Notes under the pieces: model-generated
What the model was told of the DNA's origin: nothing
The model's database searches: none
What the model saw: the letters and a program-made list of their open reading frames with translations, nothing else
Assembly: GCA_048937405.1 (NCBI GenBank)
Contig: JBHLNF010000007.1
Span: forward strand, 32,001 to 96,000
Reading direction: 5' to 3'
Length of the DNA: 64,000 bases
Source: Promethearchaeota archaeon
GTDB lineage: Archaea > Asgardarchaeota > Lokiarchaeia > Sigyniarchaeales > SOKP01
Program-made: the position numbers and the translations under genes
In this document: positions 1-64,000 of the stretch, piece by piece
Position numbering within the stretch: position 1 is the first letter of the stretch
Layout of the letters: the number at the start of each line of letters is the position of its first letter

Positions 1-177
1 TATATGATCTATATCATAAAAAAGGATATCTGTTATTTTTGTGCCGAATTGATAATCTGAAATTGCCTTTATTTGTCGTAACCCTATTAAAATTTCAGTT
101 TCCATAGAAGAATTTATGAAAAAGTTATTTAATTTTAGAAAAGTAAAAGTATTTTAATAATTTATAAATATCGACGA

Positions 178-1386
178 TTATGAATAAAGTCTAGATTCGA
201 CCAATTGATCTTTGACTTTATTCATTACCTTATTGACAGCATCAATAAAATCTTGATTAATAATCATATCAGCATCTTTTCTGATAGCAAACATTCCAGC
301 TTCTGTACAGACAGCTTTAATATCAGCTCCGGTTGCTCCTTCTGTGAGATTTACTAACCTTTTAAAATCTATGGATTCTTCAATATGTAGATTTCTGGAG
401 TGGATTTTAAAGATAGCTTCTCGAGCTTGTTCATCTGGAATGGGAAATTCAATCATACGATCAAATCTACCAGGTCTTAATAATGCTGGGTCTAAAATAT
501 CTACTCTATTTGTTGCACCAATGATTTTTACATCTCCTCTTTGTTCAAATCCATCCAATTCGCTAAGTAATTGCATCAGAGTTCTTTGGACTTCTCTATC
601 TCCAGAAGTAGCAATTTTAAGCCTTTGAGAACCAATTGCATCTAATTCGTCAATAAATAAGATGGTAGGGGCTTTTTCTTTTGCTAAATTAAAGATTTCT
701 CTTACTAAACGGGCACCTTCTCCAATAAATTTTTGAACTAATTCGGATCCAATAATTCTTATAAATGTTGCTTCTGTTTCATGAGCCACCGCTTTAGCTA
801 ATAGTGTTTTTCCTGTACCAGGAGCACCATATAACAATACACCCTTTGGAGGCTCAATTCCAATCCTCTTAAATAAATCTGGTTTTTTTAATGGTAATTC
901 TACAGTTTCTCTTACTTCTTGCATTTGCTCTTCCAGACCTCCTACATCCACATATGATATGTCTGGAATTGAATCAATCACTTCCATTCCTTTTACAAAA
1001 GGATCTAGTTTTGTTGGTAAAACTTCCATAATTGCAAATGTTCTTTGATTTAAAGCAACTCGAGTTCCTGGTACTAATTTTTCATTTTTTACTTTTCTAC
1101 TGGTATTTACAACAAAACTTGGTCCAGTTGAACTCTTTACAATTGCCCTTCCCTTTTCATCGAGAAAATCTATAATTGTCGCTGATACTAATGGAGGCTC
1201 TCTTAATCTATCGATTTCATTCCTGAGACTATGTAATTCTTGCTCTAATCTTAATCGTTCAGCATCTAATAATTGTTTTTCTGTCTCTAAGTTGCGTAAA
1301 CGTTTCTCCAAATGCCGAGTATAAGTAATTAGGTATTCTCCATCTTTACTTTCTTCTTTTTTCTTCTTTTCTTTTGTTGTAGTCAA
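178..1386 (-). CDS. pan: Proteasome-activating nucleotidase (AAA+)
   Basis: N-terminal coiled coil + OB domain, Walker A GAPGTGKT, pore loop VQKFIGEG, Walker [20 protein letters not shown]-terminal HbYX (LYS). Confidence 0.97.
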
Positions 1387-1628
1387 AAAAAGTATACCCC
1401 TTCTTTTCTTTCTTTCAATTACATTTTGAAGAAATTACGTTAATTTATTAATAATCTTCTAATCATTTAAATTTAAGGTTACTTCTATTTGTTTACTTAA
1501 AAATGTCAAATTTTAAAAAATTTATAGATTATAAATTATAAAACTATTTAACCGAAAATTATAAGAGGTTTTAATAAAATTCTATAAATATAGAATATAT
1601 CTTTATTCATTCTTTGTGGGATAGAACT

Positions 1629-2162
1629 ATGCCAAAACAACAAAACCATAATTTTGACAAAGAATGTCCTGTATGTGGTAGTATAATTTGGGGTAAAGGA
1701 ATAAGAGTTCTACTAGAAGGAGCGAAAATTACAGTATGTCACAGTTGTGCTCAACACGGTGTAAAAATCCAAAAACCTCCTTCGACTAAATATAGTAGAA
1801 AGTCATTCTCCTATGATGCGAAAAAACCTTCTAAACGTCCAATTACAAAAGAATCTAATTTCGAAACCTTAGAAATAATTCAAGACTATGCTAAAAGAAT
1901 ACGAAATGTAAGAAGTTCACTAGGTCTTAATCAAGATCAATTTGCTCAGAAATTGAATGAAAAACCTTCATTACTAAGAAGAATTGAAGCTGGAAAAGTA
2001 AAACCTACTATTAAATTAGCAAAAAAGATAGAAGAAGTTTACAATATTAAAATTTTGAAAAAAACTGATGAACTTGAAACAAATGTTAATGATAATAAAT
2101 ACATGAAAAAATCTCGTGGATCTTCTCTTGGTGATATAGCATATATAAAAAAAAAGAAATAA
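1629..2162 (+). CDS. mbf1: Archaeal multiprotein bridging factor 1 (Zn ribbon + HTH)
   Basis: CPVCG...CHSCAQHG Zn ribbon, DYAKRIRNVR...LRRIEAG HTH, C-terminal SLGD; adjacent to pan; ATG at 1629 preferred over TTG 1614. Confidence 0.93.
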   Translation: MPKQQNHNFDKECPVCGSIIWGKGIRVLLEGAKITVCHSCAQHGVKIQKPPSTKYSRKSFSYDAKKPSKRPITKESNFETLEIIQDYAKRIRNVRSSLGLNQDQFAQKLNEKPSLLRRIEAGKVKPTIKLAKKIEEVYNIKILKKTDELETNVNDNKYMKKSRGSSLGDIAYIKKKK

Positions 2163-2188
2163 ATTATACTTTTATAATTTAAGGTTTA

Positions 2189-4219
2189 TTAAGATTCAAC
2201 TTTGGTAATTTTTACTACAGTTGAATAATATGAACCGGAAAAACCTAATTCTTCTGGTATATTTGGAGTAAAATGATTTACGTTCATATTTTCTTTTAAT
2301 TTTGATGATAAACCAGAATATATTAAGGCTGTTCCATTTTTTAATATAGATGATTCTGCTAAAATATACTCACCTCTACCATATTCATTAGAAACAAGTA
2401 CTTTTTCACCTTTTATTATACCTAAAGATTCAATATCCTCAGGTGTCAAAAATATCTTACTAAATTCTTCAAGATATTTAAGATTAATATGGCCTAATTG
2501 AGAATGTAAAAAATGAAAATGGGAAGGTGAAATAAGTAGAAATTCATGATTGTCTTTAAAACTTTTAAGCTTTAATTTATTCTCTCCAAATTTAAAATGA
2601 GGTCCCTTGGCTTGAATACGATTATTGGATGTAGGAAATTCTAAATTATCAAATGGAATAGAATCCATATCAAATAGCAAAAAATAACCTAATTTTTTAA
2701 TAGATTCTTGAATTTTAATAGGTAACATTTCTAAACACTTCTTAAAAATAATCTCTTGAGATTCATGAAATATTTTATCATTATAACCAACCTTTGAAGC
2801 TAAATGGCGAAAAAACTCGTAATTTGACATACAATCTTGATATGGGCATGGACCACCAACATTTATAGATAGACTTGGTATATAAAAAGGAGATACTATA
2901 TCACTTGTTTCTAAATCAAATTTTGCTGGAATTACAATATCTGCATACTCAGTTGTTTCATTTAAGAACATGTCTAAAACAATTATAAATAGATCTTTAT
3001 TCATCAATGCTTTTCTCAATAAATTTTGATTAGGAAGAGAGCTTGCTGGATTAAAATTATATACAATTAACATCTTATAGTTCCCAGATGATAAAGCAGA
3101 CCCTAAATTTATTATGGGAATCTCATTTAGTTTTTGTCTTTTTTCATAACCAGTTATGTAATTTTGAAGAGGTATAAGAAGAGGTTTTAGAAAATCGCTC
3201 TGAGAATAGATCAAGCCTGTACCTAGTTTTCCTATATTTCCAAGTAAAATTTGAATTAAAGCAATAGATTTCACGATCCTACCACCATAGAAATCTTTCT
3301 GAACGCCATAACCTATAGTAAATAAAGTATGGTGTTTGAATTTAGTTAAAAATTTAATAAAATTTTGAACCATTTGATAGTTTATTCCAATTAAACCTAA
3401 AAGTTCATTTTTCTCGATTTTTGTAATTTCTGTGAAAATAGATGAATATGAATCAACATACTTTTTCAAAAATATTTCGTCATAAATTTTATTAGTAATT
3501 AATTCATTTAGAACCATTTTTACTAAAAAATGTTCAGTACCTGGGAATATATGTATAAAAAGATCTGCTTTTTTTGCTATTACTGTATACCTTGAATCGA
3601 TAACTACTAACTTTGTCCCTCTTTTCAAAGCTTGCTTTACTAAAAAATAGGCATGATTGTTAGTTTCTGATAGATTACTCCCCCAAATAACTATTAATTT
3701 TGTAGATAAATTTACTAATTGAAACGGGTTTGTAGTTGAATAGGTACCAAATAATTCTGTTAATCCGGCACATCCCCCTTCATTACAGATTCCACCATTG
3801 GTGATTGTAGCTCCGATTCTTCTAAAAAATCGTAATGGACTATATTGTGAAATAAGACCACAATTTCCAGAATAAAAAGCCCCGAGAATGGAAGATGATT
3901 CACCTTTATTTATAATATTTGATATTTTATGGGATATAATTTTGAATACCTTATTCAGATTAATTTTCTCAAAATTATTTCCAGGTTTAACATCAGTCCT
4001 AATTAATGGATTTTTCAACCTTTCTTGATGATATAATAAAGCTTCCCTATTTATATATTTTGGACAAAAAAATCCATTTGTAAATGGATGTTTATTCATG
4101 GGATGGGAAGATAACAATTTATACTCTAATGCATCATCATCCCAAATTCCTTTAAACACACATGAACCATAACAGTCTTTTGTACAAGTACCTATTCTAA
4201 CTTTATTGGGATGTACCAT
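2189..4219 (-). CDS. Molybdopterin-dependent oxidoreductase (DMSO reductase superfamily)
   Basis: CTKDCYGSC...C [4Fe-4S] motif, IWGSNL, VVIDSR, DMFLNETTEYADIVIPA, C-terminal dinucleotide-binding domain. Confidence 0.88.
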   Translation of the reverse strand: MVHPNKVRIGTCTKDCYGSCVFKGIWDDDALEYKLLSSHPMNKHPFTNGFFCPKYINREALLYHQERLKNPLIRTDVKPGNNFEKINLNKVFKIISHKISNIINKGESSSILGAFYSGNCGLISQYSPLRFFRRIGATITNGGICNEGGCAGLTELFGTYSTTNPFQLVNLSTKLIVIWGSNLSETNNHAYFLVKQALKRGTKLVVIDSRYTVIAKKADLFIHIFPGTEHFLVKMVLNELITNKIYDEIFLKKYVDSYSSIFTEITKIEKNELLGLIGINYQMVQNFIKFLTKFKHHTLFTIGYGVQKDFYGGRIVKSIALIQILLGNIGKLGTGLIYSQSDFLKPLLIPLQNYITGYEKRQKLNEIPIINLGSALSSGNYKMLIVYNFNPASSLPNQNLLRKALMNKDLFIIVLDMFLNETTEYADIVIPAKFDLETSDIVSPFYIPSLSINVGGPCPYQDCMSNYEFFRHLASKVGYNDKIFHESQEIIFKKCLEMLPIKIQESIKKLGYFLLFDMDSIPFDNLEFPTSNNRIQAKGPHFKFGENKLKLKSFKDNHEFLLISPSHFHFLHSQLGHINLKYLEEFSKIFLTPEDIESLGIIKGEKVLVSNEYGRGEYILAESSILKNGTALIYSGLSSKLKENMNVNHFTPNIPEELGFSGSYYSTVVKITKVES

Positions 4220-4301
4220 TTTCTCAAAAAAAATAGACCTTAAAATTTAAAAAAATCTTGCATTTCCCAGTAGAAATTTTCATCATTTTTTAATTGAGCT
4301 T

Positions 4302-4877
4302 TTAATCAATTGATATTTTAATATTTTGAACTAGAGCTATTTTATTTTTTAAGAATTCAATTATTTCTTGGTTATCCTGGGCTTCAAGAGGATTTCCACA
4401 ATTAGGACATCTAAAATTTAATTCAAAAGCTTCATCAAAATTATATTTAATATTTGATTCTTGACAATTTCTACATATAAAAAAATAATTATTTTGTTCA
4501 AATTGTAATCTATCTCGCAATTTAGATTCAATTAAGCTCTTTTTTTCTAGGAGAATTTCTTCTAGTAAGTCAAATTCATGCCACCAATAGTAAATAAACC
4601 ATCCCGTTGATTTATCTCTTATACGTCTAAATTGAGCTAATTTTTCAGAATATAATTTATAAAGTGTTTTTCTGACAGTATTTAATTTCAATATTTCAGA
4701 GTCATCAGGTTCAAAATCAATTTCAGTTCCTTGAATACTTTCTTTTATGTTTTCAGTTATATCCTCATCAGTTATATCTTCAGACTCAGATTTAATTAGT
4801 TCCATTCCTACATAAATAGCAATTTCGCCCCCAACAATATATAAGAAAGATTTTAAGAAGGGATTTAATTCGTTAAT
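4302..4877 (-). CDS. tfe: Transcription factor E alpha (TFE); start extended to an ATT codon
   Basis: LNTVRKTLYKLY...RIRDKSTGWFIYYW wHTH, CRNC/CPNC Zn ribbon. Frame stays open 5' of ATG 4805 (INELNPFLKSFLYIVGGEIAIYVG); GAGG lies 9 nt before ATT 4877. Confidence 0.9.
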   Translation of the reverse strand: MNELNPFLKSFLYIVGGEIAIYVGMELIKSESEDITDEDITENIKESIQGTEIDFEPDDSEILKLNTVRKTLYKLYSEKLAQFRRIRDKSTGWFIYYWWHEFDLLEEILLEKKSLIESKLRDRLQFEQNNYFFICRNCQESNIKYNFDEAFELNFRCPNCGNPLEAQDNQEIIEFLKNKIALVQNIKISID

Positions 4878-4984
4878 ATGACGTAGCCTCGTTTAAAAAA
4901 AATGATTTTTATATGAAATATAATTATTTTTTATGAAAATTAAATTTTTTTGAAATTTTCTCAGCAAAAATATAAATTTATCTC

Positions 4985-5767
4985 TTAAACAACAATAGAA
5001 TACTGTTTTTCAATAATTTCATCATCAATATCAAGAGTTCGAGTTAACTTACCTTTTCTAATTGCCATTATCCGTAGTAATTTTGAATTATTTACATTTT
5101 TAGGCAGTTCAATTTCAGAAATTTTATAATTATTAAATATTGTCAAAGTTTTCCAATTTGTAGGGAGTTCTGATTGAAAGTCTGGTATTACATTTTCTAC
5201 CATATAATTAAGATTTTGTTTGGTATTACTAAGATATCCTGTACAAAATTGAATCCTCTTATTTACATCGTCTTCTTCTACTTTCTTTTTAGATGGTTGA
5301 GGTATATTTTTTTTGGTTGTAACCTTACAGTTTGAATTAATGTTGAAAGATAACAAGAAATAACTACTTTCTCGAAAGGCTTCAATACTCTCTATTAATG
5401 TATTTTTATCAGTACTATCAATTATTTCCGCTTTGTAATTTTTGGTTTGCCCTGTTGATTTTTTAAGATTCCAATTAAATCCTAATTCATTAATTGCTTC
5501 ACTTATATCTGCACCTGAGATTAATTTGCCTTTAATATCAAACTTTTCGTTTGGACTAGAAATTCCATTTGCTACAACCTCTAAAATTAAATCTTCATAT
5601 TCATGGCTTCCTTTTAAAGTAAATTTCGCTTTTGTTTGAGATATTTTTAACGCTGGACCGATAAAATCCCCTTTAGAATATCTATAAAAGTGGCGGTGAA
5701 TATTCTTATACTTTTGTGCGGGATTATCTAAAATTGGAGTTTCAACAATTGCTTTTAGAAAATGCAT
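4985..5767 (-). CDS. Hypothetical protein
   Basis: 260-aa ORF co-oriented with tfe; no motif recognised. Confidence 0.75.
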   Translation of the reverse strand: MHFLKAIVETPILDNPAQKYKNIHRHFYRYSKGDFIGPALKISQTKAKFTLKGSHEYEDLILEVVANGISSPNEKFDIKGKLISGADISEAINELGFNWNLKKSTGQTKNYKAEIIDSTDKNTLIESIEAFRESSYFLLSFNINSNCKVTTKKNIPQPSKKKVEEDDVNKRIQFCTGYLSNTKQNLNYMVENVIPDFQSELPTNWKTLTIFNNYKISEIELPKNVNNSKLLRIMAIRKGKLTRTLDIDDEIIEKQYSIVV

Positions 5768-5921
5768 TTTTTTTCTTTCTTTAATTTTCTTTTAATTTAA
5801 TTCTTGTTTTATTTATTTAATATCAAAAGATTAAAATTTTAAATTTTATTCATCAATAAAATTAAAAAAATATAAAATATATCTAAAAATACAAAACACA
5901 AAAAATTTTTTAAAATTAGAT

Positions 5922-6122
5922 ATGGCTGGTATTCCTTCTTTAACATTATGGGTTTTTGCTTGGATATTTCTAATTATTGGATTAATATCATTAATAATTT
6001 TAGTAATATATACTAAATATGGAAGAGAAGTATCTATAAGACTTTCGATAATTAGTATAGTAATCATGGCAATATTCCTTGGATTTTCTTTTCATTTTTT
6101 CTTAATTTCATGGGGAATATGA
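5922..6122 (+). CDS. Small 2-TM protein resembling oligosaccharyltransferase subunit OST5/TMEM258
   Basis: Two hydrophobic helices joined by TKYGREV; C-terminal AIFLGFSFHFFLISWGI parallels the TMEM258 pattern as recalled (TKYTRDI...SLFMGFGVLFLLLWVGI). Confidence 0.7.
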   Translation: MAGIPSLTLWVFAWIFLIIGLISLIILVIYTKYGREVSIRLSIISIVIMAIFLGFSFHFFLISWGI

Positions 6123-6292
6123 TATAAATAATTAATTAAACTTTGAATTAAATTCGATTCTTTCCAAAATTGAACTTAAATTTTGATTTTGTCAGATTTA
6201 TAATTTGTTTTGTTAATATTTAAAAAAGAAGAAAAGTTTTCATCTAATAATTAATATTTCATGAAGCTAATTAAAAAAAAGGAGAAGATAAA

Positions 6293-6709
6293 ATGTTATT
6301 TCAAATGGACCCTACTCTTGAGTTCGTATTATGGCTTATATTAGCAACCGTAATTGTGACACTAGTTCTTTACATTGCGGTTATTCTGATTGTATCAAAA
6401 ACGAAGGCTTCGGACAAAAAGTTTTTAATAATTCTTTTGGCATTCATTTGTGTACTTGTAATACCCATCGTTTTAGGTGCAATTAGTTCAATATTTGAAG
6501 TTTTTGGAGAAATACCTTGGAGTGATGGTAACTATCTAATGCTGTTGGTCCCAATAATTGGTTTTTTAATAGTACTGGTATTATCAAAATTTATTTTAGA
6601 CGTTGCGTGGGATCAAGCTTTATGGATATCCTTACTAACCTTATTTGTTTTATTCCTTCTATATACTTTGATACCTGGACTTGCTGAGTTTCTTGGATTT
6701 ACATTATAA
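6293..6709 (+). CDS. 4-TM membrane protein, unknown function
   Basis: AGGAG SD upstream; four hydrophobic segments. Confidence 0.75.
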   Translation: MLFQMDPTLEFVLWLILATVIVTLVLYIAVILIVSKTKASDKKFLIILLAFICVLVIPIVLGAISSIFEVFGEIPWSDGNYLMLLVPIIGFLIVLVLSKFILDVAWDQALWISLLTLFVLFLLYTLIPGLAEFLGFTL

Positions 6710-6844
6710 TTAATATTAAAATTAAAATTTATAACAAAGCTATTTTTTTTTCTTTCTTATGAAATTATTTTCAAATTTCAATTCATTAAAGATAATAAGA
6801 TAGTTAAAAAATAGTTTTTAAAAAAATAAAAAAAAAATATTTCC

Positions 6845-9800
6845 TTATATTTTTTCTTTTAGCTTTAATCTTGGAGCAAGTCCTAAACTCATCATTTCTT
6901 GTAAAAGTAATTTAAATGCATATGAACAAACAACCTTTGAAATAATGGTTCCTTCTCCACATACGGGGCAATATCGTTTGTCTCTATTTCTGTCATAAAC
7001 AGCTAAAAGTCCACATTTTTCACATACTAAAATAACAGTCCTATCAGATTCATCTAACAATCTTTCTTTTAACAATAAAGCTGAGCCATGACCAACTAAG
7101 CAATCCCTCTCCATTTCTCCAAATCTCAATCCACCTTCACGAGCACGACCTTCAGTAGGTTGCCGAGTTAAAATTTGAACAGGACCTCTCGCTCTTGCGT
7201 GAAGTTTGTCAGCCACTAAATGATATAATTTTTGATAATATATAGGAGCGCAATATATCCCTGCTTCATATTTATCTCCGGTAATACCATTATACATTAC
7301 TTCTCTTCCATTAAATTCAAAACCCGCTTCCACTAGTTGCTCTTGAAGCTTAGTTATATCTGTCCATTCGAAAGCAGTAGCATCACCCAACTTTCCTGTT
7401 GTACATGCTATCTTTCCACTAATACCTTCAAATAATTGACCTAGAGTCATTCTTGATGGCATTGCGTGAGGATTTACTATAATATCTGGAATAACACCTG
7501 AAGCAGTAAAAGGCATATCTGCTTGGTCAACAACCAACCCTAAAACGCCTTTTTGACCATGTCTAGATGAGAATTTATCACCCAATTCTGGAATTCTTAA
7601 ATCCCTAACCTTTATTTTAACTAATTTGTTCCCATCCACAGTTTCTGATATAATTACGGTATCAACAATCCCTTGTTCATTATGACGCATATTTTTTGAA
7701 GTTTCACGTCTATTTGGTTGCATCAACTCAAATTCTTCATAAGATTTAATAAATCTAGGTGGAGATGTTCTACCTATTAACACATCCCCTCCATTGACTT
7801 GTGTTTCTGGTTCTATTATTCCATCTACATCTGAAAGTAGTCTGTATGATTCTGCGGATTTAAATCCTCTAACTCCTCTTTCAGGGATCTCAAATTTATC
7901 AACTTCTCCACCAGGATATTTTCTTTCTTCCGCATCATATGTTCTGAAAAAGTGACTACGTGCTAGTCCTCTTTCAATAGAAGCTTTATTTATAATAATT
8001 GCATCTTCAATATTATATCCCTCAAAACTCATCATACCGATGATAAAATTTTGTCCTGCGGGTCTCTTATTTATTCCTATAATCTCCATTGGACTAGTTT
8101 TTACAAGGGGTTGTTGAGGATAATGCAAGGTATGGCCTCTTGTGTCTAATCTCAAATGCATATTTGCGGCAAATAAACCCAACGCTTGCTTTACCATCCC
8201 TGCTTCGTATGTATTTCTTGGAGATTGGTTATGTTCTGGAAAGGGAATAATAGAAGCACAAATTCCTAAAATTGCTGCAGGTGATATTTCCAAATGAGTA
8301 TGTTCCTCAGTTATATCCTCTTCGAACATTGCAATATATGCATTTTCTTCTTCTTCCGCATCTAAATATTCAATTACACCCTTTTGGACTAAATCTGACC
8401 AAATGTATTTCTTTTGCTTTAGTTTTTCTATATCTTCTTTTGAAACAAGTAATATTTTATTCTTTAAAACAAACAAGGGTCTTGTTGCCCTACCTGCATC
8501 ACAATTAATCTGAATTTCTTTTGATTCGTTATAATATCCAATATTGACATGTTGTCCAATTTCGCCTTTCCTTCTTTTTTCTCTTAATTGACGGATGAAT
8601 GGGTTATATTGTTGGTGTATCCCTACTAGTTTTCCATTTAGAAATACTTTTACTTTATCTCCTCTTACGTTTTTGACTTCATTTATGGGAATTACTCCTA
8701 AATCAATTAAAATGTTTTCAATGATCCTTTCATCAGCACCTACAGAGATTATTGAAGCTAACCCAAGATTCTTAACTAAACCACAATTTGGACCTTCAGG
8801 AGTTTCAGCAGGACAGATTTTTCCCCATTGAGTTGGATGTAAATCTCTCGCTTCAAAGTGAGGTTGACTGCGACTTAGTGGTGATATAACTCTTCTCAAA
8901 TGGCTCAATGTCCCCACATGATTGGTTCTATTCAAAAGTTGACTAACTCCTGCTTTACCTCCAACCCAATTTCCAGTAGCTAAAGCATGTCTAATCCTTT
9001 CTGTAATAACATCCGCCCTAACAGCAGTTTTAATATTTGGAGCCCTTCCACGAACAGCTGTTCTTTCTAATTGATATTTAATGTCTTTTACAAGATTTAA
9101 AAATGCTACTCTAAATAAAGATGTGAATAATTCACCAGCTAGCTTTAATCTTTTATTTGCATAATGATCCTTATCATCAGGTTCTCTTAACCCCAAAGCA
9201 AGCTCCATAACTTTTTGTGCCATTTGTCCTAAATAATAAGCTTTTTTAATTCTATCTTCTTCATCATTACCTATATGAGGTAAAAGATACCGATCTAAGA
9301 CTTGAAGAGCTCTTCTAATACGATAATCTTTCGTTTGACCTATTGCTACTCTTTTTCCTATATAGTCAAGCGCATTTTGCTGAGATTTCTCTGGATCTTT
9401 TAATACTTGGATTTCAGAAGCAACATCTATTACAGGTATTAATTCTTTCTGAATTTCATCATTTTCTGATATTGCTTCAAAAATTTCTCTATCTGAATGT
9501 AATCCTAATGAGCGCATTAATATTGCTAAAGGAATTTTTCCTGGAACTGATGGAAAAGATACTCTTAGATTTCCATCTTTTTTCCTTTCTATTGTTACAG
9601 GTGCTCTAAATCCACTTCTAGTTGAGAAAACCTTTGCTTGATGAGTTGCACTGGAGCTCCTACTTGCCTCTTCTGCTAATATTCTATTTGGAGCAAGATC
9701 TTCTTGAGTTACTAGAACTCTTTCAGTTCCATTTATTATAAAATATCCACCAGGATCTAAAGGATCCTCTCCTCTATTAATAAGTTCTTGTTCTGAAAGG

Positions 9801-10216
9801 CTTTCTAAAGGGCATCTACAACTCTTGAGCATTATCGGAATCTTTCCAATATAAATATCTAAGGTCTCCTCAGCTTCTTCTCTCTGGGTTCTCTCATCAA
9901 TAGTTATTGGAGTCATTTCCAATGTAATATCTGCAGCATAACTTAATTCTCTAATTCTTGCTTCTATTGGAGTAATCTCCATAGTAGCACCATCAGCTTC
10001 TCTTACTTTTGGTACTCCAACTTTAATTTTTCCAAATTTAATTTTAAATCCTGGAATATCAGGTATTACTTCAGCCGATTCATCTACTATGATTTGCATT
10101 TCATATTCAATAAAGTTATTATAGGAATCTAAGTGCTGACGTACCAAACCTTTCTCATCAAAGAGACTTTTTAAAATAATCCATTTATCTGCATTTGATA
10201 ATTTTTCTGAACTCAA
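6845..10216 (-). CDS. rpoB: RNA polymerase subunit Rpo2 (RpoB, unsplit)
   Basis: RQHLDSYN, GDKFSSRHGQKG, GGLRFGEMERD, C-terminal Zn ribbon. Confidence 0.99.
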   Translation of the reverse strand: MSSEKLSNADKWIILKSLFDEKGLVRQHLDSYNNFIEYEMQIIVDESAEVIPDIPGFKIKFGKIKVGVPKVREADGATMEITPIEARIRELSYAADITLEMTPITIDERTQREEAEETLDIYIGKIPIMLKSCRCPLESLSEQELINRGEDPLDPGGYFIINGTERVLVTQEDLAPNRILAEEASRSSSATHQAKVFSTRSGFRAPVTIERKKDGNLRVSFPSVPGKIPLAILMRSLGLHSDREIFEAISENDEIQKELIPVIDVASEIQVLKDPEKSQQNALDYIGKRVAIGQTKDYRIRRALQVLDRYLLPHIGNDEEDRIKKAYYLGQMAQKVMELALGLREPDDKDHYANKRLKLAGELFTSLFRVAFLNLVKDIKYQLERTAVRGRAPNIKTAVRADVITERIRHALATGNWVGGKAGVSQLLNRTNHVGTLSHLRRVISPLSRSQPHFEARDLHPTQWGKICPAETPEGPNCGLVKNLGLASIISVGADERIIENILIDLGVIPINEVKNVRGDKVKVFLNGKLVGIHQQYNPFIRQLREKRRKGEIGQHVNIGYYNESKEIQINCDAGRATRPLFVLKNKILLVSKEDIEKLKQKKYIWSDLVQKGVIEYLDAEEEENAYIAMFEEDITEEHTHLEISPAAILGICASIIPFPEHNQSPRNTYEAGMVKQALGLFAANMHLRLDTRGHTLHYPQQPLVKTSPMEIIGINKRPAGQNFIIGMMSFEGYNIEDAIIINKASIERGLARSHFFRTYDAEERKYPGGEVDKFEIPERGVRGFKSAESYRLLSDVDGIIEPETQVNGGDVLIGRTSPPRFIKSYEEFELMQPNRRETSKNMRHNEQGIVDTVIISETVDGNKLVKIKVRDLRIPELGDKFSSRHGQKGVLGLVVDQADMPFTASGVIPDIIVNPHAMPSRMTLGQLFEGISGKIACTTGKLGDATAFEWTDITKLQEQLVEAGFEFNGREVMYNGITGDKYEAGIYCAPIYYQKLYHLVADKLHARARGPVQILTRQPTEGRAREGGLRFGEMERDCLVGHGSALLLKERLLDESDRTVILVCEKCGLLAVYDRNRDKRYCPVCGEGTIISKVVCSYAFKLLLQEMMSLGLAPRLKLKEKI

Positions 10217-10260
10217 AATTCAAAAACCATATTATCTTTTCTTTTTCATAAAAATTAATA

Positions 10261-10518
10261 TTAAGCTTTTTCCTTTTTTACGTAACGGTAATAATCAGCG
10301 GACTTAACAGTTGTATTTGACTCTCGAATTATTTTTACAATATCTCCCTCTTTTGCTCCAATAGCAATTGCCACTGGATCTTTTTCAAACATCTGTGGCA
10401 AGTCATTTACATCAATTTGATATTTTTCTAGAAGATTTTGCGATTCTTCTTTAGTTAAAAGGACATGTTTAGGGACGAATTTATGGAGTAAAACATCTAT
10501 TCGTTTTTTTTTAGTCAA
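10261..10518 (-). CDS. rpoH: RNA polymerase subunit Rpo5 (RpoH)
   Basis: HKFVPKHVLL, LPQMFEKDPVA, GDIVKIIRES, YYRYV; upstream of rpoB. Confidence 0.97.
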   Translation of the reverse strand: MTKKKRIDVLLHKFVPKHVLLTKEESQNLLEKYQIDVNDLPQMFEKDPVAIAIGAKEGDIVKIIRESNTTVKSADYYRYVKKEKA

Positions 10519-10626
10519 GGAAAATTCTACTCTTTTTATGAATTATAGTTAATGAAATGATATCAGTCTAAAAAATTTTTCCATTTTTTCCTCATTTTTC
10601 TCATGATAAACGAGGATTTTGTAGAA

Positions 10627-11262
10627 TTAAGATGAATGAAAACATTTAAAGACCCAATAACCACTTCTCTTGCATAAAATCTCAATGTTTTCATCTGGAA
10701 ATGTATCTTTGAAATAATCTAGAATATATGATGCCCCCATTTTTTTTTTAATTACAAATTGAAAATAACCATTTCTATTTAGATATCTTAAAATCTCACC
10801 TATTAATTTGAGGAATTCTTTTCTTCCTTGTCGCAGTGGAGGATTCATGTAAATACCATCAAATTTCAAATTTTTATTCTTAATTGGTTCAAAATAATTA
10901 CCTGATAAGACGTAGATATTCTTCATTTTATCTTTAAGATTTAATCTAATATTTTCCCTTGCACACCATATTGCTCGCTTATTGATGTCTATTAAATAAA
11001 CAGAACTCTGAGGAGATTCATAACTCAAAACTATTCCTATTGAACCATAACCACAGCCTAAATCAAGTAATGTTCTCGATTCTGTGGGAATATACATATT
11101 TTCTATAAAAACTTTAGTACCTAAATCTAATTTATTAAATGAAAAAACTCCGGTAATTGTTTTAAAAATATAAAGATGTCTCCTTAGACTTTCTGAGATT
11201 GTATGAATTTTTACATTAGCGTCTGGAAATCTACTATAATAATGATTTTCTTTTTTTTCCAT
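10627..11262 (-). CDS. Class I SAM-dependent methyltransferase (RsmC-like)
   Basis: GVFS..KLDLGT, LDLGCGYG, NPP motif. Confidence 0.9.
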   Translation of the reverse strand: MEKKENHYYSRFPDANVKIHTISESLRRHLYIFKTITGVFSFNKLDLGTKVFIENMYIPTESRTLLDLGCGYGSIGIVLSYESPQSSVYLIDINKRAIWCARENIRLNLKDKMKNIYVLSGNYFEPIKNKNLKFDGIYMNPPLRQGRKEFLKLIGEILRYLNRNGYFQFVIKKKMGASYILDYFKDTFPDENIEILCKRSGYWVFKCFHSS

Positions 11263-11290
11263 TATATAAATTTTGCTGTATAAAATTTAA

Positions 11291-12295
11291 CTATTTTTTA
11301 TCATTCCAACGAGGGTAAGTTCCTCTCTCCATAAAAACTTTATTAGACTTTACAAGAATTCCAGATTTTGCTTTATAGATTTGAAGCGCATCCTTTAAGG
11401 TCAAGCCAAAACCTATTAATTCTTTTTTTAAAGTCATAAAGGCTACGAGCATATTTGGTTTTATTCTAGCATCAATATAGCATATACCTGCTGAAGCTAG
11501 ATCTGCTCCATGGCATAATGCATCTACTGCTGTGTCTCTAACATAGATCTTAGGTAGATGTGATACCATTTTTTCCATTGGAAAAATAAATTTTCTCAAA
11601 TAATAATTATTCCCCTCCAATTGATAAATTGTATAAGCGTCTTTTAAATTTTGCAGGGTAATTAGATTATTATTTTCAATAAAATCCCCCACTCTTGTTC
11701 TTCTTAGTTCAAGCATATGAGCTCCAGAACAAAGAGCTTCCCCTATGTCAAAGCATAATTTCCTTATATATGTTCCTGCTTCGCATCCAACTCGAAATAA
11801 TACATGGTTATTATCAACATCAATAACTTGGCAATAATAAATTTCTCTTATTCTCAATTTTCGAACTACTGATGACTTTATGGGAGGTCTTTGATATATC
11901 TTTCCAGTAAATAATTTGAAAATTTTTTCTATTCTTTTTCTTTTTTCAGGAGAGTGGAGATACATTACTCCTACATATTCTTTACCGGCATTTAATAATG
12001 CTGATAATACTCTCGTTGCCTTACCAAGAGCACAAGGTAACACACCAGTAACTTTTGGATCAAGAGTTCCTCCATGACCTGCATTTGAAATTCCCAAAAT
12101 TTTACGAACCCATGATACTACCTCGTGACTAGTTGGTCCACTTGGTTTATCAAGATTTAATACCCCATATTGGAGGAGTGTTTCAATACTTCTATTTTCA
12201 GGTTCACATCCATAATTTGGATCAGAATTATCTTCTGATTTAATCAATAATTGTTCTGGTTCGTCAGAAGGTAGTTTAAATTCTAATTTTTCCAT
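11291..12295 (-). CDS. cbf5: H/ACA RNA-guided pseudouridine synthase Cbf5
   Basis: LDKPSGPTSHEVV, GHGGTLDP, CEAGTYIRKLC, PUA domain. Confidence 0.97.
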   Translation of the reverse strand: MEKLEFKLPSDEPEQLLIKSEDNSDPNYGCEPENRSIETLLQYGVLNLDKPSGPTSHEVVSWVRKILGISNAGHGGTLDPKVTGVLPCALGKATRVLSALLNAGKEYVGVMYLHSPEKRKRIEKIFKLFTGKIYQRPPIKSSVVRKLRIREIYYCQVIDVDNNHVLFRVGCEAGTYIRKLCFDIGEALCSGAHMLELRRTRVGDFIENNNLITLQNLKDAYTIYQLEGNNYYLRKFIFPMEKMVSHLPKIYVRDTAVDALCHGADLASAGICYIDARIKPNMLVAFMTLKKELIGFGLTLKDALQIYKAKSGILVKSNKVFMERGTYPRWNDKK

Positions 12296-12428
12296 ACTAT
12301 TGAGAAGTGAAGGGAATATTTAATTAATAATAAAAAAAGAGATCTCATAAATCTTTCCTAATTTAGAATGCTAAGGTTTTTCCCGTTAATAAATTAGAAA
12401 TTAGAAAAATTTAATACCAACTTAAATA

Positions 12429-13262
12429 TCACTCTATAGGAAAAAAATCGGGTAAATCTCCTGGTACTTTCAAATTCCATTTAGGTCTTCTTTTTTGAAG
12501 AAAAGACATTATTCCTTCTCGTGCATCTGATTGTTTACCTGTCCAGCGTGAATATCTATGATTTATACTCTCCACCTTATCTATATCTGTCTCGGTAAGG
12601 AATTGATAAAGCATTCTCTTTGTAAGAGATGTACTCACAGGCGCACTTAATAATATCTCATCAGCTATTTCTCGGGCGGTATCCATTAATTTATCATCAG
12701 GTACTACTCGACTAACAAGGCCGTACTCTAAAGATTCTTGAGCATTTAAGATTCTCCCAGTATACATTAATTCAGCAGCACGACTAATTCCAATTATACG
12801 AGGTAAAATCCAGGGACATGAAATCTCAGGTAAATAACCACGTCGATTGAATACAATTCCTATACGTGCACTCTCGGAAGCGATTCGTATATCAAAAGGT
12901 AAAATAAATGTGACACCAATCCCAACAGTAGGACCATTAATTGCAACTATTACAGGCTTCATCAACAAAAAGTACCGTCCAGTCATACTTCCTTCACGTC
13001 TGGCCCTTTCATCTCTCTCACGTGGCCTATTTGAACCATCAAGTGCCGTAGCACCACTCGATAAATCAGCACCAGCGCAAAATCCTCTTCCTGCACCAGT
13101 TAATATTGTAACCCGTAAATTAGGATCGTTTTCAACTTTCATAAGTGCATCCCAAACCTCCATCCCCATTTGCCAAGTATAAGCGTTCAAATGTTCTGGT
13201 CTGTTTAAAGTGATTGTTGCAACCTCATCCGAGGCTTCAAAAATTATTTGTTCATATTCCAT
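12429..13262 (-). CDS. Enoyl-CoA hydratase/isomerase family
   Basis: ITLNRPE, LTGAGRGFCAGADL, KPVIVAING; GGAGG SD. Confidence 0.93.
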   Translation of the reverse strand: MEYEQIIFEASDEVATITLNRPEHLNAYTWQMGMEVWDALMKVENDPNLRVTILTGAGRGFCAGADLSSGATALDGSNRPRERDERARREGSMTGRYFLLMKPVIVAINGPTVGIGVTFILPFDIRIASESARIGIVFNRRGYLPEISCPWILPRIIGISRAAELMYTGRILNAQESLEYGLVSRVVPDDKLMDTAREIADEILLSAPVSTSLTKRMLYQFLTETDIDKVESINHRYSRWTGKQSDAREGIMSFLQKRRPKWNLKVPGDLPDFFPIE

Positions 13263-13855
13263 GTTTATAAAAACCTCCTTTTTATCTTTATTTTTTTTAA
13301 CTAACTGGTTTTATTTCCCAAAATATTTAAAGTTTTAATTCTCATATTGCCTACCTTTTTAAAATAAATGAAATAAAAAATCTGTGGTAATTATTGTACT
13401 AACATTCCTTTAGATTATGTTTATTTATATATTATAAATCTTAGATATATCTCCTCTTTTTATCCATAAAAATAAATAATTCCAAAAAAAGCGATAGCAA
13501 TGATACAATTGTAATATCATGAAACCAAATATATATCTCGAAAGTAATTCATTTAATATTGAATGATATATAATGACTCTCCCCTTTTTTTTCATTTATC
13601 TACTTAATGGAAAGGATTTCTTTACCTTTATTTTAGATAATAGTTTTTTACCTTTAACAATGAAAAGGTAAAAAATTAGTTTCCTCTCTGCAGAGAATCA
13701 ATAGATCAGCATTATTAAACCAAAAACCTTAGATCATATTCTCAAATATTATTAACTAATATTTTAAAATTCAGGAAATCTTTAGAAGGAGGATTTTGGG
13801 ATTTGATGAAATTTGAAGGACAAAATAAGTATAGATAACGTATTTATCTGAATAA

Positions 13856-13959
13856 CGGGCTATAGGGGAATTGAACCCCTGACCTTTCTTTTTAAGGGAG
13901 AATTTCCCATAAATGTCAGGTTAAAAGCCTGCTGCGCTACCTGCCTGCGCCAATAGCCC
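13856..13959 (-). tRNA. tRNA-Lys(UUU) with a 30-nt intron in the variable region (about 44/45; 13885-13914)
   Basis: Acceptor GGGCTAT/ATAGCCC+G73, D stem GCGC/GCGC, loop CT-TTT-AA, T arm AGGGG-TTCAATT-CCCCT; 30 extra nt forming hairpin TTTATGGGA/TCCCTTAAA; exact splice points uncertain. Confidence 0.88.
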
Positions 13960-14084
13960 ATAAAGAATTTAATTTATAATTAGGTGTGAATTGTATAAGA
14001 ATAAATCCATTATAATATAAAAATTTTATTTAAATGAGATTCTTTCCCTTAAATTTTAAATAATACATGGAAATATAGTAAAAT

Positions 14085-15110
14085 TTAACCCTTTTCAATA
14101 AAATGTTCGAATCCATAACTCTTAATTTCTTTTTTCTCCCCCTCTTTAACAATAAAGATCCTTTCTTCGGAAATAATCTTTCCAATTCTAAAAAGATTCC
14201 CATTTTTTGATAGAATTTCACTTTGAGCTGTGGAATAATCTTTGGGATCAAGAGTAAATAAATGAATAAATTCTTCACCACCATTAAAAACTAACTCTTC
14301 TAAAGAAACATTGAATTCATTAGAGTATTGAATTGCTTCTTTATCTATCAAATTAGCCCCAAAATCTATGTCAAATCCTACTTTTTGATTTGAAAGCATC
14401 AAATCCTGTAATGATTTTGATAAACCATCAGAGGAATCTATACTAGATGTTGCTAAATTTCTCTTAGATAATATAAAAGCTTCTATTCCAGAGAGTTCAG
14501 GCTCTAAAATACTCATAATAGATCTCTTATATTTTGGAAAACTATGTAGATCTCCCTTTTTATTTAAAATGATATCGAATCCTACTCCTGTTAAACCAAA
14601 TTTATTATTTGCAACTAAAATATCTCCTACTTTTATTCCTTTCCTGTAAGTAATAGATGAAGGTTTTTTAAAACCAAATACAGTTGGATTTATTATCAAT
14701 TCTTTTGTTTCATTAAGATCTCCACCAATATAATCCATATCATATTTCATTCCATAATCTATAACACCATTTAAGATATCAACAAACTCTTCTTTTTTAA
14801 GTTCTTTTGGTAAACCAAATGAAATTATCATAGCTTTAGGTTTTACACCTTTAACTAATAAATCACTAACATTCATTAAAACCGATTTTCTGCCAATTTG
14901 ATAAGGATTCATTAGAAATGGCACATCTGTAGTAGAAACTAGCATATCGGAATTTAAGACTAAATTCCCTTCAGATTTTATATTTTTGAATTCAAAGAAG
15001 GAAGAATCATCCTTCAATAATTCTCTTCCAGTTTTTTTTAAAACTAAATCCTCTATTAATGTTATTAACTTTTTTTCCCCAAGATTTCCAATCTGAAGAT
15101 TATTATTCAT
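14085..15110 (-). CDS. thiL: Thiamine-monophosphate kinase
   Basis: GEKKLI, DDSS, NVSDL, IGGDL, IDSSDGL, GGEEF. Confidence 0.93.
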   Translation of the reverse strand: MNNNLQIGNLGEKKLITLIEDLVLKKTGRELLKDDSSFFEFKNIKSEGNLVLNSDMLVSTTDVPFLMNPYQIGRKSVLMNVSDLLVKGVKPKAMIISFGLPKELKKEEFVDILNGVIDYGMKYDMDYIGGDLNETKELIINPTVFGFKKPSSITYRKGIKVGDILVANNKFGLTGVGFDIILNKKGDLHSFPKYKRSIMSILEPELSGIEAFILSKRNLATSSIDSSDGLSKSLQDLMLSNQKVGFDIDFGANLIDKEAIQYSNEFNVSLEELVFNGGEEFIHLFTLDPKDYSTAQSEILSKNGNLFRIGKIISEERIFIVKEGEKKEIKSYGFEHFIEKG

Positions 15111-15178
15111 TAGATAAAATTTAAAATTTTATTATTATTATGAATTTTGAATAGTATCGCCCTATTAAAAATTTCTCT

Positions 15179-15279
15179 GCCTCTGTGGCTTAGTGGTATA
15201 GCAACATTCTACATCATCATGATGAAAATGCTAAAGATTCGTAATCTGTAGATCGGGGGTTCGATTCCCCCCAGAGGCT
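15179..15279 (+). tRNA. tRNA-Thr(CGU) with a 29-nt intron at 28/29 (15206-15234)
   Basis: Acceptor GCCTCTG/CAGAGGC+T73; after splicing, stem ACAGA/TCTGT with loop TT-CGT-AA; T arm GGGGG-TTCGATT-CCCCC; BHB central helix AGCA/TGCT with bulges AC^A and AA^A. Confidence 0.93.
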
Positions 15280-15283
15280 TAAA

Positions 15284-16297
15284 CTATACTTCCTCTGTAA
15301 AAACAAATCTTTTTATCATTTGTAGTGCTAGCATTCTAAACGCGTCGTTTATATTTGTCCCTGTTTTTGCAGATGTTTCAATAAAAGAAAGATTTAATTT
15401 TTGCGCGAGAGCTTCTCCTTCTTCAGTTGAAATAACCCGGTTATTTTCCAAATCGATTTTATTTCCAACAAGAATTAGTGATATTTGGGGTGAAACGCTT
15501 TTAATCTCTTTAAACCAATCTTCTAGACTTTCCAAGGTTTCTTTGCGGGTAACATCATATACTAATATTCCCGCTTCCGCATTTGAGAGATATGTTTGCC
15601 TGACCCGTTTGAACTGTGCTTGGCCTGCTAAATCCCAAATTACAAAACGAACTTTTGATCCTAATCCTTGAAAATCACATTCTTTTTTCATTATAGACGT
15701 TCCAATTGTAGATTTGTAATCAGATTGAAATGAATCTTCAACAAAACGATGAACCATGCTCGTTTTACCTACTCCTCCCTCACCACCAAGGATAAGTTTA
15801 AATGCATATTCTCCTGATTGTACCTTTATTTTTTGAAGTTTGTCTACTTTCCTTTCAATATTCTTGGTTTCTTTTTCCGAAACTAATTTAGGAATTACAG
15901 GACTTACAGTTCTCCCATCAAATATTCTCGCAATTTTTTCAGCAGCTAGATAAGCATAAGGAAAAACAGGATCTACCATTGCAACTGAAGTTAAGACTGT
16001 TACAAAAATAGCTTCAGGTCCAGCTTCACAGAATATGAATCTCTGCTCTTCAGTATCGAAGGTTCCTGTTCCAAAAGAACCTGAACTAAATTCTTCTGTG
16101 ATTCTAGTTAAAACAGGTTCTACCAATGCACTAACACCTCCAATAACATCTTCCTCTACCTCAGTATCCGAAATTCCTTTTAAAGCACTCATTACTAAAC
16201 CTTCTCTATTAACTATAAGAGCAGCTATTAAATTTTCACCTATCTCTTGCTTATACCATTTTAATAAAGCTTCAAGTTTTTTCCTATCAACTGACAT
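15284..16297 (-). CDS. Roadblock/LC7 domain fused to a Rab-like small GTPase
   Basis: N-term AALIVNREGLVMSA roadblock; G1 GEGGVGKTS, G2 TIG, G3 WDLAGQ, G4 NKID, G5 ETSAK; no C-terminal Cys. Confidence 0.93.
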   Translation of the reverse strand: MSVDRKKLEALLKWYKQEIGENLIAALIVNREGLVMSALKGISDTEVEEDVIGGVSALVEPVLTRITEEFSSGSFGTGTFDTEEQRFIFCEAGPEAIFVTVLTSVAMVDPVFPYAYLAAEKIARIFDGRTVSPVIPKLVSEKETKNIERKVDKLQKIKVQSGEYAFKLILGGEGGVGKTSMVHRFVEDSFQSDYKSTIGTSIMKKECDFQGLGSKVRFVIWDLAGQAQFKRVRQTYLSNAEAGILVYDVTRKETLESLEDWFKEIKSVSPQISLILVGNKIDLENNRVISTEEGEALAQKLNLSFIETSAKTGTNINDAFRMLALQMIKRFVFTEEV

Positions 16298-16566
16298 GGA
16301 TTCAATAACATTTGTTATTTCTTTGCAACTCTAATATAAAATATACTAAATATATTTTTATATAGTAGGTTTGTTATTAAAATTTATAGAAAAAGATAGA
16401 TCTTAAGAAAACACGAATTAAAAATTCAAATTTAAAAAGATAAGATAGCTTTAGTTAAGAAATTAAGGATTTAAATGATAGTAAAATTTTAAAATATTAA
16501 AAATTTCTATTTATCAATTAAACTCTCTAAAATAATCATTATAAGAGGGAAATATTTAAGGAACAA

Positions 16567-16773
16567 GCAGGGGTAGCCAAGATTCTAGAATAAATCATCT
16601 AGAACTTTACTAGATTACCTCTAGTAGACTAGAATGGAAATTTGGTCTACGGTGCTAGAATATACCGTGATTGTACGTTTATGGTGAAACTGAGGCTCTA
16701 GTGACATAGGTCTTCGTGGGTTCGAAAATCGACGTAGGTTATACGAATTCGATAGAAAATCCCACCTCCTGCA
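16567..16773 (+). tRNA. tRNA-Leu(GAG) with introns at 15/16 (16582-16640, probably two nested), about 30/31 (16659-16688) and 59/60 (16727-16759)
   Basis: Acceptor GCAGGGG/CTCCTGC+A73; removing 122 nt leaves an 85-nt class II tRNA (GCCAAG-TTTGGTCTAC-GGT, CTAGA-CTGAGGC-TCTAG, long V arm, GTGGG-TTCGAAT-CCCAC); BHB-like motif at each junction. Confidence 0.9.
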
Positions 16774-16951
16774 CCTAAAAATACATTAACAATTTATTAA
16801 AAGGAAATAAATAGATTTGCATTCAATTCTGGATTCAAAATATATCTTTTTATTAATAGATACCCTTGATTGATGCTTAACAAAAAATATAAATGGGTTA
16901 CTAAAAATTAACTGGTACTTTTTAGGATCATAAGAATAGTGTAAGGAATTT

Positions 16952-19900
16952 TTAAAAAAAATCAGAAAGCTTATGCTGCTTTAATTTTGGATTATTCGTC
17001 AAACTTTCTACGTATTCCTCTATTAATACCATTCTTTGTTTTGTATAATCATCTAAATTAAAATTATCGCATAAATCCAATGCACGAGGTATATATTTTT
17101 CAATCCCTCCACGATTCACTGTTAAAATAACCCGATTTCCACATTTAGGACATTTTCCACCGTTGGATAATGGAGGGCGCCTAAATTTTTCATTACATTT
17201 AACACATCGAAATCCTTGAACTGAAAATTTTCTTAAATTTCCCAGAATATCAGGATTAAAATGGGTGGTTAATATCTTTTCAGCAACCTTTTTTGCATTA
17301 ACAGCTTTTATAATTCTGGCTAGGTGAATTTGGGCATCAATTTTATCATCCATAGTTTCATATAATTTATACGCAGATGTTATTGGCCCTTCATTAATAT
17401 TATCAGTTGGAATATTAAATCCAATATTTTCATATTGATTTGGTGTTCCTAAATGACTTTTAACAAGTTCCATTATATTTTCAATTTCAGAAGGAGAACA
17501 ATATCTTTCTGTAGCTTTATAAAACTCTAATGGATATTTCTGCAATGTATCAATATTGTGAGCTTCGATATCAATCTCATTAGGGTCAATTTTAGTGCCA
17601 ATTACCAAAGTTGCATCCATCCTCCCCCCAATTTTACTTGGAAGATAATGTCTAGAAAAATTCAACAGGGGATCTAAGAGTAGCATTACGCCATCTTCAT
17701 CCCCATCACAGTTTCTTCTCTTTGCAGCATGCCAAAAAGGATGGGCATATATAGATCTAGCAGGAGTAAAACCTATTATTCTACCCACTATTCCTGCACT
17801 AGTATGAGGCGCTAACCCTACAACTAAATGTCCTATTAAATCATTTCTATCTGATACATTATAAAAAGGTTTCATATGATAGAATAATTCTAATTCATCA
17901 TCCAGAAACTTAGCTATTTTAATAAAATATTCTGCACAATCATCGGAGAGAATAATATCTTGTACTTTTAACTCTAGAATCTGATTATCATCCTTAAGGA
18001 GATTCCCTTTAATATCTTTATCATACCCTAATGTCTTTATTGTATTTATAGATGTTCCAATTTCTTTTGGTTTAAAATGGGTTAATGGTATATCAGTAGC
18101 ATCATATCTTATTTCTGCAGTTTTATAGACTAATACTTCATTTTTTGCTCTTAAAATACCTTTCTCAATTGGTTCAGGAACTTTATACTCATTCGTTAAT
18201 CCAATAATTCCTTTTAATCTATCAGGTAATTGTACATTAAGATTTTCCAAAACTTGATTAATTTGTTCTTTTATATTAAATTTTGCCTCATTAGAAGTTT
18301 TAAGAATACTATTACATTTTTGGCAATAGGTTTCATACGTAGGGTATAGAATTTTACATTGTGAACAAATTTTTTGCAGCTCAGTATGAGTTCCACAACT
18401 AGGGCAAATATTAAAAATAGTTGATTTTCCACAATTTGGGCATTTTTTTCTGCATACTTCAATTCTAATTTTCCCTGATTTTACCACATTTTCTTTATTT
18501 CCAATATTAAATGATTTCCCTTTTTTAGATTCTAATTCAATTTCATTTTCCTTTTTACCATTATATTCCATTGCTTTTTCAAATAATCTTGTACTCCCAA
18601 CAGCATTACTTAAAGGAAAAAGTGCATGAATTCCTTTCATACTTTTCTTCTCTGATTTTTCAGGACGTCCCATTCTTGAACCCATAAAATAAGGGGCTTT
18701 ATTTTTAATTTTGAATGATGAAACCAGATAAAAATAGTTAAATACATCATCAACATTTTCTATTTTCTTAGCATCCTTATCTTTTAAATTAAAAATAGTT
18801 TTATATATAAGATTCATACTTTTACTAAAAGTAATTTTGTTTTCTTTTATTTTATGGGGAATAAATGCTTTTTCAAGAATTTTTTTAATTGGTTCCTCAT
18901 TTTCTAAGATAATTAGTTGTTCTAATTCAGAAAAACTCTTAATAAATGCTTTTCGTAGTGTTACTAACTCTGCTACTGTTAGATTCCCCCAAAAATCTAA
19001 ATAATAAGGATGGAGGGGAATATCATATTTTTTTGAAATTTTAATGGTTTCTTGGGCCGTAGGAATGTTTTTAAAAGGATTTTTTATCAATTTTTTAAGC
19101 TTTTCGTCAATAATCTCCTCCTTATTAAGAGAATTCTCCAATTCTAATGCCCACCATTCTTCTACATATCCAGAAGGGATTAATATATGATTATTTTCAG
19201 TAAATTCTCCATAACTAAATAGCAAATCGCCTAAGAATAATATTTCCTCAACTTCTTGGAAAACGGCTTTAGCTTTTTTAACACTTAAGATTTTTATTAC
19301 ATTACCATTTTTTAGTTTTATAATTGGACCCGCAATATAATTTACTGGACATATACTTGTGCTTTTCCCAGGACGTTCAATTCTCAATTGTGTACCAATT
19401 GCAACGAATTCATCTAATAAAGCCATTGTTGCAGGATGCATTCCTCCTGCAGCTAAACCTGTATCTCTAGATCGACCATATCTTATCCTATGCCCTCCGA
19501 TTTCAGACGGGTTACTAAACACTGGTCGTCCGGCGATAATATCTGCAATATATTTAGAATTAGGAGCGATTTTAATTTCTTTTTGCTTATTTACTTGTTT
19601 TTTTTCCTTTTTGGTTTCTTGGTTTTGAGCTATTTTTTTTAAATCAGCTAACCAATCCCAGCCTTCTAAGTTCATGCTATTAGCTATCTTAAGCAATTTT
19701 GGTGCCTTAAGTAAAATACCATCATTTAAAACTAAGCAAGCACCGCCTCGTATTTTATTTGTTTCAATCCTAGGTAAATCTCTAAAAGCTGAAACTTCTT
19801 CGTCCTCAGTTGAATCACCATTTATTTCTACAGGTAACTTACTGACAGCATATCGAATTTCTTTAGTAGATGAAGGGTATTGCAAATGCACTCTTCTATC

Positions 19901-20464
19901 ATATAATTTTACTTCTTCAACATACCTACCAATCTCCCCCTCAGTTGCTTCATATTTGGGAAGATTTGATTTCTTTCTAACATAATCTGCTATTAATACA
20001 CATAATGCCGTAGTTGTACCTCCTGCAGCTCTAATTGGTCCAGCAAAATATAATGATAAATATTTTTTTCCAAAATTATCTTTCCGGATTAAAATCTTAG
20101 AAATACCTTCAAGTGGAGCACTAACAACTCCCATCGTTTTAATAGCTAATCCTACTCTAATAGCTCGGTCCACTCGAGCTTCTAATGATTCAATATTTCC
20201 AATATTTTTATCTAATATATCACCAACTACTTTAAAAATTAGTTCATCTTCGGTTAAGCCATCTTTTTTTAAACCTCTTATTACTTTTGCTACACCTTTT
20301 GGTCCTACTAACTTCTCTACCCTTCCTGCTAAATCTTTTGCTTGAGGTGATTCCACTTCTAATTCAGGATCTAATCCTTTCTGACGTGCTCTTTCTGCAA
20401 TAGAATAACACTCATCTACTTGCTTTTGAATCTGATTAAAGTACAATTCCATCGTTTTACTCAT
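16952..20464 (-). CDS. polC: DNA polymerase D large subunit DP2
   Basis: FAGPIRAAGGT, RIRYGRSRDTG, HAAKRRNCDGDED catalytic motif, Zn fingers; no intein. Confidence 0.98.
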   Translation of the reverse strand: MSKTMELYFNQIQKQVDECYSIAERARQKGLDPELEVESPQAKDLAGRVEKLVGPKGVAKVIRGLKKDGLTEDELIFKVVGDILDKNIGNIESLEARVDRAIRVGLAIKTMGVVSAPLEGISKILIRKDNFGKKYLSLYFAGPIRAAGGTTTALCVLIADYVRKKSNLPKYEATEGEIGRYVEEVKLYDRRVHLQYPSSTKEIRYAVSKLPVEINGDSTEDEEVSAFRDLPRIETNKIRGGACLVLNDGILLKAPKLLKIANSMNLEGWDWLADLKKIAQNQETKKEKKQVNKQKEIKIAPNSKYIADIIAGRPVFSNPSEIGGHRIRYGRSRDTGLAAGGMHPATMALLDEFVAIGTQLRIERPGKSTSICPVNYIAGPIIKLKNGNVIKILSVKKAKAVFQEVEEILFLGDLLFSYGEFTENNHILIPSGYVEEWWALELENSLNKEEIIDEKLKKLIKNPFKNIPTAQETIKISKKYDIPLHPYYLDFWGNLTVAELVTLRKAFIKSFSELEQLIILENEEPIKKILEKAFIPHKIKENKITFSKSMNLIYKTIFNLKDKDAKKIENVDDVFNYFYLVSSFKIKNKAPYFMGSRMGRPEKSEKKSMKGIHALFPLSNAVGSTRLFEKAMEYNGKKENEIELESKKGKSFNIGNKENVVKSGKIRIEVCRKKCPNCGKSTIFNICPSCGTHTELQKICSQCKILYPTYETYCQKCNSILKTSNEAKFNIKEQINQVLENLNVQLPDRLKGIIGLTNEYKVPEPIEKGILRAKNEVLVYKTAEIRYDATDIPLTHFKPKEIGTSINTIKTLGYDKDIKGNLLKDDNQILELKVQDIILSDDCAEYFIKIAKFLDDELELFYHMKPFYNVSDRNDLIGHLVVGLAPHTSAGIVGRIIGFTPARSIYAHPFWHAAKRRNCDGDEDGVMLLLDPLLNFSRHYLPSKIGGRMDATLVIGTKIDPNEIDIEAHNIDTLQKYPLEFYKATERYCSPSEIENIMELVKSHLGTPNQYENIGFNIPTDNINEGPITSAYKLYETMDDKIDAQIHLARIIKAVNAKKVAEKILTTHFNPDILGNLRKFSVQGFRCVKCNEKFRRPPLSNGGKCPKCGNRVILTVNRGGIEKYIPRALDLCDNFNLDDYTKQRMVLIEEYVESLTNNPKLKQHKLSDFF

Positions 20465-20582
20465 ATCTGAAATAAAATTTTCACCTTTTGAAGTTGAGAA
20501 AATTTAAAATAATAATGTTTTGAGTTAATATACTTTTTTTCTGATTAAAATTAAATTGAATTATTAATCAGCTATTTTATTA

Positions 20583-22032
20583 GTGAACTACACACAGCCT
20601 AAAGGCTGTGGCTTCCTACGAGTGCACAACCGCTTCTATTACGGGTTGGCCTGTATGTCGTAGAAAACCATTCCATTGTGAGAGGAATGATTCCTCGTTC
20701 ACGGAGGATTCATGCGATAAGAAATCGAATTTATGTTTCTCTGACAAAAACCGGATCATGATATTGATTGCTGAGTTGAGATCTCGGTCAATACGATTTC
20801 CACAGTCACAAGTAATACTTCTCTCGAAAATTACCCTCTTTTCGAGCTTTCCACATTTACAGCAAGCTCTTGTGGTCTTGGATTCATCAATTCTTATTAC
20901 TTTTTTACCTATTTTTTCCGCTTTGTAGGTTAAGAATTCGACAAATCGTGACAAGTAGCCTGTGTTGTGAACCGAATGGTTGAGTGTGTTATTTAATCTA
21001 TTTTTTTTAGCATTACCCGTTCCTTTCTTCTTTTGAGCCATCTGTTTTACTTTTAAGTCTCCAACAATAATCGTATTCGCTTTAGTATTAGATACAATTT
21101 GGTTTGAGAGCCAATGCTGGAAATCTTTCAGCTGATAAGAGCATTTTTTAATCATCCGAAGCAGTTTTGAATTATACCATTGCCATTTATTACTGTATCT
21201 CTTACAATGATCTCGTTTTGAGTGTACTTCTTCTATCTTTTTTTTCCAATAGAGGTCTACTCTTCTGTGAGTGAATTGCACTGAGTTTCTAGAAAGGTTT
21301 ACCCCGACTGTTTGGTTTATTCCTAAATCAAATGCTTGATATGAGCGATTATCATGATATTCAGGTACTTTGACATCGTATGTGAGGGAAATATACCATC
21401 TCTCATCAGACTGAAAAAGTTCTGCTTGCTTAATAGTCCCTTGAGGAATGAGATGAGATGGAACTTCAAATTCAAGCACTATGTTTGAAGGATGTTTATG
21501 AGAGAAGAGGATTGAACTCTCTTGTAATTTAAAGCCAGACTGATTATAACAAAGGGTGGTGAAATACTTCTTCCCTTTAAATCGGGGGGGTTTTGCATCT
21601 TTATCTCCCTTTTTCCATAGCACAAAGAAGGATTTATAGTTTGCCTCGAGTTTTTTCAGTATTGTTTGGAGAACCTTCGAATATACCCACTTATATTCGG
21701 GAAATTTCTCTTTTAACTCCGGTAATGCTCTTGATTGAATAAGATAATCAATATAATGACGTTTTTCTCGTAGAAGATTCTCATTTTTGTGCCAATTTTC
21801 CATTCGTTCCGCTAACGCAAAATTATATAAAAGACGGCATTTCTCCGATAAGATCCAAAGAAGGAGTTCTTGCCTTTTATTTGGGAATATCCTAATTCTA
21901 TGCGTTAGTTTCATTTCTGTAATGATAGTACACCACAAATTAAAAAAGAGGAGTGTATCATTATTTAGTGATTTTCTCTTCATACGTAATTTATCCCTTC
22001 TCTAAAGGGAAGTGTATTTTTGAGCTTTTCTG
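20583..22032 (-). mobile_element. IS200/IS605-family tnpB-only (IS1341-like) element
   Basis: Minus strand right end GAAGCCACAGCCTTTAGGCTGTGTGTAGTTCAC (hairpin + TCAC); left end CAGAAAAG...CTTCCCTTTAGAGAAGGGATAAATT preceded by TTTAT (22033-22037, putative TAM); no tnpA. Confidence 0.85.
20616..21914 (-). CDS. tnpB: RNA-guided endonuclease TnpB
   Basis: HTH start MKLTHRIRIFPN (ATG 21914; track start 21983), PPRFK, RuvC-I AFDLG, IVGDL, IDESKTT, CCKCG/CDCG Zn finger, RuvC-III DRDLNSAINI. Confidence 0.95.
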   Translation of the reverse strand: MKLTHRIRIFPNKRQELLLWILSEKCRLLYNFALAERMENWHKNENLLREKRHYIDYLIQSRALPELKEKFPEYKWVYSKVLQTILKKLEANYKSFFVLWKKGDKDAKPPRFKGKKYFTTLCYNQSGFKLQESSILFSHKHPSNIVLEFEVPSHLIPQGTIKQAELFQSDERWYISLTYDVKVPEYHDNRSYQAFDLGINQTVGVNLSRNSVQFTHRRVDLYWKKKIEEVHSKRDHCKRYSNKWQWYNSKLLRMIKKCSYQLKDFQHWLSNQIVSNTKANTIIVGDLKVKQMAQKKKGTGNAKKNRLNNTLNHSVHNTGYLSRFVEFLTYKAEKIGKKVIRIDESKTTRACCKCGKLEKRVIFERSITCDCGNRIDRDLNSAINIMIRFLSEKHKFDFLSHESSVNEESFLSQWNGFLRHTGQPVIEAVVHS

Positions 22033-22094
22033 ATAAATTTTAAGAGAATGCTAATTTTCTACAGTGTCTTCTTATAAATAAAAAAAATGTTCTT

Positions 22095-23957
22095 TTGTTA
22101 ATAATAAATGATTTAATTACATTTTTCAATACTTATTATAATTGCATTTCAGCAAGTAGAAAATTGAAAGTTAATAATTTGAATGAAAAAGCAATTCTTA
22201 TCCTAGAATTGGTTAAATCTGGTATTAATGTAACTCCATCAATTTTAGATTTTTTCCTAAAATTAGATGATCCTGTAAAAAAAATTAAATCAGTGATTAA
22301 AAATATCAGTTTTTTGCCTGATTTTAATAGTCATCTTACAATTGATGTTTTACAAAAAATATCTGATGAGGAAATGCAAAAGGCACTGCAAAAAGTGCTT
22401 AAAAAAGATACAGATTCGAAAATAATTAAGAAGGAAAAAGAAATATCTGGTGAAAATAATCAAGTAACAACTTCACCGAATATAAAATCCCCAGTAAAAT
22501 CTAAATTAAAAATAAATAGTAATTCTTTAGAATATTCAAATTATAATAATTATTTAGAAAATCAAGTGGATTCTTTAAATCTAATTAATACTAAAATAAA
22601 AACACCCCCCTCCCCAATTAAAAAAGTTTCAGAAATAAAGTCTATTGAAGGATCAAAATCAACACTTAGATTTAAACCTATAGCAAAAGATTATGATTCA
22701 AATTTTAAGATTTTAAAAGATCCTACAGGTAAATTATATACAAATGGAGATTTTGAAGATTTTTATAATTTAACTCTTGATAAATTTAACAGACTTCGGA
22801 ATTTAATGAGAAAAAAACCAGAAGTACTTTCTGCGAATAATATAAATAATATCTTACGATTAACGAATAAAGTTGAAGTTTCTGTAATTGGATTGGTAAA
22901 TGAAATTCGGAAAACTAAAAATAAAAATTTCTTTCTGACAATAGAAGATCTTACTGGTTCGGTTAGTGTCATTATCCGAAAAGATTCAGAAAATCAAGAA
23001 AATGTACATCTATCAAATAGGTTGATTAATGATCAAATGGTTTATATTGAAGGAACTTTCAATCCTGGTGAAAGAGGAAGAAATGGAGTTATTTATTGCA
23101 ATTATATTTCTAAAATTGATGTTCCAAAAAATTATGAACCAAATAAGTCACACGATCCATTATCTCTTGTTCTAATTTCTGATACTCACATTGGTAGCAA
23201 AGAATTCGAAGAAAAATTATGGAACCGATTTATTAATTTCCTGAATGGGAAAGTAGGAAATAAATCTCAAAGAGAAAAAGCAGGTAGAATTAAATATATA
23301 ATAATTAACGGTGATCTTGTTGATGGAATAGGTGTATACCCTACCCAACAAAGTGATCTTATAATATCAGATATATACAAACAATTTGAAGAAGCAGCAA
23401 AACTTCTTTCAGGAATCCCAGATCATATAAAAATATTTTTTAGTTCTGGAAATCATGAACCAGTAAGAAATGCAATTCCAAGGCCCTCAGTACCAAAGAA
23501 GTATTCCTTAGAACTTCGAAATCAGGAAGTTACTTGTGTAGGCAATCCTTCTATTATTCAAACACACAATGTCAAAACACTAGTATTTCATGGAGACAGT
23601 ATACTCGATTTAAATATGTTAATACCTGGTCTAGAAAATAATAAACCAGTAGATACAATGAAAGAATTACTCATATGTCGACATTTAGCCCCAATTTATG
23701 GAAAGAAAACACAAATAGCTCCTGTAGACAAAGATTGGCTTGTAATAGATAAAATCCCTGATATTTTTCATACAGGGCATGTTCATATTAATGGTATGGG
23801 GTCATATTGCAACATTGTCTTAGTAAATTCAGGATGCTTTCAAAGTCAAACAGAATTTATGAACTCCTTAGGTATTAAACCTACTCCTGGTATTTTATCT
23901 ATTATTGATTTGGATACTCTTAAAGGTACTCAATTAGACTTAAAAAGTAGTGTTTAA
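22095..23957 (+). CDS. polB: DNA polymerase D small (exonuclease) subunit DP1
   Basis: OB fold (IEDLTG), ISDTHIGS, GDLVDGIGVYP, GNHE, FHG, HTGHVH, NSGCFQ; true start may be about 22179. Confidence 0.96.
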   Translation: MLIINDLITFFNTYYNCISASRKLKVNNLNEKAILILELVKSGINVTPSILDFFLKLDDPVKKIKSVIKNISFLPDFNSHLTIDVLQKISDEEMQKALQKVLKKDTDSKIIKKEKEISGENNQVTTSPNIKSPVKSKLKINSNSLEYSNYNNYLENQVDSLNLINTKIKTPPSPIKKVSEIKSIEGSKSTLRFKPIAKDYDSNFKILKDPTGKLYTNGDFEDFYNLTLDKFNRLRNLMRKKPEVLSANNINNILRLTNKVEVSVIGLVNEIRKTKNKNFFLTIEDLTGSVSVIIRKDSENQENVHLSNRLINDQMVYIEGTFNPGERGRNGVIYCNYISKIDVPKNYEPNKSHDPLSLVLISDTHIGSKEFEEKLWNRFINFLNGKVGNKSQREKAGRIKYIIINGDLVDGIGVYPTQQSDLIISDIYKQFEEAAKLLSGIPDHIKIFFSSGNHEPVRNAIPRPSVPKKYSLELRNQEVTCVGNPSIIQTHNVKTLVFHGDSILDLNMLIPGLENNKPVDTMKELLICRHLAPIYGKKTQIAPVDKDWLVIDKIPDIFHTGHVHINGMGSYCNIVLVNSGCFQSQTEFMNSLGIKPTPGILSIIDLDTLKGTQLDLKSSV

Positions 23958-23996
23958 TTATTCTTCTTAAATATTTAAATCAATAATAATTATGTT

Positions 23997-24680
23997 ATGA
24001 ATTTTTCAATTCCTCGTAATGACAATTCAGAAATGCTCTTTTATATTTGGAAAATAATTGATTTTCCAAGTATCTCACAAAATGAGTTGTTATATAAAAT
24101 TTCTTTTGAATTATTCCTTTTTACTCCTGATGAAGCAAAAATATTCATTGAAGAATGTATCCAAAATAAGATCCTTGAAAAGGATGATAATGAATCCCTT
24201 AAATTATCAAAAACTCTAAACAAAAAATTTCAAACTTGGCAAATAGATAGGAAAAATTCAATTTTAAAAAAAATTAGTGTTACTAAAGAAATTACTCAAC
24301 AGCAGAATGATACTGATGATAATAAAACTACAAATTTCAATGTATTAATTAATAGTTTTACTGACAGAGCAACATTGAATAGATCTGTTTCAATATCTGA
24401 TACTTCATTTGAACTATTAGAATATGATACTAATAAAGGCATAATTAAATCAAAAGTAAAAGGAACAAAAGAGGAACAATACATAATAGAAATAAATACT
24501 AATGAAAAAATTCTACGGCATAATTGCCACGATTTTAAGACAAGAAGAGCAGATAATAAAAAATTTTGTAAGCATCTAGCAAAATTGTTTATATTATTAA
24601 AAAACAAGAATAAGAATACCGCAGAATTCTTTCTTAACAATATTGCAGAAAATATAGATAAATGGGATTTTTCTGCTTAA
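23997..24680 (+). CDS. DUF2240-like wHTH + SWIM Zn-finger protein
   Basis: ISFELFLFTPDEAKIFIEEC (DUF2240-like); HNCHDF...FCKHL SWIM-type motif. Confidence 0.7.
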   Translation: MNFSIPRNDNSEMLFYIWKIIDFPSISQNELLYKISFELFLFTPDEAKIFIEECIQNKILEKDDNESLKLSKTLNKKFQTWQIDRKNSILKKISVTKEITQQQNDTDDNKTTNFNVLINSFTDRATLNRSVSISDTSFELLEYDTNKGIIKSKVKGTKEEQYIIEINTNEKILRHNCHDFKTRRADNKKFCKHLAKLFILLKNKNKNTAEFFLNNIAENIDKWDFSA

Positions 24681-25984
24681 ATTAACTTCTTGAATATATT
24701 ATTTTTTAATTTAATCTTGTCAGATTGAATAAAGATTGGTTTATGGTTTAAGATGATTTTAACTTTATCAATCTCCAGTAAGCATTTTTCAATAAGCTCA
24801 ATTTCAATATCTAATTTAATTATCTTAGTTCTTCCGTAATGTCCCATAGATTTAACATCAGCAGAAATTATTCCTGCTAGGGTTAATTCATTAATATAAT
24901 CACTTATCCTTCTCTTAGTTAATTGCCTAACACCAGGTATTAGTCCCCTTATCTCTGAATACACATCATATATATCACCCGAAATAATAATATGGTCTGG
25001 ACTGAATTTTAAAATCAAATAAATCGATGTTAAAACCAATTGTGCCTGCAATGGCATACCTTTTATATATTCAATAATGTAATCGTTTTCTAAATCTCCT
25101 TGGGCGTTCTCTACATGTTTGACTGTTACTATCCTATTTTGAGCTCTTTCAGCTAATTCACCTGCCTTTCTTAACAATTGAAGGGCTTTTCGAGCATCAC
25201 CATGTTCCTTAGCAGCAAGAGCAGCGCATAATGGAATAACCTCCTCCTTTAAAACATTTTCTTGAAAAGCAATTTTTGCCCTTTCAGTTAAAATATCTCT
25301 TAATTCACTAGCATCATATGATGGAAATACAATATGTTCCTCACCAAGACTCGATAGTATTCTCGGGTCCAAGTTTTCTCTAAACTTTAACTTATTTGAA
25401 ATACCTATTATACTGGTTTTACAGTTATCCAGATTCTCATTTAGTCTAGTTAAATCATACAAGATTTCGTTTCCTCCCTTTTTACCAACTAAAATGTCTA
25501 TTTCATCCAAAACTAAAAAACAAATTGAATTCCCAACTTTTGAATCCAATAATCCTAGTAGCTTTTTGAAAATTATATCTTTAGGCAACCCTGTAGGTGG
25601 GATCTTTTCACTTCTCGATATAGTGTTAAAAATATGGGCTAAAATGCGGTATGGCGTTGATACAACATTACAATTAATATAAATCCACCACGGATTAATT
25701 CTGGAATCTTGTTGAGCTAATTTTTGACTCACGTATCTAATAGTGGCAGTTTTTCCTGTACCTGTCATCCCATAACATAAAAAACTTGGAGGTGTATCTC
25801 CTAATAATGCGCAAGCTGTTTTTTCAGCAATATCCCTAATCTGAGTATCACGATGAGGCAAATCTTCAGGAATATATGAAGATTCTAAAGCATCCCTATT
25901 GCTAAAAATTCTTGGTCCTTTAAGATAGTTTTTGTAAAATTTCTCGATATTAAATTGATAATTATTATTTTGATTCTTCAACAA
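24677..25984 (-). CDS. cdc6: Orc1/Cdc6 replication initiator
   Basis: YIPEDLPHRD, GMTGTGKT, VLDEID, HGDARKAL, C-terminal wHTH with GHYGRT. Confidence 0.97.
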   Translation of the reverse strand: MLKNQNNNYQFNIEKFYKNYLKGPRIFSNRDALESSYIPEDLPHRDTQIRDIAEKTACALLGDTPPSFLCYGMTGTGKTATIRYVSQKLAQQDSRINPWWIYINCNVVSTPYRILAHIFNTISRSEKIPPTGLPKDIIFKKLLGLLDSKVGNSICFLVLDEIDILVGKKGGNEILYDLTRLNENLDNCKTSIIGISNKLKFRENLDPRILSSLGEEHIVFPSYDASELRDILTERAKIAFQENVLKEEVIPLCAALAAKEHGDARKALQLLRKAGELAERAQNRIVTVKHVENAQGDLENDYIIEYIKGMPLQAQLVLTSIYLILKFSPDHIIISGDIYDVYSEIRGLIPGVRQLTKRRISDYINELTLAGIISADVKSMGHYGRTKIIKLDIEIELIEKCLLEIDKVKIILNHKPIFIQSDKIKLKNNIFKKLI

Positions 25985-26021
25985 TTATAACACCTTTATT
26001 TCATATTTATCATAGATATAT

Positions 26022-26034
26022 TTGCACTCGAAAT
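26022..26034 (+). promoter_or_regulatory. Possible mini-ORB-like Orc1/Cdc6 binding site
   Basis: TTGCACTCGAAAT fits YTNCANNNGAAA; lies just upstream of cdc6 next to ~250 bp of very AT-rich DNA; single copy only. Confidence 0.3.
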
Positions 26035-26292
26035 TTTTGAATATTTACTTTATTTCTATTGCATATTTAAAATTAATTATTAATCTAAAAAATGTTAAAG
26101 CTTTAATAGATAAATTAGACGAATCTTCTCAATAATTTATATTATTATTGTCGGTATTTTAAAAGAATATTATTTATGAAGCAATATTTATTAAATTCCT
26201 ATTAAAAAATTGATTTTTCAATTAAAAAAAGTTTAATTTAATTAACTATTTGTTTAATTATTCTTTTTCTAAATTTAAAGAGATTTATACTT

Positions 26293-27063
26293 TTGCCATC
26301 CGAAAGGAACTTGACAAATATAGAAAAAAAAAATAAAAGAATAGCTTTTATTTTAGCAATAACTTTCGTATGTTTGATTTTAACTAGTTTTCTCCTAATA
26401 ACCTTTTTATTTAAATGGGCAGATTGGATTGCTTTATTAATATTTAGTCTTTTATTGATTTTTCCCGCATATATATCAAACGCTTCAATGGTTATTACCG
26501 GTGGAGGAAATCCTATTGATGGTGGAAGAAATTTCCGAGATGGTAGGAGAATTTTTGGAGATCATAAGACCTGGAATGGATTAAAAGGACCATTATATAT
26601 TGGAATTCCAATATCATTTTTTCTTTTTTTTCTTTTTTTCATGCTTTGGTTGCCTATTAAAGATCTAATATTTGATGCTTTTGCCCATGATCATTATTCG
26701 ATCTATGATAATGTTGAAATTTTTCAATATTATTTTATAGGTGGAGAATTCCCAATAAATTTTCTTGTCTTAATTATAAGAATAATACTTGCATCATATG
26801 GGGCTGCTATAGGGGATCTGATTGGTTCCTTTTTAAAGAGGAGATTTGATATTAAAAGTGGAGCTCCTTTTTGGATTGTAGATCAATTAGATTTCGCGAT
26901 ATTCGCTTTACTGCTTGTTTCAATCCCTGGATTTATCCTACCAGATCTCTTTATTTTACCTGATGTTTTTATTGTAACCTTTTTGATTATTTTAACCCCA
27001 GCAGTTAGTGTAATAGCAAACACATTGGCATATATCATCGGATTAAAAGATGTTCCATGGTAG
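26293..27063 (+). CDS. carS: CDP-archaeol synthase
   Basis: PAYISNAS, PIDGG...DGRRIFGDHKTW, GDLIGSFLKRR, DQLDF, GLKDVPW. Confidence 0.95.
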   Translation: MPSERNLTNIEKKNKRIAFILAITFVCLILTSFLLITFLFKWADWIALLIFSLLLIFPAYISNASMVITGGGNPIDGGRNFRDGRRIFGDHKTWNGLKGPLYIGIPISFFLFFLFFMLWLPIKDLIFDAFAHDHYSIYDNVEIFQYYFIGGEFPINFLVLIIRIILASYGAAIGDLIGSFLKRRFDIKSGAPFWIVDQLDFAIFALLLVSIPGFILPDLFILPDVFIVTFLIILTPAVSVIANTLAYIIGLKDVPW

Positions 27064-27080
27064 AGATGTGAAAATTTAGT

Positions 27081-27581
27081 CTAATTTTTGAATTTACACT
27101 TAATTTTCAAAGGTATATTATTATTTTCAAATATAACATATTTTTCAAAAATTTGATTAACTGCTCTAATATAATCTCCATTACGACCGATAGCAATACC
27201 TCTTTCTTTAAAAAATAGAAAATATATAGAAATTTCCCTTGCCCCAGATATCTCATCAAGCTCAATTTTTATATCATCAATATTCAAATCAGGGAATAAA
27301 CTAAACAAAAGATTAATGAGTATTCTTTCTGTTCTGATAATAATAATCTTTCTTAGACTAATTTGTCTTCTCATTGCTTTTAAATGAATTTGAGATTTAA
27401 GATAATCTTTTTTTTTAACAAAAAAGAAGATAAATTCGTTAATTACAATAATAAATTCTGGATATATTCCTTCTGTTTTTTGAGCAAAATATTCACGTAA
27501 TTTTAATTCGAAGTTTGTATATCTTTTTATAAAAGATATTAATTGATATAAAATTAAATCATCAACAATCGTGTAGAACAT
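27081..27581 (-). CDS. NusA-like KH-domain protein
   Basis: ERGIAIGRNGDYIRAVN KH motif; divergent N-terminus. Confidence 0.65.
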   Translation of the reverse strand: MFYTIVDDLILYQLISFIKRYTNFELKLREYFAQKTEGIYPEFIIVINEFIFFFVKKKDYLKSQIHLKAMRRQISLRKIIIIRTERILINLLFSLFPDLNIDDIKIELDEISGAREISIYFLFFKERGIAIGRNGDYIRAVNQIFEKYVIFENNNIPLKIKCKFKN

Positions 27582-27700
27582 ACTACTATGATTTTTTCTA
27601 TTATCAATATAAAGTACTAAGAATTTTATATAATTACAAAAGTGTTATAAAATGTAGATATTAATATATAATAAAAATTCTTCATTAGGATCATCTAAAT

Positions 27701-28138
27701 ATGAAAAAATTCGGGTATAAATTCCTAGATCACACTGCGGATGTTTCAATCGAAAGTTGGGGCTCAAATTTAGAAGAAGCTTTTGAACAAACTGCCTATA
27801 GCTTAATAGAAACAATAACTCCAAACTTAAAATTAATATCTCCTATTACTCACAAAACTATTAAAATTGAAGCAGAGGATAAGGAAGCTTTACTCTTTGA
27901 TTTTCTATCAGAATTCCTCTATATATTTGATGTAGAACTATTAGTTTTCAATGATATCAAAGTCGAAAAAATCAAAAAAAGCCAAACAAAATATCAACTA
28001 ATAGCAAAAATTAAAGGAGAAAAGTTTGATAAAAAAAAACATGAAATAGGTTGTGAGGTAAAAGCGATCACTTATTCTTTTATTAATATTGAGGAAAAAA
28101 AGAATCATGTTAAAATTAATATTGTTTTTGATATCTAA
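27701..28138 (+). CDS. Archease (RtcB activator)
   Basis: FLDHTADV, EVKAITY, IVFDI C-terminus; adjacent to rtcB. Confidence 0.96.
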   Translation: MKKFGYKFLDHTADVSIESWGSNLEEAFEQTAYSLIETITPNLKLISPITHKTIKIEAEDKEALLFDFLSEFLYIFDVELLVFNDIKVEKIKKSQTKYQLIAKIKGEKFDKKKHEIGCEVKAITYSFINIEEKKNHVKINIVFDI

Positions 28139-28208
28139 AAAAATCATGAATGAAAAGCTTGTTCCAAATTAATAATCTCAACAAGATAATAATATAATAA
28201 AAGATGGG

Positions 28209-29681
28209 TTAACCTTTCACTACTCCAATAGGAATAAGTCTTACCACTTTTTCTACAATCCCAAGATCATGACTTACTTGAACAACTTGATCTATATCCT
28301 TGTAAGCACCAGGAGCCTCTTCAGCAATAACTTTCATCGTAGCAGCTCGAACCATAATACCTTTTTTGCTTAGATCATCTTTAACTCGATCTCCCCAATA
28401 TTTCTTTGTTGCTTTGGATCTCGACATTACCCTCCCTGAACCATGAGCTGTCGAACCAAAAGAAAGATCCATTGCATTTTGCTTACCTACACATAGATAC
28501 GAGGCAGAACCCATAGTCCCCGGGATTAAAACTGGTTGTCCTATTGATTTATAATCATTCGATAAAGCAGGATGTTCAGGAGGAAAAGCTCTAGTTGCCC
28601 CTTTTCTATGAACATTCAATTTCATCTTCTTTCCATTTACTTTGTGTTCTTCTATTTTTAATATATTATGGCACACTCCATATATCAAATGCAAATCTAA
28701 TTCATCAATATCCTTTTTGAACGTATTTTGAAAGGATTCTCTTAACCAATGAGTAATAAGTTGACGATTTGTAAACCCAAAATTTGCAGCACAACCCATT
28801 TGTTTCAAATAATTCTGGGCTTCTGGTGTATCAGCAGGTACACAAGCTAACTCTCTATCAGGTACTTTAATATTATATTTTTTCATTGCTTGTTCGATAT
28901 TGCGTAATGAATCAGTACATACTTGATGACCAAGAGCTCTACTCCCTGTATGTATCATAACTGTAATTTTGTCTTTTCCATTTATACCTAACGTTTTGGC
29001 AATACTTTCATTGTATATTTTGTCAACCTTTTGAATTTCCAAAAAATGATTCCCACTCCCCAATGATCCTAGTTGTTTAATAGCTCGCTGCTTTGCTTTT
29101 TGTGAAACTAAACTTGCATCCACATCTTTTAAACATCCATTCTCCTCTAAATGTTTAAGATCTTCTTCAATGGCATAGTCGTTTTCTATTGCCCAGTTCA
29201 CACCATTATTTAGGACAGTATCTAAGTCAGAGTAACTTATACTAAGTTTACCTTTCGACCCTAATCCTGAAGGGATATTAGTAAAAATAGTATCTAAGAG
29301 ATTTGGCAAGACCCCCTTAATATCAGTAAGAGATAAATTTGATCTCAATAATCTTACTCCACAATTAATATCATATCCTACACCACCCGGAGAGATCATT
29401 CCATTCTCTGCATCTGTCCCCGCAACACCCCCAATACAAAATCCATATCCTTGATGAGCATCCGAAAGAGCTATCGCATGCTTCTCTATCCCGGGTAAAC
29501 AAGCAACATTGCATATTTGATCTAATGTACGATCTAATCGAATTTTTTCCAATATATATTCATTCGCATAAATTTTTACTGGAACCCTCATCTCAAATTT
29601 CTCAATATTCCCTTTAATCCTTGCCATTAAGGTTTTTGGAGGAATCTCGTAGACATTGTCTGCTATTTTAGTAACATTCAT
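28209..29681 (-). CDS. rtcB: tRNA-splicing ligase RtcB
   Basis: DAHQGYGF, GYDINCG, GSGNHF, HTGSR, HRKGAT, TAHGSGR, EEAPGAYK. Confidence 0.98.
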   Translation of the reverse strand: MNVTKIADNVYEIPPKTLMARIKGNIEKFEMRVPVKIYANEYILEKIRLDRTLDQICNVACLPGIEKHAIALSDAHQGYGFCIGGVAGTDAENGMISPGGVGYDINCGVRLLRSNLSLTDIKGVLPNLLDTIFTNIPSGLGSKGKLSISYSDLDTVLNNGVNWAIENDYAIEEDLKHLEENGCLKDVDASLVSQKAKQRAIKQLGSLGSGNHFLEIQKVDKIYNESIAKTLGINGKDKITVMIHTGSRALGHQVCTDSLRNIEQAMKKYNIKVPDRELACVPADTPEAQNYLKQMGCAANFGFTNRQLITHWLRESFQNTFKKDIDELDLHLIYGVCHNILKIEEHKVNGKKMKLNVHRKGATRAFPPEHPALSNDYKSIGQPVLIPGTMGSASYLCVGKQNAMDLSFGSTAHGSGRVMSRSKATKKYWGDRVKDDLSKKGIMVRAATMKVIAEEAPGAYKDIDQVVQVSHDLGIVEKVVRLIPIGVVKG

Positions 29682-29805
29682 CTTAACTTTACTAGTAAAA
29701 AAGATTTCAAAAATTTTTTTATTTAATCCTATAAGATCACTAAAATTAATATACTTAAATGAAATTTGTTAAAGAAAAAGAATAAAATATAAGGAACAAA
29801 CAAGT

Positions 29806-30531
29806 CTATTTTATATCTATATAAGAAACTAAGCCTAAATCATCTAAGGCTCCTATTAACCGCTGAATTTCTGTTTCCGGTCGTCCTGATTCCTCTGCAA
29901 TCTCTGCAATCGTATGAAAACCGTCTGCTAAATGAGCCACATTGAAATCTTGCTTATCTAAAAACCCTTGGGTTATCACTTGCTTCGGTAATCTTTTCGT
30001 CGTCCATTCCGGCTTCTGATCTCGTACCACTCGTAAGTCCTCCTCAGATAGCATCAATCCCTTCTTCGCAATGATCTTCTGCGATTTTTGAAAATCCTTC
30101 TTATATATCTTTAAAATGGGTAACTTCAATTGAATCTCGGCTAGTTTCCCATTGTCTAAAACCTCATCAATAATACTATCAAAATCTCGAAATATACGAA
30201 CATCTCCAGACCACTCATCAAGTTGATCCCCAAACTCATCGATAAATTTATCTATAATATCTGTGAGAGCTTTATGCGTAATCTTAGCATCATCATTTTT
30301 ATCCGCTGCAGCGGTTATCAGTACACCCTCCTTAAAGACTAACAACAGGTAAAATACCTGCATGTCAATCACTTTGAGTTCCCCGCTTCCTTTTGAGAAT
30401 TCTACAGAAAAATCTTTTAAAGCTGTGAGAAATCCACTAACCAAATCCTGGTTGAATTCTATACTTCCATATTTCCGATGAATTAGACATATTCCCGTAG
30501 TCTGATGTATAAGATAGACATTATGTAAAAT
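29806..30531 (-). CDS. Longin domain + C-terminal winged helix; ATT start
   Basis: AGGAGG SD, in-frame TAA, then ATT 30531 giving ILHNVYLIHQTTGICLIHRKYGSIEFNQDLVSGFLTAL (longin-like N-terminus); C-terminal ADGFHTIAEIAEESG...LDDLGLV wHTH. Confidence 0.82.
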   Translation of the reverse strand: MLHNVYLIHQTTGICLIHRKYGSIEFNQDLVSGFLTALKDFSVEFSKGSGELKVIDMQVFYLLLVFKEGVLITAAADKNDDAKITHKALTDIIDKFIDEFGDQLDEWSGDVRIFRDFDSIIDEVLDNGKLAEIQLKLPILKIYKKDFQKSQKIIAKKGLMLSEEDLRVVRDQKPEWTTKRLPKQVITQGFLDKQDFNVAHLADGFHTIAEIAEESGRPETEIQRLIGALDDLGLVSYIDIK

Positions 30532-31051
30532 TTCTAATTACCTCCTTGCTGTAATTGGAAAACTGGATAAATATATTCACACATTTAAACACACGATTTA
30601 CATTTTATGAATTTTAAATAAATTTTATTATACTTATATTAAACATATATATTCTTTATATTTTATAGTAATACTCCATCTATTTATAGTTAATTCATCT
30701 AAGGATGTTTGTGTTTAGTAGTCAAACCCTCTTCATTTTTTTGAAATTTACCGAATTTTATTGAGGAATTGTGTATTTGATATCGATGTTTTTTTATAGT
30801 TTCAATGTTTTGGGCAGTATTCTGCTTTATAATTTAACAGTTTAATATAATTAAATAATTTTAATTATATAAAAGGCATTGGAATGATTTTGAAGTTTTT
30901 TTGATAAATTGTGTCTAATGAGATTCCAAAAAATAGAGACCAGTATCTCCCTTTTTTCTTATTAACTTCTTTTATGAACGAATTTGAATTATATCGATTT
31001 AAACAAACAATCGAAAAGTAATTTTGTTATTAATATAAAAAGAAAAAAAAA

Positions 31052-31807
31052 TTAATATAATCTAATCTCTGAACCACATAAAGCACAGAAATTTGCTAGA
31101 TCAGATACTTTAGTTCCACAATTTGGGCAAAAATTAATTTTTCTTTCAGGGTTTACGATTTGTTGAGGTTCATGTAAGTCTGTATGCAGTTCTGAAGATT
31201 CTGGGGTGTCAATAGTTGACAATTTGTTTAATATCGCTAGACTAAAATATCCTTTAATTTGATAGATAAAGCCAATGATTGCCGGAACAATTAAAAACCA
31301 TAATGAACTTAAGAGTGTCCCTTTTTTTAGTTTATCGCATCCTTCAATTGCTTCTTCGGATATATTAGTTGGAAACATCTTAAAGTTATTCTCAAAAAAT
31401 AATTTCAGATTTTTCCATGCGTTCATTTCAGCCGCCACGCCTACATATATGAGCACTATACCTGATATTATAAGAATTATAGGTATAGAGAGGGTGATAT
31501 AGATAGGTAATGAGGTATGGATAAAGAAAAAGAAAACAATGTTAACACCTCCGATAATCAAGACAACCATACCACATATTCTTGATACAAAACCCTTGAT
31601 ATATTTTGAGCGAAATTCATTTAACAATGGGCTATTTAAGACATAATTTGCTCTTTTAAGACTTTTCATTGCAACAAAAATAAGAATCATTGCTGCAAAA
31701 CCAGCCATTCCTGTGGTAATGCTCACAATGGTTAAAATTGCCACAACTTGAATATATTTCCCAAAATCATGGAATTCTTTATTAATACCTATGTTTATGT
31801 TTGACAT
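31052..31807 (-). CDS. Membrane protein with C-terminal zinc ribbon
   Basis: Several TM segments; FCPNCG...FCALCG. Confidence 0.8.
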   Translation of the reverse strand: MSNINIGINKEFHDFGKYIQVVAILTIVSITTGMAGFAAMILIFVAMKSLKRANYVLNSPLLNEFRSKYIKGFVSRICGMVVLIIGGVNIVFFFFIHTSLPIYITLSIPIILIISGIVLIYVGVAAEMNAWKNLKLFFENNFKMFPTNISEEAIEGCDKLKKGTLLSSLWFLIVPAIIGFIYQIKGYFSLAILNKLSTIDTPESSELHTDLHEPQQIVNPERKINFCPNCGTKVSDLANFCALCGSEIRLY

Positions 31808-31974
31808 TTTTATATTCTAATTTGATATTTAGATAATTAATATAGTCTTCTCAAAGACAATTGATTAAAGAATGGGAGTCCATTAATTGTGATTTGTACT
31901 ATAATTCCAATACAAGTTTAAAAGGGGTTGAGTATGTACTAAATGAGGTTTTTTCTGTTCTCCTCTATTGATAA

Positions 31975-32976
31975 TTAGTCTTTATGCATATTTTTAATTT
32001 CTTCTAAAGGGAGTATCTGGCGAGGTTCATGTACAACAAGACCTTGAGCATATTTTCTTAAGATAGAAATTATACTTAAAAACTCTGATTTTTTTATGAT
32101 AGTATTTATAGCAAACCATCCTTCAGAATCTGCCCCAGCTAATTTAGAAATTGTAGGACGCTTTAATGCGGGGAGGGATTTTAAAATTATATCTAAGTTC
32201 TCTTCTCTAACATTTAAAAATACATGGAGAGATTTTGAAGCTTTTATAACGCCTTTTAACAGAACCAAAATATCTTTAATTTTTTCTCTTTTCCATTCAT
32301 CTTTTAAGGCATTTTTATTTGCTATTAGAACAGCAGTAGAGGTATCAACAACCTCAATAATTTTTAGATTATTAGCTTTAATAGTTGATCCTGTAGCGGT
32401 GTTATCAATAATAACATCCACTTCTTCTGGAGGTTTGGCTTCAGTTGCTCCAAATGATAAAAATATCTTAATTTTATCATTTTTTCCCCATTTTCTCCAA
32501 GGAGTAATTATGAGAGGATTAATATCACCATAAAGTTTTTTATATGTTTTATTATTTTTAATGTAATCTAAAGAAAGAGTTAGATATTCAGTAGAGATTC
32601 TTAGAACCTTCTTATCATTATAGAATTTTAAGAGCACATCATCTAAAGAATTGATGTGTTCCCAATCATTAGGAATACAAAAAACAATTGAAACGCCACC
32701 TATTTCTAAATCTAATAATACTTCCACATCTGCATTAGTTTCTTTAACCCAATCTTTCCCTGATATTCCTAAATCAAATTCATTTTCGCCAATTAAATAA
32801 TTAGGAATTTCTTGAGGACGTAATAATTTAACATAAATTTCTGAATCTTTTACAGATGGTCTATAATCTCTTTTTGAAGAAAATGTAAGCTTTAATCCAG
32901 CTCTTTCAAAAAAGGAGGCAACTTCATCATGAAGGCTTCCTTTAGGAAGTGTAATTTTTAATTTTTTATTATTCAT
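31975..32976 (-). CDS. hisG: ATP phosphoribosyltransferase (long form)
   Basis: LPKGSL, RPQEIP, DLGISGKD, GATE, DNTATGSTIKANNL, LPALKRPTIS. Confidence 0.95.
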   Translation of the reverse strand: MNNKKLKITLPKGSLHDEVASFFERAGLKLTFSSKRDYRPSVKDSEIYVKLLRPQEIPNYLIGENEFDLGISGKDWVKETNADVEVLLDLEIGGVSIVFCIPNDWEHINSLDDVLLKFYNDKKVLRISTEYLTLSLDYIKNNKTYKKLYGDINPLIITPWRKWGKNDKIKIFLSFGATEAKPPEEVDVIIDNTATGSTIKANNLKIIEVVDTSTAVLIANKNALKDEWKREKIKDILVLLKGVIKASKSLHVFLNVREENLDIILKSLPALKRPTISKLAGADSEGWFAINTIIKKSEFLSIISILRKYAQGLVVHEPRQILPLEEIKNMHKD

Positions 32977-33382
32977 TTAACGTCACTAAATTTTTGAAAT
33001 ATAATAATTTATTTATGAAAAAATTTGCAAATTCTATTTTTAATCAGACTTTTTAAGATTGTTTACATTATCTAAATGCTTTATAGATAATCTTAAAATA
33101 TGAGTAAACAAGTATTATTGAATGTTTATAGAAATTATTGTTAAGATTACTTTAATCTTAATTATATTTCTAATAATCCTTTTAAATTTTTAGGGGATAT
33201 AGAACCTACAACTTTCAGGTAAGGTAAATTCAGCGACTGATTTCAATGAAAATTTCATGTAAAAAATGAGATGAAAAAAACTGAGAGTGTTCTTTGATAT
33301 TTTACTTTTTTTCGTAATTAAATCATAAGAATTATGAAATATAAGATTAAAACAATATAATTTTCTTATAAAGATAACCTGA

Positions 33383-33760
33383 TTATTGCTTTCTCAATGC
33401 CTTTTCAATACTATCTAATTCTTTTTCTAATTCCTTTTTCCTTTCTTCAAGTAAGTTCTCTCGTTCTATCAGTTCTTCCTTACTTGGTGTCGTCAAATAT
33501 TTTCCTTTTTCATGATTGGATTGCGAATTTTTCAGTTCTTTTAAAACTTCACGTCTATTTAACTTTTTAAATGATGGATCTGATTTATTAGGATAGATTG
33601 ATCGATTAATTTCAGCAATCCTTTTCCTTACTGCAGATCTAATAAATTCAGACTTAGTTTGTAGTTGTAAGTGTGAATATCTGTCTATTTTTTTGTATAG
33701 CCTTTCGGATACCATAACTTTAATAAATTTCTCTTTTTTTTCATCCTTCATTTTAAACAT
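33383..33760 (-). CDS. Ribbon-helix-helix (CopG-like) DNA-binding protein with coiled-coil tail
   Basis: FIKVMVSERLYKKID...TKSEFIRSAVRKRI. Confidence 0.8.
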   Translation of the reverse strand: MFKMKDEKKEKFIKVMVSERLYKKIDRYSHLQLQTKSEFIRSAVRKRIAEINRSIYPNKSDPSFKKLNRREVLKELKNSQSNHEKGKYLTTPSKEELIERENLLEERKKELEKELDSIEKALRKQ

Positions 33761-33777
33761 CTACTATTGATATAATT

Positions 33778-33803
33778 ATGATCATTATGATCATCATGAT
33801 CAT
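33778..33803. promoter_or_regulatory. Three tandem ATGATCAT palindromes (9-bp period), putative operator
   Basis: ATGATCAT-T-ATGATCAT-C-ATGATCAT between a TATA-like box (about 33805-33816) and the RHH start. Confidence 0.65.
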
Positions 33804-34024
33804 CTTTATATTTAAATTTAATTAAAATCAAAAGTATATTTTTTGTGAAAATAAAGGGAAAGTTAAATTTTGCATCTGATTTCAATGAAAATTTCTTTGA
33901 AAAACTTTTCTCATCTAATAAATTATACCTAGATCAATTGAACAATGAATTTTCAAGAGTTATAAAGGTATATATCTTCAAATTACAGCGGCTTTACTAT
34001 TTTGATTTAAGAAACTAAAAAAAA

Positions 34025-34351
34025 TTAATTAATAATTTTTTGAATCATTTCATAATTTCCGGTACATTGAATTTTTTCTTCTCCTTCTTTTATATAGAAT
34101 TGAACATCGTAGTATGGCCAAAAAATTCTTTGCTTACCAACTAAGCCTCTTGTTACCACAATATTCAATTGATTTTTCATCGATTCAACCACATTCATAT
34201 ATTTTTTATATTGTGTCTCAGTATCCTTCATTACTTCCACATTAAGCACCAATATTTCTTGACCTTCTTGTGCAATTAACTCTTTGAGACGCTCTATTAA
34301 ATAGATCCATTTAAATTCCCATGAAGTATTTTGTTCGGTCATAATTCCCAA
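34025..34351 (-). CDS. Hypothetical protein
   Basis: 108-aa ORF downstream of the TPR gene. Confidence 0.55.
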   Translation of the reverse strand: MGIMTEQNTSWEFKWIYLIERLKELIAQEGQEILVLNVEVMKDTETQYKKYMNVVESMKNQLNIVVTRGLVGKQRIFWPYYDVQFYIKEGEEKIQCTGNYEMIQKIIN

Positions 34352-34396
34352 TCATATTGAGATTATATAAAAAAAAAATTAAAGAGTTTCTCAATA

Positions 34397-36091
34397 TTAT
34401 TTATGAATATTCGGATATATTATCTTATTTGGGTAAATTTTACGTGCTTTTTTTATTATTTCAAGAGCTGCTTCATTTTTCTTCATATTAAATAATATTC
34501 CTGCTTGTTCTGAGTAAATTTCAAATAATAAGTCTTTTTCCAATTCTGGATTGAGAATATCTTCCAAGATTTTTAATGCATCTCTATTTTTTTTTAAATA
34601 GAAAGCAAGATATCGTGCTTTTTGTAAATATAACTGTGTTGATGTTGGGGCGATATTGATAGCAGTATTTAATACTTCTAAAGCCTTTTCATACATATCC
34701 AAGAAACAATAGACCGAGGCTAAATTTGAATAGTATTGTGGAACGGAAGGATCTATTTCGATAGCTCGATTTATTGCTTCTATAGCTTTTTCATATTTAT
34801 TCTTCCACATTAAAATATTTGCTAAATTTATATGATAATTTGCAACTTCTGGATTTATTTCAATGGCTTTTTTAATATTTTTCAAGGCTTTATTATATTC
34901 ACCATTAAATTGTAATATTTGCGTTTTAATAGCATAATTTAATGAATTTTTAGTATTTAAGTCAATTGCTTTATCAACGTATTCTAAACTATTATTAACC
35001 ATTGTATCATGTTTGAAATGTGGAATTTCTTTATTAGCTTCTTTAAGACATGTTATTGCTTTTTTTTGCAAATAATCCAGACGTTCAAAAATATATATAT
35101 CAGAAGTTAAAATTAAGGCAGGAATTTCTTTTAGATTTAGGTAATTAAAAAAGTATTTTTTCTTAAAGTCTTTAAACATTTTTATTAAATAATTCCTTAT
35201 TACGTAAAAAAGAGGAATTTCTAAACTCTCGTGAAAAAGATTGTACTTTTTAATTAACTCAAATAAGATTTCTTCACATAAATCATTTATAATGATTTCT
35301 TTAAAATTATTAGAGTCTACAATTCCTAAATAATAATGGCTTCTCAGGATAGATTGAATTATAGCTTTAAAAATCGTTCCATATTCATCTGTGGATCTAA
35401 AATATAGAATAATATTTTCTTTTGATAATTTTACTTCATAAAACGTAATAAAACAAGCTTCTTTCACAACAACTTGATGTAAGAACCATTTTAATTCCAT
35501 CTTAGTTAACTTATTCTTTCCATATTTTTTGATAAAATCCTCTAATGAAATTGATATTTTTTTAGCTTCATCAAAAAATTTTACGTGATTTAAAGTTAAA
35601 TATAAAATTGAAATATTTAACTTATCTTCAGAAAACGACTTTAAATTTTCTGTTGGTAATTCATTTCTAATTTTGAGAAACTCAATGACAATATTTATAT
35701 CTTTTATATTAAATAAATTTAAGAACTGATTAATTTGATCAAGATTTTTAGTGGAAACTTTTTGTTCCAAATTTAAAATAGTCTTAATATCTAACCTATA
35801 GGATTTAAGTCTTTTAATCAATTCTTTCACTCCCAAACTAGTGACTGAATAAATACTATTCTTTTGATCCCGTGTAACGTTGATAAAATTTTTGCTTTTT
35901 AATTTTCTCGCCCATTTATGAAAAGTATTTTTATTCATTCTATTTGATATCCCCTTTTCAGAACTGTTTATAAATTCTTCACGTCTCATTGGGCCATAGA
36001 CACCTAATATATAGAGAATAGCATCTTCATACTTTTTATTCTCCCAAATTTGAACAGGAATTTTATAAGGAATGATATTCATTTCAGCCAT
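34397..36091 (-). CDS. N-terminal wHTH + C-terminal TPR protein
   Basis: NTFHKWARKLKSKNFI...YSVTSLG wHTH; about 5 TPRs (KAIEINP, RAIEIDP). Confidence 0.85.
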   Translation of the reverse strand: MAEMNIIPYKIPVQIWENKKYEDAILYILGVYGPMRREEFINSSEKGISNRMNKNTFHKWARKLKSKNFINVTRDQKNSIYSVTSLGVKELIKRLKSYRLDIKTILNLEQKVSTKNLDQINQFLNLFNIKDINIVIEFLKIRNELPTENLKSFSEDKLNISILYLTLNHVKFFDEAKKISISLEDFIKKYGKNKLTKMELKWFLHQVVVKEACFITFYEVKLSKENIILYFRSTDEYGTIFKAIIQSILRSHYYLGIVDSNNFKEIIINDLCEEILFELIKKYNLFHESLEIPLFYVIRNYLIKMFKDFKKKYFFNYLNLKEIPALILTSDIYIFERLDYLQKKAITCLKEANKEIPHFKHDTMVNNSLEYVDKAIDLNTKNSLNYAIKTQILQFNGEYNKALKNIKKAIEINPEVANYHINLANILMWKNKYEKAIEAINRAIEIDPSVPQYYSNLASVYCFLDMYEKALEVLNTAINIAPTSTQLYLQKARYLAFYLKKNRDALKILEDILNPELEKDLLFEIYSEQAGILFNMKKNEAALEIIKKARKIYPNKIIYPNIHK

Positions 36092-36129
36092 ATTACTACA
36101 ACTTATTTTTAAAAATTTAAAATTAACTG

Positions 36130-36151
36130 ATTAGGACAAGTATTAGGACAA
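36130..36151. repeat. Direct repeat ATTAGGACAA x2 in divergent promoter
   Basis: Copies at 36130-36139 and 36142-36151. Confidence 0.5.
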
Positions 36152-36291
36152 AAGACATAAATCTCAATAAATTCAATTACTTTTTAATAAAATAGAAATA
36201 AATCTTCTTAGTTTAAGATTAAAAAAACTTTAATCAATAAGTCTATACATTTTAGTTATTTCACTTAATTTTAAAGAATAAAGGTGAAAAT

Positions 36292-36495
36292 TTGTATAAG
36301 AAGGTAAACAAAAAGAAGTATAAATGTCCTCGCTGTAAAAGTGAAAACATTTTAGAATTTGATACTTTCATCACATGTAATAAATGTCATTTAGATTTTG
36401 ATAAATATCATCTAGGGATAATTGATGATGAAAATATTTTAGCACATGAGGAATTAAAGGGCTTTTTTGACGCTTTTAATAAAAAAGATATATAA
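36292..36495 (+). CDS. Small Zn-ribbon protein
   Basis: CPRC...CNKC; AGGTGA SD before TTG. Confidence 0.75.
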   Translation: MYKKVNKKKYKCPRCKSENILEFDTFITCNKCHLDFDKYHLGIIDDENILAHEELKGFFDAFNKKDI

Positions 36496-36874
36496 TTTTA
36501 TGATTTTCATTAAATTAACTAAATAAAGAAAGGAAAGGGTTAATAAATAAAGATAATCACTTTATTTGGAACATATATAAAATAAAAATAGTTGATTAAG
36601 TGAAATGAATGATTAAACTCAAACATAATGGGATTTATTAGCAATTTCTAATTGAATATTTTAATACTTATCCTTTATCAAAGACTTTCTTTACAAATCT
36701 TAAATTTTAATTTTACGTGTAATTATTTGGAAATAGATTCTATTAAAATTCTATAAAAATTGTTGATATCAGTAATATGGACCTATAAAGCCTCTAGAAA
36801 TTAGAAAACCTTTAAAAAAATTGATATTGAGTATTAAATTAGACAGAATTACTAATAATAAAAAAATGAGTATT

Positions 36875-37189
36875 ATGAATTACTATATTTTTTTTGTAAC
36901 TGTGCCGAATATTGAAGAAGGGCAAAAAATAGCTAAGATATTAGTAGAAAACAAACTTGCTGCATGTGTAAATATAATTCAAAATGTTTTTTCAATTTAC
37001 AGATGGAAAGGGAATATAGAAGAAGATAATGAACAATTATTAATAATCAAAACCACAGAGCATAACAGTACTAAGATAATTAAAAAAGTAAAAGAAATTC
37101 ATTCTTATACAGAACCAGAGTGTATTGGTGTGAAGATTGAAAAGGGATCTGAAACCTATCTAAATTGGATTAAAGAAATGATAGAATAA
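36875..37189 (+). CDS. cutA: Divalent-cation tolerance protein CutA
   Basis: LVENKLAACVN, SIYRWKG, HSYTEPE, YLNWI. Confidence 0.95.
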   Translation: MNYYIFFVTVPNIEEGQKIAKILVENKLAACVNIIQNVFSIYRWKGNIEEDNEQLLIIKTTEHNSTKIIKKVKEIHSYTEPECIGVKIEKGSETYLNWIKEMIE

Positions 37190-37214
37190 AAAGAGAATAA
37201 AACATTCTAGAACT

Positions 37215-38051
37215 ATGCTATATGATATTTTTCAAATCGATTGGATCTTTGTCGATACAATTATAATAATTTTATTGATTTTACTCTTAATTTGCGTTAA
37301 GATTTTTAAATCAACACAACGATGGCGATCATCATTTTCTAATATAGCTTTAAATACTTTTTTCATTTCTGATATCCCTAATCTTAATACAAATGAAAAT
37401 CTTCTTGTAAAAAAGGTAGTTTTGATTAAAAATACTTCTTTAGTAGATAAATGCAATAAAAATCCAATTATTCTAATTTTAAGAACACATCCTAGAAGAA
37501 GATTATCAAGAATTTTAGCTGAGGGTATAGGAAGTAATGGTTACAATGTTATTTTAGCAAAAATTAAGATCAAGTATTATTCAAAAAAAAAAAATTCCCC
37601 TGAAATTATAATTAATGAGTTAAAATCTTTTCTTTCTATTATCTTAGATTCGTATAAAGAAAAAGGACTAATAATTAACCAGCATTATATAATATTAAAT
37701 AATTCAAGATTGTTAATTCCTCTTAAAGCGATTTTAACAGATAATAAAAACAGTGGTTTAATTTTAATCAATCCGAAAATAAATTCAGGAATTTTATATA
37801 ATAAAATAACAGCTAGTAGCGAAAAAAACACAAAAATGCCAATATATGCAATTTTCAGTAAAAATAACTTCTTTCTTTTCCCAAATAAAAACTTAAAAGT
37901 TCTACAATCTAATAATTTCTCTCAAAAATTGGATGAACTAAAAATTATCACTCTTGAAAAGGCAAAAAAATCATTTAAATACTATGAAACAATTATATTG
38001 GGAATTATTATTGATATTATTGAAAATAAATTAGTTAAAATAAATAATTAA
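37215..38051 (+). CDS. Membrane-anchored protein, possible degenerate alpha/beta-hydrolase fold
   Basis: N-terminal TM helix; LAEGIGSNGYNV and GLILINP strands, but no GxSxG. Confidence 0.5.
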   Translation: MLYDIFQIDWIFVDTIIIILLILLLICVKIFKSTQRWRSSFSNIALNTFFISDIPNLNTNENLLVKKVVLIKNTSLVDKCNKNPIILILRTHPRRRLSRILAEGIGSNGYNVILAKIKIKYYSKKKNSPEIIINELKSFLSIILDSYKEKGLIINQHYIILNNSRLLIPLKAILTDNKNSGLILINPKINSGILYNKITASSEKNTKMPIYAIFSKNNFFLFPNKNLKVLQSNNFSQKLDELKIITLEKAKKSFKYYETIILGIIIDIIENKLVKINN

Positions 38052-38061
38052 TATTTAACTG

Positions 38062-38769
38062 ATGAAAAAAGAGAATATTTTAAGAGATCATAATGAATCG
38101 ATAATATATTCTGAAAAAGATTGGAATCTCTTAAAGGACAAAAGAGCGAATGCAATAAAACTATTAAAAATATTCACTATAGAAGGCTTTAATCCATTTA
38201 TTTATGGAAGTATTGCACGTGGCAATGTTCATGAAAATAGTGATATTGATATTATATTTCTTGACCAAGTTCCCTCATTTCAAATTGAATTCATATTAAA
38301 TAAAAATGGTTATAAAAATTATTTTAGAGAAATTATAATGGCAACTCCCTTAGATTCAATAAAACTTTACATTTACTTAAGTGAATTAGAGAGTATAACA
38401 ATACCATTATCAAAATTAGATAAAAATATTTTAGAATTTTATGATTTTGGTGGAAAAATCAACTATAATCAACTTGATTCAGATTTAAGAGTAGCGGGTA
38501 TTGATAAAAGACTAGTTCTAATCAACCCTACACCTGAAGGACACGAAGAAATCTCAATTATTGGAAATGAAGTAAGAGCTGCAAAAGAGGTAGGGATTAG
38601 TATTGAGACTTTAAATGAACGCAAAAAAGTGTTTTTAAGAAGGGAAAAACATGGAAGAACTGGTGTATTTTTAAAAAGACAACTTCAAATTAATGAAACC
38701 ACTGAAGAAGCTTTAAAAAATTTAGCAAATAAGAAATCTATTGTGAGAAAAAAATTATTTAAAATATGA
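38062..38769 (+). CDS. Pol-beta-like minimal nucleotidyltransferase (archaeal)
   Basis: YGSIARG...SDIDI, EFYDFGG, RVAGIDKRL, GRTGVF. Confidence 0.88.
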   Translation: MKKENILRDHNESIIYSEKDWNLLKDKRANAIKLLKIFTIEGFNPFIYGSIARGNVHENSDIDIIFLDQVPSFQIEFILNKNGYKNYFREIIMATPLDSIKLYIYLSELESITIPLSKLDKNILEFYDFGGKINYNQLDSDLRVAGIDKRLVLINPTPEGHEEISIIGNEVRAAKEVGISIETLNERKKVFLRREKHGRTGVFLKRQLQINETTEEALKNLANKKSIVRKKLFKI

Positions 38770-39917
38770 GAAAGAAAATTTTAACCAAATCAGAAGGAGA
38801 AACTTATTTTATAAAAGTTAGGAGCATACCAAAAGGGTGTAAGTATTGTCTAGAAGGAAGTAAGGTTGTGTTATTTCTAAATGGTATTTGTCAAAAACCT
38901 AATCATTGTTCATGGTATTGCCCTATTTCGGAAGAAAGGAGAAATAAAAATCAAACTTATGCAAATGAAATTGAGATTACATCTAAAGAAGAACTAATTA
39001 AAGAAATAAATATGATAGACGCTCATGGAATGAGTATTACTGGAGGAGAACCACTTTCAGAGCTAAATTTTGGAAAAACCCTTGATTATATTAAATACAC
39101 TAAAAATAAAAAAGGAAAAAAATTTCATATTCACCTGTATACTAATGGTATTAATTTTAGTGAAGAAAAAGCTGAAAAACTATCTAGAGCAGGTTTGGAT
39201 GAGATAAGATTTCATCCTTCTAAAGAAAACTGGATTAATATAGAGAATGCTCTCAATAAACATATGACAGTGGGAGTAGAAGTACCCGTTATCCCTGAAA
39301 ATGAGAAGATAAAAGAACTCAAACAACTAATCCTTTATTTAAATACAATTGGAGTAGATTTTATTAATTTAAATGAATTTGAGTATTGTTTTCCTAATAG
39401 TCAATCATTAAAGGAACGAGGTTTTCAATTGAAAAAAGGATCAATTGCTTCAGTTGTCAATAGTCATGAAACTGGACTTAATTTAATAAGAACCATCGGT
39501 CCTAAAGTATCTTTTATGATGCATTTTTGCACTATAAAAGCTAAAGACTATTTTCAATTAAAAAACAGATATATTAGGAGAGCTAAAAATATCAGGCTAC
39601 CTTATGAAGTAATTAATGAAGAAGGGCTTATAATTTATGGACAAATAGAGGGAAGCAAAAAGGAATTAGATGAATTTTACAAAATTCTCTTGAATAAGCT
39701 AAAAATTCAAGATGAATTGATATCTTATAATAGGGTTAATATTAAACTTCCCTTTTATATCTCAATTAGGGATGAATTTTTATCACTTCTGGAAAATTAT
39801 GACTTAAAAGGTTACATTGTAGAGATTACACCTTTTAGACTTTTAAAATATCAACAAATAACTGAAAAGACCCCTATTAAATTATTTAAGGAAGAATATG
39901 GTTTTAATGGAAGTTAA
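38766..39917 (+). CDS. Radical SAM protein (archaeal)
   Basis: GCKYC, C..(PNH)CSWYCP, ITGGEP, HLYTNG, DEIRFHP. Confidence 0.88.
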   Translation: MRKKILTKSEGETYFIKVRSIPKGCKYCLEGSKVVLFLNGICQKPNHCSWYCPISEERRNKNQTYANEIEITSKEELIKEINMIDAHGMSITGGEPLSELNFGKTLDYIKYTKNKKGKKFHIHLYTNGINFSEEKAEKLSRAGLDEIRFHPSKENWINIENALNKHMTVGVEVPVIPENEKIKELKQLILYLNTIGVDFINLNEFEYCFPNSQSLKERGFQLKKGSIASVVNSHETGLNLIRTIGPKVSFMMHFCTIKAKDYFQLKNRYIRRAKNIRLPYEVINEEGLIIYGQIEGSKKELDEFYKILLNKLKIQDELISYNRVNIKLPFYISIRDEFLSLLENYDLKGYIVEITPFRLLKYQQITEKTPIKLFKEEYGFNGS

Positions 39918-40383
39918 AAAGGTTAATATCAAGGACTTAAACAAAATATTAAATCTCGAAAAGAGAATTTTTAAAGAGAATGCATTTTCCAAGAAATTAA
40001 TAGAGAAATTAATTTCAAATAATTTGGTTTTTTTAAAACTAGAAATTTCTAAAATAAATAAAAAATTAATCGGATTTATCATTGTTATAAAAGATCGAGA
40101 GGAGAGTGTTAGTATTATTAATTTTCTCATTGATCCCAAATATCAAAATAAGGGATATGGATCATATCTTCTACAGTATACAATAGAAAAGATAAAAAAT
40201 CTAAAGAACATTAAAAAAATAAGCTTAAATGTTCAATTGAGTAATTCCCCCGCTATTAATCTGTATGAAAAATTCAATTTCAAAAGAAATCCAACAATTT
40301 TAGAGAATTATTATCAATCCGGAGAAAGTGCTTATTTAATGGAACTTGAAATTAACTCTCGATTAACTAAAACTTATAAATAA
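39898..40383 (+). CDS. GNAT N-acetyltransferase (RimI/Ard1-like)
   Basis: PKYQNKGYGS, LNVQLSNSPAINLYEK, NYYQSGESAYLM. Confidence 0.9.
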   Translation: MVLMEVKKVNIKDLNKILNLEKRIFKENAFSKKLIEKLISNNLVFLKLEISKINKKLIGFIIVIKDREESVSIINFLIDPKYQNKGYGSYLLQYTIEKIKNLKNIKKISLNVQLSNSPAINLYEKFNFKRNPTILENYYQSGESAYLMELEINSRLTKTYK

Positions 40384-40456
40384 ATTCTATTACAATATGT
40401 GTAAATATCAATTTAATTATTTTTAATGAATTTAAAATAGAAGGTGTTTATTAAAA

Positions 40457-40609
40457 TTGGCTCCAGTAGATAAAGAACTTCAAGAAGAAATTAAAAAAGG
40501 TGTAACTCTTCAAAAAGTTGATGAAGCAGAATTAAAGAGACGTGAAGAAGAAAAAAAGAAACGTATGGAAGAATTAGAAAAAGTAAAAGCAGCTCTAGGT
40601 GAAAAATAA
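40457..40609 (+). CDS. 50-aa WH2-like peptide (not in ORF track)
   Basis: MAPVDKELQEEIKKGVTLQKVDEAELKRREEEKKKRMEELEKVKAALGEK; AGGTG SD at 40442-40446, TTG start, T-rich tract after the stop. Confidence 0.8.
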   Translation: MAPVDKELQEEIKKGVTLQKVDEAELKRREEEKKKRMEELEKVKAALGEK

Positions 40610-40761
40610 GAAAAATACTATCTTTAAATGAGTTAATTTTTATCTTTTTTATTTATTTTATTTTCGCAAATATTTTTACTAACGCAGATTAAATTAAGCT
40701 TTTCTTTAATTTTAGATTAGTTTTATTTAATGTATAAATTTTTTTGATAAAACATAAGGAT

Positions 40762-41835
40762 TTGAAAATTCTAAATCTCGACCTAAAACTTGGAGAAGTT
40801 ACAGTACAAACTGAAAATCTCTACGATTTATGGTCTCTGTATAATGTTATTGATAAAAATGATGAAGTAAGTGCTTTAACTCAGAGAAGAGTAGTTCTTA
40901 GAGAAGGTACAAAAGGTGAACGAAAACGAATGAGATTAAAATTAAAAGTCGAGGATGTCTCCTTTCATGAATTTTCAAATCGATTGAGAATTAAGGGTAA
41001 AATTCTTGAAGGTCCAGAGGATTTTGTCAGCTTTGGATCATACCATACTTTTAATATCGAAATACCCCAAAAAGTAACAATTATTAAGGAAAATTGGTTA
41101 AATCATGAAATTAATCGACTAAAAGAGACCTCAAGATTCAAATCTAATTTCATAATTTTAGTATGTGCAATTGAAACAGGATTAGCAACATTAGCACTTA
41201 TTACGAATTTTAGTCATAATCGAATTGCTACTATCAAAAAAAACATCCCTGGTAAAAGATATAAACAGACATACCGCAATAAGGCTTTAGAGGAATTTTT
41301 TAATGAAATAAAGAAAGTTATGATTGAAAATATTAAAAATTCAGAAATTGATTTAATTATCTTATGTGGACCAGGTAATACTAAAGATTATTTCAAGAAA
41401 TATTTTCAAAATATTCCTGATTTGGACTTTAGGGGAACAATAGAAACTTGTCATGCAAGTTCTGGGACAGAGAGTGCTATTAGAGAAACTTTAAAATCAA
41501 ATAAGTTAGAAAAGCTAAAAGACAAAATTAAAGTTCTGCAAGAAACTGAGAAAATTGAAAATATTATGGAACAATTTGCAAAGGATGCCGATCTCATAGT
41601 TATTGGAATTGAAGAAGTGTCTGAAGCCTCTGAAAAGGGTGCAATTAAACAATTAATGATAGCAGACATATTAATTAGAGGTTCTTCTAAAAAAGAAAAA
41701 TTAAAAATAGAAGAGATTATAAAAAATGTTGAAAATGGTGGGGGCGAAATTAATATAATGAGTACTGATAATATAACTGGGGAGCAATTAGTAAATCTAG
41801 GTTCAATAATAGGTATTTTACGATATAAACTTTAA
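40762..41835 (+). CDS. pelA: Pelota (Dom34) ribosome rescue factor
   Basis: ENLYDLWSL, RLRIKG, GSYHT, IPGKRY, CGPG, ILRY C-terminus. Confidence 0.95.
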   Translation: MKILNLDLKLGEVTVQTENLYDLWSLYNVIDKNDEVSALTQRRVVLREGTKGERKRMRLKLKVEDVSFHEFSNRLRIKGKILEGPEDFVSFGSYHTFNIEIPQKVTIIKENWLNHEINRLKETSRFKSNFIILVCAIETGLATLALITNFSHNRIATIKKNIPGKRYKQTYRNKALEEFFNEIKKVMIENIKNSEIDLIILCGPGNTKDYFKKYFQNIPDLDFRGTIETCHASSGTESAIRETLKSNKLEKLKDKIKVLQETEKIENIMEQFAKDADLIVIGIEEVSEASEKGAIKQLMIADILIRGSSKKEKLKIEEIIKNVENGGGEINIMSTDNITGEQLVNLGSIIGILRYKL

Positions 41836-41844
41836 TTTAAAAAA

Positions 41845-42879
41845 ATGACCTCTAAAATAATCTATGTGGATGAAAAATCAGAAATACCATTATTTGGAGT
41901 AGATTTCATTGGTGTAATTGATAGGGGTACTAATGTTATTGAAGTGAAACCATTAACTTTATGCAACTTAAATTGTAAGTATTGTTTTGTAAGTGCTGGA
42001 GATTATAATACTGATTTTATTGTAGATCCAAACTTCTTACTTAAGAAAATAAAAGATATTATTAATATAAAAGGAAACCACAATATTGAAATTCATTTTG
42101 CTCCATATGGGGAAATATTGCTATATTCAGGATTATATGATTTATTAAAAGAACTATGGAATATCGAAGGAGTAGAAGTTATCTCCTTACAGACTAATGG
42201 ATTATTACTTAATAAAGAACTAATAAAAAAATTAGAAAAATATAATGTTACAAGAATTAACATTAGCTTAAATTCGCTAAATCAAGAAAAAGCTAAGTTT
42301 TTAAGTAACTGTGAGACATATAACGTAGAGAATCTTTTGAAAAGCATCCTATTGTTATTAAAAACACAAATAGACGTATTAATTGCCCCTGTTTGGTTTC
42401 CAGGCGAAAATGATAGTGATATTGAAGATATTATTAAATTTGTTCTTAATCTAAGAAATAAAGGATTCTCTCAAAAGAAAATTCAAATTGGAATTCAAAA
42501 ATATTTGATTTATAAAACTGGACGTAAATTAAAAAAAATAAGACCAAAAAGTTGGGATTATTTCTACAAACAATTATCCATAATGGAGAAAAAGTTTGGA
42601 ATTAAGTTAAAATTGGGTCCACAAGATTTCGGGATCCATAAACGGAAAATAGGTGCCAGATTGAATATACAGAAAAATGATCGTATCAGATTAAAAATCA
42701 TCTCTATAGGTCGATATGATAGAGAATATATTGGAAAATTAAATGATAATTTTGGTATAAAAGTACTCTTAAATAAGCCAATTCAGCAACCTAAACAACT
42801 TATCGGTAATTATATTGAAACCAAAATTATTAAAGCCAACTATAAAGACAATATTCTAACAGCATCTTTTTCAATATAA
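41845..42879 (+). CDS. Radical SAM protein with C-terminal TRAM-like domain
   Basis: IPLFG...GVIDRGTNVIEV, CNLNCKYC, LQTNG. Confidence 0.88.
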   Translation: MTSKIIYVDEKSEIPLFGVDFIGVIDRGTNVIEVKPLTLCNLNCKYCFVSAGDYNTDFIVDPNFLLKKIKDIINIKGNHNIEIHFAPYGEILLYSGLYDLLKELWNIEGVEVISLQTNGLLLNKELIKKLEKYNVTRINISLNSLNQEKAKFLSNCETYNVENLLKSILLLLKTQIDVLIAPVWFPGENDSDIEDIIKFVLNLRNKGFSQKKIQIGIQKYLIYKTGRKLKKIRPKSWDYFYKQLSIMEKKFGIKLKLGPQDFGIHKRKIGARLNIQKNDRIRLKIISIGRYDREYIGKLNDNFGIKVLLNKPIQQPKQLIGNYIETKIIKANYKDNILTASFSI

Positions 42880-42982
42880 AATTAAATAATAAAAATATTA
42901 TATTGATCAAAATAGGTGTCACATTTTTAATCATAAGCAATGATCCCTCAAGCCCATAAAAATGTGTCTCTAAATCACCATA

Positions 42983-43200
42983 TTGAAAATCGCGTTTCCT
43001 CTTGATTTGGATTGTGGTAAACAATTCACTCTCGATCCTGAAGAACTTAACTATTTAAAGAACCAAGAACACCGAAATGTCTTATTTTTCAACGGTCTTA
43101 TTTTTCATCGAATCAGAAATTATCAAACATTCCAGAAATTGATTACAACAAATTTTACAGTTCTGAAAATGATCAGAAAAAGATGGATAATTATTTATAA
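42983..43200 (+). pseudogene. Decayed Zn-ribbon gene remnant
   Basis: DCGKQFTLDPEELNYLK in one frame continues as PKCLIFQRS...MDNYL-stop in another; no clean start. Confidence 0.4.
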
Positions 43201-43289
43201 CTAGAATCTCTATTATTCTTTTATTAGAATGAAAAATATTATACTATAGATTTTATTCAAATTACATTACAATGGAGATGTAGAAAATT

Positions 43290-43913
43290 ATGAGTCCGAT
43301 AATTACACATCAGGATGAATTAATCTTAGCGAAGACTGAGAAGGAATTAGTCTCCCAATTTAAAAAACTAGCTAAATTACAAAGCACTCTTATAGATTCC
43401 CAGAAAAAGTATGCAGAAAATCTAACTAGAGCAAATATTTTTAGAGATATGCTAAATCGAACTTTTAGAGATGTATTAAAACAAATGGAAACTCTTGCTC
43501 GAGAACATAGATCAAATATTAAGGATGAAGAGGTTAAGTTATATAGAGAAATAATCCAAAAAAATGACGATTTCATAAAAGATAATAATGCATACCTAAA
43601 TGCAATTAAAGATGTTACGATACAAAAAGAATACTTAGTTCAAAAAAAAATAGAATTTGCCGATGCCTTAGCTAGTGTTGCAAGTAGAAGATCAACTGTA
43701 ATTAGAAAAGCTTTGAATGTTGAAAAAGCGAAAAACAAATTAATCGATGGTGATAAATTAAACATTCTCGACCAACAACTTAATGATGTTCAAAGAGATT
43801 TTGATAGAGCACGAGATATATTATTAAAAAAAATATATCAGTTTGTTGAAGTAAGAGATGAGATTAATACCTTGTGGATCAAATTAAAAGATACTATAAC
43901 CGAATTAAGTTAG
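43290..43913 (+). CDS. All-helical BAR-domain-like protein
   Basis: 207 aa, three long amphipathic helices, basic tip VEKAKNKLIDGDKL followed by QQLNDVQRDFDRARDILLKKIYQF; GGAG SD. Confidence 0.6.
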   Translation: MSPIITHQDELILAKTEKELVSQFKKLAKLQSTLIDSQKKYAENLTRANIFRDMLNRTFRDVLKQMETLAREHRSNIKDEEVKLYREIIQKNDDFIKDNNAYLNAIKDVTIQKEYLVQKKIEFADALASVASRRSTVIRKALNVEKAKNKLIDGDKLNILDQQLNDVQRDFDRARDILLKKIYQFVEVRDEINTLWIKLKDTITELS

Positions 43914-44039
43914 AAAAAAAACTTTCCCTATCTTCTATTTTTTTTTAATAAAAAATATTAGGCTTAAACTTAAATTTATTAAATTAAAATCCATTAAATT
44001 AATAGTAAAAATAAAAAATACTTGATATAAAGAATTAAA

Positions 44040-44501
44040 ATGTGTGCCGAAGAATTTGCAAGCTTCTTAGATAGTACTCGAAAAGCGCCATTGGAAGAAA
44101 AACTGAATGCATTTGGCGATATCATTGAAAAAATTATGTCAATTGTTTTACGCATACCAGATTTAGTAGATCAGTCTCTTGGTTCTGTAAATGATAAAGT
44201 ATCAAATTTACAAAATCAAATAAATTCTTTAAATAGCCAAATAACATCTCTACAGTCTAGATCAGGGGTAACTCCAACGGCATCCGCTCCAGCGGCACGT
44301 ACCCCAGGCGGTCCTCCAGGAGGCCCTCCAGGATCTCCACCACCAACACCAGGTGGTCCACCAGGTGGTCCACCAGGCGGTTCAAGAGGACCTGGTGCTC
44401 CACCCGGTCCTAGTCGTCCTGCAAGTCCAGTTTCGCTTAGAGGTGCTATAATGGGAGAACTTAAACAGTTGTTTGCAAAGAGAAAGAGCCAATCTGGCTA
44501 A
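44040..44501 (+). CDS. Coiled-coil + Pro/Gly-rich linker + C-terminal amphipathic helix protein
   Basis: Heptads KVSNLQNQINSLNSQITSL; PGGPPGGPPGSPPP...; SLRGAIMGELKQLFAKRK. Confidence 0.85.
   Translation: MCAEEFASFLDSTRKAPLEEKLNAFGDIIEKIMSIVLRIPDLVDQSLGSVNDKVSNLQNQINSLNSQITSLQSRSGVTPTASAPAARTPGGPPGGPPGSPPPTPGGPPGGPPGGSRGPGAPPGPSRPASPVSLRGAIMGELKQLFAKRKSQSG
44347..44382 (+). repeat. 12-bp coding tandem repeat (CACCAGGTGGTC, about 3 copies) encoding PGGP units
   Basis: Read directly; locally GC-rich. Confidence 0.8.
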
Positions 44502-44697
44502 TCAATATTACCAAACAACAAATTCAATTATTCTTTTTTCTAAGGATAATCAATCTTATGTATGATTACTAAATTAATTAAAAATTTGATTGCAGCTGAT
44601 TTTAATCTAAGATTTTTTGAAATAATTTAATTAAAATTAAAAATTTTCTTAACTTATCATACTAAATTCCAACTTTAAAGTTTAGTGGTTAAGGGAA

Positions 44698-46449
44698 TTG
44701 GAACCAACAAAAGAGAGATCCGTTAAAAGTGCTAATGTTAGAGTCGCCCATGACTTGCAAAGACAGATATTAGAAATGACTTCCTTTTTAAGAGTCATGA
44801 ATAATTACTATAAAAAAAAAATAGAGCTTCAAAATCGAGTAAAACCATTTATTCAAAGAATGTACAAAGGGGAATTAAAAGAAATTAATGAAAATGAATA
44901 TTGGCTTTATACGATACCACTTGCTTTAAATGTGCTGAGTAAAGCTTTTTTAAATAAAGAAGATTCGTTTAAATTTCCTGATAGCATTATTTTATTTGAA
45001 GCATGGATGCATTTAGGTATTAATGCACTGTATCCTCGAATTGCGCTTCAATTTCAATTTCCAGGATTATTTAGAGGTGAAAAAGTAAGGAATATTTTTC
45101 AATTTATTTATTCTACTTCCCGTGGATTTGGCTTTCCAATGAATTTTGGACCAGAATTCTATACTTATAAACCCAAGCTGGCTCGTATTCTGGATCCATT
45201 ATTAAGATGGAGTTACACCGTATGTCATCGAGCTAATCAAGCAATTTTATTAGGAAATAAACTTTTAAAATCTAAAAGACATCATCCAGGTGATTTTGAA
45301 TCAGTTATAATATCCGAATTTACTAATCATATATTTAAAGGAATTGATACAATCTTACATGGATATTTTAAAAATGAAGCAAAAGATTTAGATAAATTTT
45401 CTTCCTTAAACGATCTCCTTTCAAATTCTACTTTTTATTATTCTATTGGAGATCATGCAATGAGAATTGAAAGTGATAATTTAAACAAAGTTTTATCTAT
45501 TCCTTTAGTGACTCATGAATTTATAGTAAAAAAGTATGCGGTTGACTTCAAATTTTACGTTAAAACCCTCTTAGAAGTAAATAAAATGTTAATAAAGAAA
45601 ATAAACTATTACAGAGAACTGAGGAATAATCTTATCAGAAAATTAAATAAGAAAGACAAAGTTAAATTAAGGACTGAACAATCAAAGCATTTTGCGAAAA
45701 AAATTGCTAGAATGTCCCGAAAACTTTCGAAGAAATATCCAATTATTGATATTTATAGCCACAATAAAACATTATTAGAAAAAATTAGGGAACTTTTATT
45801 TACTACACCAATCTATATGCACGCAAGTCAATTTCCTGAAAATTCTCAAACAAATTCTAATAAATTATCTAAAAGTAGAGAAAAAATTGATAGAATTAAA
45901 AATAAATCAGTAGACTCAATTTTATTATTATATATTAAAAAATTTGAAAAGAATCATAATTTTAAATTTGAGGAAGAAGAAGTTTTAGATGAACTGGAGG
46001 GATTACATAATATTATCACTAAAATGTGGATAGCATTTAAAGAAAATCATTTTAGATTTGCAATGAATAAATTAAATGCATTATCAACGCTTGGTATATA
46101 TGAAAAGAATTATAAAATTAAAATTAATGAACTTTTAGATGAACTTCTTCCTATTTTAGCCATTTATGAGATGTTTAACAGACCATTATTTGAATCAGTA
46201 TATCCAGAGTCGATTCCACAAACTAAAAGACTTGGAACATATTTTGCTCGTTTTTTAGCATCAAAATATAACCTTTTTGGTACTAATTTAATGAAAATAA
46301 TCAATAGATTAGCTTTTCATAATTGGAGTTACCTCATAATTAAGAAACAAATGAATAGGAGAGAATTTTTTAACTATCTTCTGAAATTGCCAATCTGGAA
46401 ATATATTCCCTCAAAAATAAAAACACGAATAATTGAACAAAATAATTAA
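44698..46449 (+). CDS. Hypothetical helical protein
   Basis: 583-aa ORF, no motif recognised. Confidence 0.75.
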   Translation: MEPTKERSVKSANVRVAHDLQRQILEMTSFLRVMNNYYKKKIELQNRVKPFIQRMYKGELKEINENEYWLYTIPLALNVLSKAFLNKEDSFKFPDSIILFEAWMHLGINALYPRIALQFQFPGLFRGEKVRNIFQFIYSTSRGFGFPMNFGPEFYTYKPKLARILDPLLRWSYTVCHRANQAILLGNKLLKSKRHHPGDFESVIISEFTNHIFKGIDTILHGYFKNEAKDLDKFSSLNDLLSNSTFYYSIGDHAMRIESDNLNKVLSIPLVTHEFIVKKYAVDFKFYVKTLLEVNKMLIKKINYYRELRNNLIRKLNKKDKVKLRTEQSKHFAKKIARMSRKLSKKYPIIDIYSHNKTLLEKIRELLFTTPIYMHASQFPENSQTNSNKLSKSREKIDRIKNKSVDSILLLYIKKFEKNHNFKFEEEEVLDELEGLHNIITKMWIAFKENHFRFAMNKLNALSTLGIYEKNYKIKINELLDELLPILAIYEMFNRPLFESVYPESIPQTKRLGTYFARFLASKYNLFGTNLMKIINRLAFHNWSYLIIKKQMNRREFFNYLLKLPIWKYIPSKIKTRIIEQNN

Positions 46450-46466
46450 ATACACTTTAATACGTA

Positions 46467-47045
46467 TTAAAATTCCAAAAATCCAGGATCATCAAAAATA
46501 TCATCGATTTTACGCTCTTTTTTTATCTTGGTCTCACTTTCAGCAAATAAGGATTCTTCATCAGTACGAACTCCACGTTCTAATTCTTCGGTATCTAATT
46601 TTAAGATTGTATCCTTTTCTAATTTCTTGTATTCTTCGCCTTTCATTTTCCAGTTATTAACTTCATCTAAATTAACATCTTCTTCTTCTAATAATACAGC
46701 AGCTTTAGTTTTACAAAGATCCGATAAAATAGAATAAGCTAAAGCTAATTCACCCCATTCGTGATCTTCTTTTAATCTTTTTATTCTTTTCTCTAATCTT
46801 TGTAATTCTTGATCAGCATAGTAAATATCAATAAAATCTCCGAATGCATCTACAGGTTCTGAAATTGAATTAACTAATACTTCTTTAGTTAAATCGCAAT
46901 TTCCGCATTTCACCGTAGCAAAAGCACCTTTCTTCTTAATATCAGTTACCTTGACGCTCTTTTCACCACATTCTGGACAGGTAAAGATTTTTGGCACTCG
47001 CTTTACACGTTTAGGAGAAACTTGTTTACGTTTTCTTCTTCCCAT
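46467..47045 (-). CDS. elf1: Transcription elongation factor Elf1 with long acidic C-terminal extension
   Basis: MGRRKRK...PKIFTCPECG...CGNC...EPVDAFGDFID. Confidence 0.9.
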   Translation of the reverse strand: MGRRKRKQVSPKRVKRVPKIFTCPECGEKSVKVTDIKKKGAFATVKCGNCDLTKEVLVNSISEPVDAFGDFIDIYYADQELQRLEKRIKRLKEDHEWGELALAYSILSDLCKTKAAVLLEEEDVNLDEVNNWKMKGEEYKKLEKDTILKLDTEELERGVRTDEESLFAESETKIKKERKIDDIFDDPGFLEF

Positions 47046-47242
47046 TATTATCACTACTAATGTCTAAAAAAATAGATCTTTATTCCATTAGAATATAGAT
47101 AAGGAAAACTAAAATATTTTTGCTTTTATGTTAAAAACTTCGAAGGAATTAGTAAAATTTTTTAGGAATGTTTTATTATTTTACTTACTCTTTTTTACTG
47201 AAATGTTTTAGCAGTTTTAATTATAAGGAGTGGATTTTAGGC

Positions 47243-48343
47243 TTGGAACACAAAAATTTAACATTAGAATTTGATAAAAACTTAATTGATAACATTCTTG
47301 ATAATTTAGACATGAGATATATCATTCTATTTTTGTATATCATTAGAAATGATTTATTTAAAGATTTAACTGACGAGAGTATCAAAGAGTCTTATGAGAG
47401 AGTGTTGATATTAGATGAAATATTTAAAAACAATGTTGTAAATTTTTGGGATAAAGAATTTATTGAAAATTATATTGATTTAGGTTTAATTAAAAACATT
47501 CGAAGTATGAGAGAGTTTCAACAAAAGGATAATGATTTTCTTCTAAAATTAGGAGAAGAAACCATAACTATAGAAAATGATACAATTTCAGTACCAGATG
47601 ACACACTTTTTTTAATAATAAATAAAAAATTTAAATCCTTAACAAGAAGGAATTTTAATTTAGCACTCACTAGATTAAAAGGTGTTCGATGTGAGAAAAG
47701 TAGTATAATTCATCCATTAATTTTCGAAATTGGTGAGCATGATTATACATTATCTAATGATTTATACAACATATTAGATCAATATGGAAATATTTATCAA
47801 ACAATTAAAATTGAAGTCACAATTGAAGGATTTTATCAAAGGTTTAATGAGATCCAAGAGAAAATTAATAAATTCATTAAAATTTATGACCCTATATTAA
47901 ATACGATACCATTAAAGAAAAAGATTGCGAAGGCGATGGAAGAAAATAAAGATATTATTCAATACCTTAAGGATGAGAAATTAGAACTCCCAGAAAAGTT
48001 TAATTTTGAGAAATTAGATAAGGATAATAAGATATTTCAAACATGGAATTCTCAATTAATATCATTACTGACAATTAGAAACAAAATTGAACAATTAGAA
48101 AAGGAAATAATAGAATTGAAAAATATTTATTCAGGTACAAGCAAAAAATATAGATATTTAGAGTTCATTGAAAAAGTATCTTTTAATGAAGATGAAATTG
48201 TTGATAATATTCAAAATTCATTGATAGAACATCGAAAAGAATTAGTAGCAATAAATGAAGAAATTTCTGAAATAACTGAAAAGGAAATAAAGTTATTAAA
48301 TTTAGATTATGAAAGATTTCTAGTAATGAGTAGTGAGGAATAA
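47243..48343 (+). CDS. wHTH + helical bundle/coiled-coil protein (first gene of SMC-like operon)
   Basis: AAGGAG upstream of TTG 47243; LTRRNFNLALTRLKG...DYTLS wHTH-like; coiled-coil C-half. Confidence 0.7.
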   Translation: MEHKNLTLEFDKNLIDNILDNLDMRYIILFLYIIRNDLFKDLTDESIKESYERVLILDEIFKNNVVNFWDKEFIENYIDLGLIKNIRSMREFQQKDNDFLLKLGEETITIENDTISVPDDTLFLIINKKFKSLTRRNFNLALTRLKGVRCEKSSIIHPLIFEIGEHDYTLSNDLYNILDQYGNIYQTIKIEVTIEGFYQRFNEIQEKINKFIKIYDPILNTIPLKKKIAKAMEENKDIIQYLKDEKLELPEKFNFEKLDKDNKIFQTWNSQLISLLTIRNKIEQLEKEIIELKNIYSGTSKKYRYLEFIEKVSFNEDEIVDNIQNSLIEHRKELVAINEEISEITEKEIKLLNLDYERFLVMSSEE

Positions 48344-48345
48344 AA

Positions 48346-48540
48346 ATGAAATGCCCCGCATGTGATATACAAATGCAACTTTTAGTAGAAGGTATTTTCC
48401 AGTGCCCCCAATGCAAAAAAATAATTAAGCAAAAGGATTAGAAGGCAGAAGCAAAGGAGAAAAAAGCAACTGAAGAGGGTGTTTTTCAAGATGACGAATA
48501 TTTTCATAAAAAAGCGAGTTTGAATAATAAATATAAAATT
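48346..48540 (+). pseudogene. Truncated copy of the 5' 195 bp of gene 53343-54308
   Basis: 169/195 identical by my count; TAG at 48439-48441; starts 2 nt after the upstream stop. Confidence 0.92.
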
Positions 48541-48643
48541 AAAATCTCTCGACCAGCCCTTAAACCTTCAGAAGTTCGTTCGAAAAACAGATTATTTTAA
48601 AGCTTTTAATCAATTTTTTTTCTATAAAAAATAGTTATTATCA

Positions 48644-49789
48644 TCAATTAATCAAAAATTGGAAATTCTTTTTATTATATCCATTTATCACAGTACCAGG
48701 AGATATATTTTCAAATGGCAAGATATTAGTATTTTCTCCAATAATACTATTAACTATTATAGCATGATCCCCAATTACTGCCCCATCTAAAACTATTGAA
48801 TTCATTATTTTAACTTCTTTACCTATGAAAACATCATTTCCTATAATTGAACTACTAATAATGCAATAATCACATAATTTAGAATTATTTCCAATTAAAA
48901 TTGGAATATTCATTTTAATAGATGATCCTAAATTTAAATCCTTTCCAATCCATAGTTGATCTCTTATTAATGAATAATGAATATCAAAATCAATCTTCTT
49001 TTTTATAATATCCATTTGAATATTGTAATAATTTGATATTGTTCCAATATCGTATCGATATCCATTTTCAATATTGAAACCATAACATGGAATATTTCTA
49101 TTTAATATTTGAGGAAATACGTCTAGAGCAAAATCAATCCCATCCATATCTGAAATAAAATCTGTTATCCTTTTGTCAAGGAGATATACAGCAGCATTAG
49201 CCACAGGACTTTTAAATAATTTTATATTTGATAATAATGGTTTTTCTTCTATTCTAATCACCTGATTGCTCTCTGCTATATCCAATACACCATAATTTGT
49301 TCTTGGTCCTTGATTAGGTAATTTCATGTTTTTATCATGGTATTCATATTGAAAGTGTTCAAAATTTGGTTGATGATACAAAATTGTACAAAAAGATTTT
49401 TTTTCTTTATGAAATTCAATCATTTTGTTATAATCTACTTTTAATAGACTATCACCGTATATAACTATGAAAGGATCACTAATAGTATTTTCTATACTTG
49501 TTATAATTGATTTTACAATACTTGCGGTTCCAAACACTCCTATGTTAGTAAAATATTCCATTTTGATATCAATTTCTTTTTTGTTAGAAAAATAATTTTT
49601 GACTTCTCCATTAAATCCCTCTGAAGTACAGATAAAATTAGAAAATCCATTAGACTTTAATTCACGTATTAAATAAAATAAAAGTGGTTTTCCTAAGAAA
49701 GAAATCATACATTTATTTTTATTTAATGATAGAGGATTCATTCTTAATGCAGGTCCTCCTATTAGAATAATTATGGATATGTCTTTCAT
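48644..49789 (-). CDS. Sugar-phosphate nucleotidyltransferase with C-terminal left-handed beta helix
   Basis: GGPALRMNPLS..KNKCM, GTAS, YGDSL, YGV, IEEKP, DIGT, hexapeptide repeats. Confidence 0.88.
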   Translation of the reverse strand: MKDISIIILIGGPALRMNPLSLNKNKCMISFLGKPLLFYLIRELKSNGFSNFICTSEGFNGEVKNYFSNKKEIDIKMEYFTNIGVFGTASIVKSIITSIENTISDPFIVIYGDSLLKVDYNKMIEFHKEKKSFCTILYHQPNFEHFQYEYHDKNMKLPNQGPRTNYGVLDIAESNQVIRIEEKPLLSNIKLFKSPVANAAVYLLDKRITDFISDMDGIDFALDVFPQILNRNIPCYGFNIENGYRYDIGTISNYYNIQMDIIKKKIDFDIHYSLIRDQLWIGKDLNLGSSIKMNIPILIGNNSKLCDYCIISSSIIGNDVFIGKEVKIMNSIVLDGAVIGDHAIIVNSIIGENTNILPFENISPGTVINGYNKKNFQFLIN

Positions 49790-49877
49790 AAGAATATAGC
49801 TATTTATCTCGTATAAATTAAATCTATTTTTTTATTTAAATTTGTAATTATTATGGAATTTCACTCCTTTTTTATAT

Positions 49878-52784
49878 TTAAAACCATATTGGTGTTGGTT
49901 TTGTATTATCAATAAAATAGCTTTTAAAATCATTTTGGGAACTTGGACATAATGTTTTATAAAAATCATATAATTTAGTAAGAAAATAATTATGATAAAA
50001 AAATCTTGTACAATCAGCACATTGTTCATATAATTCTTGTAAAGTAATCTTTTCTAAGTCTTTTCTGATCTTATTATACTTCTCCGATTCCCAAATTTTT
50101 TCAAAATTGAATCCATTTTTTCTTAGATTCCCGCATGATATAGCATTACGCTTGATATTATAGTATGGATCAAATGTATTATTATTATCATAATAAAGAT
50201 GACAACAAGGATATATTTCTCCATTAGTATCAATTATTGAGAAAATGTATGTTGCAAAACATCTAAAATATTCATTTTCAGAATTATATAAATTCTTACA
50301 CGGTTTTCCTGAACTGATTCCATCAAAACCTAATTTATCAATAAACCAACTTAGGTATTTTAAATTAGTGTATCTTTTTATATTTGCGTTTGAATGATAT
50401 CGATCAATTATGGTTCTAATTTTTTCAATAGAATCTGAACTGCAAAGAAATTTAGAATCTATACTATCGTTTTTACCATGTGCGAATTTGAAAGAAAAAT
50501 GAGAAAATAAACTAAAATCAATCGAACTGTTTTCTGAATTATTCTGTTGATTACTAATTATACTTAGCATTTTTTCAAAATCATCAATATTCTCTTTTTG
50601 AATTGTGTAACACATTCCAATATTACAACTATCATTTCTATTGCTTTTTAAATTACATAGAGACTTTATTAAATTATTATATATTTCTCCTCCTCTTATC
50701 TTATTTATGATTTCTTTATTAGTACCATCTACCGAGATCCTTATCCAATCAGAAAATTTACACATATTTTTAGCTAAATTTTCATCAATATCCAAACCAT
50801 TTGAGAGAATACCAATATTTAAATTAAAACTTTCTTTGGCTAATCTCAATATATCACTAAACTGGCTATGTAATGTTGGTTCTCCGCCAGAAAAAATAAT
50901 ATTTTTCACATTATAATTGGATATTGATTGAAGTATTCTACTAAGATCATCCAATTTCATATAATTAGCACTACTATCAAGATGTCTTTCACACATTAAA
51001 CATTTTGAATTACATTGATTTGTTATTTCAATCTGAATGCATAAGGGTGGAAGAATGTGTTGATTTTTTTCTAAAATATCAAATATTTTTGGAATATTAT
51101 AATTATAGGATTTTAAATTATTTTGTCTTAATTGGTCTGGATTAAAAATTTCATCGGATTGTATTTCTAAAATTCTAGATTGAATATCATTTTTTTTTAA
51201 AAATTCTTTCGATTTTTCAAAAATATTAATTATACGGTTATCCAAGTAATTAACTAATTTAAAATTACTTTTTATTTCTAATCTTAATTTCTTGACATAA
51301 TCCCCTGTATGAATATCATAAATTGCAATTTTTTGTTCATTTTCTTCTTTTGGAAATACTACTATACTTTCCCAAAATAGTTTATTAGATAATCTGAAAT
51401 TAAAGTTTTCTTTATATTTTTCTCTTAGTGTATAGAAACAATCCAAAGATAAAGCAATATCTCTTTCTAATTGATATCTTTCTCTTTTATCTAATATTGA
51501 TAAATTAGTTTTTGGATCAAGTAATACCATTTTAAATTTGATCTTTTTGTCCTCTATTGTCTTACTAATATCAGCTTTATTATTAGCCCAATGCAATAAA
51601 GATCTCCCGGATATATGAATATTACCATTCTCTTTTACCATTGAAAGGATTTTGTTAATTTGATAATATTTTTCAAAATCTTCATCATTTTCAAAATATT
51701 TAAGTGTAATTTTTGGTGTTTCATAGAATTCTTGATTTTTTTCTTCACTATGTTCAACAAAATAATCTCTTTTGACATCATTATAAAAATAAAGACTTAC
51801 ATGTAATTCTCTATTATCTTTAATATCTATTAGCACAAAACCATTTTTTTGGGTCTTTCCACTTAGTGAGGGGGCACCAACTAAAATCAGTTTTTCCTGA
51901 TCTTTTGTACGAGTTAAAACATCAAAATTAAATTGATGACTATGTCCATAAGTGATTATTTGATATCCCCTATGACGAGCAATTGTAGTAAATTCGGCAC
52001 CATATCTAATTGTGGAATAGGGTCTTAAATTTTCTTGTTGTATAGGAATAAATGAATGATGGCACAATATTATCTTTGTGAATTTATTTTTATCACTTCC
52101 ATATTCTCTTTCAAAATCATCATCACATTTTATAAATTGATCATATTGTTCATTTGTTATTGCAGGAATATCAGGAAATAATCGTTTTTTTAAATTTTCC
52201 CTAATTTCCTTAAATTCTGAATTTTGTTTTAATTTTATCTTGCTTGTGAAATCTAATAATTTTCTAATAATTGGATCCTCTCTTCCTGCAATTTCGACGG
52301 TAGATAAACAAAAGATTGCTATTTTTAAATCATTATAAATGTATAACGGTGCAAATTTCTTTTTGGTATATGGAGTTAAATAATCTTTAAATTTTGTTTT
52401 AAAAATTTTTAAAGGTAGTTTTTCTCCTCTTTTAATATCATGATTTCCTGGTACAATTAATACCCTATCCATAAAATTGATAAATTTTTCTTTTGTATTT
52501 TCTTTTAGGTCTTTTAAAAATGTAAGCATTTCATTGAATCTAGGGGATTTTTTTAGATTATCTATATTATCTTTTCCAGTAGCATAATCACCACAAAAAA
52601 ATAGAAAGTCTGGATTAAGTTTATTAACTTGCCTGTAGAGATACTTACTAGGATCAGAGACATTTTTTTTATAACCATTTTTAATAGATTTTATATTTTT
52701 ATGAAATGAGCCAAAATGTATATCGGAAATCTGTATAATTCTAACTATTTTTTTATATTCTTCATTATTAACGAGATCAACCAT
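49878..52784 (-). CDS. Calcineurin-like metallophosphoesterase + DUF5919/PLD-like middle domain + radical SAM-SPASM fusion
   Basis: SDIH, CGDY, PGNHD, CHH, GHSH; HISGRSL...MVLLDP; CNSKCLMC, SGGEP, SNG; CFATY...GEIYPCC...GNL...CADC. Confidence 0.85.
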   Translation of the reverse strand: MVDLVNNEEYKKIVRIIQISDIHFGSFHKNIKSIKNGYKKNVSDPSKYLYRQVNKLNPDFLFFCGDYATGKDNIDNLKKSPRFNEMLTFLKDLKENTKEKFINFMDRVLIVPGNHDIKRGEKLPLKIFKTKFKDYLTPYTKKKFAPLYIYNDLKIAIFCLSTVEIAGREDPIIRKLLDFTSKIKLKQNSEFKEIRENLKKRLFPDIPAITNEQYDQFIKCDDDFEREYGSDKNKFTKIILCHHSFIPIQQENLRPYSTIRYGAEFTTIARHRGYQIITYGHSHQFNFDVLTRTKDQEKLILVGAPSLSGKTQKNGFVLIDIKDNRELHVSLYFYNDVKRDYFVEHSEEKNQEFYETPKITLKYFENDEDFEKYYQINKILSMVKENGNIHISGRSLLHWANNKADISKTIEDKKIKFKMVLLDPKTNLSILDKRERYQLERDIALSLDCFYTLREKYKENFNFRLSNKLFWESIVVFPKEENEQKIAIYDIHTGDYVKKLRLEIKSNFKLVNYLDNRIINIFEKSKEFLKKNDIQSRILEIQSDEIFNPDQLRQNNLKSYNYNIPKIFDILEKNQHILPPLCIQIEITNQCNSKCLMCERHLDSSANYMKLDDLSRILQSISNYNVKNIIFSGGEPTLHSQFSDILRLAKESFNLNIGILSNGLDIDENLAKNMCKFSDWIRISVDGTNKEIINKIRGGEIYNNLIKSLCNLKSNRNDSCNIGMCYTIQKENIDDFEKMLSIISNQQNNSENSSIDFSLFSHFSFKFAHGKNDSIDSKFLCSSDSIEKIRTIIDRYHSNANIKRYTNLKYLSWFIDKLGFDGISSGKPCKNLYNSENEYFRCFATYIFSIIDTNGEIYPCCHLYYDNNNTFDPYYNIKRNAISCGNLRKNGFNFEKIWESEKYNKIRKDLEKITLQELYEQCADCTRFFYHNYFLTKLYDFYKTLCPSSQNDFKSYFIDNTKPTPIWF

Positions 52785-53342
52785 TTTATTTCGCTCTTTT
52801 TTATCAAATAAATCATACTTAAATCTTTACAATAACCTATTTTTTCTTTAATTTAAAAATATTACTAAAATATCAATTTATAGCCTTATTGGAATCAGTA
52901 GATTATAAAAGAGAAAATTACAGAATTTTCTATCCAATCCTCTTTTTTTGTTGAAATATGATCATTCGATCTTTATACTAATATAACGATTTTAAGTAAA
53001 TATCACTTTAATTTAAGTTAAAATGCGTTATTTTGGCACTTATATGAAAAAATGGTGTTATAAAAAATGAGAGATTAATTAGATTATTAGATATCCTGCA
53101 TATCTTTTAAGAATTATTAAAAGACTCCTTTGTTTTAAATATGGCTTCTACTATTGTAAAATGTTGTTTAACATTTATATTACATAAATTAATCTGAATA
53201 GAATGATTTGTAAACATAAAATTTATTTGAAATGTTAAATTATGTTTTTTAACTTTTTTTAAAGAAAACTAAATAATTTTTACATGATAAGCTAGTGGAT
53301 TTTAGGATAAATTGTAATTAAGTTATAGTGAAGTAAATAAAG

Positions 53343-54308
53343 ATGAAATGTCCTGCATGCGATATACCAATGCAACCTTTAGTAGAAGGTATTTTCCAGT
53401 GCCCTCAATGCAAAAAAATAATAAAACAAAAAGATAAAGAGGCAGAAGCAAAGGAAAAAAAAGCTATTGAGGAGGGCAATTTTCAAGATGGGGAATATTT
53501 TCATAAAAATGCGAGCTTGAATAAACAATATGAAATTGCGGAATCTGGGATTATCATAAATAAAACCAATAATCGACTATTCGCAGTACTAATTTGTCAT
53601 AGTGCCTATTTAAAGGATGAGAAATATGTGAGATTATCTTGGTGGAAAAATTATCAACATGCAGGCATGTTAAAAATCTATGATAAATATGTTTTAAACA
53701 ATCTTATTATTGCTTTAGAAAAGGTAGATGAAGCATTTGATGATATTTGGGGTTGGAAAGGAAAATTTGGCAAACAAAAATCCAAAACAGAAGAAGATTT
53801 ACAGAAAGAAAAAAATTTGGATATTATAAAGTATAGAATTCTCGAAAATAAAACGTGTCCCAAATGTCAGAAAAAGATGGATAAAATGAAATCTCACTAT
53901 GAATGTCAGCACTGTGGAGAAATCGTCATTTTAGAAGGTTATAATCAACCTATATTCAATATTGCTCCAGAAGATATCGATCTACGATTTCACGCTAATT
54001 TTCCGATAAATTATTATTTACCCGTAAGTGGAATAACACTAAAATGGTTAATGGGTGAATGGAAAGCATTAGCAGTAATTTATTCTAAAGACAATCCCAA
54101 TAAAAAATGGTTAAGATTTTATTGGTGGATAAGAGATTTAAGTAATATTTTAAAATTTGGACAGAGAGAAATGGGAAATGGCACTCAGATGGGGTGGAAA
54201 ACTCAAAAGGGTGTTTCATCTCCAAATCTATATGAGAAAAATTTAGTTAAGCCTCTAATTAACGCACTAAAAAATATAGCAATCAAATTAAATTGGCAAA
54301 TTAATTAA
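53343..54308 (+). CDS. Protein with two (Zn ribbon + PC4/whirly-like) repeats
   Basis: CPAC/CPQC and CPKC/CQHC ribbons; repeated KYVRLSWW...LIIALEKV and KWLRFYWW...LINALKNI. Confidence 0.7.
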   Translation: MKCPACDIPMQPLVEGIFQCPQCKKIIKQKDKEAEAKEKKAIEEGNFQDGEYFHKNASLNKQYEIAESGIIINKTNNRLFAVLICHSAYLKDEKYVRLSWWKNYQHAGMLKIYDKYVLNNLIIALEKVDEAFDDIWGWKGKFGKQKSKTEEDLQKEKNLDIIKYRILENKTCPKCQKKMDKMKSHYECQHCGEIVILEGYNQPIFNIAPEDIDLRFHANFPINYYLPVSGITLKWLMGEWKALAVIYSKDNPNKKWLRFYWWIRDLSNILKFGQREMGNGTQMGWKTQKGVSSPNLYEKNLVKPLINALKNIAIKLNWQIN

Positions 54309-54335
54309 GAATAATTTAGAAGCTAAGGGAAGAAA

Positions 54336-55475
54336 TTGTCAGAAATTCAAGACACTACATGGAAAGAGTTATTAAAAAACTTTCAAGATGGGCTTGAAAA
54401 AGCAATTGAGGAATTACAAAAAAGAGATGTAGAGAATATTCCAGGGGCAAAGGAAGCCTTGATTCAAAGATTAAATAATATGAAGCTTCATTTTCCAAAA
54501 AATAATGGAGAAATTTTTTTAAAATCAATTAATGATAAAATTCAAAATGCTTTTTTTCCTAATACCACTAATTTCTCAGAAGCTTTTGAAAAAATATTAA
54601 AATCTAGAACTCACGAACAGGATTTCATAATTAATGAACTATTAAATGGTTTTGTAGCTTCTAAAGCAAAAGCAATAGCTTCAGGAACTCAAGGACCGAT
54701 AATAGATAGAATAGTTGAGGCCTTTAGTAAGAGAAATGACTTCCATATTGTTGATCATCAGTTTTTTGCTATGTTTGGAGACCCAAATAAACCTCGTCAA
54801 TATGTAAAAAAACAACTTGAAGAACTTGTAACCATGTTTGGTCTCATATCCAAAGAACTTGTAATTGAAAAGGATGTAAGAAGAAGTGAAGAGAAAATCT
54901 ATACATTTTATACATTTCCAGATGATATCATAAAAATTCTTGAAGAGAAATATTTAATTATTGATGAAGAACTAGGGTATGCCTATGTTTCTGAAAATTT
55001 TGATAGAAATGTTTTTATATGTATGTTTTTAGCAAATGTTACCATAAATAGAGATAATATTGAAAAAATTGGAGGTTCTTATACAATTAATGGAATATCC
55101 GCAATTTTTGCCTTAGTTTTATTACTGAGTTTCATGCCAAAATTGAGTGTGGATGAAACTAATCCTGTTTTAAACGATCCAAGTTTTAGTGAGAAAAATA
55201 TGAGTGTAATTCCGAAATCTTGGATGATGAAACAAGTTTTAGAACCTTTATTTGAACCCCTCATAAAAATCATCGCATATCGAATAGGGGGAGGATTATG
55301 GTTATCTAAAATCATTGATTCAGAAATTAATAAGAAGATCCATACCCAAATTAGATTTCTTCTCAAAGATGTAAATAAATGGATACTTGGGAATTTATGT
55401 AGAGTTGAAATTCCTATATTTGTTGAAATATCTAATATATTTACCGAAATTTTAGTAGGTTATGATGAGCAATAA
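54336..55475 (+). CDS. Hypothetical protein with central wHTH-like region
   Basis: RQYVKKQLEELVTMFGLISKE...YTFYTF. Confidence 0.7.
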   Translation: MSEIQDTTWKELLKNFQDGLEKAIEELQKRDVENIPGAKEALIQRLNNMKLHFPKNNGEIFLKSINDKIQNAFFPNTTNFSEAFEKILKSRTHEQDFIINELLNGFVASKAKAIASGTQGPIIDRIVEAFSKRNDFHIVDHQFFAMFGDPNKPRQYVKKQLEELVTMFGLISKELVIEKDVRRSEEKIYTFYTFPDDIIKILEEKYLIIDEELGYAYVSENFDRNVFICMFLANVTINRDNIEKIGGSYTINGISAIFALVLLLSFMPKLSVDETNPVLNDPSFSEKNMSVIPKSWMMKQVLEPLFEPLIKIIAYRIGGGLWLSKIIDSEINKKIHTQIRFLLKDVNKWILGNLCRVEIPIFVEISNIFTEILVGYDEQ

Positions 55476-55500
55476 ATACAAAATAAATTAATAATAAAAA

Positions 55501-56808
55501 ATGAGTTATAAAAAAAAATCTACAAGAACTATAAAACCAGGAAGGAAAAGAGAAAAATGGACAGACATATTACCTAGATATCTGACTTTTATTAGTCATA
55601 TGCGTCCTATCCTTAGAGAAACAAGAAGAATTATTATAAATTTAGATGCCGATTTATTATTAGATACAGAAGTTTTAGATAAAATTCGTCAAGAGGAAGA
55701 AAAAAGAAATATTCGTAAAGTTAGAGCACTTTCAGAATTTTCTGCTATGTATAGATCAAATGTTTATGATATTGTTAAAGATTTTATCGTCAAGTATAGA
55801 GATAATATTCCGATAATAGATATTAAAGATTACATTTTAGATTTTCTTCATGAATCTGTTGATGCTTTAAATGTTTTACGGCATATTACTAATCCTGATG
55901 AACTTAACCTAGAGAATACTTACTTATATCAACTTGTAAAGTTTATTGAAAGTAAATTATTTCCAAGAGGAGCAAATCTTAAAATTATCTATGAGAAATT
56001 AATACAAGAATCAGTAGATTTTTATGAATGTCAACGACATATACTACAACCTCATACATTTTATCGGGAGAAATTAGAAAGTCCCGATTATTTTGAAATT
56101 CCTGGAATATCTCCGAAAATATATCAAATAATTAACAACATTACATCCCTTTATAACTTAGATCCTAATTTTGGAGAATTTCCCGAAAGAGAGAATTGTG
56201 AACTCCCAATAATTTTAAAGAATGATATATTTCTTCCTTATGTAGATTCTATAGCAAATCCAGAAGAAGAGGCTATAGAAAAAATTGCCGAACGTATTGG
56301 ATTACGCTTATTAGATGAAATATTTTTAGCTCCAGAGGAAGATTTTGTTGAATTGCTCTTAGAAAACAATTTTTTACGTGAAAATAAACAATCCGATGGA
56401 AAATTAAGATACTATCCACAATTTAGTAATGAAACACTAATATTATACTATTTAGCTTTTGCTTCTCAAAGACGAGGTTTTCTCTCAAAAGAATTGGTTA
56501 ATTGGATTTCAATGAATTTCGCATTCTTAATTTATATGAGTATCTTAAAATGGAAATTATCTGATGAAAATATATTCTATGCAATTTTCAAAGATTTACA
56601 GACAAATGAAAAAGTACTTCCTTATTTAATGAAACTTATTTGTTTTTCGAATTATTTGGGTCTAGATAAGATGAAGATTCGAGATTCTGTCCAATATCGG
56701 AAAGAAATTTTTAATTTTATTGGATCTCAAATTGATAATCTAAAAGATTTAATTAATGAGACAGCTAATTATTGTAAGAGTATTAGTGAAAATAATAAAA
56801 GAAATTAA
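55501..56808 (+). CDS. Hypothetical helical protein
   Basis: 435-aa ORF in operon; basic N-terminus. Confidence 0.75.
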   Translation: MSYKKKSTRTIKPGRKREKWTDILPRYLTFISHMRPILRETRRIIINLDADLLLDTEVLDKIRQEEEKRNIRKVRALSEFSAMYRSNVYDIVKDFIVKYRDNIPIIDIKDYILDFLHESVDALNVLRHITNPDELNLENTYLYQLVKFIESKLFPRGANLKIIYEKLIQESVDFYECQRHILQPHTFYREKLESPDYFEIPGISPKIYQIINNITSLYNLDPNFGEFPERENCELPIILKNDIFLPYVDSIANPEEEAIEKIAERIGLRLLDEIFLAPEEDFVELLLENNFLRENKQSDGKLRYYPQFSNETLILYYLAFASQRRGFLSKELVNWISMNFAFLIYMSILKWKLSDENIFYAIFKDLQTNEKVLPYLMKLICFSNYLGLDKMKIRDSVQYRKEIFNFIGSQIDNLKDLINETANYCKSISENNKRN

Positions 56809-56829
56809 TAAAAAAATAATTAAAGTATT

Positions 56830-57939
56830 ATGAGCAAACAAAAAACTGAAAAAGAAGAAAAAATAGTATTTTCCGATGATATTGTAAAAGAAAGACTTGG
56901 AAAATATGGTGCAGTCTATTTCCCTTCAGATATTAAAGAAACAGTAGAGGATATTTTAGGAAATGAAACTAAAAAAGAGATTTTAAATGATTTTTTTAAA
57001 GCATTAAGGAAATATGATGAATTTACTGAACAATTGAAAAATACTAAATTAACTCCTAATTTAACTGTGCTTTTATACGGACCTCCAGGAACAGGAAAAA
57101 CTTCTTTAACAAGAGGTTTTGCTAAGGAATATAACATTCCCATATGTGTTGTAGAATCTGATAGGCTTGTATCACCTTTGCTTGGAGATACAATTAAAAA
57201 TATTCGCGGAGTTGTTGAACTCGCAGCAGAAATTGCTAAAGAACGAGGGGCTTTTATATTATTTTTTGATGAGATCGACGCAATTGGTTCTGAAAGATCA
57301 AATATCCACGAAGTTGGAGAAATTAAACGAGCAGTAATTTCTTTTCTACAAGTTATAGATAAAACTAATTATGAAGGAGTTCCACTAGCTGTTTTTGGTG
57401 CTACTAATCATCAACATCAACTTGACTCTGCGATATGGCGACGCTTTACATTTCATTTTAAGTTTGATTTCCCAGATTTTCATTTAAGAAAAAAAATTAT
57501 TGAATCATTTATGAATAAATTAAAAAAGGCAAAAATTGGAATTGATCAGACTATATTTTCTAATTTAGATAGCGAATACAAAGAAATTCTTAAAATTTCA
57601 AAAGATTTAGATTCCAAATTAGGATATTCAGTTTCGGAATTTGATAATAATCTTATATGGACAGAATTCAATATAAAAAATAAAGTAAGAGGTCTTTTAG
57701 CAATAACTTCTGGTTATTCTGGGTCTGATATTGAAAGAGGAACTCGAGTTGCGATTTTAAAAGCAATTAATACAGAGCTGCTAACATATGATCTTTTTTA
57801 TAATTCTTTGCAATTAGTTGGTGGAACCGCTATACATGTTGAGAGACAAAATGTGCTAAGTGATTCAAGAATAAAATCAGATCAGATAAATAGATCTAAG
57901 GGGAATAAGAGGAGTTTATCTGGACCTCCTGAAATTTAA
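56830..57939 (+). CDS. Single-domain classic AAA ATPase
   Basis: GPPGTGKT, FFDEID, GATN, LDSAIWRRF, GYSGSDIE. Confidence 0.93.
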   Translation: MSKQKTEKEEKIVFSDDIVKERLGKYGAVYFPSDIKETVEDILGNETKKEILNDFFKALRKYDEFTEQLKNTKLTPNLTVLLYGPPGTGKTSLTRGFAKEYNIPICVVESDRLVSPLLGDTIKNIRGVVELAAEIAKERGAFILFFDEIDAIGSERSNIHEVGEIKRAVISFLQVIDKTNYEGVPLAVFGATNHQHQLDSAIWRRFTFHFKFDFPDFHLRKKIIESFMNKLKKAKIGIDQTIFSNLDSEYKEILKISKDLDSKLGYSVSEFDNNLIWTEFNIKNKVRGLLAITSGYSGSDIERGTRVAILKAINTELLTYDLFYNSLQLVGGTAIHVERQNVLSDSRIKSDQINRSKGNKRSLSGPPEI

Positions 57940-57987
57940 AGCAAAAAAATATTTAATAATTCTATAACGATTTTAATTATCACTACA

Positions 57988-59028
57988 ATGACCAATAAAC
58001 AAATATTTGATTTGGATAAAATTAAAGAATTAACTTTCCCAATTGAAGAACTTCAGATAAAAGTTAATCAATTGAATGAATCCTCTAGAAATTCTATAAA
58101 AAATATCCACAATATTGAAGATGAATTAAGGGATGAGAAATTAATATCTCAAATTGAAATTGTGCAAGAATTATTGGATAATATTAATGGTAAATTGAAT
58201 CTTGTTTCAAAATCAAATCTAAATAAATTCTTGGATTTACAAGATCATCTAATTAAAAAATACAAGGAAATTTTTAAAAAAAATTTAAAAAAAGTAACTC
58301 TAAATGAAAATAATATAAAATCTATTGGATTATCTTTTATTGAAGATAAAAGCATTTGTAAAATCATCGATGATGTCTCTTTTATTCCTTCAATTGAAAT
58401 TCCAAAATGGTTACAACTTTTAGATTCATTGAAGTATAATAATCTTTTTCTGAAATCAGTAGAACAGATGAAATGTTATTTTCAAGAACTATTACAAGAA
58501 AGACTTGACATAGAAGTAAGTAGAATCCCTGATCATACAGATCCAGTACTAATTAATGAATATAAAAAATATTTCATGAAGAATTCCAATTCAACATTTG
58601 AGGACTATATACAGATTATCAAAAATGAACTTACCCAAAAAGAAATTGAATCTAAAAGTGAGATCAGAAAAAAAATTAAAGAAAAAGAAGAACTGGAAAA
58701 ATTAAAAAAAAAACAAGAAGAACAAAATAAAACCTATCAGGATTACTTACACCTCTCAGAAAGTGAATTTGAAAGAATAAGGCGGAAAAAGAGCAGAGAA
58801 AAACTAACAGAAGTGTCTAAAGGAACAAATCAGGAAAAAGAAATAGAACTTAGTGATGAAATCTCAGAAAAAATTAAAAAATTTAAATCTCAATTTGAAA
58901 AAAATTTTGATGAAAAATATATGATTCAAAAAGATGATGAAACGGATCCAATTGATATAATAAGAGAAAGAAAGAAGAAAAAAGAAAAAGAATATAAGGA
59001 ATTCAAAAATCATTTTGAAAACAATTAA
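57988..59028 (+). CDS. Charged coiled-coil protein
   Basis: K/E-rich helical C-half. Confidence 0.75.
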   Translation: MTNKQIFDLDKIKELTFPIEELQIKVNQLNESSRNSIKNIHNIEDELRDEKLISQIEIVQELLDNINGKLNLVSKSNLNKFLDLQDHLIKKYKEIFKKNLKKVTLNENNIKSIGLSFIEDKSICKIIDDVSFIPSIEIPKWLQLLDSLKYNNLFLKSVEQMKCYFQELLQERLDIEVSRIPDHTDPVLINEYKKYFMKNSNSTFEDYIQIIKNELTQKEIESKSEIRKKIKEKEELEKLKKKQEEQNKTYQDYLHLSESEFERIRRKKSREKLTEVSKGTNQEKEIELSDEISEKIKKFKSQFEKNFDEKYMIQKDDETDPIDIIRERKKKKEKEYKEFKNHFENN

Positions 59029-59051
59029 GCACAAATAAAAAGGTATTACAA

Positions 59052-60665
59052 ATTCTAAAAAATAATTTAAAGATCTCTATTGGTTCATCCGAAATTCCAA
59101 TTCTAGATCGATTCACTTTGATTCATGGAAAAATTAAAAAAGATTTGTTGAATGAATTTAAAAATGATTTGTTTATTGAGATTACAGAAGATATGAATAT
59201 AATATCCATTGTAAAATTTATTCAATTATTACAAGAGCAAACTCAAGAATTATATGAATTGGACAAATCTTTAAATTTATTAGATTATATAAGTGAATAT
59301 AGTAAAATTGCATCTAAAAATATAACCATCTCTTCTCAATTCATTGAAATTATAGGAACTTTAAGTGTAATTTTAAAATATTATAAATTATCAAAAAGAA
59401 GGGAGTTATTATTAAAAGAGTTAGAATTGTCAGAGTATTATGAAAAATCAAGGAATAAAACAACCCTCACAGATTTATTGAATAAATTGAATGAATCCTT
59501 ACTAAAAAATAAAAATAAGTTAAAATTCCTTGAAGAGGACTATCTCAAACAAAAAAACCAAATTACTCAGACTAAAAATAAAATTGAAGAGATAAATCAA
59601 AAAATTCAAGAATTAACTAATCAAAAAAAACAATGTTTTAATCAGATTAATAGAATCACAAGATCAATGAGTGAAAATATCCATAAAGTAAAACAAGAAT
59701 CAAATTCAATTGATACAGACGCTAATAAAAATTTAACAAACGCAGAAAAAATAAGGAATATTCAAAAGAAAGCAAAAGAAATTCAATATGAAATTAACAA
59801 GAATAAAGAAAAGAAAAACCAAATTGAATTAAAATTCAACGATCTGAATCCCATTTTTGAAAGTTATAAGAATGATTATGAAAAGATCTCAGAAATAATT
59901 AATAATGATGAAAATAGAATAAAAGAAATTCAAATAGAAATAAAAAAAGAAATTAGAAATGAAGAAGATAAAAATATTAAAGATCTTTCTTTAGTTGATT
60001 TGCAAACCCTAAAGCCTTTACAAGTAATTAAAGATGATATAGAAAAAGTAGAAAAAGAGTTAGATAAAATTTTAATTCCGAAAGAATTCTTAAATCCTCA
60101 TAATTTTTCCGACATATCCAAAATCATTCAAAAATTAAAAGAATTGGATGAATTCATTGAAAACCATAAATCTGAAGTTACGATTCAGGTAAATGAAGAG
60201 GAAATAGTCAGATGTCTCGAACAATTCGCAAAATTGGAAGATGCACTTGACAGTATAGAATCTATTACTAATATATTCCTGTCAGAAGTTAGTCTAATAG
60301 CCCAATTTAGATTTATTTTAAATGATAATAACCAACTATTTTTTCTTGAAATAAATTTCATCAGAACTGATGAAAACCTAGTTAGTTTTGATGAATTGAC
60401 TACTCCAGAAAAAATTTTTGTCATAATTGTTTTTTATATCTCAATAAAACTATATGTTAAGAGTAAAAATATTATTTTTTCAAATGTTTCAATTTTAAGT
60501 AAATATAATAAAGCAGGTTCTATATATAGAACAATTAGAAAAATTTTACCACTTTTTGAAAAGGATACTCTTCTTTCTGGATTTAATTTAATCTTTATTT
60601 TATCAAACTTAGAATTAAAAAAAGAAATTAAAAATTTAAAAATAAAAACAATACAAGAGACTTGA
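59052..60665 (+). CDS. SMC/Rad50-like coiled-coil protein with degenerate ATPase motifs; probable ATT start
   Basis: Open frame upstream of track start gives EIPILDRFTLIHGKIKKDLL (Walker A position); long coiled coil; FDELTTPEK (signature position), IIFSN (Walker B position), LIFIL strand. Confidence 0.65.
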   Translation: MLKNNLKISIGSSEIPILDRFTLIHGKIKKDLLNEFKNDLFIEITEDMNIISIVKFIQLLQEQTQELYELDKSLNLLDYISEYSKIASKNITISSQFIEIIGTLSVILKYYKLSKRRELLLKELELSEYYEKSRNKTTLTDLLNKLNESLLKNKNKLKFLEEDYLKQKNQITQTKNKIEEINQKIQELTNQKKQCFNQINRITRSMSENIHKVKQESNSIDTDANKNLTNAEKIRNIQKKAKEIQYEINKNKEKKNQIELKFNDLNPIFESYKNDYEKISEIINNDENRIKEIQIEIKKEIRNEEDKNIKDLSLVDLQTLKPLQVIKDDIEKVEKELDKILIPKEFLNPHNFSDISKIIQKLKELDEFIENHKSEVTIQVNEEEIVRCLEQFAKLEDALDSIESITNIFLSEVSLIAQFRFILNDNNQLFFLEINFIRTDENLVSFDELTTPEKIFVIIVFYISIKLYVKSKNIIFSNVSILSKYNKAGSIYRTIRKILPLFEKDTLLSGFNLIFILSNLELKKEIKNLKIKTIQET

Positions 60666-61171
60666 TTTTAATGTCAGCAGAAATGAAAAATATTGAAGAA
60701 ATTGTAAAAAACATTACTAAAATTATTTTAACAAATCCTCAAAAAGTCATTAGAGAAGAAGATCTTCGAAATTTAAGTAAAGAACTTGACTTTGAACAGA
60801 TTATGAGTGAAGTTTATTTAAATTTGAGAAATGTTGGTTTTGAACTGATTAAAACAAAATTCCTTGAACAGCAATATTACGTTTTAACCACAGATGGTAA
60901 AGATGATAATATTACGCCTTCACAATATGGCATTTTAGCCCTAATAATAGCCTTAAGTAAGGAAGTTGATGAAAATATTAAAATAAAGGATTTAAAGGAG
61001 ATTTTTAGTGATTTATGGGCTTCTGATATTCAACATTTAATTGATAACGATTATTTGCGGATGTTTGAAGAGTTAGGAATAATTAAAGTCACTCCATTGG
61101 GAAAAGCAATAATGAAAAATGTCATTAAGGATCTAAGATTACAAAATTTACTTAATTTATTTGAAAATTGA
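60662..61171 (+). CDS. Tandem winged-helix KITE-like protein (NSE1/NSE3-MAGE/ScpB-like)
   Basis: FEQIMSEVYLNLRNVGFELI...YYVL, QYGILALIIAL, IQHLIDNDYL...KVTPLGKA; overlaps the SMC-like stop. Confidence 0.7.
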   Translation: MILMSAEMKNIEEIVKNITKIILTNPQKVIREEDLRNLSKELDFEQIMSEVYLNLRNVGFELIKTKFLEQQYYVLTTDGKDDNITPSQYGILALIIALSKEVDENIKIKDLKEIFSDLWASDIQHLIDNDYLRMFEELGIIKVTPLGKAIMKNVIKDLRLQNLLNLFEN

Positions 61172-61205
61172 TGAAAACTTATAATTTAAAAAAAATAAAA
61201 AGAAA

Positions 61206-61634
61206 TTATTCTTCTATTGGGTTTTCTAAATCCATTTTAAATTGGTCAACAATCTTTTTTACGCGATCTGCTGAAGGGCCTGTCCCTCTTACTTCATTCT
61301 CATCAACAATTATTTTTCCATTCAAAATTGATATAATATTTTGATCTTCAATATAATTAACATGCCCTTTTGAAAATATAGTTGCAATTCTGTCGGCTAA
61401 AGCTTTCATTGGAAATGGTTCTTCTTCTAAACTCACATAGTTGTAGAATGAACTTTTGATAAGAAGTTTTGGAAATGATTTATTTTTCTCATTTTTTGCA
61501 TTAATTAAAATCAGATTTGAATCTTCGGATACTCCCTTTAATTGACCAACAAAGAATTTATCCTTATCAAGATAAACCTTGACAATCTTATCAATTAATA
61601 AACCTAACTCAGTATTATATTGTCTTAATGACAT
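61206..61634 (-). CDS. Lsm/Sm-like protein with C-terminal extension (SmAP3-like)
   Basis: LIDKIVKVYL...FVGQLKG...NLILINA...KLLIK; C-terminal domain ending GTGPSADRVKKI. Confidence 0.85.
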   Translation of the reverse strand: MSLRQYNTELGLLIDKIVKVYLDKDKFFVGQLKGVSEDSNLILINAKNEKNKSFPKLLIKSSFYNYVSLEEEPFPMKALADRIATIFSKGHVNYIEDQNIISILNGKIIVDENEVRGTGPSADRVKKIVDQFKMDLENPIEE

Positions 61635-61812
61635 GATCCATCAGATAATTCCTTTGTAATTGATTTAATTTATTTTTGCTTTTATACTTATTATAGTGAG
61701 TATTTTTTATAAAAACTATATCTTTTATATTCATTTGATATTATTATTGGAAAGATTAGTTATTTTAAACTCTGTATTTTATTAAATAGGAATATTTTTT
61801 AATAATATTAAC

Positions 61813-63021
61813 GTGAAACTAATTGAAGTTATCCAAGTAGACTATTCATCAGAATTATCAAATTTATGTCATTTAGCAAAGAATCTTTACAATTTAGCCA
61901 ATTGGTATGTGAGACAACAGTTCTTTAATCTCAATAATTTTTTAACTTATTATGATTTAGATTTCATTCTAAAAAATAAAGATGCATATCGAATTTTACC
62001 CTCTCAAACATCACAACAAATTCTCAAATATATAACTCGAAATTGGAAGTCCTATTTTAGAGGATTAGAAGAGTATAAAAGAAATTTTAAGAAATTTAAA
62101 AAAGGGCCCAAAATTCCACGATATAAGAAGAAAAATGGAGAATCTATAATAATTTTTACTAATCAGCAGTGTAAAATCAAGAATGGATATTTATATTTTC
62201 CAAAAAGGGTAGATCTTGAACCAATTAAAACAAGAATCACCGAAAGATTAAAAGAAGTGAGGATAGTCTCCTTAGGAGTAAAGTATAAAATTGAACTTGT
62301 ATATGAAAAAGAAGTGAAGGATTTAAGATTAGATAAAAATCACATATTAAGCATTGATTTAGGATTGACTAATCTCATAACTGCAGTAAATAATAATGGG
62401 TGCAAACCATTTATTATTAAAGGTGGGATGATAAAATCTATAAATCAATATTATAACAAGCAATTAGCATATTATAGAAGTATAGAAAATAAGAAAGGTA
62501 ATTTCACCGATACAAAAAGGATTCAAAAACTCCATTTAACTCGAAACAATAAACTTACTACCTTTTTTCATCGAATCTCTAAGAATATAATTGATTATTG
62601 TGTTCAAAATAACATTGGGGCAATAATAATAGGATACAATCATGGCTGGAAGCAAAAAATCAACATAGGAAAAAGAAATAATCAGAAATTTGTACAAATC
62701 CCTTTCCTGAAATTAATAAAACAACTCGAATATAAAGCGAAATTGAAACGAATTCATGTTTTAACTGTCAATGAGAATCATACTTCTAAATGTACTTTCT
62801 TAGATAATGAACCAATTGGAAAACATACAACCTATACAGGAGAAAGAATTTCAAGAGGGCTGTTCAAAACCTCCACAGGTGTTCTACTTAATGCCGATGT
62901 AAATGGGGCATATAATATTATGAGAAAAGCATTCCCAAATGCCATTTCGGTAGATGGGATAGAGGCATTCGGACTAATACCGCAAATACTACAACAAAAT
63001 ATTGTTGATATCAGTATTTGA
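61813..63021 (+). CDS. tnpB: RNA-guided endonuclease TnpB (orphan)
   Basis: AKNLYN, SQQIL, PKIPRY, SIDLGLTN, IIGYNHGWKQ, NENHTSKC, NADVNGAYNI. Confidence 0.93.
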   Translation: MKLIEVIQVDYSSELSNLCHLAKNLYNLANWYVRQQFFNLNNFLTYYDLDFILKNKDAYRILPSQTSQQILKYITRNWKSYFRGLEEYKRNFKKFKKGPKIPRYKKKNGESIIIFTNQQCKIKNGYLYFPKRVDLEPIKTRITERLKEVRIVSLGVKYKIELVYEKEVKDLRLDKNHILSIDLGLTNLITAVNNNGCKPFIIKGGMIKSINQYYNKQLAYYRSIENKKGNFTDTKRIQKLHLTRNNKLTTFFHRISKNIIDYCVQNNIGAIIIGYNHGWKQKINIGKRNNQKFVQIPFLKLIKQLEYKAKLKRIHVLTVNENHTSKCTFLDNEPIGKHTTYTGERISRGLFKTSTGVLLNADVNGAYNIMRKAFPNAISVDGIEAFGLIPQILQQNIVDISI

Positions 63022-63060
63022 AATAAAATGAGCATAATTTTACTTGTTTTAATGGTCTAA

Positions 63061-63717
63061 CTAATCCAAAATATAATTTATAAGTTTGGAGATATTTTCT
63101 CCAGATGTAGCACTGGTTTTAACAATCTTAAGGTTTGGATTAATTTTTTTTGCATCTTTAACCATTTTATCAATATTTATATCCATTACATCAATTAAAT
63201 CAAGTTTATTGATCACAGCTATATCTGACATTTTAAAGAGCATTGGATGTTTTTCTATTACCCATTCACCCTCTGTTATGGATACGATTACTATTCTTTT
63301 CTCAGTACCCAAAATAAAATCGGAAGGACATATCATGTTTCCCACATTTTCAATGAAAAGAATATCAACCTCCTCTAAATCATAGTTTTTTAATACTTGA
63401 GAGATATGATATGAATTTAAGGCACATTCTCGACCAGTATTTATCTGAATTGTTTTAACTCCATGCTGTTCAATTCTATCAGAATCTATTCGAGTAGCAA
63501 CATCACCATTTATAACTAAAATTCTGTATTTTTTAGCAATTTCTTGAACTATCGATTCAATTATCGCTGTTTTACCTGCTCCTATCGCTCCAACAAAATC
63601 AAAAGCTCTTATATTTTTCTCTTTTAATATTTGAATATTTTGTTCTGCCAATTTATCATTATTTCCTATTAAATCTTCATTTAATTCAATTATCCGAGAA
63701 ATTTTCTTTTCAGACAT
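63061..63717 (-). CDS. hypB: Hydrogenase nickel incorporation GTPase HypB
   Basis: GAIGAGKT, QINTGREC, IENVGNMICP, SITEG, KHP, INKLD, SATSG. Confidence 0.95.
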   Translation of the reverse strand: MSEKKISRIIELNEDLIGNNDKLAEQNIQILKEKNIRAFDFVGAIGAGKTAIIESIVQEIAKKYRILVINGDVATRIDSDRIEQHGVKTIQINTGRECALNSYHISQVLKNYDLEEVDILFIENVGNMICPSDFILGTEKRIVIVSITEGEWVIEKHPMLFKMSDIAVINKLDLIDVMDINIDKMVKDAKKINPNLKIVKTSATSGENISKLINYILD

Positions 63718-63818
63718 CTTAATTTTTCAATTACTCTTTTAACTTTGATAGAATATAAAAATAAAGATTTACTCCTTGATAATTCTTGTGAATTTGAATG
63801 AAATTTGTGAATCAAGTT

Positions 63819-64000
63819 CTATCTTATGGGAAATTGATACTTATAAATTATATAAGCGCCTAAAATTCCTCCCAATTCAGGTAGGTAAACTATAATATAA
63901 GAAAGATCATACCAAATAAATAATAAAACGGGAAGTACCCTAAGCAATATGATAATTAATAGCAAAGATCTTCCATTCATTCTAACTGGAAGAAAATACA
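63819..64000 (-). CDS. 3' end of a rhomboid-like membrane protein (partial)
   Basis: ...YFLPVRMNGRSLLLIIILLRVL...VYLPELGGILGAYIIYKYQFPIR-stop; runs off the window. Confidence 0.6.
   Translation of the reverse strand, partial: YFLPVRMNGRSLLLIIILLRVLPVLLFIWYDLSYIIVYLPELGGILGAYIIYKYQFPIR

Follow-up and report, generated by a model that had tools for sequence, protein, structure and literature searches.

The stretch of DNA analysed here, hereafter the window, comprises 64,000 nt from a Loki-type Asgard archaeon with a genome of 4.47 Mb and about 28% G+C. On its plus strand, at positions 16567-16773, lies a class II tRNA gene that was read from the sequence and whose pieces are parted by AT-rich inserts at three sites. 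These inserts measure 59, 30 and 33 nt, which together account for 122 of the 207 nt of the gene. The map of exons and inserts was obtained by scanning for bulge-helix-bulge (BHB) motifs and by comparison with orthologous genes, and it comprises the following features:

16538-16545, plus strand: TATA-like box ATTATAAG, some 25 nt ahead of the 5' end of the tRNA; a putative promoter, read from the sequence.
16567-16773, plus strand: tRNA-Leu(GAG) gene, 207 nt, ending at discriminator A73, with CCA incompletely encoded.
16567-16581, plus strand: exon 1, tRNA positions 1-15 (acceptor 5' strand, D-stem 5' strand, A14 and G15).
16582-16640, plus strand: D-loop insert after G15, 59 nt.
16582-16604, plus strand: 5' part (23 nt) of the outer D-loop intron, consisting of the base A followed by the hairpin TTCTAGA, 8-nt loop, TCTAGAA; its last 6 nt contribute to the inner motif, as helix strand and bulge on the 5' side.
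16605-16634, plus strand: candidate inner intron, 30 nt, with a 9-bp hairpin, CTAG (3' strand of the central helix) and AA of the 3' bulge; HBh' type.
16635-16640, plus strand: 3' part (6 nt, TGGAAA) of the outer D-loop intron, in which TGGA forms three of four pairs with exon GCCA and AA stands in the 3' bulge.
16641-16658, plus strand: exon 2, positions 16-30 (rest of the D-loop, D-stem 3' strand, position 26, anticodon stem 27-30).
16659-16688, plus strand: anticodon-stem intron 30/31, 30 nt, with helix TGCT/GGTG (four of four pairs, three of them G-U); the register 31/32 yields an identical product.
16689-16726, plus strand: exon 3 (position 31, GAG anticodon loop, anticodon stem 3' strand, long variable arm, T-stem 5' strand and T-loop to position 59).
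16727-16759, plus strand: T-loop intron 59/60, 33 nt, with helix TTCG/AGAA (three of four pairs) and outer and inner helices of 5 bp each; its register slides by up to 2 nt within an A run.
16760-16773, plus strand: exon 4 (T-loop position 60, T-stem 3' strand, acceptor 3' strand and discriminator A).

The four exons join into an 85-nt molecule which ARAGORN identified as tRNA-Leu(gag) with a complete class II cloverleaf, and which matches the compact orthologues L009 and L016. No match was obtained with ARAGORN or Rfam for the unspliced gene, and no second Leu(GAG) gene was found in this genome. The initial annotation of this DNA was right as to the tRNA-Leu gene, its GAG anticodon, its three interruption sites and the count of 122 intronic nucleotides. 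We regard it as solid that this is a tRNA gene interrupted at three sites and that its D-loop insert is built of two units.

Directly upstream of the tRNA, a Ras-type GTPase is encoded on the minus strand (window 15284-16297). Its 337 aa include, at the C-terminus, a small GTPase domain of the Ras/Roc family (PF00071, E 5e-51), and such GTPases are typical 'eukaryotic signature' proteins of Asgard archaea. The downstream gene encodes the PolD large subunit DP2 (window 16952-20464, minus strand) here and in one relative (G044), and an M28 peptidase on the other strand in most other relatives (L023-L030 compared). This difference suggests a rearrangement breakpoint just after the tRNA. No homing-endonuclease gene was found within about 1.5 kb of the tRNA, either here or in the relatives inspected. 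The genome encodes two proteins with an EndA domain (PF01974, 103 and 71 bits), at C27:74089-74313 and C8:5162-5410, and an RtcB RNA ligase (PF01139, 565 bits), the latter at window 28212-29519 on the minus strand, 11 kb from the tRNA; RtcB would be expected to seal the tRNA halves left by EndA cleavage. Two more tRNA genes of the window, at 13856-13959 (minus strand) and 15179-15279 (plus strand), each carry one insert of about 29-30 nt, and there are thus three interrupted tRNA genes within 3 kb. By decomposition, the second of these is a tRNA-Thr(CGT) whose 29-nt intron begins at position 28.

Across the genome, only 20 tRNAs scored above the Rfam cut-off. A scan anchored on the acceptor and T-arms returned 29 tRNA-like genes longer than 93 nt, tRNA-Leu(GAG) included, against six of 93 nt or less. 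Heuristic decomposition restored the cloverleaf of 21 other tRNA genes and predicted 36 introns in them, whose median length is 30 nt; 28 fall between 25 and 35 nt, and the longest reaches 53 nt. The same heuristic left eight genes unsolved and produced a spurious 34+25 split of the 59-nt insert. Given this median, the 59-nt insert corresponds to two standard units, and the agreement of both unit sizes (30 and 29 nt) with the other introns, pointed out in the initial annotation, holds at the level of the genome. Multiply interrupted tRNA genes were also seen outside the window. A tRNA-Ile(TAT) gene (C7:817831-818010, minus strand) carries a 53-nt intron at the canonical site besides two separate introns, of 30 and 23 nt, in the D-loop, and a 191-nt Leu-type gene (C29:53067-53257, minus strand), for which automatic decomposition gave no solution, contains by eye introns of about 31, 47 and 30 nt.

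Orthologous tRNA-Leu(GAG) genes were found in 23 of 24 sampled genomes of the genus, at a syntenic locus. Each of the three inserts is missing from at least one orthologue at this locus, which fixes the exon boundaries independently of the splice motifs. Specifically, the 30/31 intron is absent from L016, L018, L020 and L030, and the T-loop intron from L009, L024 and others. Among the orthologues compared (L001-L030), each gene has one to three insertion sites, and at least six intron positions are occupied in this one gene within one genus: three in the D-arm (about 13/14, 15/16 and 21/22), one in the anticodon stem (30/31), one in the variable arm/T-stem and one in the T-loop. So many positions with varying content within a single genus suggest a very fast turnover of introns.

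Within the 59-nt D-loop insert, CTAG at 16599-16602 pairs with CTAG at 16629-16632 (four of four pairs) and is flanked by the bulges AA^C and AA^T. The inner stem comprises 9 bp (16606-16614 with 16620-16628, one G-U) and is the longest inner stem among all BHB candidates that the scan returned for the gene. A motif with four of four pairs and a stem of at least 9 bp arose in one of 5000 dinucleotide shuffles of the insert, and one with a stem of at least 7 bp in 0.5% of them. The initial annotation had placed a splice motif at precisely these positions, and it proved to be both conserved and better than expected by chance. The resulting inner unit (16605-16634) sits between the 5' part (16582-16604) and the 3' part (16635-16640) of an outer unit. 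Without the inner 30 nt, the remaining 29 nt fold into a 7-bp hairpin, TTCTAGA/TCTAGAA, that abuts the helix GCCA/TGGA. The initial annotation had described this remainder as a clean 29-nt intron. The hairpin abutting the helix and the bulges AG^A and AA^T stood up to scrutiny, but the helix GCCA/TGGA has only three of four pairs, its G10-A mismatch being invariant across all orthologues. The unspliced RNA, too, can adopt the outer motif, since in it TTCTAG (16583-16588) can pair with CTAGAA (16629-16634), followed by TGGA; the inner helix of the outer unit then has 6 bp, compared with 7 bp after excision of the inner unit.

The anticodon-stem motif has, besides its fully paired central helix, an outer helix of 3 bp and an inner helix of 3 bp. 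The hallmarks of EndA-type introns (a 4-bp helix, two 3-nt bulges and at least one flanking helix) were found in this gene, with two of the four units presenting relaxed motifs. Neither the outer unit of the D-loop insert, with its helix of three of four pairs, nor the inner unit has an exon-side helix, and both are classed as relaxed on that score. Relaxed BHB criteria are very permissive, as they return hundreds of candidates in this single gene, and a recent preprint (10.64898/2026.10.13.758758) agrees on this point.

The composite D-loop insert (59-61 nt) is present in 10 of the 54 genomes of the genus. Further full copies were found in a genome of a neighbouring genus (G073) and on a metagenome contig (L154). 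At least 12 full-length copies thus retain the internal motif, 11 from genomes of two genera and the twelfth from the metagenome contig. The latter was the one new copy provided by 17-nt pattern searches of genome and metagenome contigs, among whose listed matches most were due to chance. L152, considered as a copy of the insert, was such a chance match. Another composite copy, in G021, is interrupted by an assembly gap of Ns; the gap explains its partial match, and its interpretation as a shorter form of the insert was rejected. All carriers of the composite insert have the exon variant GCAGGGGTA, and non-carriers have GCAGGAGTT. Since the variant is common to all carriers, the simplest reading is that the insert would have originated once, at the base of a clade. 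Relatives with only the 29-nt outer intron, for which the initial annotation had proposed to look, did not turn up: the 29-nt unit alone was absent from the orthologues of the genus and from 134 genomes of the family, the search being for the exact pattern, which diverged forms could escape.

In an alignment of ten species (A1), the inner central helix (columns 33-36 with 65-68) showed pairing in every cell (100%); for the inner stem the figure was 86.7%, with two compensatory pairs. The direct outer stem (columns 17-22 with 65-70) was paired in 98.3% of cells, and the post-excision hairpin abutting TGGA (columns 17-23 with 32-38) in 98.6%. All three copies of CTAGAA are kept, both hairpin loops are variable and indels are confined to the inner loop. 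The middle copy (16598-16604), which has no role in a one-step removal of the insert, is invariant in nine of the ten species. Mismatches occur in the post-excision hairpin of G066 and in the direct stem of G053 and L154, and these exceptions balance out. Since CTAG is palindromic and CTAGAA is present three times, the three alternative pairings cannot be separated by covariation.

Folding models were built with ViennaRNA with the acceptor stem enforced, and the cost of each motif was taken from the ensemble free energy with versus without that motif enforced. In the primary transcript, the inner motif cost 3.3 kcal/mol here (0.5-7.2 in ten orthologues) and the direct outer motif 7.6 kcal/mol (4.7-12.7 in ten orthologues), the inner motif being the cheaper in nine of the ten. 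The cost of the outer motif was 1.4 kcal/mol following excision of the inner unit (0.5-3.0 in all ten orthologues), and 0.7 kcal/mol once the other two introns were also removed, where it was the minimum-energy fold. In terms of predicted populations, the direct motif was about 1000-fold rarer than the inner motif in the transcript of this genome, and the outer motif about 10^4-fold more populated following inner excision, although part of this gain is generic since a shorter intron interior nearly always cheapens the closing helix. The models therefore favour removal in two steps with the inner unit first, the order advanced in the initial annotation.

The best explanation of these observations is a functional, single-copy tRNA-Leu(GAG) gene with BHB introns of about 30 nt at three sites, whose D-loop insert is a two-unit composite. 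As for how this insert is removed, conservation and folding models lead us to lean, with modest confidence, towards a two-step splicing of an intron within an intron. In the primary transcript, CTAG at 16629-16632 would pair with CTAG at 16599-16602 and stack on the 9-bp inner hairpin, giving an HBh'-type motif. The inner unit of 30 nt would interrupt the 29-nt outer unit in the 3' strand of its stem, and the join left by its removal would set the 3' strand of the outer hairpin directly against TGGA. The outer motif would then form, with the helix CCA/TGG, the bulges AG^A and AA^T and the 7-bp hairpin, and a second round of cutting and joining would remove the outer unit. The 30/31 and T-loop introns would be removed independently, and direct removal of all 59 nt in one step might serve as a minor or parallel route. 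The availability and conservation of a direct one-step outer motif mean that ordered splicing is not forced, and nesting is accordingly plausible but not required. The initial annotation had counted four introns, one of them nested; the two-unit architecture of the insert was upheld, but its nesting was not shown to be necessary, since the direct outer motif is equally well conserved.

A more far-reaching version of this reading, which we advance tentatively and hold to be somewhat short of probable, is that the inner unit was acquired separately, as a mobile BHB micro-intron that entered an older D-loop micro-intron, with an obligatory order of inner before outer removal. The insert would then be a 'tRNA twintron' shared by at least 12 Asgard species. 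Among the family genomes covered, neither a relative with only the 29-nt unit nor a free-standing paralogue of either unit was found, which is why separate acquisition stays a proposal.

On the other hand, the 59 nt might form a single intron with two hairpins, removed in one step through the direct outer motif (CCA/TGG plus the 6-bp stem 16583-16588/16629-16634), with the internal motif as a by-product of three palindromic CTAGAA words. This is a possibility to be taken seriously, albeit a doubtful one. The near-complete pairing of the direct stem across ten species speaks for it, as do the permissiveness of relaxed BHB criteria and the existence of longer single introns in this genome, such as that of 53 nt at the canonical site of tRNA-Ile(TAT); the want of any relative with the 29-nt unit alone likewise makes the 59 nt appear to act as one evolutionary unit. 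Yet such a route needs neither the middle copy of CTAGAA nor the first hairpin, both of which are conserved, and it leaves the invariance of that middle copy unexplained while the adjacent loop varies freely. Moreover, it would have to proceed through the motif predicted to be the far rarer and, in nine of ten orthologues, the costlier of the two. Cleavage at the relaxed outer motif would also imply that the inner motif, being more canonical, should be cut whenever it forms.

It is improbable, in our view, that the insert is a two-hairpin repeat element, either a tandem duplication of an ancestral hairpin intron or the remnant of a small mobile element, with a structure that serves folding, stability or a role of the excised RNA instead of ordered splicing. 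The outer and inner units do resemble each other weakly (19 identical positions, z 3.2), two visibly similar hairpin units make up the D-loop insert of another Leu-type tRNA gene of this genome, and the D-arm intron of a sister clade appears to be a copy of the 30/31 intron of the same gene. However, an origin by duplication is compatible with nested splicing and no substitute for it; the insert has no C/D-box motifs as read from its letters, no match in Rfam and no paralogue elsewhere in the genome. Finally, a decaying or non-functional gene copy whose D-loop insert is never removed would account for standard finders missing the gene, but is scarcely credible for the only Leu(GAG) gene found, with exons nearly invariant across species while introns vary, conserved splice motifs and a syntenic locus.

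With regard to the origin of the units, searches with blastn-short for a paralogue or donor of either one gave only chance-level matches in the genome itself, and none was found in the family. The initial annotation had likened the words that fill the introns to the anticodon stem of the tRNA; this likeness is one of words of 5-8 nt only. In the sister clade (L011-L015, L017; G009, G011, G017, G003, G006, G007), a 30-nt intron lies in the D-arm at about 13/14 and is identical at 22-28 of 30 nt to the 30/31 intron of its own gene (z 4.4-8.3), with some species-specific variants common to both copies. This likeness suggests that the gene copied one of its introns or underwent internal gene conversion. 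No general route of such copying was found in the preprint 10.64898/2026.10.13.758758. The Leu-type gene of this genome with the two similar hairpin units lies outside the window (C16:73710-73885, plus strand), measures 176 nt and shows by eye TAA in its anticodon loop. The two hairpin units of its D-loop insert of about 63 nt share a TTTACAC loop and include a candidate sub-intron of 32 nt with a helix of four of four pairs; as judged from its letters, this gene may hold a second composite or nested intron.

The concept of an intron within an intron, the inner of which is removed first, is familiar from the twintrons of Euglena chloroplast genes, where group II or III introns lie inside other introns. 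Those are self-splicing ribozymes of hundreds of bases, whereas the units described here measure 29-30 nt and would be spliced by protein enzymes. Closer parallels exist among archaeal tRNAs. Nested and ordered removal of tRNA introns is known in some archaea, according to papers (PMC3728597, PMC3978253) that cite Sugahara et al. 2007 (RNA 13:671) and Tocchini-Valentini et al. 2009 (PNAS 106:20246). As these citing papers present them, the nested pre-tRNAs of Crenarchaeota/Thermoproteales resemble ours in carrying several EndA-type introns; formation of the last intron's motif reportedly has to await removal of the others, so that splicing is ordered. The gene described here differs from these accounts in belonging to an Asgard lineage and in that its inner unit physically interrupts the sequence of another intron, both lying at one D-loop site. 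It further differs in that its outer motif can form directly, so that modelling favours an order that is not forced. In addition, it has four units, compared with a published maximum of three introns per tRNA in Thermoproteales (PMC4033280). The figure of three, which the initial annotation took as the usual upper limit for archaeal tRNAs, is valid for that order but has been overtaken in Asgard archaea by a report of as many as five intervening sequences in one gene (10.64898/2026.10.13.758758). Related intron sequences at different tRNA positions, as observed in the sister clade, recall the intron transposition of Thermoproteales (Fujishima et al. 2010, as cited in PMC4033280); compared with what is cited there, the copying seen here took place, by its appearance, within one gene, and no donor was found for the composite insert.

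Two censuses of Asgard tRNA genes, one from 2024 (PMC11291895) and one by Goswami et al. 2026 (10.64898/2026.10.13.758758), describe the same setting: Asgard hosts in which most tRNA genes are interrupted (92-95% of them bear introns according to PMC11291895), many at non-canonical sites, with introns gained and lost repeatedly among close relatives and D-arm inserts often missed by standard finders. Each extra stretch is treated in them as one intervening sequence, with a median of 22-23 nt, and the composite insert would be counted once; the word 'nested' is absent from the preprint. We thus place the gene as an Asgard case of a known class, that of nested pre-tRNAs with multiple introns, and it sets no record for intron number.

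Current ideas are not overturned by this case, as nested, ordered tRNA splicing and more than three introns per tRNA gene have already been published. Nevertheless, censuses that count extra stretches undercount composites of this kind, and standard tRNA finders miss the gene altogether. If the two-step splicing of the D-loop insert is confirmed, introns of about 30 nt would be able to accumulate by insertion into, or duplication within, existing introns, and the maturation of tRNAs in these organisms could need an ordered series of cuts. Should the inner unit indeed prove to be a separately acquired twintron, micro-introns could colonise any RNA that presents the motif, other introns included.

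Follow-up and report, generated by a model that had tools for sequence, protein, structure and literature searches.

A conserved 50-residue Asgard microprotein with a WH2-like first half, a candidate actin-monomer binder

Introduction

Do Asgard archaea encode small, free-standing peptides of the WH2 kind that could bind actin monomers? The question is raised by a short open reading frame (ORF) at positions 40457-40609 of the window, i.e., the stretch of 64,000 nucleotides of archaeal DNA analysed here. In eukaryotes, actin monomers are most often handled through WH2 and thymosin modules, and WH2 proteins are known from bacterial pathogens as well. The WH2 motif is built from an amphipathic helix, L-x-x-x-I-x-x-G-x-x, usually with three hydrophobic residues, followed by L-K/R-K-V/T, and WH2 domains bind actin monomers or barbed ends. 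Asgard archaea, according to a 2025 preprint, "seem to rely mainly" on profilins and gelsolins for actin regulation. A reading of the window from its letters alone, hereafter the sequence-only reading, had proposed that the ORF encodes a WH2-like peptide and had stated that no characterised free WH2 peptide was known in Asgard archaea. The literature agrees on the latter point: a full-text search for WH2 or thymosin in Asgard or in archaea returned only the LKKT-like linker found inside two-domain gelsolins (PMC9433394, PMC7444086, bioRxiv 10.1101/2025.11.30.690169).

A microprotein gene with its own conserved signals

The gene and its flanking elements lie on the forward strand of the window as follows:

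40399..40422, + strand: conserved AT-rich upstream block of 24 nt, promoter-like from its conservation in the genus, a candidate TATA/BRE element
40442..40446, + strand: Shine-Dalgarno-like AGGTG, seen in the sequence 10 nt 5' of the start codon
40457..40609, + strand: 153-nt coding sequence of the microprotein (50 aa), from a TTG start to a TAA stop, its translation being the peptide of the sequence-only reading
40630..40664, + strand: T-rich block after the stop codon, archaeal terminator-like, conserved in the genus orthologues

The TTG start, the dedicated AGGTG and the downstream T-tract are all present as first described. The upstream block is kept in the eight species of the genus examined, being near-identical in seven of them, and GGTG is found at the same distance from the start in all eight orthologues examined. 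Synonymous sites of the ORF are near saturation among the species of the genus (n=8), whereas GGTG and both flanking blocks are conserved. The median pairwise dN/dS across the genus is 0.047, with dS values that range from 0.3 to above 2, i.e., into saturation. Because of this ratio, of the conserved ribosome-binding site and flanks, and of the 256 homologues described below, the ORF is a real gene under strong purifying selection; a chance ORF at 40457-40609 is ruled out by the dN/dS and the conservation. A simple bacterial hairpin scan found no terminator at the gene, and the missing hairpin would be expected for archaeal T-tract termination. The microprotein gene looks like a transcription unit of its own, given the conserved block upstream, the ribosome-binding site and the T-rich terminator.

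The conservation that the sequence-only reading had put forward as a check is borne out well beyond the genus, adding to a dN/dS of about 0.05. Single-copy in its genome, the microprotein is found in 40 of 41 related genomes, and its identity varies between 72 and 98%. A word-indexed search over 5.8 billion proteins gave 256 homologues, 49-51 aa long and with 78-96% identity. All of these are unnamed or "hypothetical", and the named sources are Asgard metagenome-assembled genomes (MAGs) labelled Promethearchaeota, Loki-, Thor-, Hermod- or Hodarchaeota. The supposition that the gene had been missed through its size and TTG start holds only in part, as several NCBI and JGI MAG annotations do call it, under the name "hypothetical protein". 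Across 301 genomes sampled evenly from the phylum, the microprotein is present in 63 of the 68 genomes of the window's family and in all seven of its sister family, while the other families yield two weak matches among about 225 genomes; it was not found in most of the other actin-bearing Asgard families of this sample, which speaks against a role with actin. A search of related genomes adds two further families of the same order (matches between 1e-5 and 1e-9), and the microprotein family as a whole is restricted to one Asgard order. A homologue search for longer proteins returned nothing at E<=0.01, and the fused and tandem forms discussed below surfaced only through an exhaustive profile search and genome scans.

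Likeness of the first half to WH2

The segment L-x3-I-x2-G-x2-L-x-K-V of the microprotein is aligned by HMMER to the WH2 domain of N-WASP without gaps, so that the exact fit to WH2 spacing claimed at the outset stands. The Pfam models, which had been proposed as a check, give a different answer: neither WH2 (PF02205) nor Thymosin (PF01290) matches the microprotein at E<=10, and a PF02205 scan of the whole genome gave no match at the locus. The gathering threshold of PF02205 is 23.1 bits; the microprotein scores below it, and only four of 33 family units reach the model weakly (best E 0.021). One unit of a tandem protein, P0123, matches WH2 at 13.3 bits (E 0.07), which is the best Pfam match of that protein. 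DUF3006, the commonest weak Pfam match, is found with more units than WH2 (nine of 33, best E 0.031) and was set aside as the identity of the family, its scores being far below its cut-off. Beyond such weak matches to WH2 and DUF3006, and those to Profilin given below, Pfam and NCBIfam hold no family for the microprotein, the tandem proteins or the profilin fusions.

Profiles were also built from the family itself. Profile A5, which covers the N-terminal half of 47 diverse family units, was searched against 177,635 distinct PDB sequences, and eight of its nine best matches are WH2 chains from structures with actin, all in the expected alignment register. They belong to N-WASP (3m3n_W at 6.7e-6, 2vcp_D at 3.5e-3, and 6uhc_H), Spire (3mn7_S at 2.4e-4, 3mn5_S and 3ue5_B), VopL (3m1f_V) and MIM (2d1k_C). 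Single WH2 chains individually score only 0.004-0.6 with A5. The sole non-WH2 protein among the nine is archaeal EF-1beta (aEF-1beta, 1gh8), and because it scores similarly to single WH2 chains, the pattern of a helix followed by G-x-x-L-x-K-[IV]-D is not unique to WH2. Thymosin chains are absent from the A5 matches, though the actin-thymosin fusion chain 4pl7 was in the searched set. With a profile of the 50-aa family only, N-WASP is reached at 2.2e-3 as a sum of weak repeats, level with a repeat of a de novo TIM barrel at 1.7e-3. The WH2-like character first proposed is thus upheld for the N-terminal half, clearly with a broad profile and marginally with the close family, but not by Pfam.

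Profile A1, built from the whole unit (33 units), was used in an exhaustive search of 1.84 billion representative proteins, which gave only 63 matches. Among those inspected, the matches from outside the family are P0176 (7e-5) and P0183 (4.5e-4), and both are Pfam WH2 proteins, at 64 and 35 bits against the cut-off of 23.1; each has two WH2 motifs, a stretch rich in proline and a Trp-containing acidic tail, and both trace to a bacterial contig. P0176 resembles a WASP-type nucleation-promoting effector of an intracellular bacterium. It is a clustered relative of one of two adjacent Pfam-WH2 proteins (683-1681 and 2427-3467) encoded on a bacterial metagenome contig, L069, with RecR, YebC and a class-I tRNA synthetase nearby. 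Against the genome's own 27,178 six-frame ORFs, the same profiles gave no other match (next-best E 0.77 and 0.3); despite the abundance of K, E, I and L in this genome, no ORF besides the microprotein is matched.

These searches bear directly on the main alternative, namely that the unit serves as a helical module for general partner binding or oligomerisation, composed of an ER/K-type single helix with a short amphipathic end, whose WH2 likeness would be convergent or coincidental and whose partner would not be actin. The sub-threshold Pfam WH2 scores and the marginal WH2 signal of the close-family profile favour such a general adaptor, as does the best PDB match of A1, the designed coiled coil SYNZIP5. 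However, the eight WH2 chains retrieved by A5 come from four unrelated proteins, and the library-wide search with A1 returned true WH2 proteins rather than coiled-coil noise. From these profile comparisons, the WH2 likeness of the first half is real at the level of the family, though the stretch is too short to prove homology or function by sequence alone.

Residue conservation and predicted structure

The coding sequence can be divided into three segments:

40469..40498, + strand: residues 5-14, short amphipathic WH2-like helix (L8, I12) ending in K-K-G; predicted by AlphaFold2 as helix 6-13, and aligning with LLxxIxxG of N-WASP, Spire and MIM
40508..40519, + strand: residues 18-21, LQKV, an LKKV/T-like motif in an extended segment, from conservation and from the lack of helix at 14-22 in the AlphaFold2 model
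40523..40603, + strand: residues 23-49, long charged amphipathic helix with the core R-E-E-E-K-K-K-R-M-E-E-L; predicted by AlphaFold2 with pLDDT 86-92, family-specific and outside WH2

Conservation of the L/I/G/LxKV positions, another check suggested by the sequence-only reading, is as a WH2-like element would have it. I12, G15, L18 and K20 are invariant in the 50-aa family, as are K35, R36 and K42; V21 is at least 90% conserved, position 8 is L or M, and most other positions are conserved at 90% or more. L18 is invariant in all 33 units of profile A1, LKKV is read literally in many relatives of the microprotein, and the tandem and fused units read L-[LIM]-x-E-I in the helix. Conservation within the first half falls on the L, I, L, K and V positions, which argues against a general adaptor. 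On the other side, the helix of the microprotein has only two hydrophobic residues (L8, I12), and across distant relatives it is the C-terminal core (R-E-E-E-K-K-K-R-M-E-E-L), lacking in WH2, that is better conserved than the N-terminal half, as a general adaptor would predict. The second half had been taken for a mere charged linker; it is instead a strongly conserved C-terminal helix that makes up half of the protein, with a conserved stripe formed by R29/E30, K33, R36/M37, L40, V43 and L47. A profile of this C-terminal half found nothing significant in the PDB, and no WH2 (best E 0.78).

AlphaFold2, run on an alignment of 42 sequences, predicts a short helix (6-13) and a long one (23-49) separated by a non-helical segment (14-22), with a mean pLDDT of 81 and a pTM of 0.37. 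Because of this low pTM, the microprotein is predicted to have secondary structure without a defined tertiary fold, and to be largely unfolded. Foldseek found no match for the model in the PDB at E<=10, which is expected for a model of 50 residues and two helices.

Tandem arrays and fusions of the unit

The whole unit of about 45 residues, beyond the motif alone, recurs in other proteins found by HMM searches, and the microprotein is the stand-alone single copy of this Asgard-specific module. The larger proteins include:

L010 1309-2748, - strand: P0122 (479 aa), 10 consecutive units, in a sister-family genome
L011 1194-2672, - strand: P0123 (492 aa), 10 consecutive units, in a sister-family genome
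L057 1889-2857, - strand: Ras-family GTPase (Pfam Ras 3e-28), unit, RHH, unit, in the window's genus
L058 1455-2510, + strand: LRR and unit, in another species of the window's genus
L066-L068 (L066 743-1165, + strand): RHH and unit, 119-141 aa, L066 being from a species of the window's genus
L062-L064: coiled coil and unit, by profile match

Tandem arrays of 2-10 units occur in the sister family. P0122 and P0123 have full-length E-values of 1e-16 and 1e-10, the last unit spanning HMM positions 6-47, and several of their units read L-L-x-E-I ... L-K-K-V-D. AlphaFold2 models of these proteins consist of long helices joined by loops of 8-10 residues at G-x-x-L-x-K-V-D, with low confidence (pLDDT 62, pTM 0.25), so that no solenoid is predicted.

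Profilin is found fused to 1-4 C-terminal units followed by a small C-terminal domain (P0164, P0182, P0185, L059, L060). Such fusions occur in several lineages, including the window's own family (L059, L060). The N-terminal domain of P0164 matches 5zza_P at 5.2e-8 and 7pbh_A, entitled "Profilin", at 1.2e-4; that of P0182 matches 5yed_A at 4.7e-4 and also 5zzb. We take 5zza_P, 5yed, 5zzb and 7pbh to be Asgard profilins (Akil and Robinson 2018 and later work). Profilin is also the best Pfam match of the fusions, at 19-22 bits, just under the cut-off of 25. In these proteins, the HMM match often begins only at G-x-x-L-x-K-P-D, the V being often replaced by P. Since profilin is a dedicated actin-monomer binder, these fusions provide context evidence for an actin link of the unit that is independent of the profile matches, and their repeated occurrence stands against a general adaptor.

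From the other architectures, the unit emerges as a binding module that is portable between proteins. Its fusion to Ras-like GTPase, LRR, RHH and coiled-coil domains as well as to profilin is what a general adaptor would produce, and makes a more general partner-binding role possible; attachment to Ras-GTPase, RHH and LRR domains suggests that the module's partner, whichever it is, feeds into signalling or transcription. Weighing these fusions together with the profile and conservation evidence, we consider a general adaptor with a partner other than actin to be a serious but less probable explanation, and lean, with modest confidence from sequence comparison, towards the microprotein being a WH2/thymosin-like G-actin binder. 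The description that fits the family best is that of a WH2/thymosin-type module in an archaeal variant, marked by a C-terminal helix specific to the family.

The tandem arrays also invite a nebulin-like reading, in which the unit would be an actin filament side-binder or ruler, with one unit per subunit, and filaments would be decorated or stabilised by the free microprotein. Consistent with such a ruler, the arrays contain as many as 10 units of about 45 residues at even spacing, with long helices and short loops predicted, and the charged stripe of the long helix could follow the filament surface. Nevertheless, Pfam and PDB profile comparisons revealed no sequence similarity to nebulin or to other side-binders, and the only significant similarity is to WH2, a monomer or barbed-end binder; filament decoration is accordingly an improbable role for the unit.

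Genomic neighbourhood, actin and profilins

The microprotein gene lies between two genes of recognisable type on the same strand:

39898-40383, + strand: RimI-like N-terminal acetyltransferase of the GNAT type (TIGR01575, 79.7 bits, just under the cut-off)
40744-41835, + strand: pelota (TIGR00111, 243 bits)

The order radical-SAM, RimI-like GNAT, microprotein, pelota is kept throughout the genus and in a sister-family genome (L012), and a further family of the order no longer shows it (L013, L014). It is quite improbable that the microprotein is a small translation- or ribosome-associated factor acting beside pelota (ribosome rescue) and the acetyltransferase: the kept gene order, the rimI-like and pelota types of the neighbours and the presence of aEF-1beta among the weak PDB matches would fit, but the gene has its own upstream block, ribosome-binding site and T-rich terminator, the synteny does not extend to L013 and L014, no translation protein is found among the fusion partners, and restriction to one order is unusual for core translation factors. 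After removal of Met, the microprotein would start with Ala, a typical substrate of N-acetylation. Thymosin beta-4 is also N-acetylated. A functional link between the RimI-like acetyltransferase and the microprotein is pure speculation. About 3.4 kb downstream, at 44040-44501 (+ strand), the window also contains a 153-aa ORF without a Pfam family, which has a coiled-coil start, a long G/P-rich tract (G-G-P-P-G repeats) and a C-terminal basic amphipathic helix. For this ORF and the helical 207-aa ORF at 43290-43913, family searches gave no support for a BAR domain or for a connection to actin.

The main actin of the genome (L016 1498-2640, - strand; G000:C25:219072-220214) is a canonical Asgard actin. 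The protein is 100% identical across at least 17 species of the genus, and the constraint on actin in this lineage is extreme. Its matches to eukaryotic actins are at about 1e-160, and among them are structures with WH2 domains or thymosin (4efh, 4pl7); it also contains the segments S-L-Y-A-S-G-R-T-T-G and W-I-G-G-S-I-L, which we take to form the WH2 docking cleft of actin. Linkage of the microprotein to this gene was considered and set aside as not meaningful because the two lie 147 kb apart on the same contig.

The genome encodes several profilin-domain proteins. At one locus (L051; G000:C7:553645-557067), the gene of a second actin (85% identity to the main one) precedes, on the same strand, that of a 412-aa protein whose N-terminal profilin-like domain is continued by a long C-terminal extension; the pair resembles an actin paralogue accompanied by an extended profilin. 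Another two proteins with a profilin domain, of 211 and 221 aa (L052 1507-2142 and L053 1501-2166, on contigs C29 and C13 of G000) have in common a C-terminal motif, L-K-x-E-I-x-x-F-L-x-W ... G-L-A-G-Y-I, after a low-complexity linker, and this motif may be another amphipathic add-on to profilin.

A model for the binding of actin monomers

Altogether, these findings lead to a model for the preferred reading, the WH2/thymosin-like G-actin binder. We infer each of its binding steps, and any effect on polymerisation, from what was observed directly, namely the gene, its profile likeness, its conservation and the architectures of its relatives. The first half of the module would act in a WH2-like manner, its N-terminal helix entering the barbed-face cleft of the actin monomer, while the extended G-V-T-L-Q-K-V-D segment (L18, K20, V21) would run along actin subdomain 1. 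The 27-residue charged helix, with its invariant K35, R36 and K42, could then extend over the monomer to the pointed face, as in thymosin beta-4, or hold a second partner. The free microprotein would bind actin monomers 1:1 and either buffer them or hand them over, whereas the tandem relatives would line up several monomers. In the profilin fusions, one actin monomer may be held by two contacts, profilin filling the cleft while the rest of the unit grips the same monomer, by analogy with the profilin-actin-thymosin exchange complex. The partial HMM match that begins at G-x-x-L-x-K-P-D in the fusions would fit such an occupancy of the cleft by profilin.

A broader scheme can be envisaged. In it, the unit would be a mobile Loki-type G-actin module, either a homologue of WH2/beta-thymosin or an independent invention, deployed on its own to buffer monomers, in tandem arrays for nucleating or templating filaments, as a profilin-coupled delivery device, and as a GTPase-, LRR- or RHH-attached sensor wired into signalling and transcription. 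We regard this extended scheme as unlikely in its entirety. In eukaryotes, MRTF couples the sensing of actin monomers to transcription.

Comparison with known actin-binding modules

With the WH2 domains of N-WASP, WAVE, Spire, MIM and VopL, the family shares the short amphipathic helix, the conserved Gly and the L-x-K-V motif at identical spacing, and the tandem arrangement known for WH2 is present in the family as well. It differs from them by an obligatory, highly conserved 27-residue C-terminal helix and by being archaeal and limited to one order; in the free microprotein, the N-terminal helix carries two hydrophobic residues, not three, and the score stays below the Pfam threshold. The beta-thymosins (thymosin beta-4, ciboulot) offer a likeness of architecture only, that of a free-standing chain of 40-50 residues in which an LKKT-type motif lies between an N-helix and a C-helix. 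The thymosin layout sequesters G-actin by capping both of its faces. Unlike these proteins, the microprotein has no match to Pfam Thymosin and a helix-to-motif spacing of the WASP type, not the thymosin type, and its C-helix starts two residues after the motif, is much longer and is highly charged.

Sister-family proteins of about 480-500 residues with 10 consecutive units (P0122, P0123) recall the tandem-WH2 nucleators Spire, Cordon-bleu and VopL/VopF. However, the archaeal units repeat about every 45 residues, the motifs are separated by a long helix rather than by short linkers, and the proteins have no dimerisation or KIND-type domain. Crystal structures (PMC9433394, PMC7444086) show an LKKT-like linker (LRRV, LKHV, LVDV) of the Asgard two-domain gelsolins (2DGel) on actin. 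This is a four-residue linker element inside gelsolin, without a helix of its own and unrelated in sequence to the microprotein family. In Leishmania and Trypanosoma, a WH2-like insertion in an internal loop of profilin contacts actin (PMC10907219). Profilin and a WH2-like element are thereby joined in one polypeptide, as in the Asgard profilin-unit fusions, but the element is an internal loop there, while the Asgard proteins carry 1-4 C-terminal modules and then a further small domain.

Significance

Even without actin binding, the family would remain a highly constrained and very widespread microprotein module of one Asgard order. If it does bind actin, it would constitute a third class of archaeal actin regulators, beside profilins and gelsolins. 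It would also provide a cheap reagent for work on Lokiactin, as a peptide of 50 residues can be synthesised. Finally, an origin before eukaryogenesis of monomer buffering, of nucleation of the tandem-WH2 type and of GTPase-coupled actin control would become testable.

Follow-up and report, generated by a model that had tools for sequence, protein, structure and literature searches.

Our analysis establishes that the gene examined here encodes a real, expressed and ancient Asgard protein in which an oligomerising coil is followed by a disordered tether rich in Pro and then by an end helix under strong sequence constraint, and that these parts belong to a toolkit common to small GTPases and a gelsolin protein. 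As judged by sequence comparison, the protein is no homologue of VASP, WAVE or WASH and resembles such actin regulators in layout only. No description of the family was found in the literature searched. We tentatively favour, while giving it rather less than an even chance, a role as a dimeric cortex adaptor whose end helix would anchor it to the membrane or to a BAR-like coat, within an Asgard toolkit of GTPases, BAR proteins and actin regulators.

The window (the whole stretch of DNA that was analysed, 64,000 nucleotides) is part of a contig (C25) of a 4.47 Mb genome. The coordinates of the ORF, both protein termini and the Pro/Gly tract, as given by an earlier sequence-only reading of this DNA, were confirmed on the sequence. 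The gene and the parts of its product are as follows.

44040..44501, + strand: whole gene for the coil, tether and end-helix protein, 153 aa plus stop (ORF list and sequence)
44046..44177, + strand: conserved N-terminal helical module, residues 3–46 (invariant residues, AlphaFold2 helices)
44178..44261, + strand: heptad coiled coil, residues 47–74 (3-4 spacing in the sequence; pLDDT about 90)
44262..44414, + strand: Pro/Gly-rich disordered tether, residues 75–125 (pLDDT below 50, GC content)
44415..44435, + strand: pre-helix motif of the R-P-x-S-P-x-S type, residues 126–132 (conservation)
44436..44498, + strand: C-terminal end helix and basic cluster, residues 133–153 (conservation, AlphaFold2 helix 133–152)

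AlphaFold2, run on a 24-sequence alignment, predicts helices at residues 3–14 and 18–74 (pLDDT about 90), disorder over residues 75–132 and a helix at 133–152 (pLDDT 75–80); the monomer pTM is 0.29, so that the mutual placement of the parts is undefined. Model and alignment together bear out the order of coil, Pro-rich tract and conserved terminal helix that had been proposed from the sequence. The N-module is made up of the short helix 3–14, Pro17 and the first half of the long helix, and residues F6, F9, P17, E19, K21, F25, G26, I28, E30, M33, L37, I39, D41, L42 and D44 are invariant in the 24 sequences. The coil that follows has L47, V50, V54, L57, I61, L64, I68 and L71 as its core, in four canonical heptads; given that Val or Ile at position a with Leu at d favours a parallel dimer under established coiled-coil rules, this pattern suggests that the coil makes the protein a dimer. 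The tether is 45–60 residues long (median in close homologues 48 aa, with 40% Pro and 22% Gly), and its coding DNA is, as had been noticed, GC-rich within AT-rich surroundings: GC is 0.649 over 44265–44435, a stretch that runs about 20 nt past the tether part as delimited above, against 0.316 in the N-terminal part and 0.279 in the whole window. A collagen-like reading of the Gly-Pro tract was rejected because Gly does not occupy every third position. Within the pre-helix motif R126, P127 and P130 are invariant and A128 and S132 nearly so, and the core of the end helix (E140, L141, K142, L144 and F145, then K147–K149) is likewise invariant in the 24 sequences.

A near-length search returned 195 homologues, from organisms named as Promethearchaeota or as Loki-, Thor- and Hodarchaeota, every one of them annotated as hypothetical. 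An alignment of 24 diverse close homologues shows hardly any change in the N-module or the last 28 residues and a variable linker; among the best 120 homologues, 119 carry the end-helix motif, 112 have a run of at least four Pro and none contains Trp, in keeping with the earlier remark that the protein has no acidic-Trp tail. The sequence-only reading had staked its case on conservation of the terminal helix, and the helix proves decisively conserved, no other segment being as well conserved across the phylum: L141 never varies, E140 and K142 hardly do, hydrophobic residues are retained at positions 137, 144 and 145, and the helix is preceded by a P-x-x-P-x-S motif and followed by a basic cluster. 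Long Pro runs are typical of close (Loki-type) relatives; many other lineages are without them, the linker there being only Pro/Ala/Ser-rich. A profile of close homologues placed the gene in 221 of the 399 genomes of the phylum. Distant orthologues that keep the three-part layout were also recovered, and with the broadened profile (A3, close homologues plus these distant orthologues) the gene is present in 229 of 267 genomes at least 85% complete, 61 of 67 genera and 27 of 28 families, the weakest of these matches, near E 1e-5, possibly reflecting the coil alone. The family can be called nearly pan-Asgard.

The tail beyond the helix varies among relatives. In the L. ossiferum orthologue and the MK-D1-like one a short, Trp-free poly-Asp tail closes the protein, with six Asp after the helix in L. 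ossiferum (L104:8800-9258, + strand) and two in the MK-D1-like sequence (L105:8109-8513, − strand), and a distant relative of 326 aa (L102:1351-2328, + strand) adds a second helix and an acidic tail, also without Trp. Two tandem paralogues of the family adjoin in one sister-family genome (L100/L126; G126:C93:50700-51535). An Asgard gene with the same synteny lies on a contig (L064, DATKTW010000134.1) labelled Candidatus Nanopelagicaceae bacterium, and this contig is probably misbinned.

The protein is not the only carrier of its parts. When 1.84 billion representatives were searched exhaustively, 104 matches came up, longer proteins among them, and a search for longer forms of the family found five proteins, all small GTPases. 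In the public Arf/RagA-like GTPases P0162, P0185 and P0194 the C-terminal tail consists of a helical part, a Pro-rich linker and the end helix; the Ras-like GTPases P0151 and P0199 carry the N-module plus a zinc ribbon; and in P0148 and P0176 the N-module is joined to a gelsolin domain. That domain is genuine as judged by its matches, which for P0148 reach E 9e-11 against the Lokiarchaeota 2DGel structure 7WHG and about 1e-5 against eukaryotic gelsolins, and for P0176 reach 4.5e-4 against an Asgard gelsolin-like domain. The unrelated N-module fusions P0142 and P0151 both end in G-N-W-G-Y-G, which may be another shared terminal peptide.

Within its own genome the end-helix profile picks out four proteins, with the helix at the very C-terminus of each, namely this protein and three paralogous Arf/RagA-like GTPases, whose tails were in the helix profile and whose scores are therefore partly by construction; the next-best ORF scores 8.4 bits (E 0.5).

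C19:244689-245921, C7:959786-961039 and C7:206373-207857 (loci L106, L110 and L114): the three tailed Arf/RagA-like GTPases of the own genome (G000)

Pfam assigns Arf and Gtr1/RagA domains to roughly residues 100–300 of these three GTPases, after N-terminal extensions of about 100–130 residues, and the N-module profile also matches two of the three. One of them has a run of six Pro. Since the end helix is otherwise found in this genome only on the three GTPase tails, the stand-alone protein looks like a GTPase-less copy of such a tail. An ESCRT-III MIM-type reading of the helix was discarded, no other protein of the genome, ESCRT-III included, matching the helix profile.

Known actin-regulator families gave little. 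Pfam searches with the whole protein and with its C-terminal 38 aa returned only sub-threshold coiled-coil noise. There is no WH1/EVH1 match in Pfam (E up to 1), the N-terminus being helix-loop-long-helix; no match of Pfam WH2 to the C-terminal 38 aa (E up to 10) and no LKKT-type element in the sequence; and no Pfam match to VASP_tetra, the coil being N-terminal instead. The central Pro-rich region with its runs is present (residues 75–125), and of a V (WH2)-C-acidic-Trp region no WH2 was found, with an acidic tail in some orthologues only, lacking Trp. A profile search of the PDB with the family returned only generic coiled coils, the WAVE-complex subunit BRICK1 appearing at an E of 0.5 that is not meaningful, and the likeness of the N-terminus to the WAVE-homology coiled coil, for which Pfam also offers nothing, is not supported by these searches. 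A VIA fold search of the model found generic long helices only (Z of 6.1 or less), and the named clusters of the ESM Atlas gave no usable match.

The end helix was examined separately with a profile of 18 diverse sequences (A2). Searched against the PDB (E up to 10), it found no WH2, WASP, WAVE, VASP or other actin-binding chain, and the supposed WASH/WH2-type element, for which there is no Pfam match either, was not borne out. Against provisional reference peptides, A2 scored 12.5 bits with the Mena FAB, 7.8 with the VASP FAB, 1.9 with the N-WASP C helix, 1.8 with the WASP WH2, 0.2 with the WAVE WH2 and 1.4 with the MinD membrane helix, on a scale where the best unrelated ORF of the own genome reaches 8.4 bits and chance top matches in the PDB reach 12–18 bits. 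At 0.2–1.9 bits the WH2 and WASP-C likenesses therefore fail. Of the VASP FAB likeness that had been claimed for the last helix, the pattern match is real, and the scores put it at chance level and not beyond. The provisional VASP FAB peptide was itself searched against the PDB, from which the segment is absent.

Upstream of the gene lies a co-oriented neighbour whose product may be a partner.

43290..43913, + strand: upstream neighbour, 207 aa, BAR-like three-helix protein, possible partner (AlphaFold2, Foldseek)

As modelled, this neighbour forms a BAR-type three-helix bundle. AlphaFold2 places its helices at residues 7–73, 79–149 and 154–206 (pLDDT 82.8); in Foldseek most of the top 50 matches are BAR domains, at an E of only about 0.02, and they include FAM92A, amphiphysin, endophilin, arfaptin (TM 0.64–0.69) and I-BARs; its Atlas look-alikes are FAM92/BAR clusters, and Pfam returned no match. 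The L. ossiferum orthologue (L118:1495-2112, − strand) is UYP46261.1, or GNAMCCOK_02568, of 23.9 kDa, and the neighbour is accordingly neither the published Bar1 nor Bar2.

Among 80 related loci, homologues of the flanking genes were found in 78 for the 207-aa gene (counted as a homologue within the same ±8 kb locus, direct adjacency having been read only here and in genome G132), 74 for a radical-SAM gene, 69 for pelota, 69 for an Elf1-like gene and 51 for a 583-aa gene. Most of these flanking genes are housekeeping genes, so that the synteny mainly reflects relatedness. In G132, which belongs to another family, the BAR-like gene is adjacent again with the gene order reversed, and this recurrence with inverted order may reflect selection to keep the two genes linked. 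The place upstream of the family gene is taken by the Elf1-like gene in L. ossiferum, MK-D1 and G143, with the BAR-like gene some 400 kb away; the adjacency is absent also in distant lineages, and no neighbour conserved across the whole phylum was found. In 7 of 15 diverse loci a Ras-like GTPase is encoded no more than 8 kb away, such genes being very common in these genomes.

Three further genes of the locus deserve record. The Elf1-like zinc ribbon protein (window 46467-47054, − strand; L. ossiferum L104:8037-8657, + strand) has an acidic C-terminal extension of roughly 120 aa with a conserved G-F-L-E-F end. A micro-ORF of 50 aa (window 40457-40609, + strand) has a WH2-like pattern, hydrophobic-x-x-x-I-K-K-G-x-x-L-Q-K-V, and is conserved, together with its syntenic position, in at least 43 of the 80 related loci; it gave no WH2 match in Pfam or the PDB, the likeness to WH2 being one of pattern alone. 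The downstream gene (window 44698-46449, + strand), whose 583-aa product belongs to no Pfam family, is the one with a homologue in 51 of the 80 loci.

Expression could be read from the supplementary proteome and Lokiactin co-IP tables of bioRxiv 10.1101/2025.11.30.690169 (published as PMC13716822), which we matched to the genome of Candidatus Lokiarchaeum ossiferum (G138). The Elf1-like protein there, UYP45915.1, has a computed mass of 24.03 kDa and is matched by GNAMCCOK_02218 at 24.01 kDa; since locus numbers rise with the coordinates of G138, as a check with Lokiactin indicates, the next gene, the orthologue of the protein described here, is GNAMCCOK_02219. This orthologue was quantified in 16 of 16 proteome samples with a mean log2 of 18.47 (PMC13716822 tables) and ranks roughly 400–460 in abundance, Lokiactin being 59th and the BAR-like GNAMCCOK_02568 46th. 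The Lokiactin co-IP enriched one profilin, five gelsolins and an Arf GTPase (PMC13716822); the Elf1-like GNAMCCOK_02218 is enriched in it at log2FC 1.36 (P 0.007) and the BAR-like GNAMCCOK_02568 appears at log2FC 0.71 (P 0.014), and GNAMCCOK_02219 is not among the rows listed (log2FC 4.5 down to −1.06), after which 841 further rows of the sheet follow. This absence from the listed rows counts moderately against a stable complex with actin and would be compatible with weak or regulated binding. The enriched Arf GTPase, GNAMCCOK_04696 (38.1 kDa), was considered as a carrier of the tail and is not supported as one. When P0162 was used as query in L. ossiferum, its tail region was matched by the stand-alone orthologue only and by no GTPase.

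Considering these findings together, we favour the cortex adaptor for several reasons. The helix lies at the extreme C-terminus after a flexible linker, is positively charged (net charge +4 in this protein, 0 to +4 in the 18 sequences and mostly +2 to +4) and presents a hydrophobic face; in this genome it is shared only with Arf-like GTPases that bear different N-terminal domains, and the longer relatives identified are mostly small GTPases. The BAR-like neighbour, its linkage and the abundance of its orthologue above Lokiactin point the same way, and an orthologue that is expressed yet missing from the listed Lokiactin co-IP rows fits an anchor other than actin. In such an adaptor the coil would pair the protein and may co-assemble with GTPase and gelsolin paralogues bearing the same module; the tether would reach up to about 15 nm; and the end helix would act as the anchor, on the membrane surface or on a membrane-bound BAR-like coat, in the manner of the C-terminal amphipathic helices of septins, MinD or FtsA and of polybasic small-GTPase tails. 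The stand-alone protein, as a tail copy without its GTPase, would then either tether partners to the cortex or be in competition for the same docking sites. A purely lipid-binding helix is made less probable by a hydrophobic moment that is only modest (0.29 here, 0.13–0.46 across the 18 sequences) and by a low mean hydrophobicity (0.06–0.39), and near-invariant Glu and Lys flanking the hydrophobic stripe, in the segment of top conservation, look more like specific protein recognition than lipid binding. Anchoring is further called into question by the heptad-like spacing of the helix core, which would suit helix-helix packing, and by the loss of the BAR-like adjacency in L. ossiferum, MK-D1 and distant lineages.

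The conservation of residues around this heptad-like stripe, charged flanks included, would suit a peptide that docks onto another protein or onto the N-module of the protein itself, a role that we consider rather improbable. The N-module might hold the helix in a WASP-like closed state until a small GTPase frees it, or an effector or regulator common to the Arf-like GTPases might bind the helix, making the stand-alone protein an adaptor or decoy. N-module and end helix are combined not only in the stand-alone family but also in two of the three tailed GTPases of the own genome and in P0162-type fusions, and other fusions have the N-module but lack the helix, which points to separable parts with distinct roles; against docking, the AlphaFold2 monomer (pTM 0.29) gives no sign of a confident N-to-C contact and no neighbour is conserved across the phylum. 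Very improbable, in our estimate, is a link to transcription or nucleic acids, to which the nearby Elf1-like gene and the HHH-like N-terminus of P0194 could point. The family gene is immediately preceded by the Elf1-like gene in L. ossiferum, MK-D1 and G143, the distance here being about 2 kb, and the GTPase paralogue P0194 matches HHH_5 at E 9e-4, below cutoff; against this, the Elf1-like linkage is confined to one order, the protein has no nucleic-acid-binding domain and the surrounding block is a housekeeping mix.

An Ena/VASP-like but non-homologous actin factor is, we think, an unlikely alternative, yet one to be reckoned with. In such a protein the coil would provide multivalency, the Pro tract would recruit profilin-actin or serve as a spacer and the end helix would bind F- or G-actin, the product being a filament tether, a bundler or an elongation aid, possibly the missing Asgard assembly factor. 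The layout fits, as do the runs of at least four Pro in 112 of 120 close homologues, and the Mena and VASP FAB peptides (12.5 and 7.8 bits) stand beside 8.4 bits for the best unrelated ORF of the own genome; these scores are, for all that, within the chance range for large databases, the FAB sequences used were provisional, and there is neither a WH2/LKKT-type element nor any signal in Pfam or the PDB. A true gelsolin domain is found fused to the N-module (P0148 against 7WHG), the syntenic block holds the BAR-like gene and the conserved micro-ORF with its WH2-like pattern, the family is pan-Asgard, as are actin, profilin and gelsolin, it is about as abundant as actin regulators, and the literature names no Asgard filament polymerase (PMC9433394; PMC13716822). 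An actin factor of this kind should, on the other hand, be reconciled with an orthologue not among the listed co-IP rows, in which one profilin and five gelsolins are enriched, with the many lineages without long Pro runs, with a helix common to the tails of Arf-like GTPases, and with the behaviour of Asgard profilins: those of Loki and Odin did not bind a VASP polyproline peptide, and Heimdall LC3 and a Thor profilin bound weakly (PMC8410842). A bolder version, which we hold rather doubtful, would make the protein the long-sought Asgard factor for actin assembly or tethering, with multivalent coil, polyproline and FAB-like helix, and would have the GTPase-fused paralogues couple Arf-like switches to Lokiactin. 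If true, it would amount to a pre-eukaryotic counterpart, convergent or ancestral, of GTPase-controlled machinery of the Ena/VASP or WASP type, beside a BAR-like membrane-shaping partner.

Asgard archaea crawl and form dynamic protrusions built on Lokiactin, with profilins and gelsolins as the only known regulators; according to reviews and primary papers no nucleation or polymerase machinery has been found in them, and no membrane-actin linker so far (PMC9433394; PMC13716822). A protein that is small, abundant and near-universal, that has its parts in common with GTPases and gelsolin and that has a BAR-like neighbour is placed where such a membrane-actin linker would be expected. Should the end helix bind actin, this would be the first archaeal analogue of GTPase-controlled actin assembly; should it bind the membrane or a BAR coat, it would define the route by which Asgard GTPases without a lipid anchor reach the cortex. 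In either case the family, unannotated as it is, offers biochemists an inexpensive and clearly delimited target in those organisms that stand nearest to the ancestor of eukaryotes.

Finally, among known systems Ena/VASP proteins are like this one in that a coil for oligomerisation is combined with a Pro-rich tract and a short amphipathic helix of basic character, and the FAB was the only eukaryotic actin-binding motif tested to rise above noise against the Asgard helix profile. Unlike them, the protein has no EVH1, no WH2-like GAB and no detectable sequence homology, its coil is N-terminal rather than C-terminal, and the listed Lokiactin co-IP rows do not include its orthologue. With the WASP family (WAVE, WASH and N-WASP) it shares the order of helical N-module, polyproline and C-terminal helix, the involvement of GTPases, fused here rather than bound, and a short acidic tail in some orthologues, whereas WH2, a WHD/WAHD signal and, in the 120 best homologues, Trp are lacking. 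C-terminal membrane helices and tails, such as those of MinD, FtsA, septins and the polybasic small GTPases, likewise place a terminal basic amphipathic helix or tail after a flexible linker, and septins have the order GTPase, coil and helix that is seen in the Arf-like paralogues here; the present helix is far more constrained in sequence than membrane-targeting helices, with its near-invariant Glu, and has a lower hydrophobic moment than the FtsA helix. ARL13B-type Arf-like GTPases consist of a GTPase, a coiled coil and a Pro-rich C-terminus. In contrast to these, the protein described here has no GTPase, and the likeness of the tails is one of domain order alone; that order recurs in the three tailed GTPase paralogues, of whose tail this protein is a copy.
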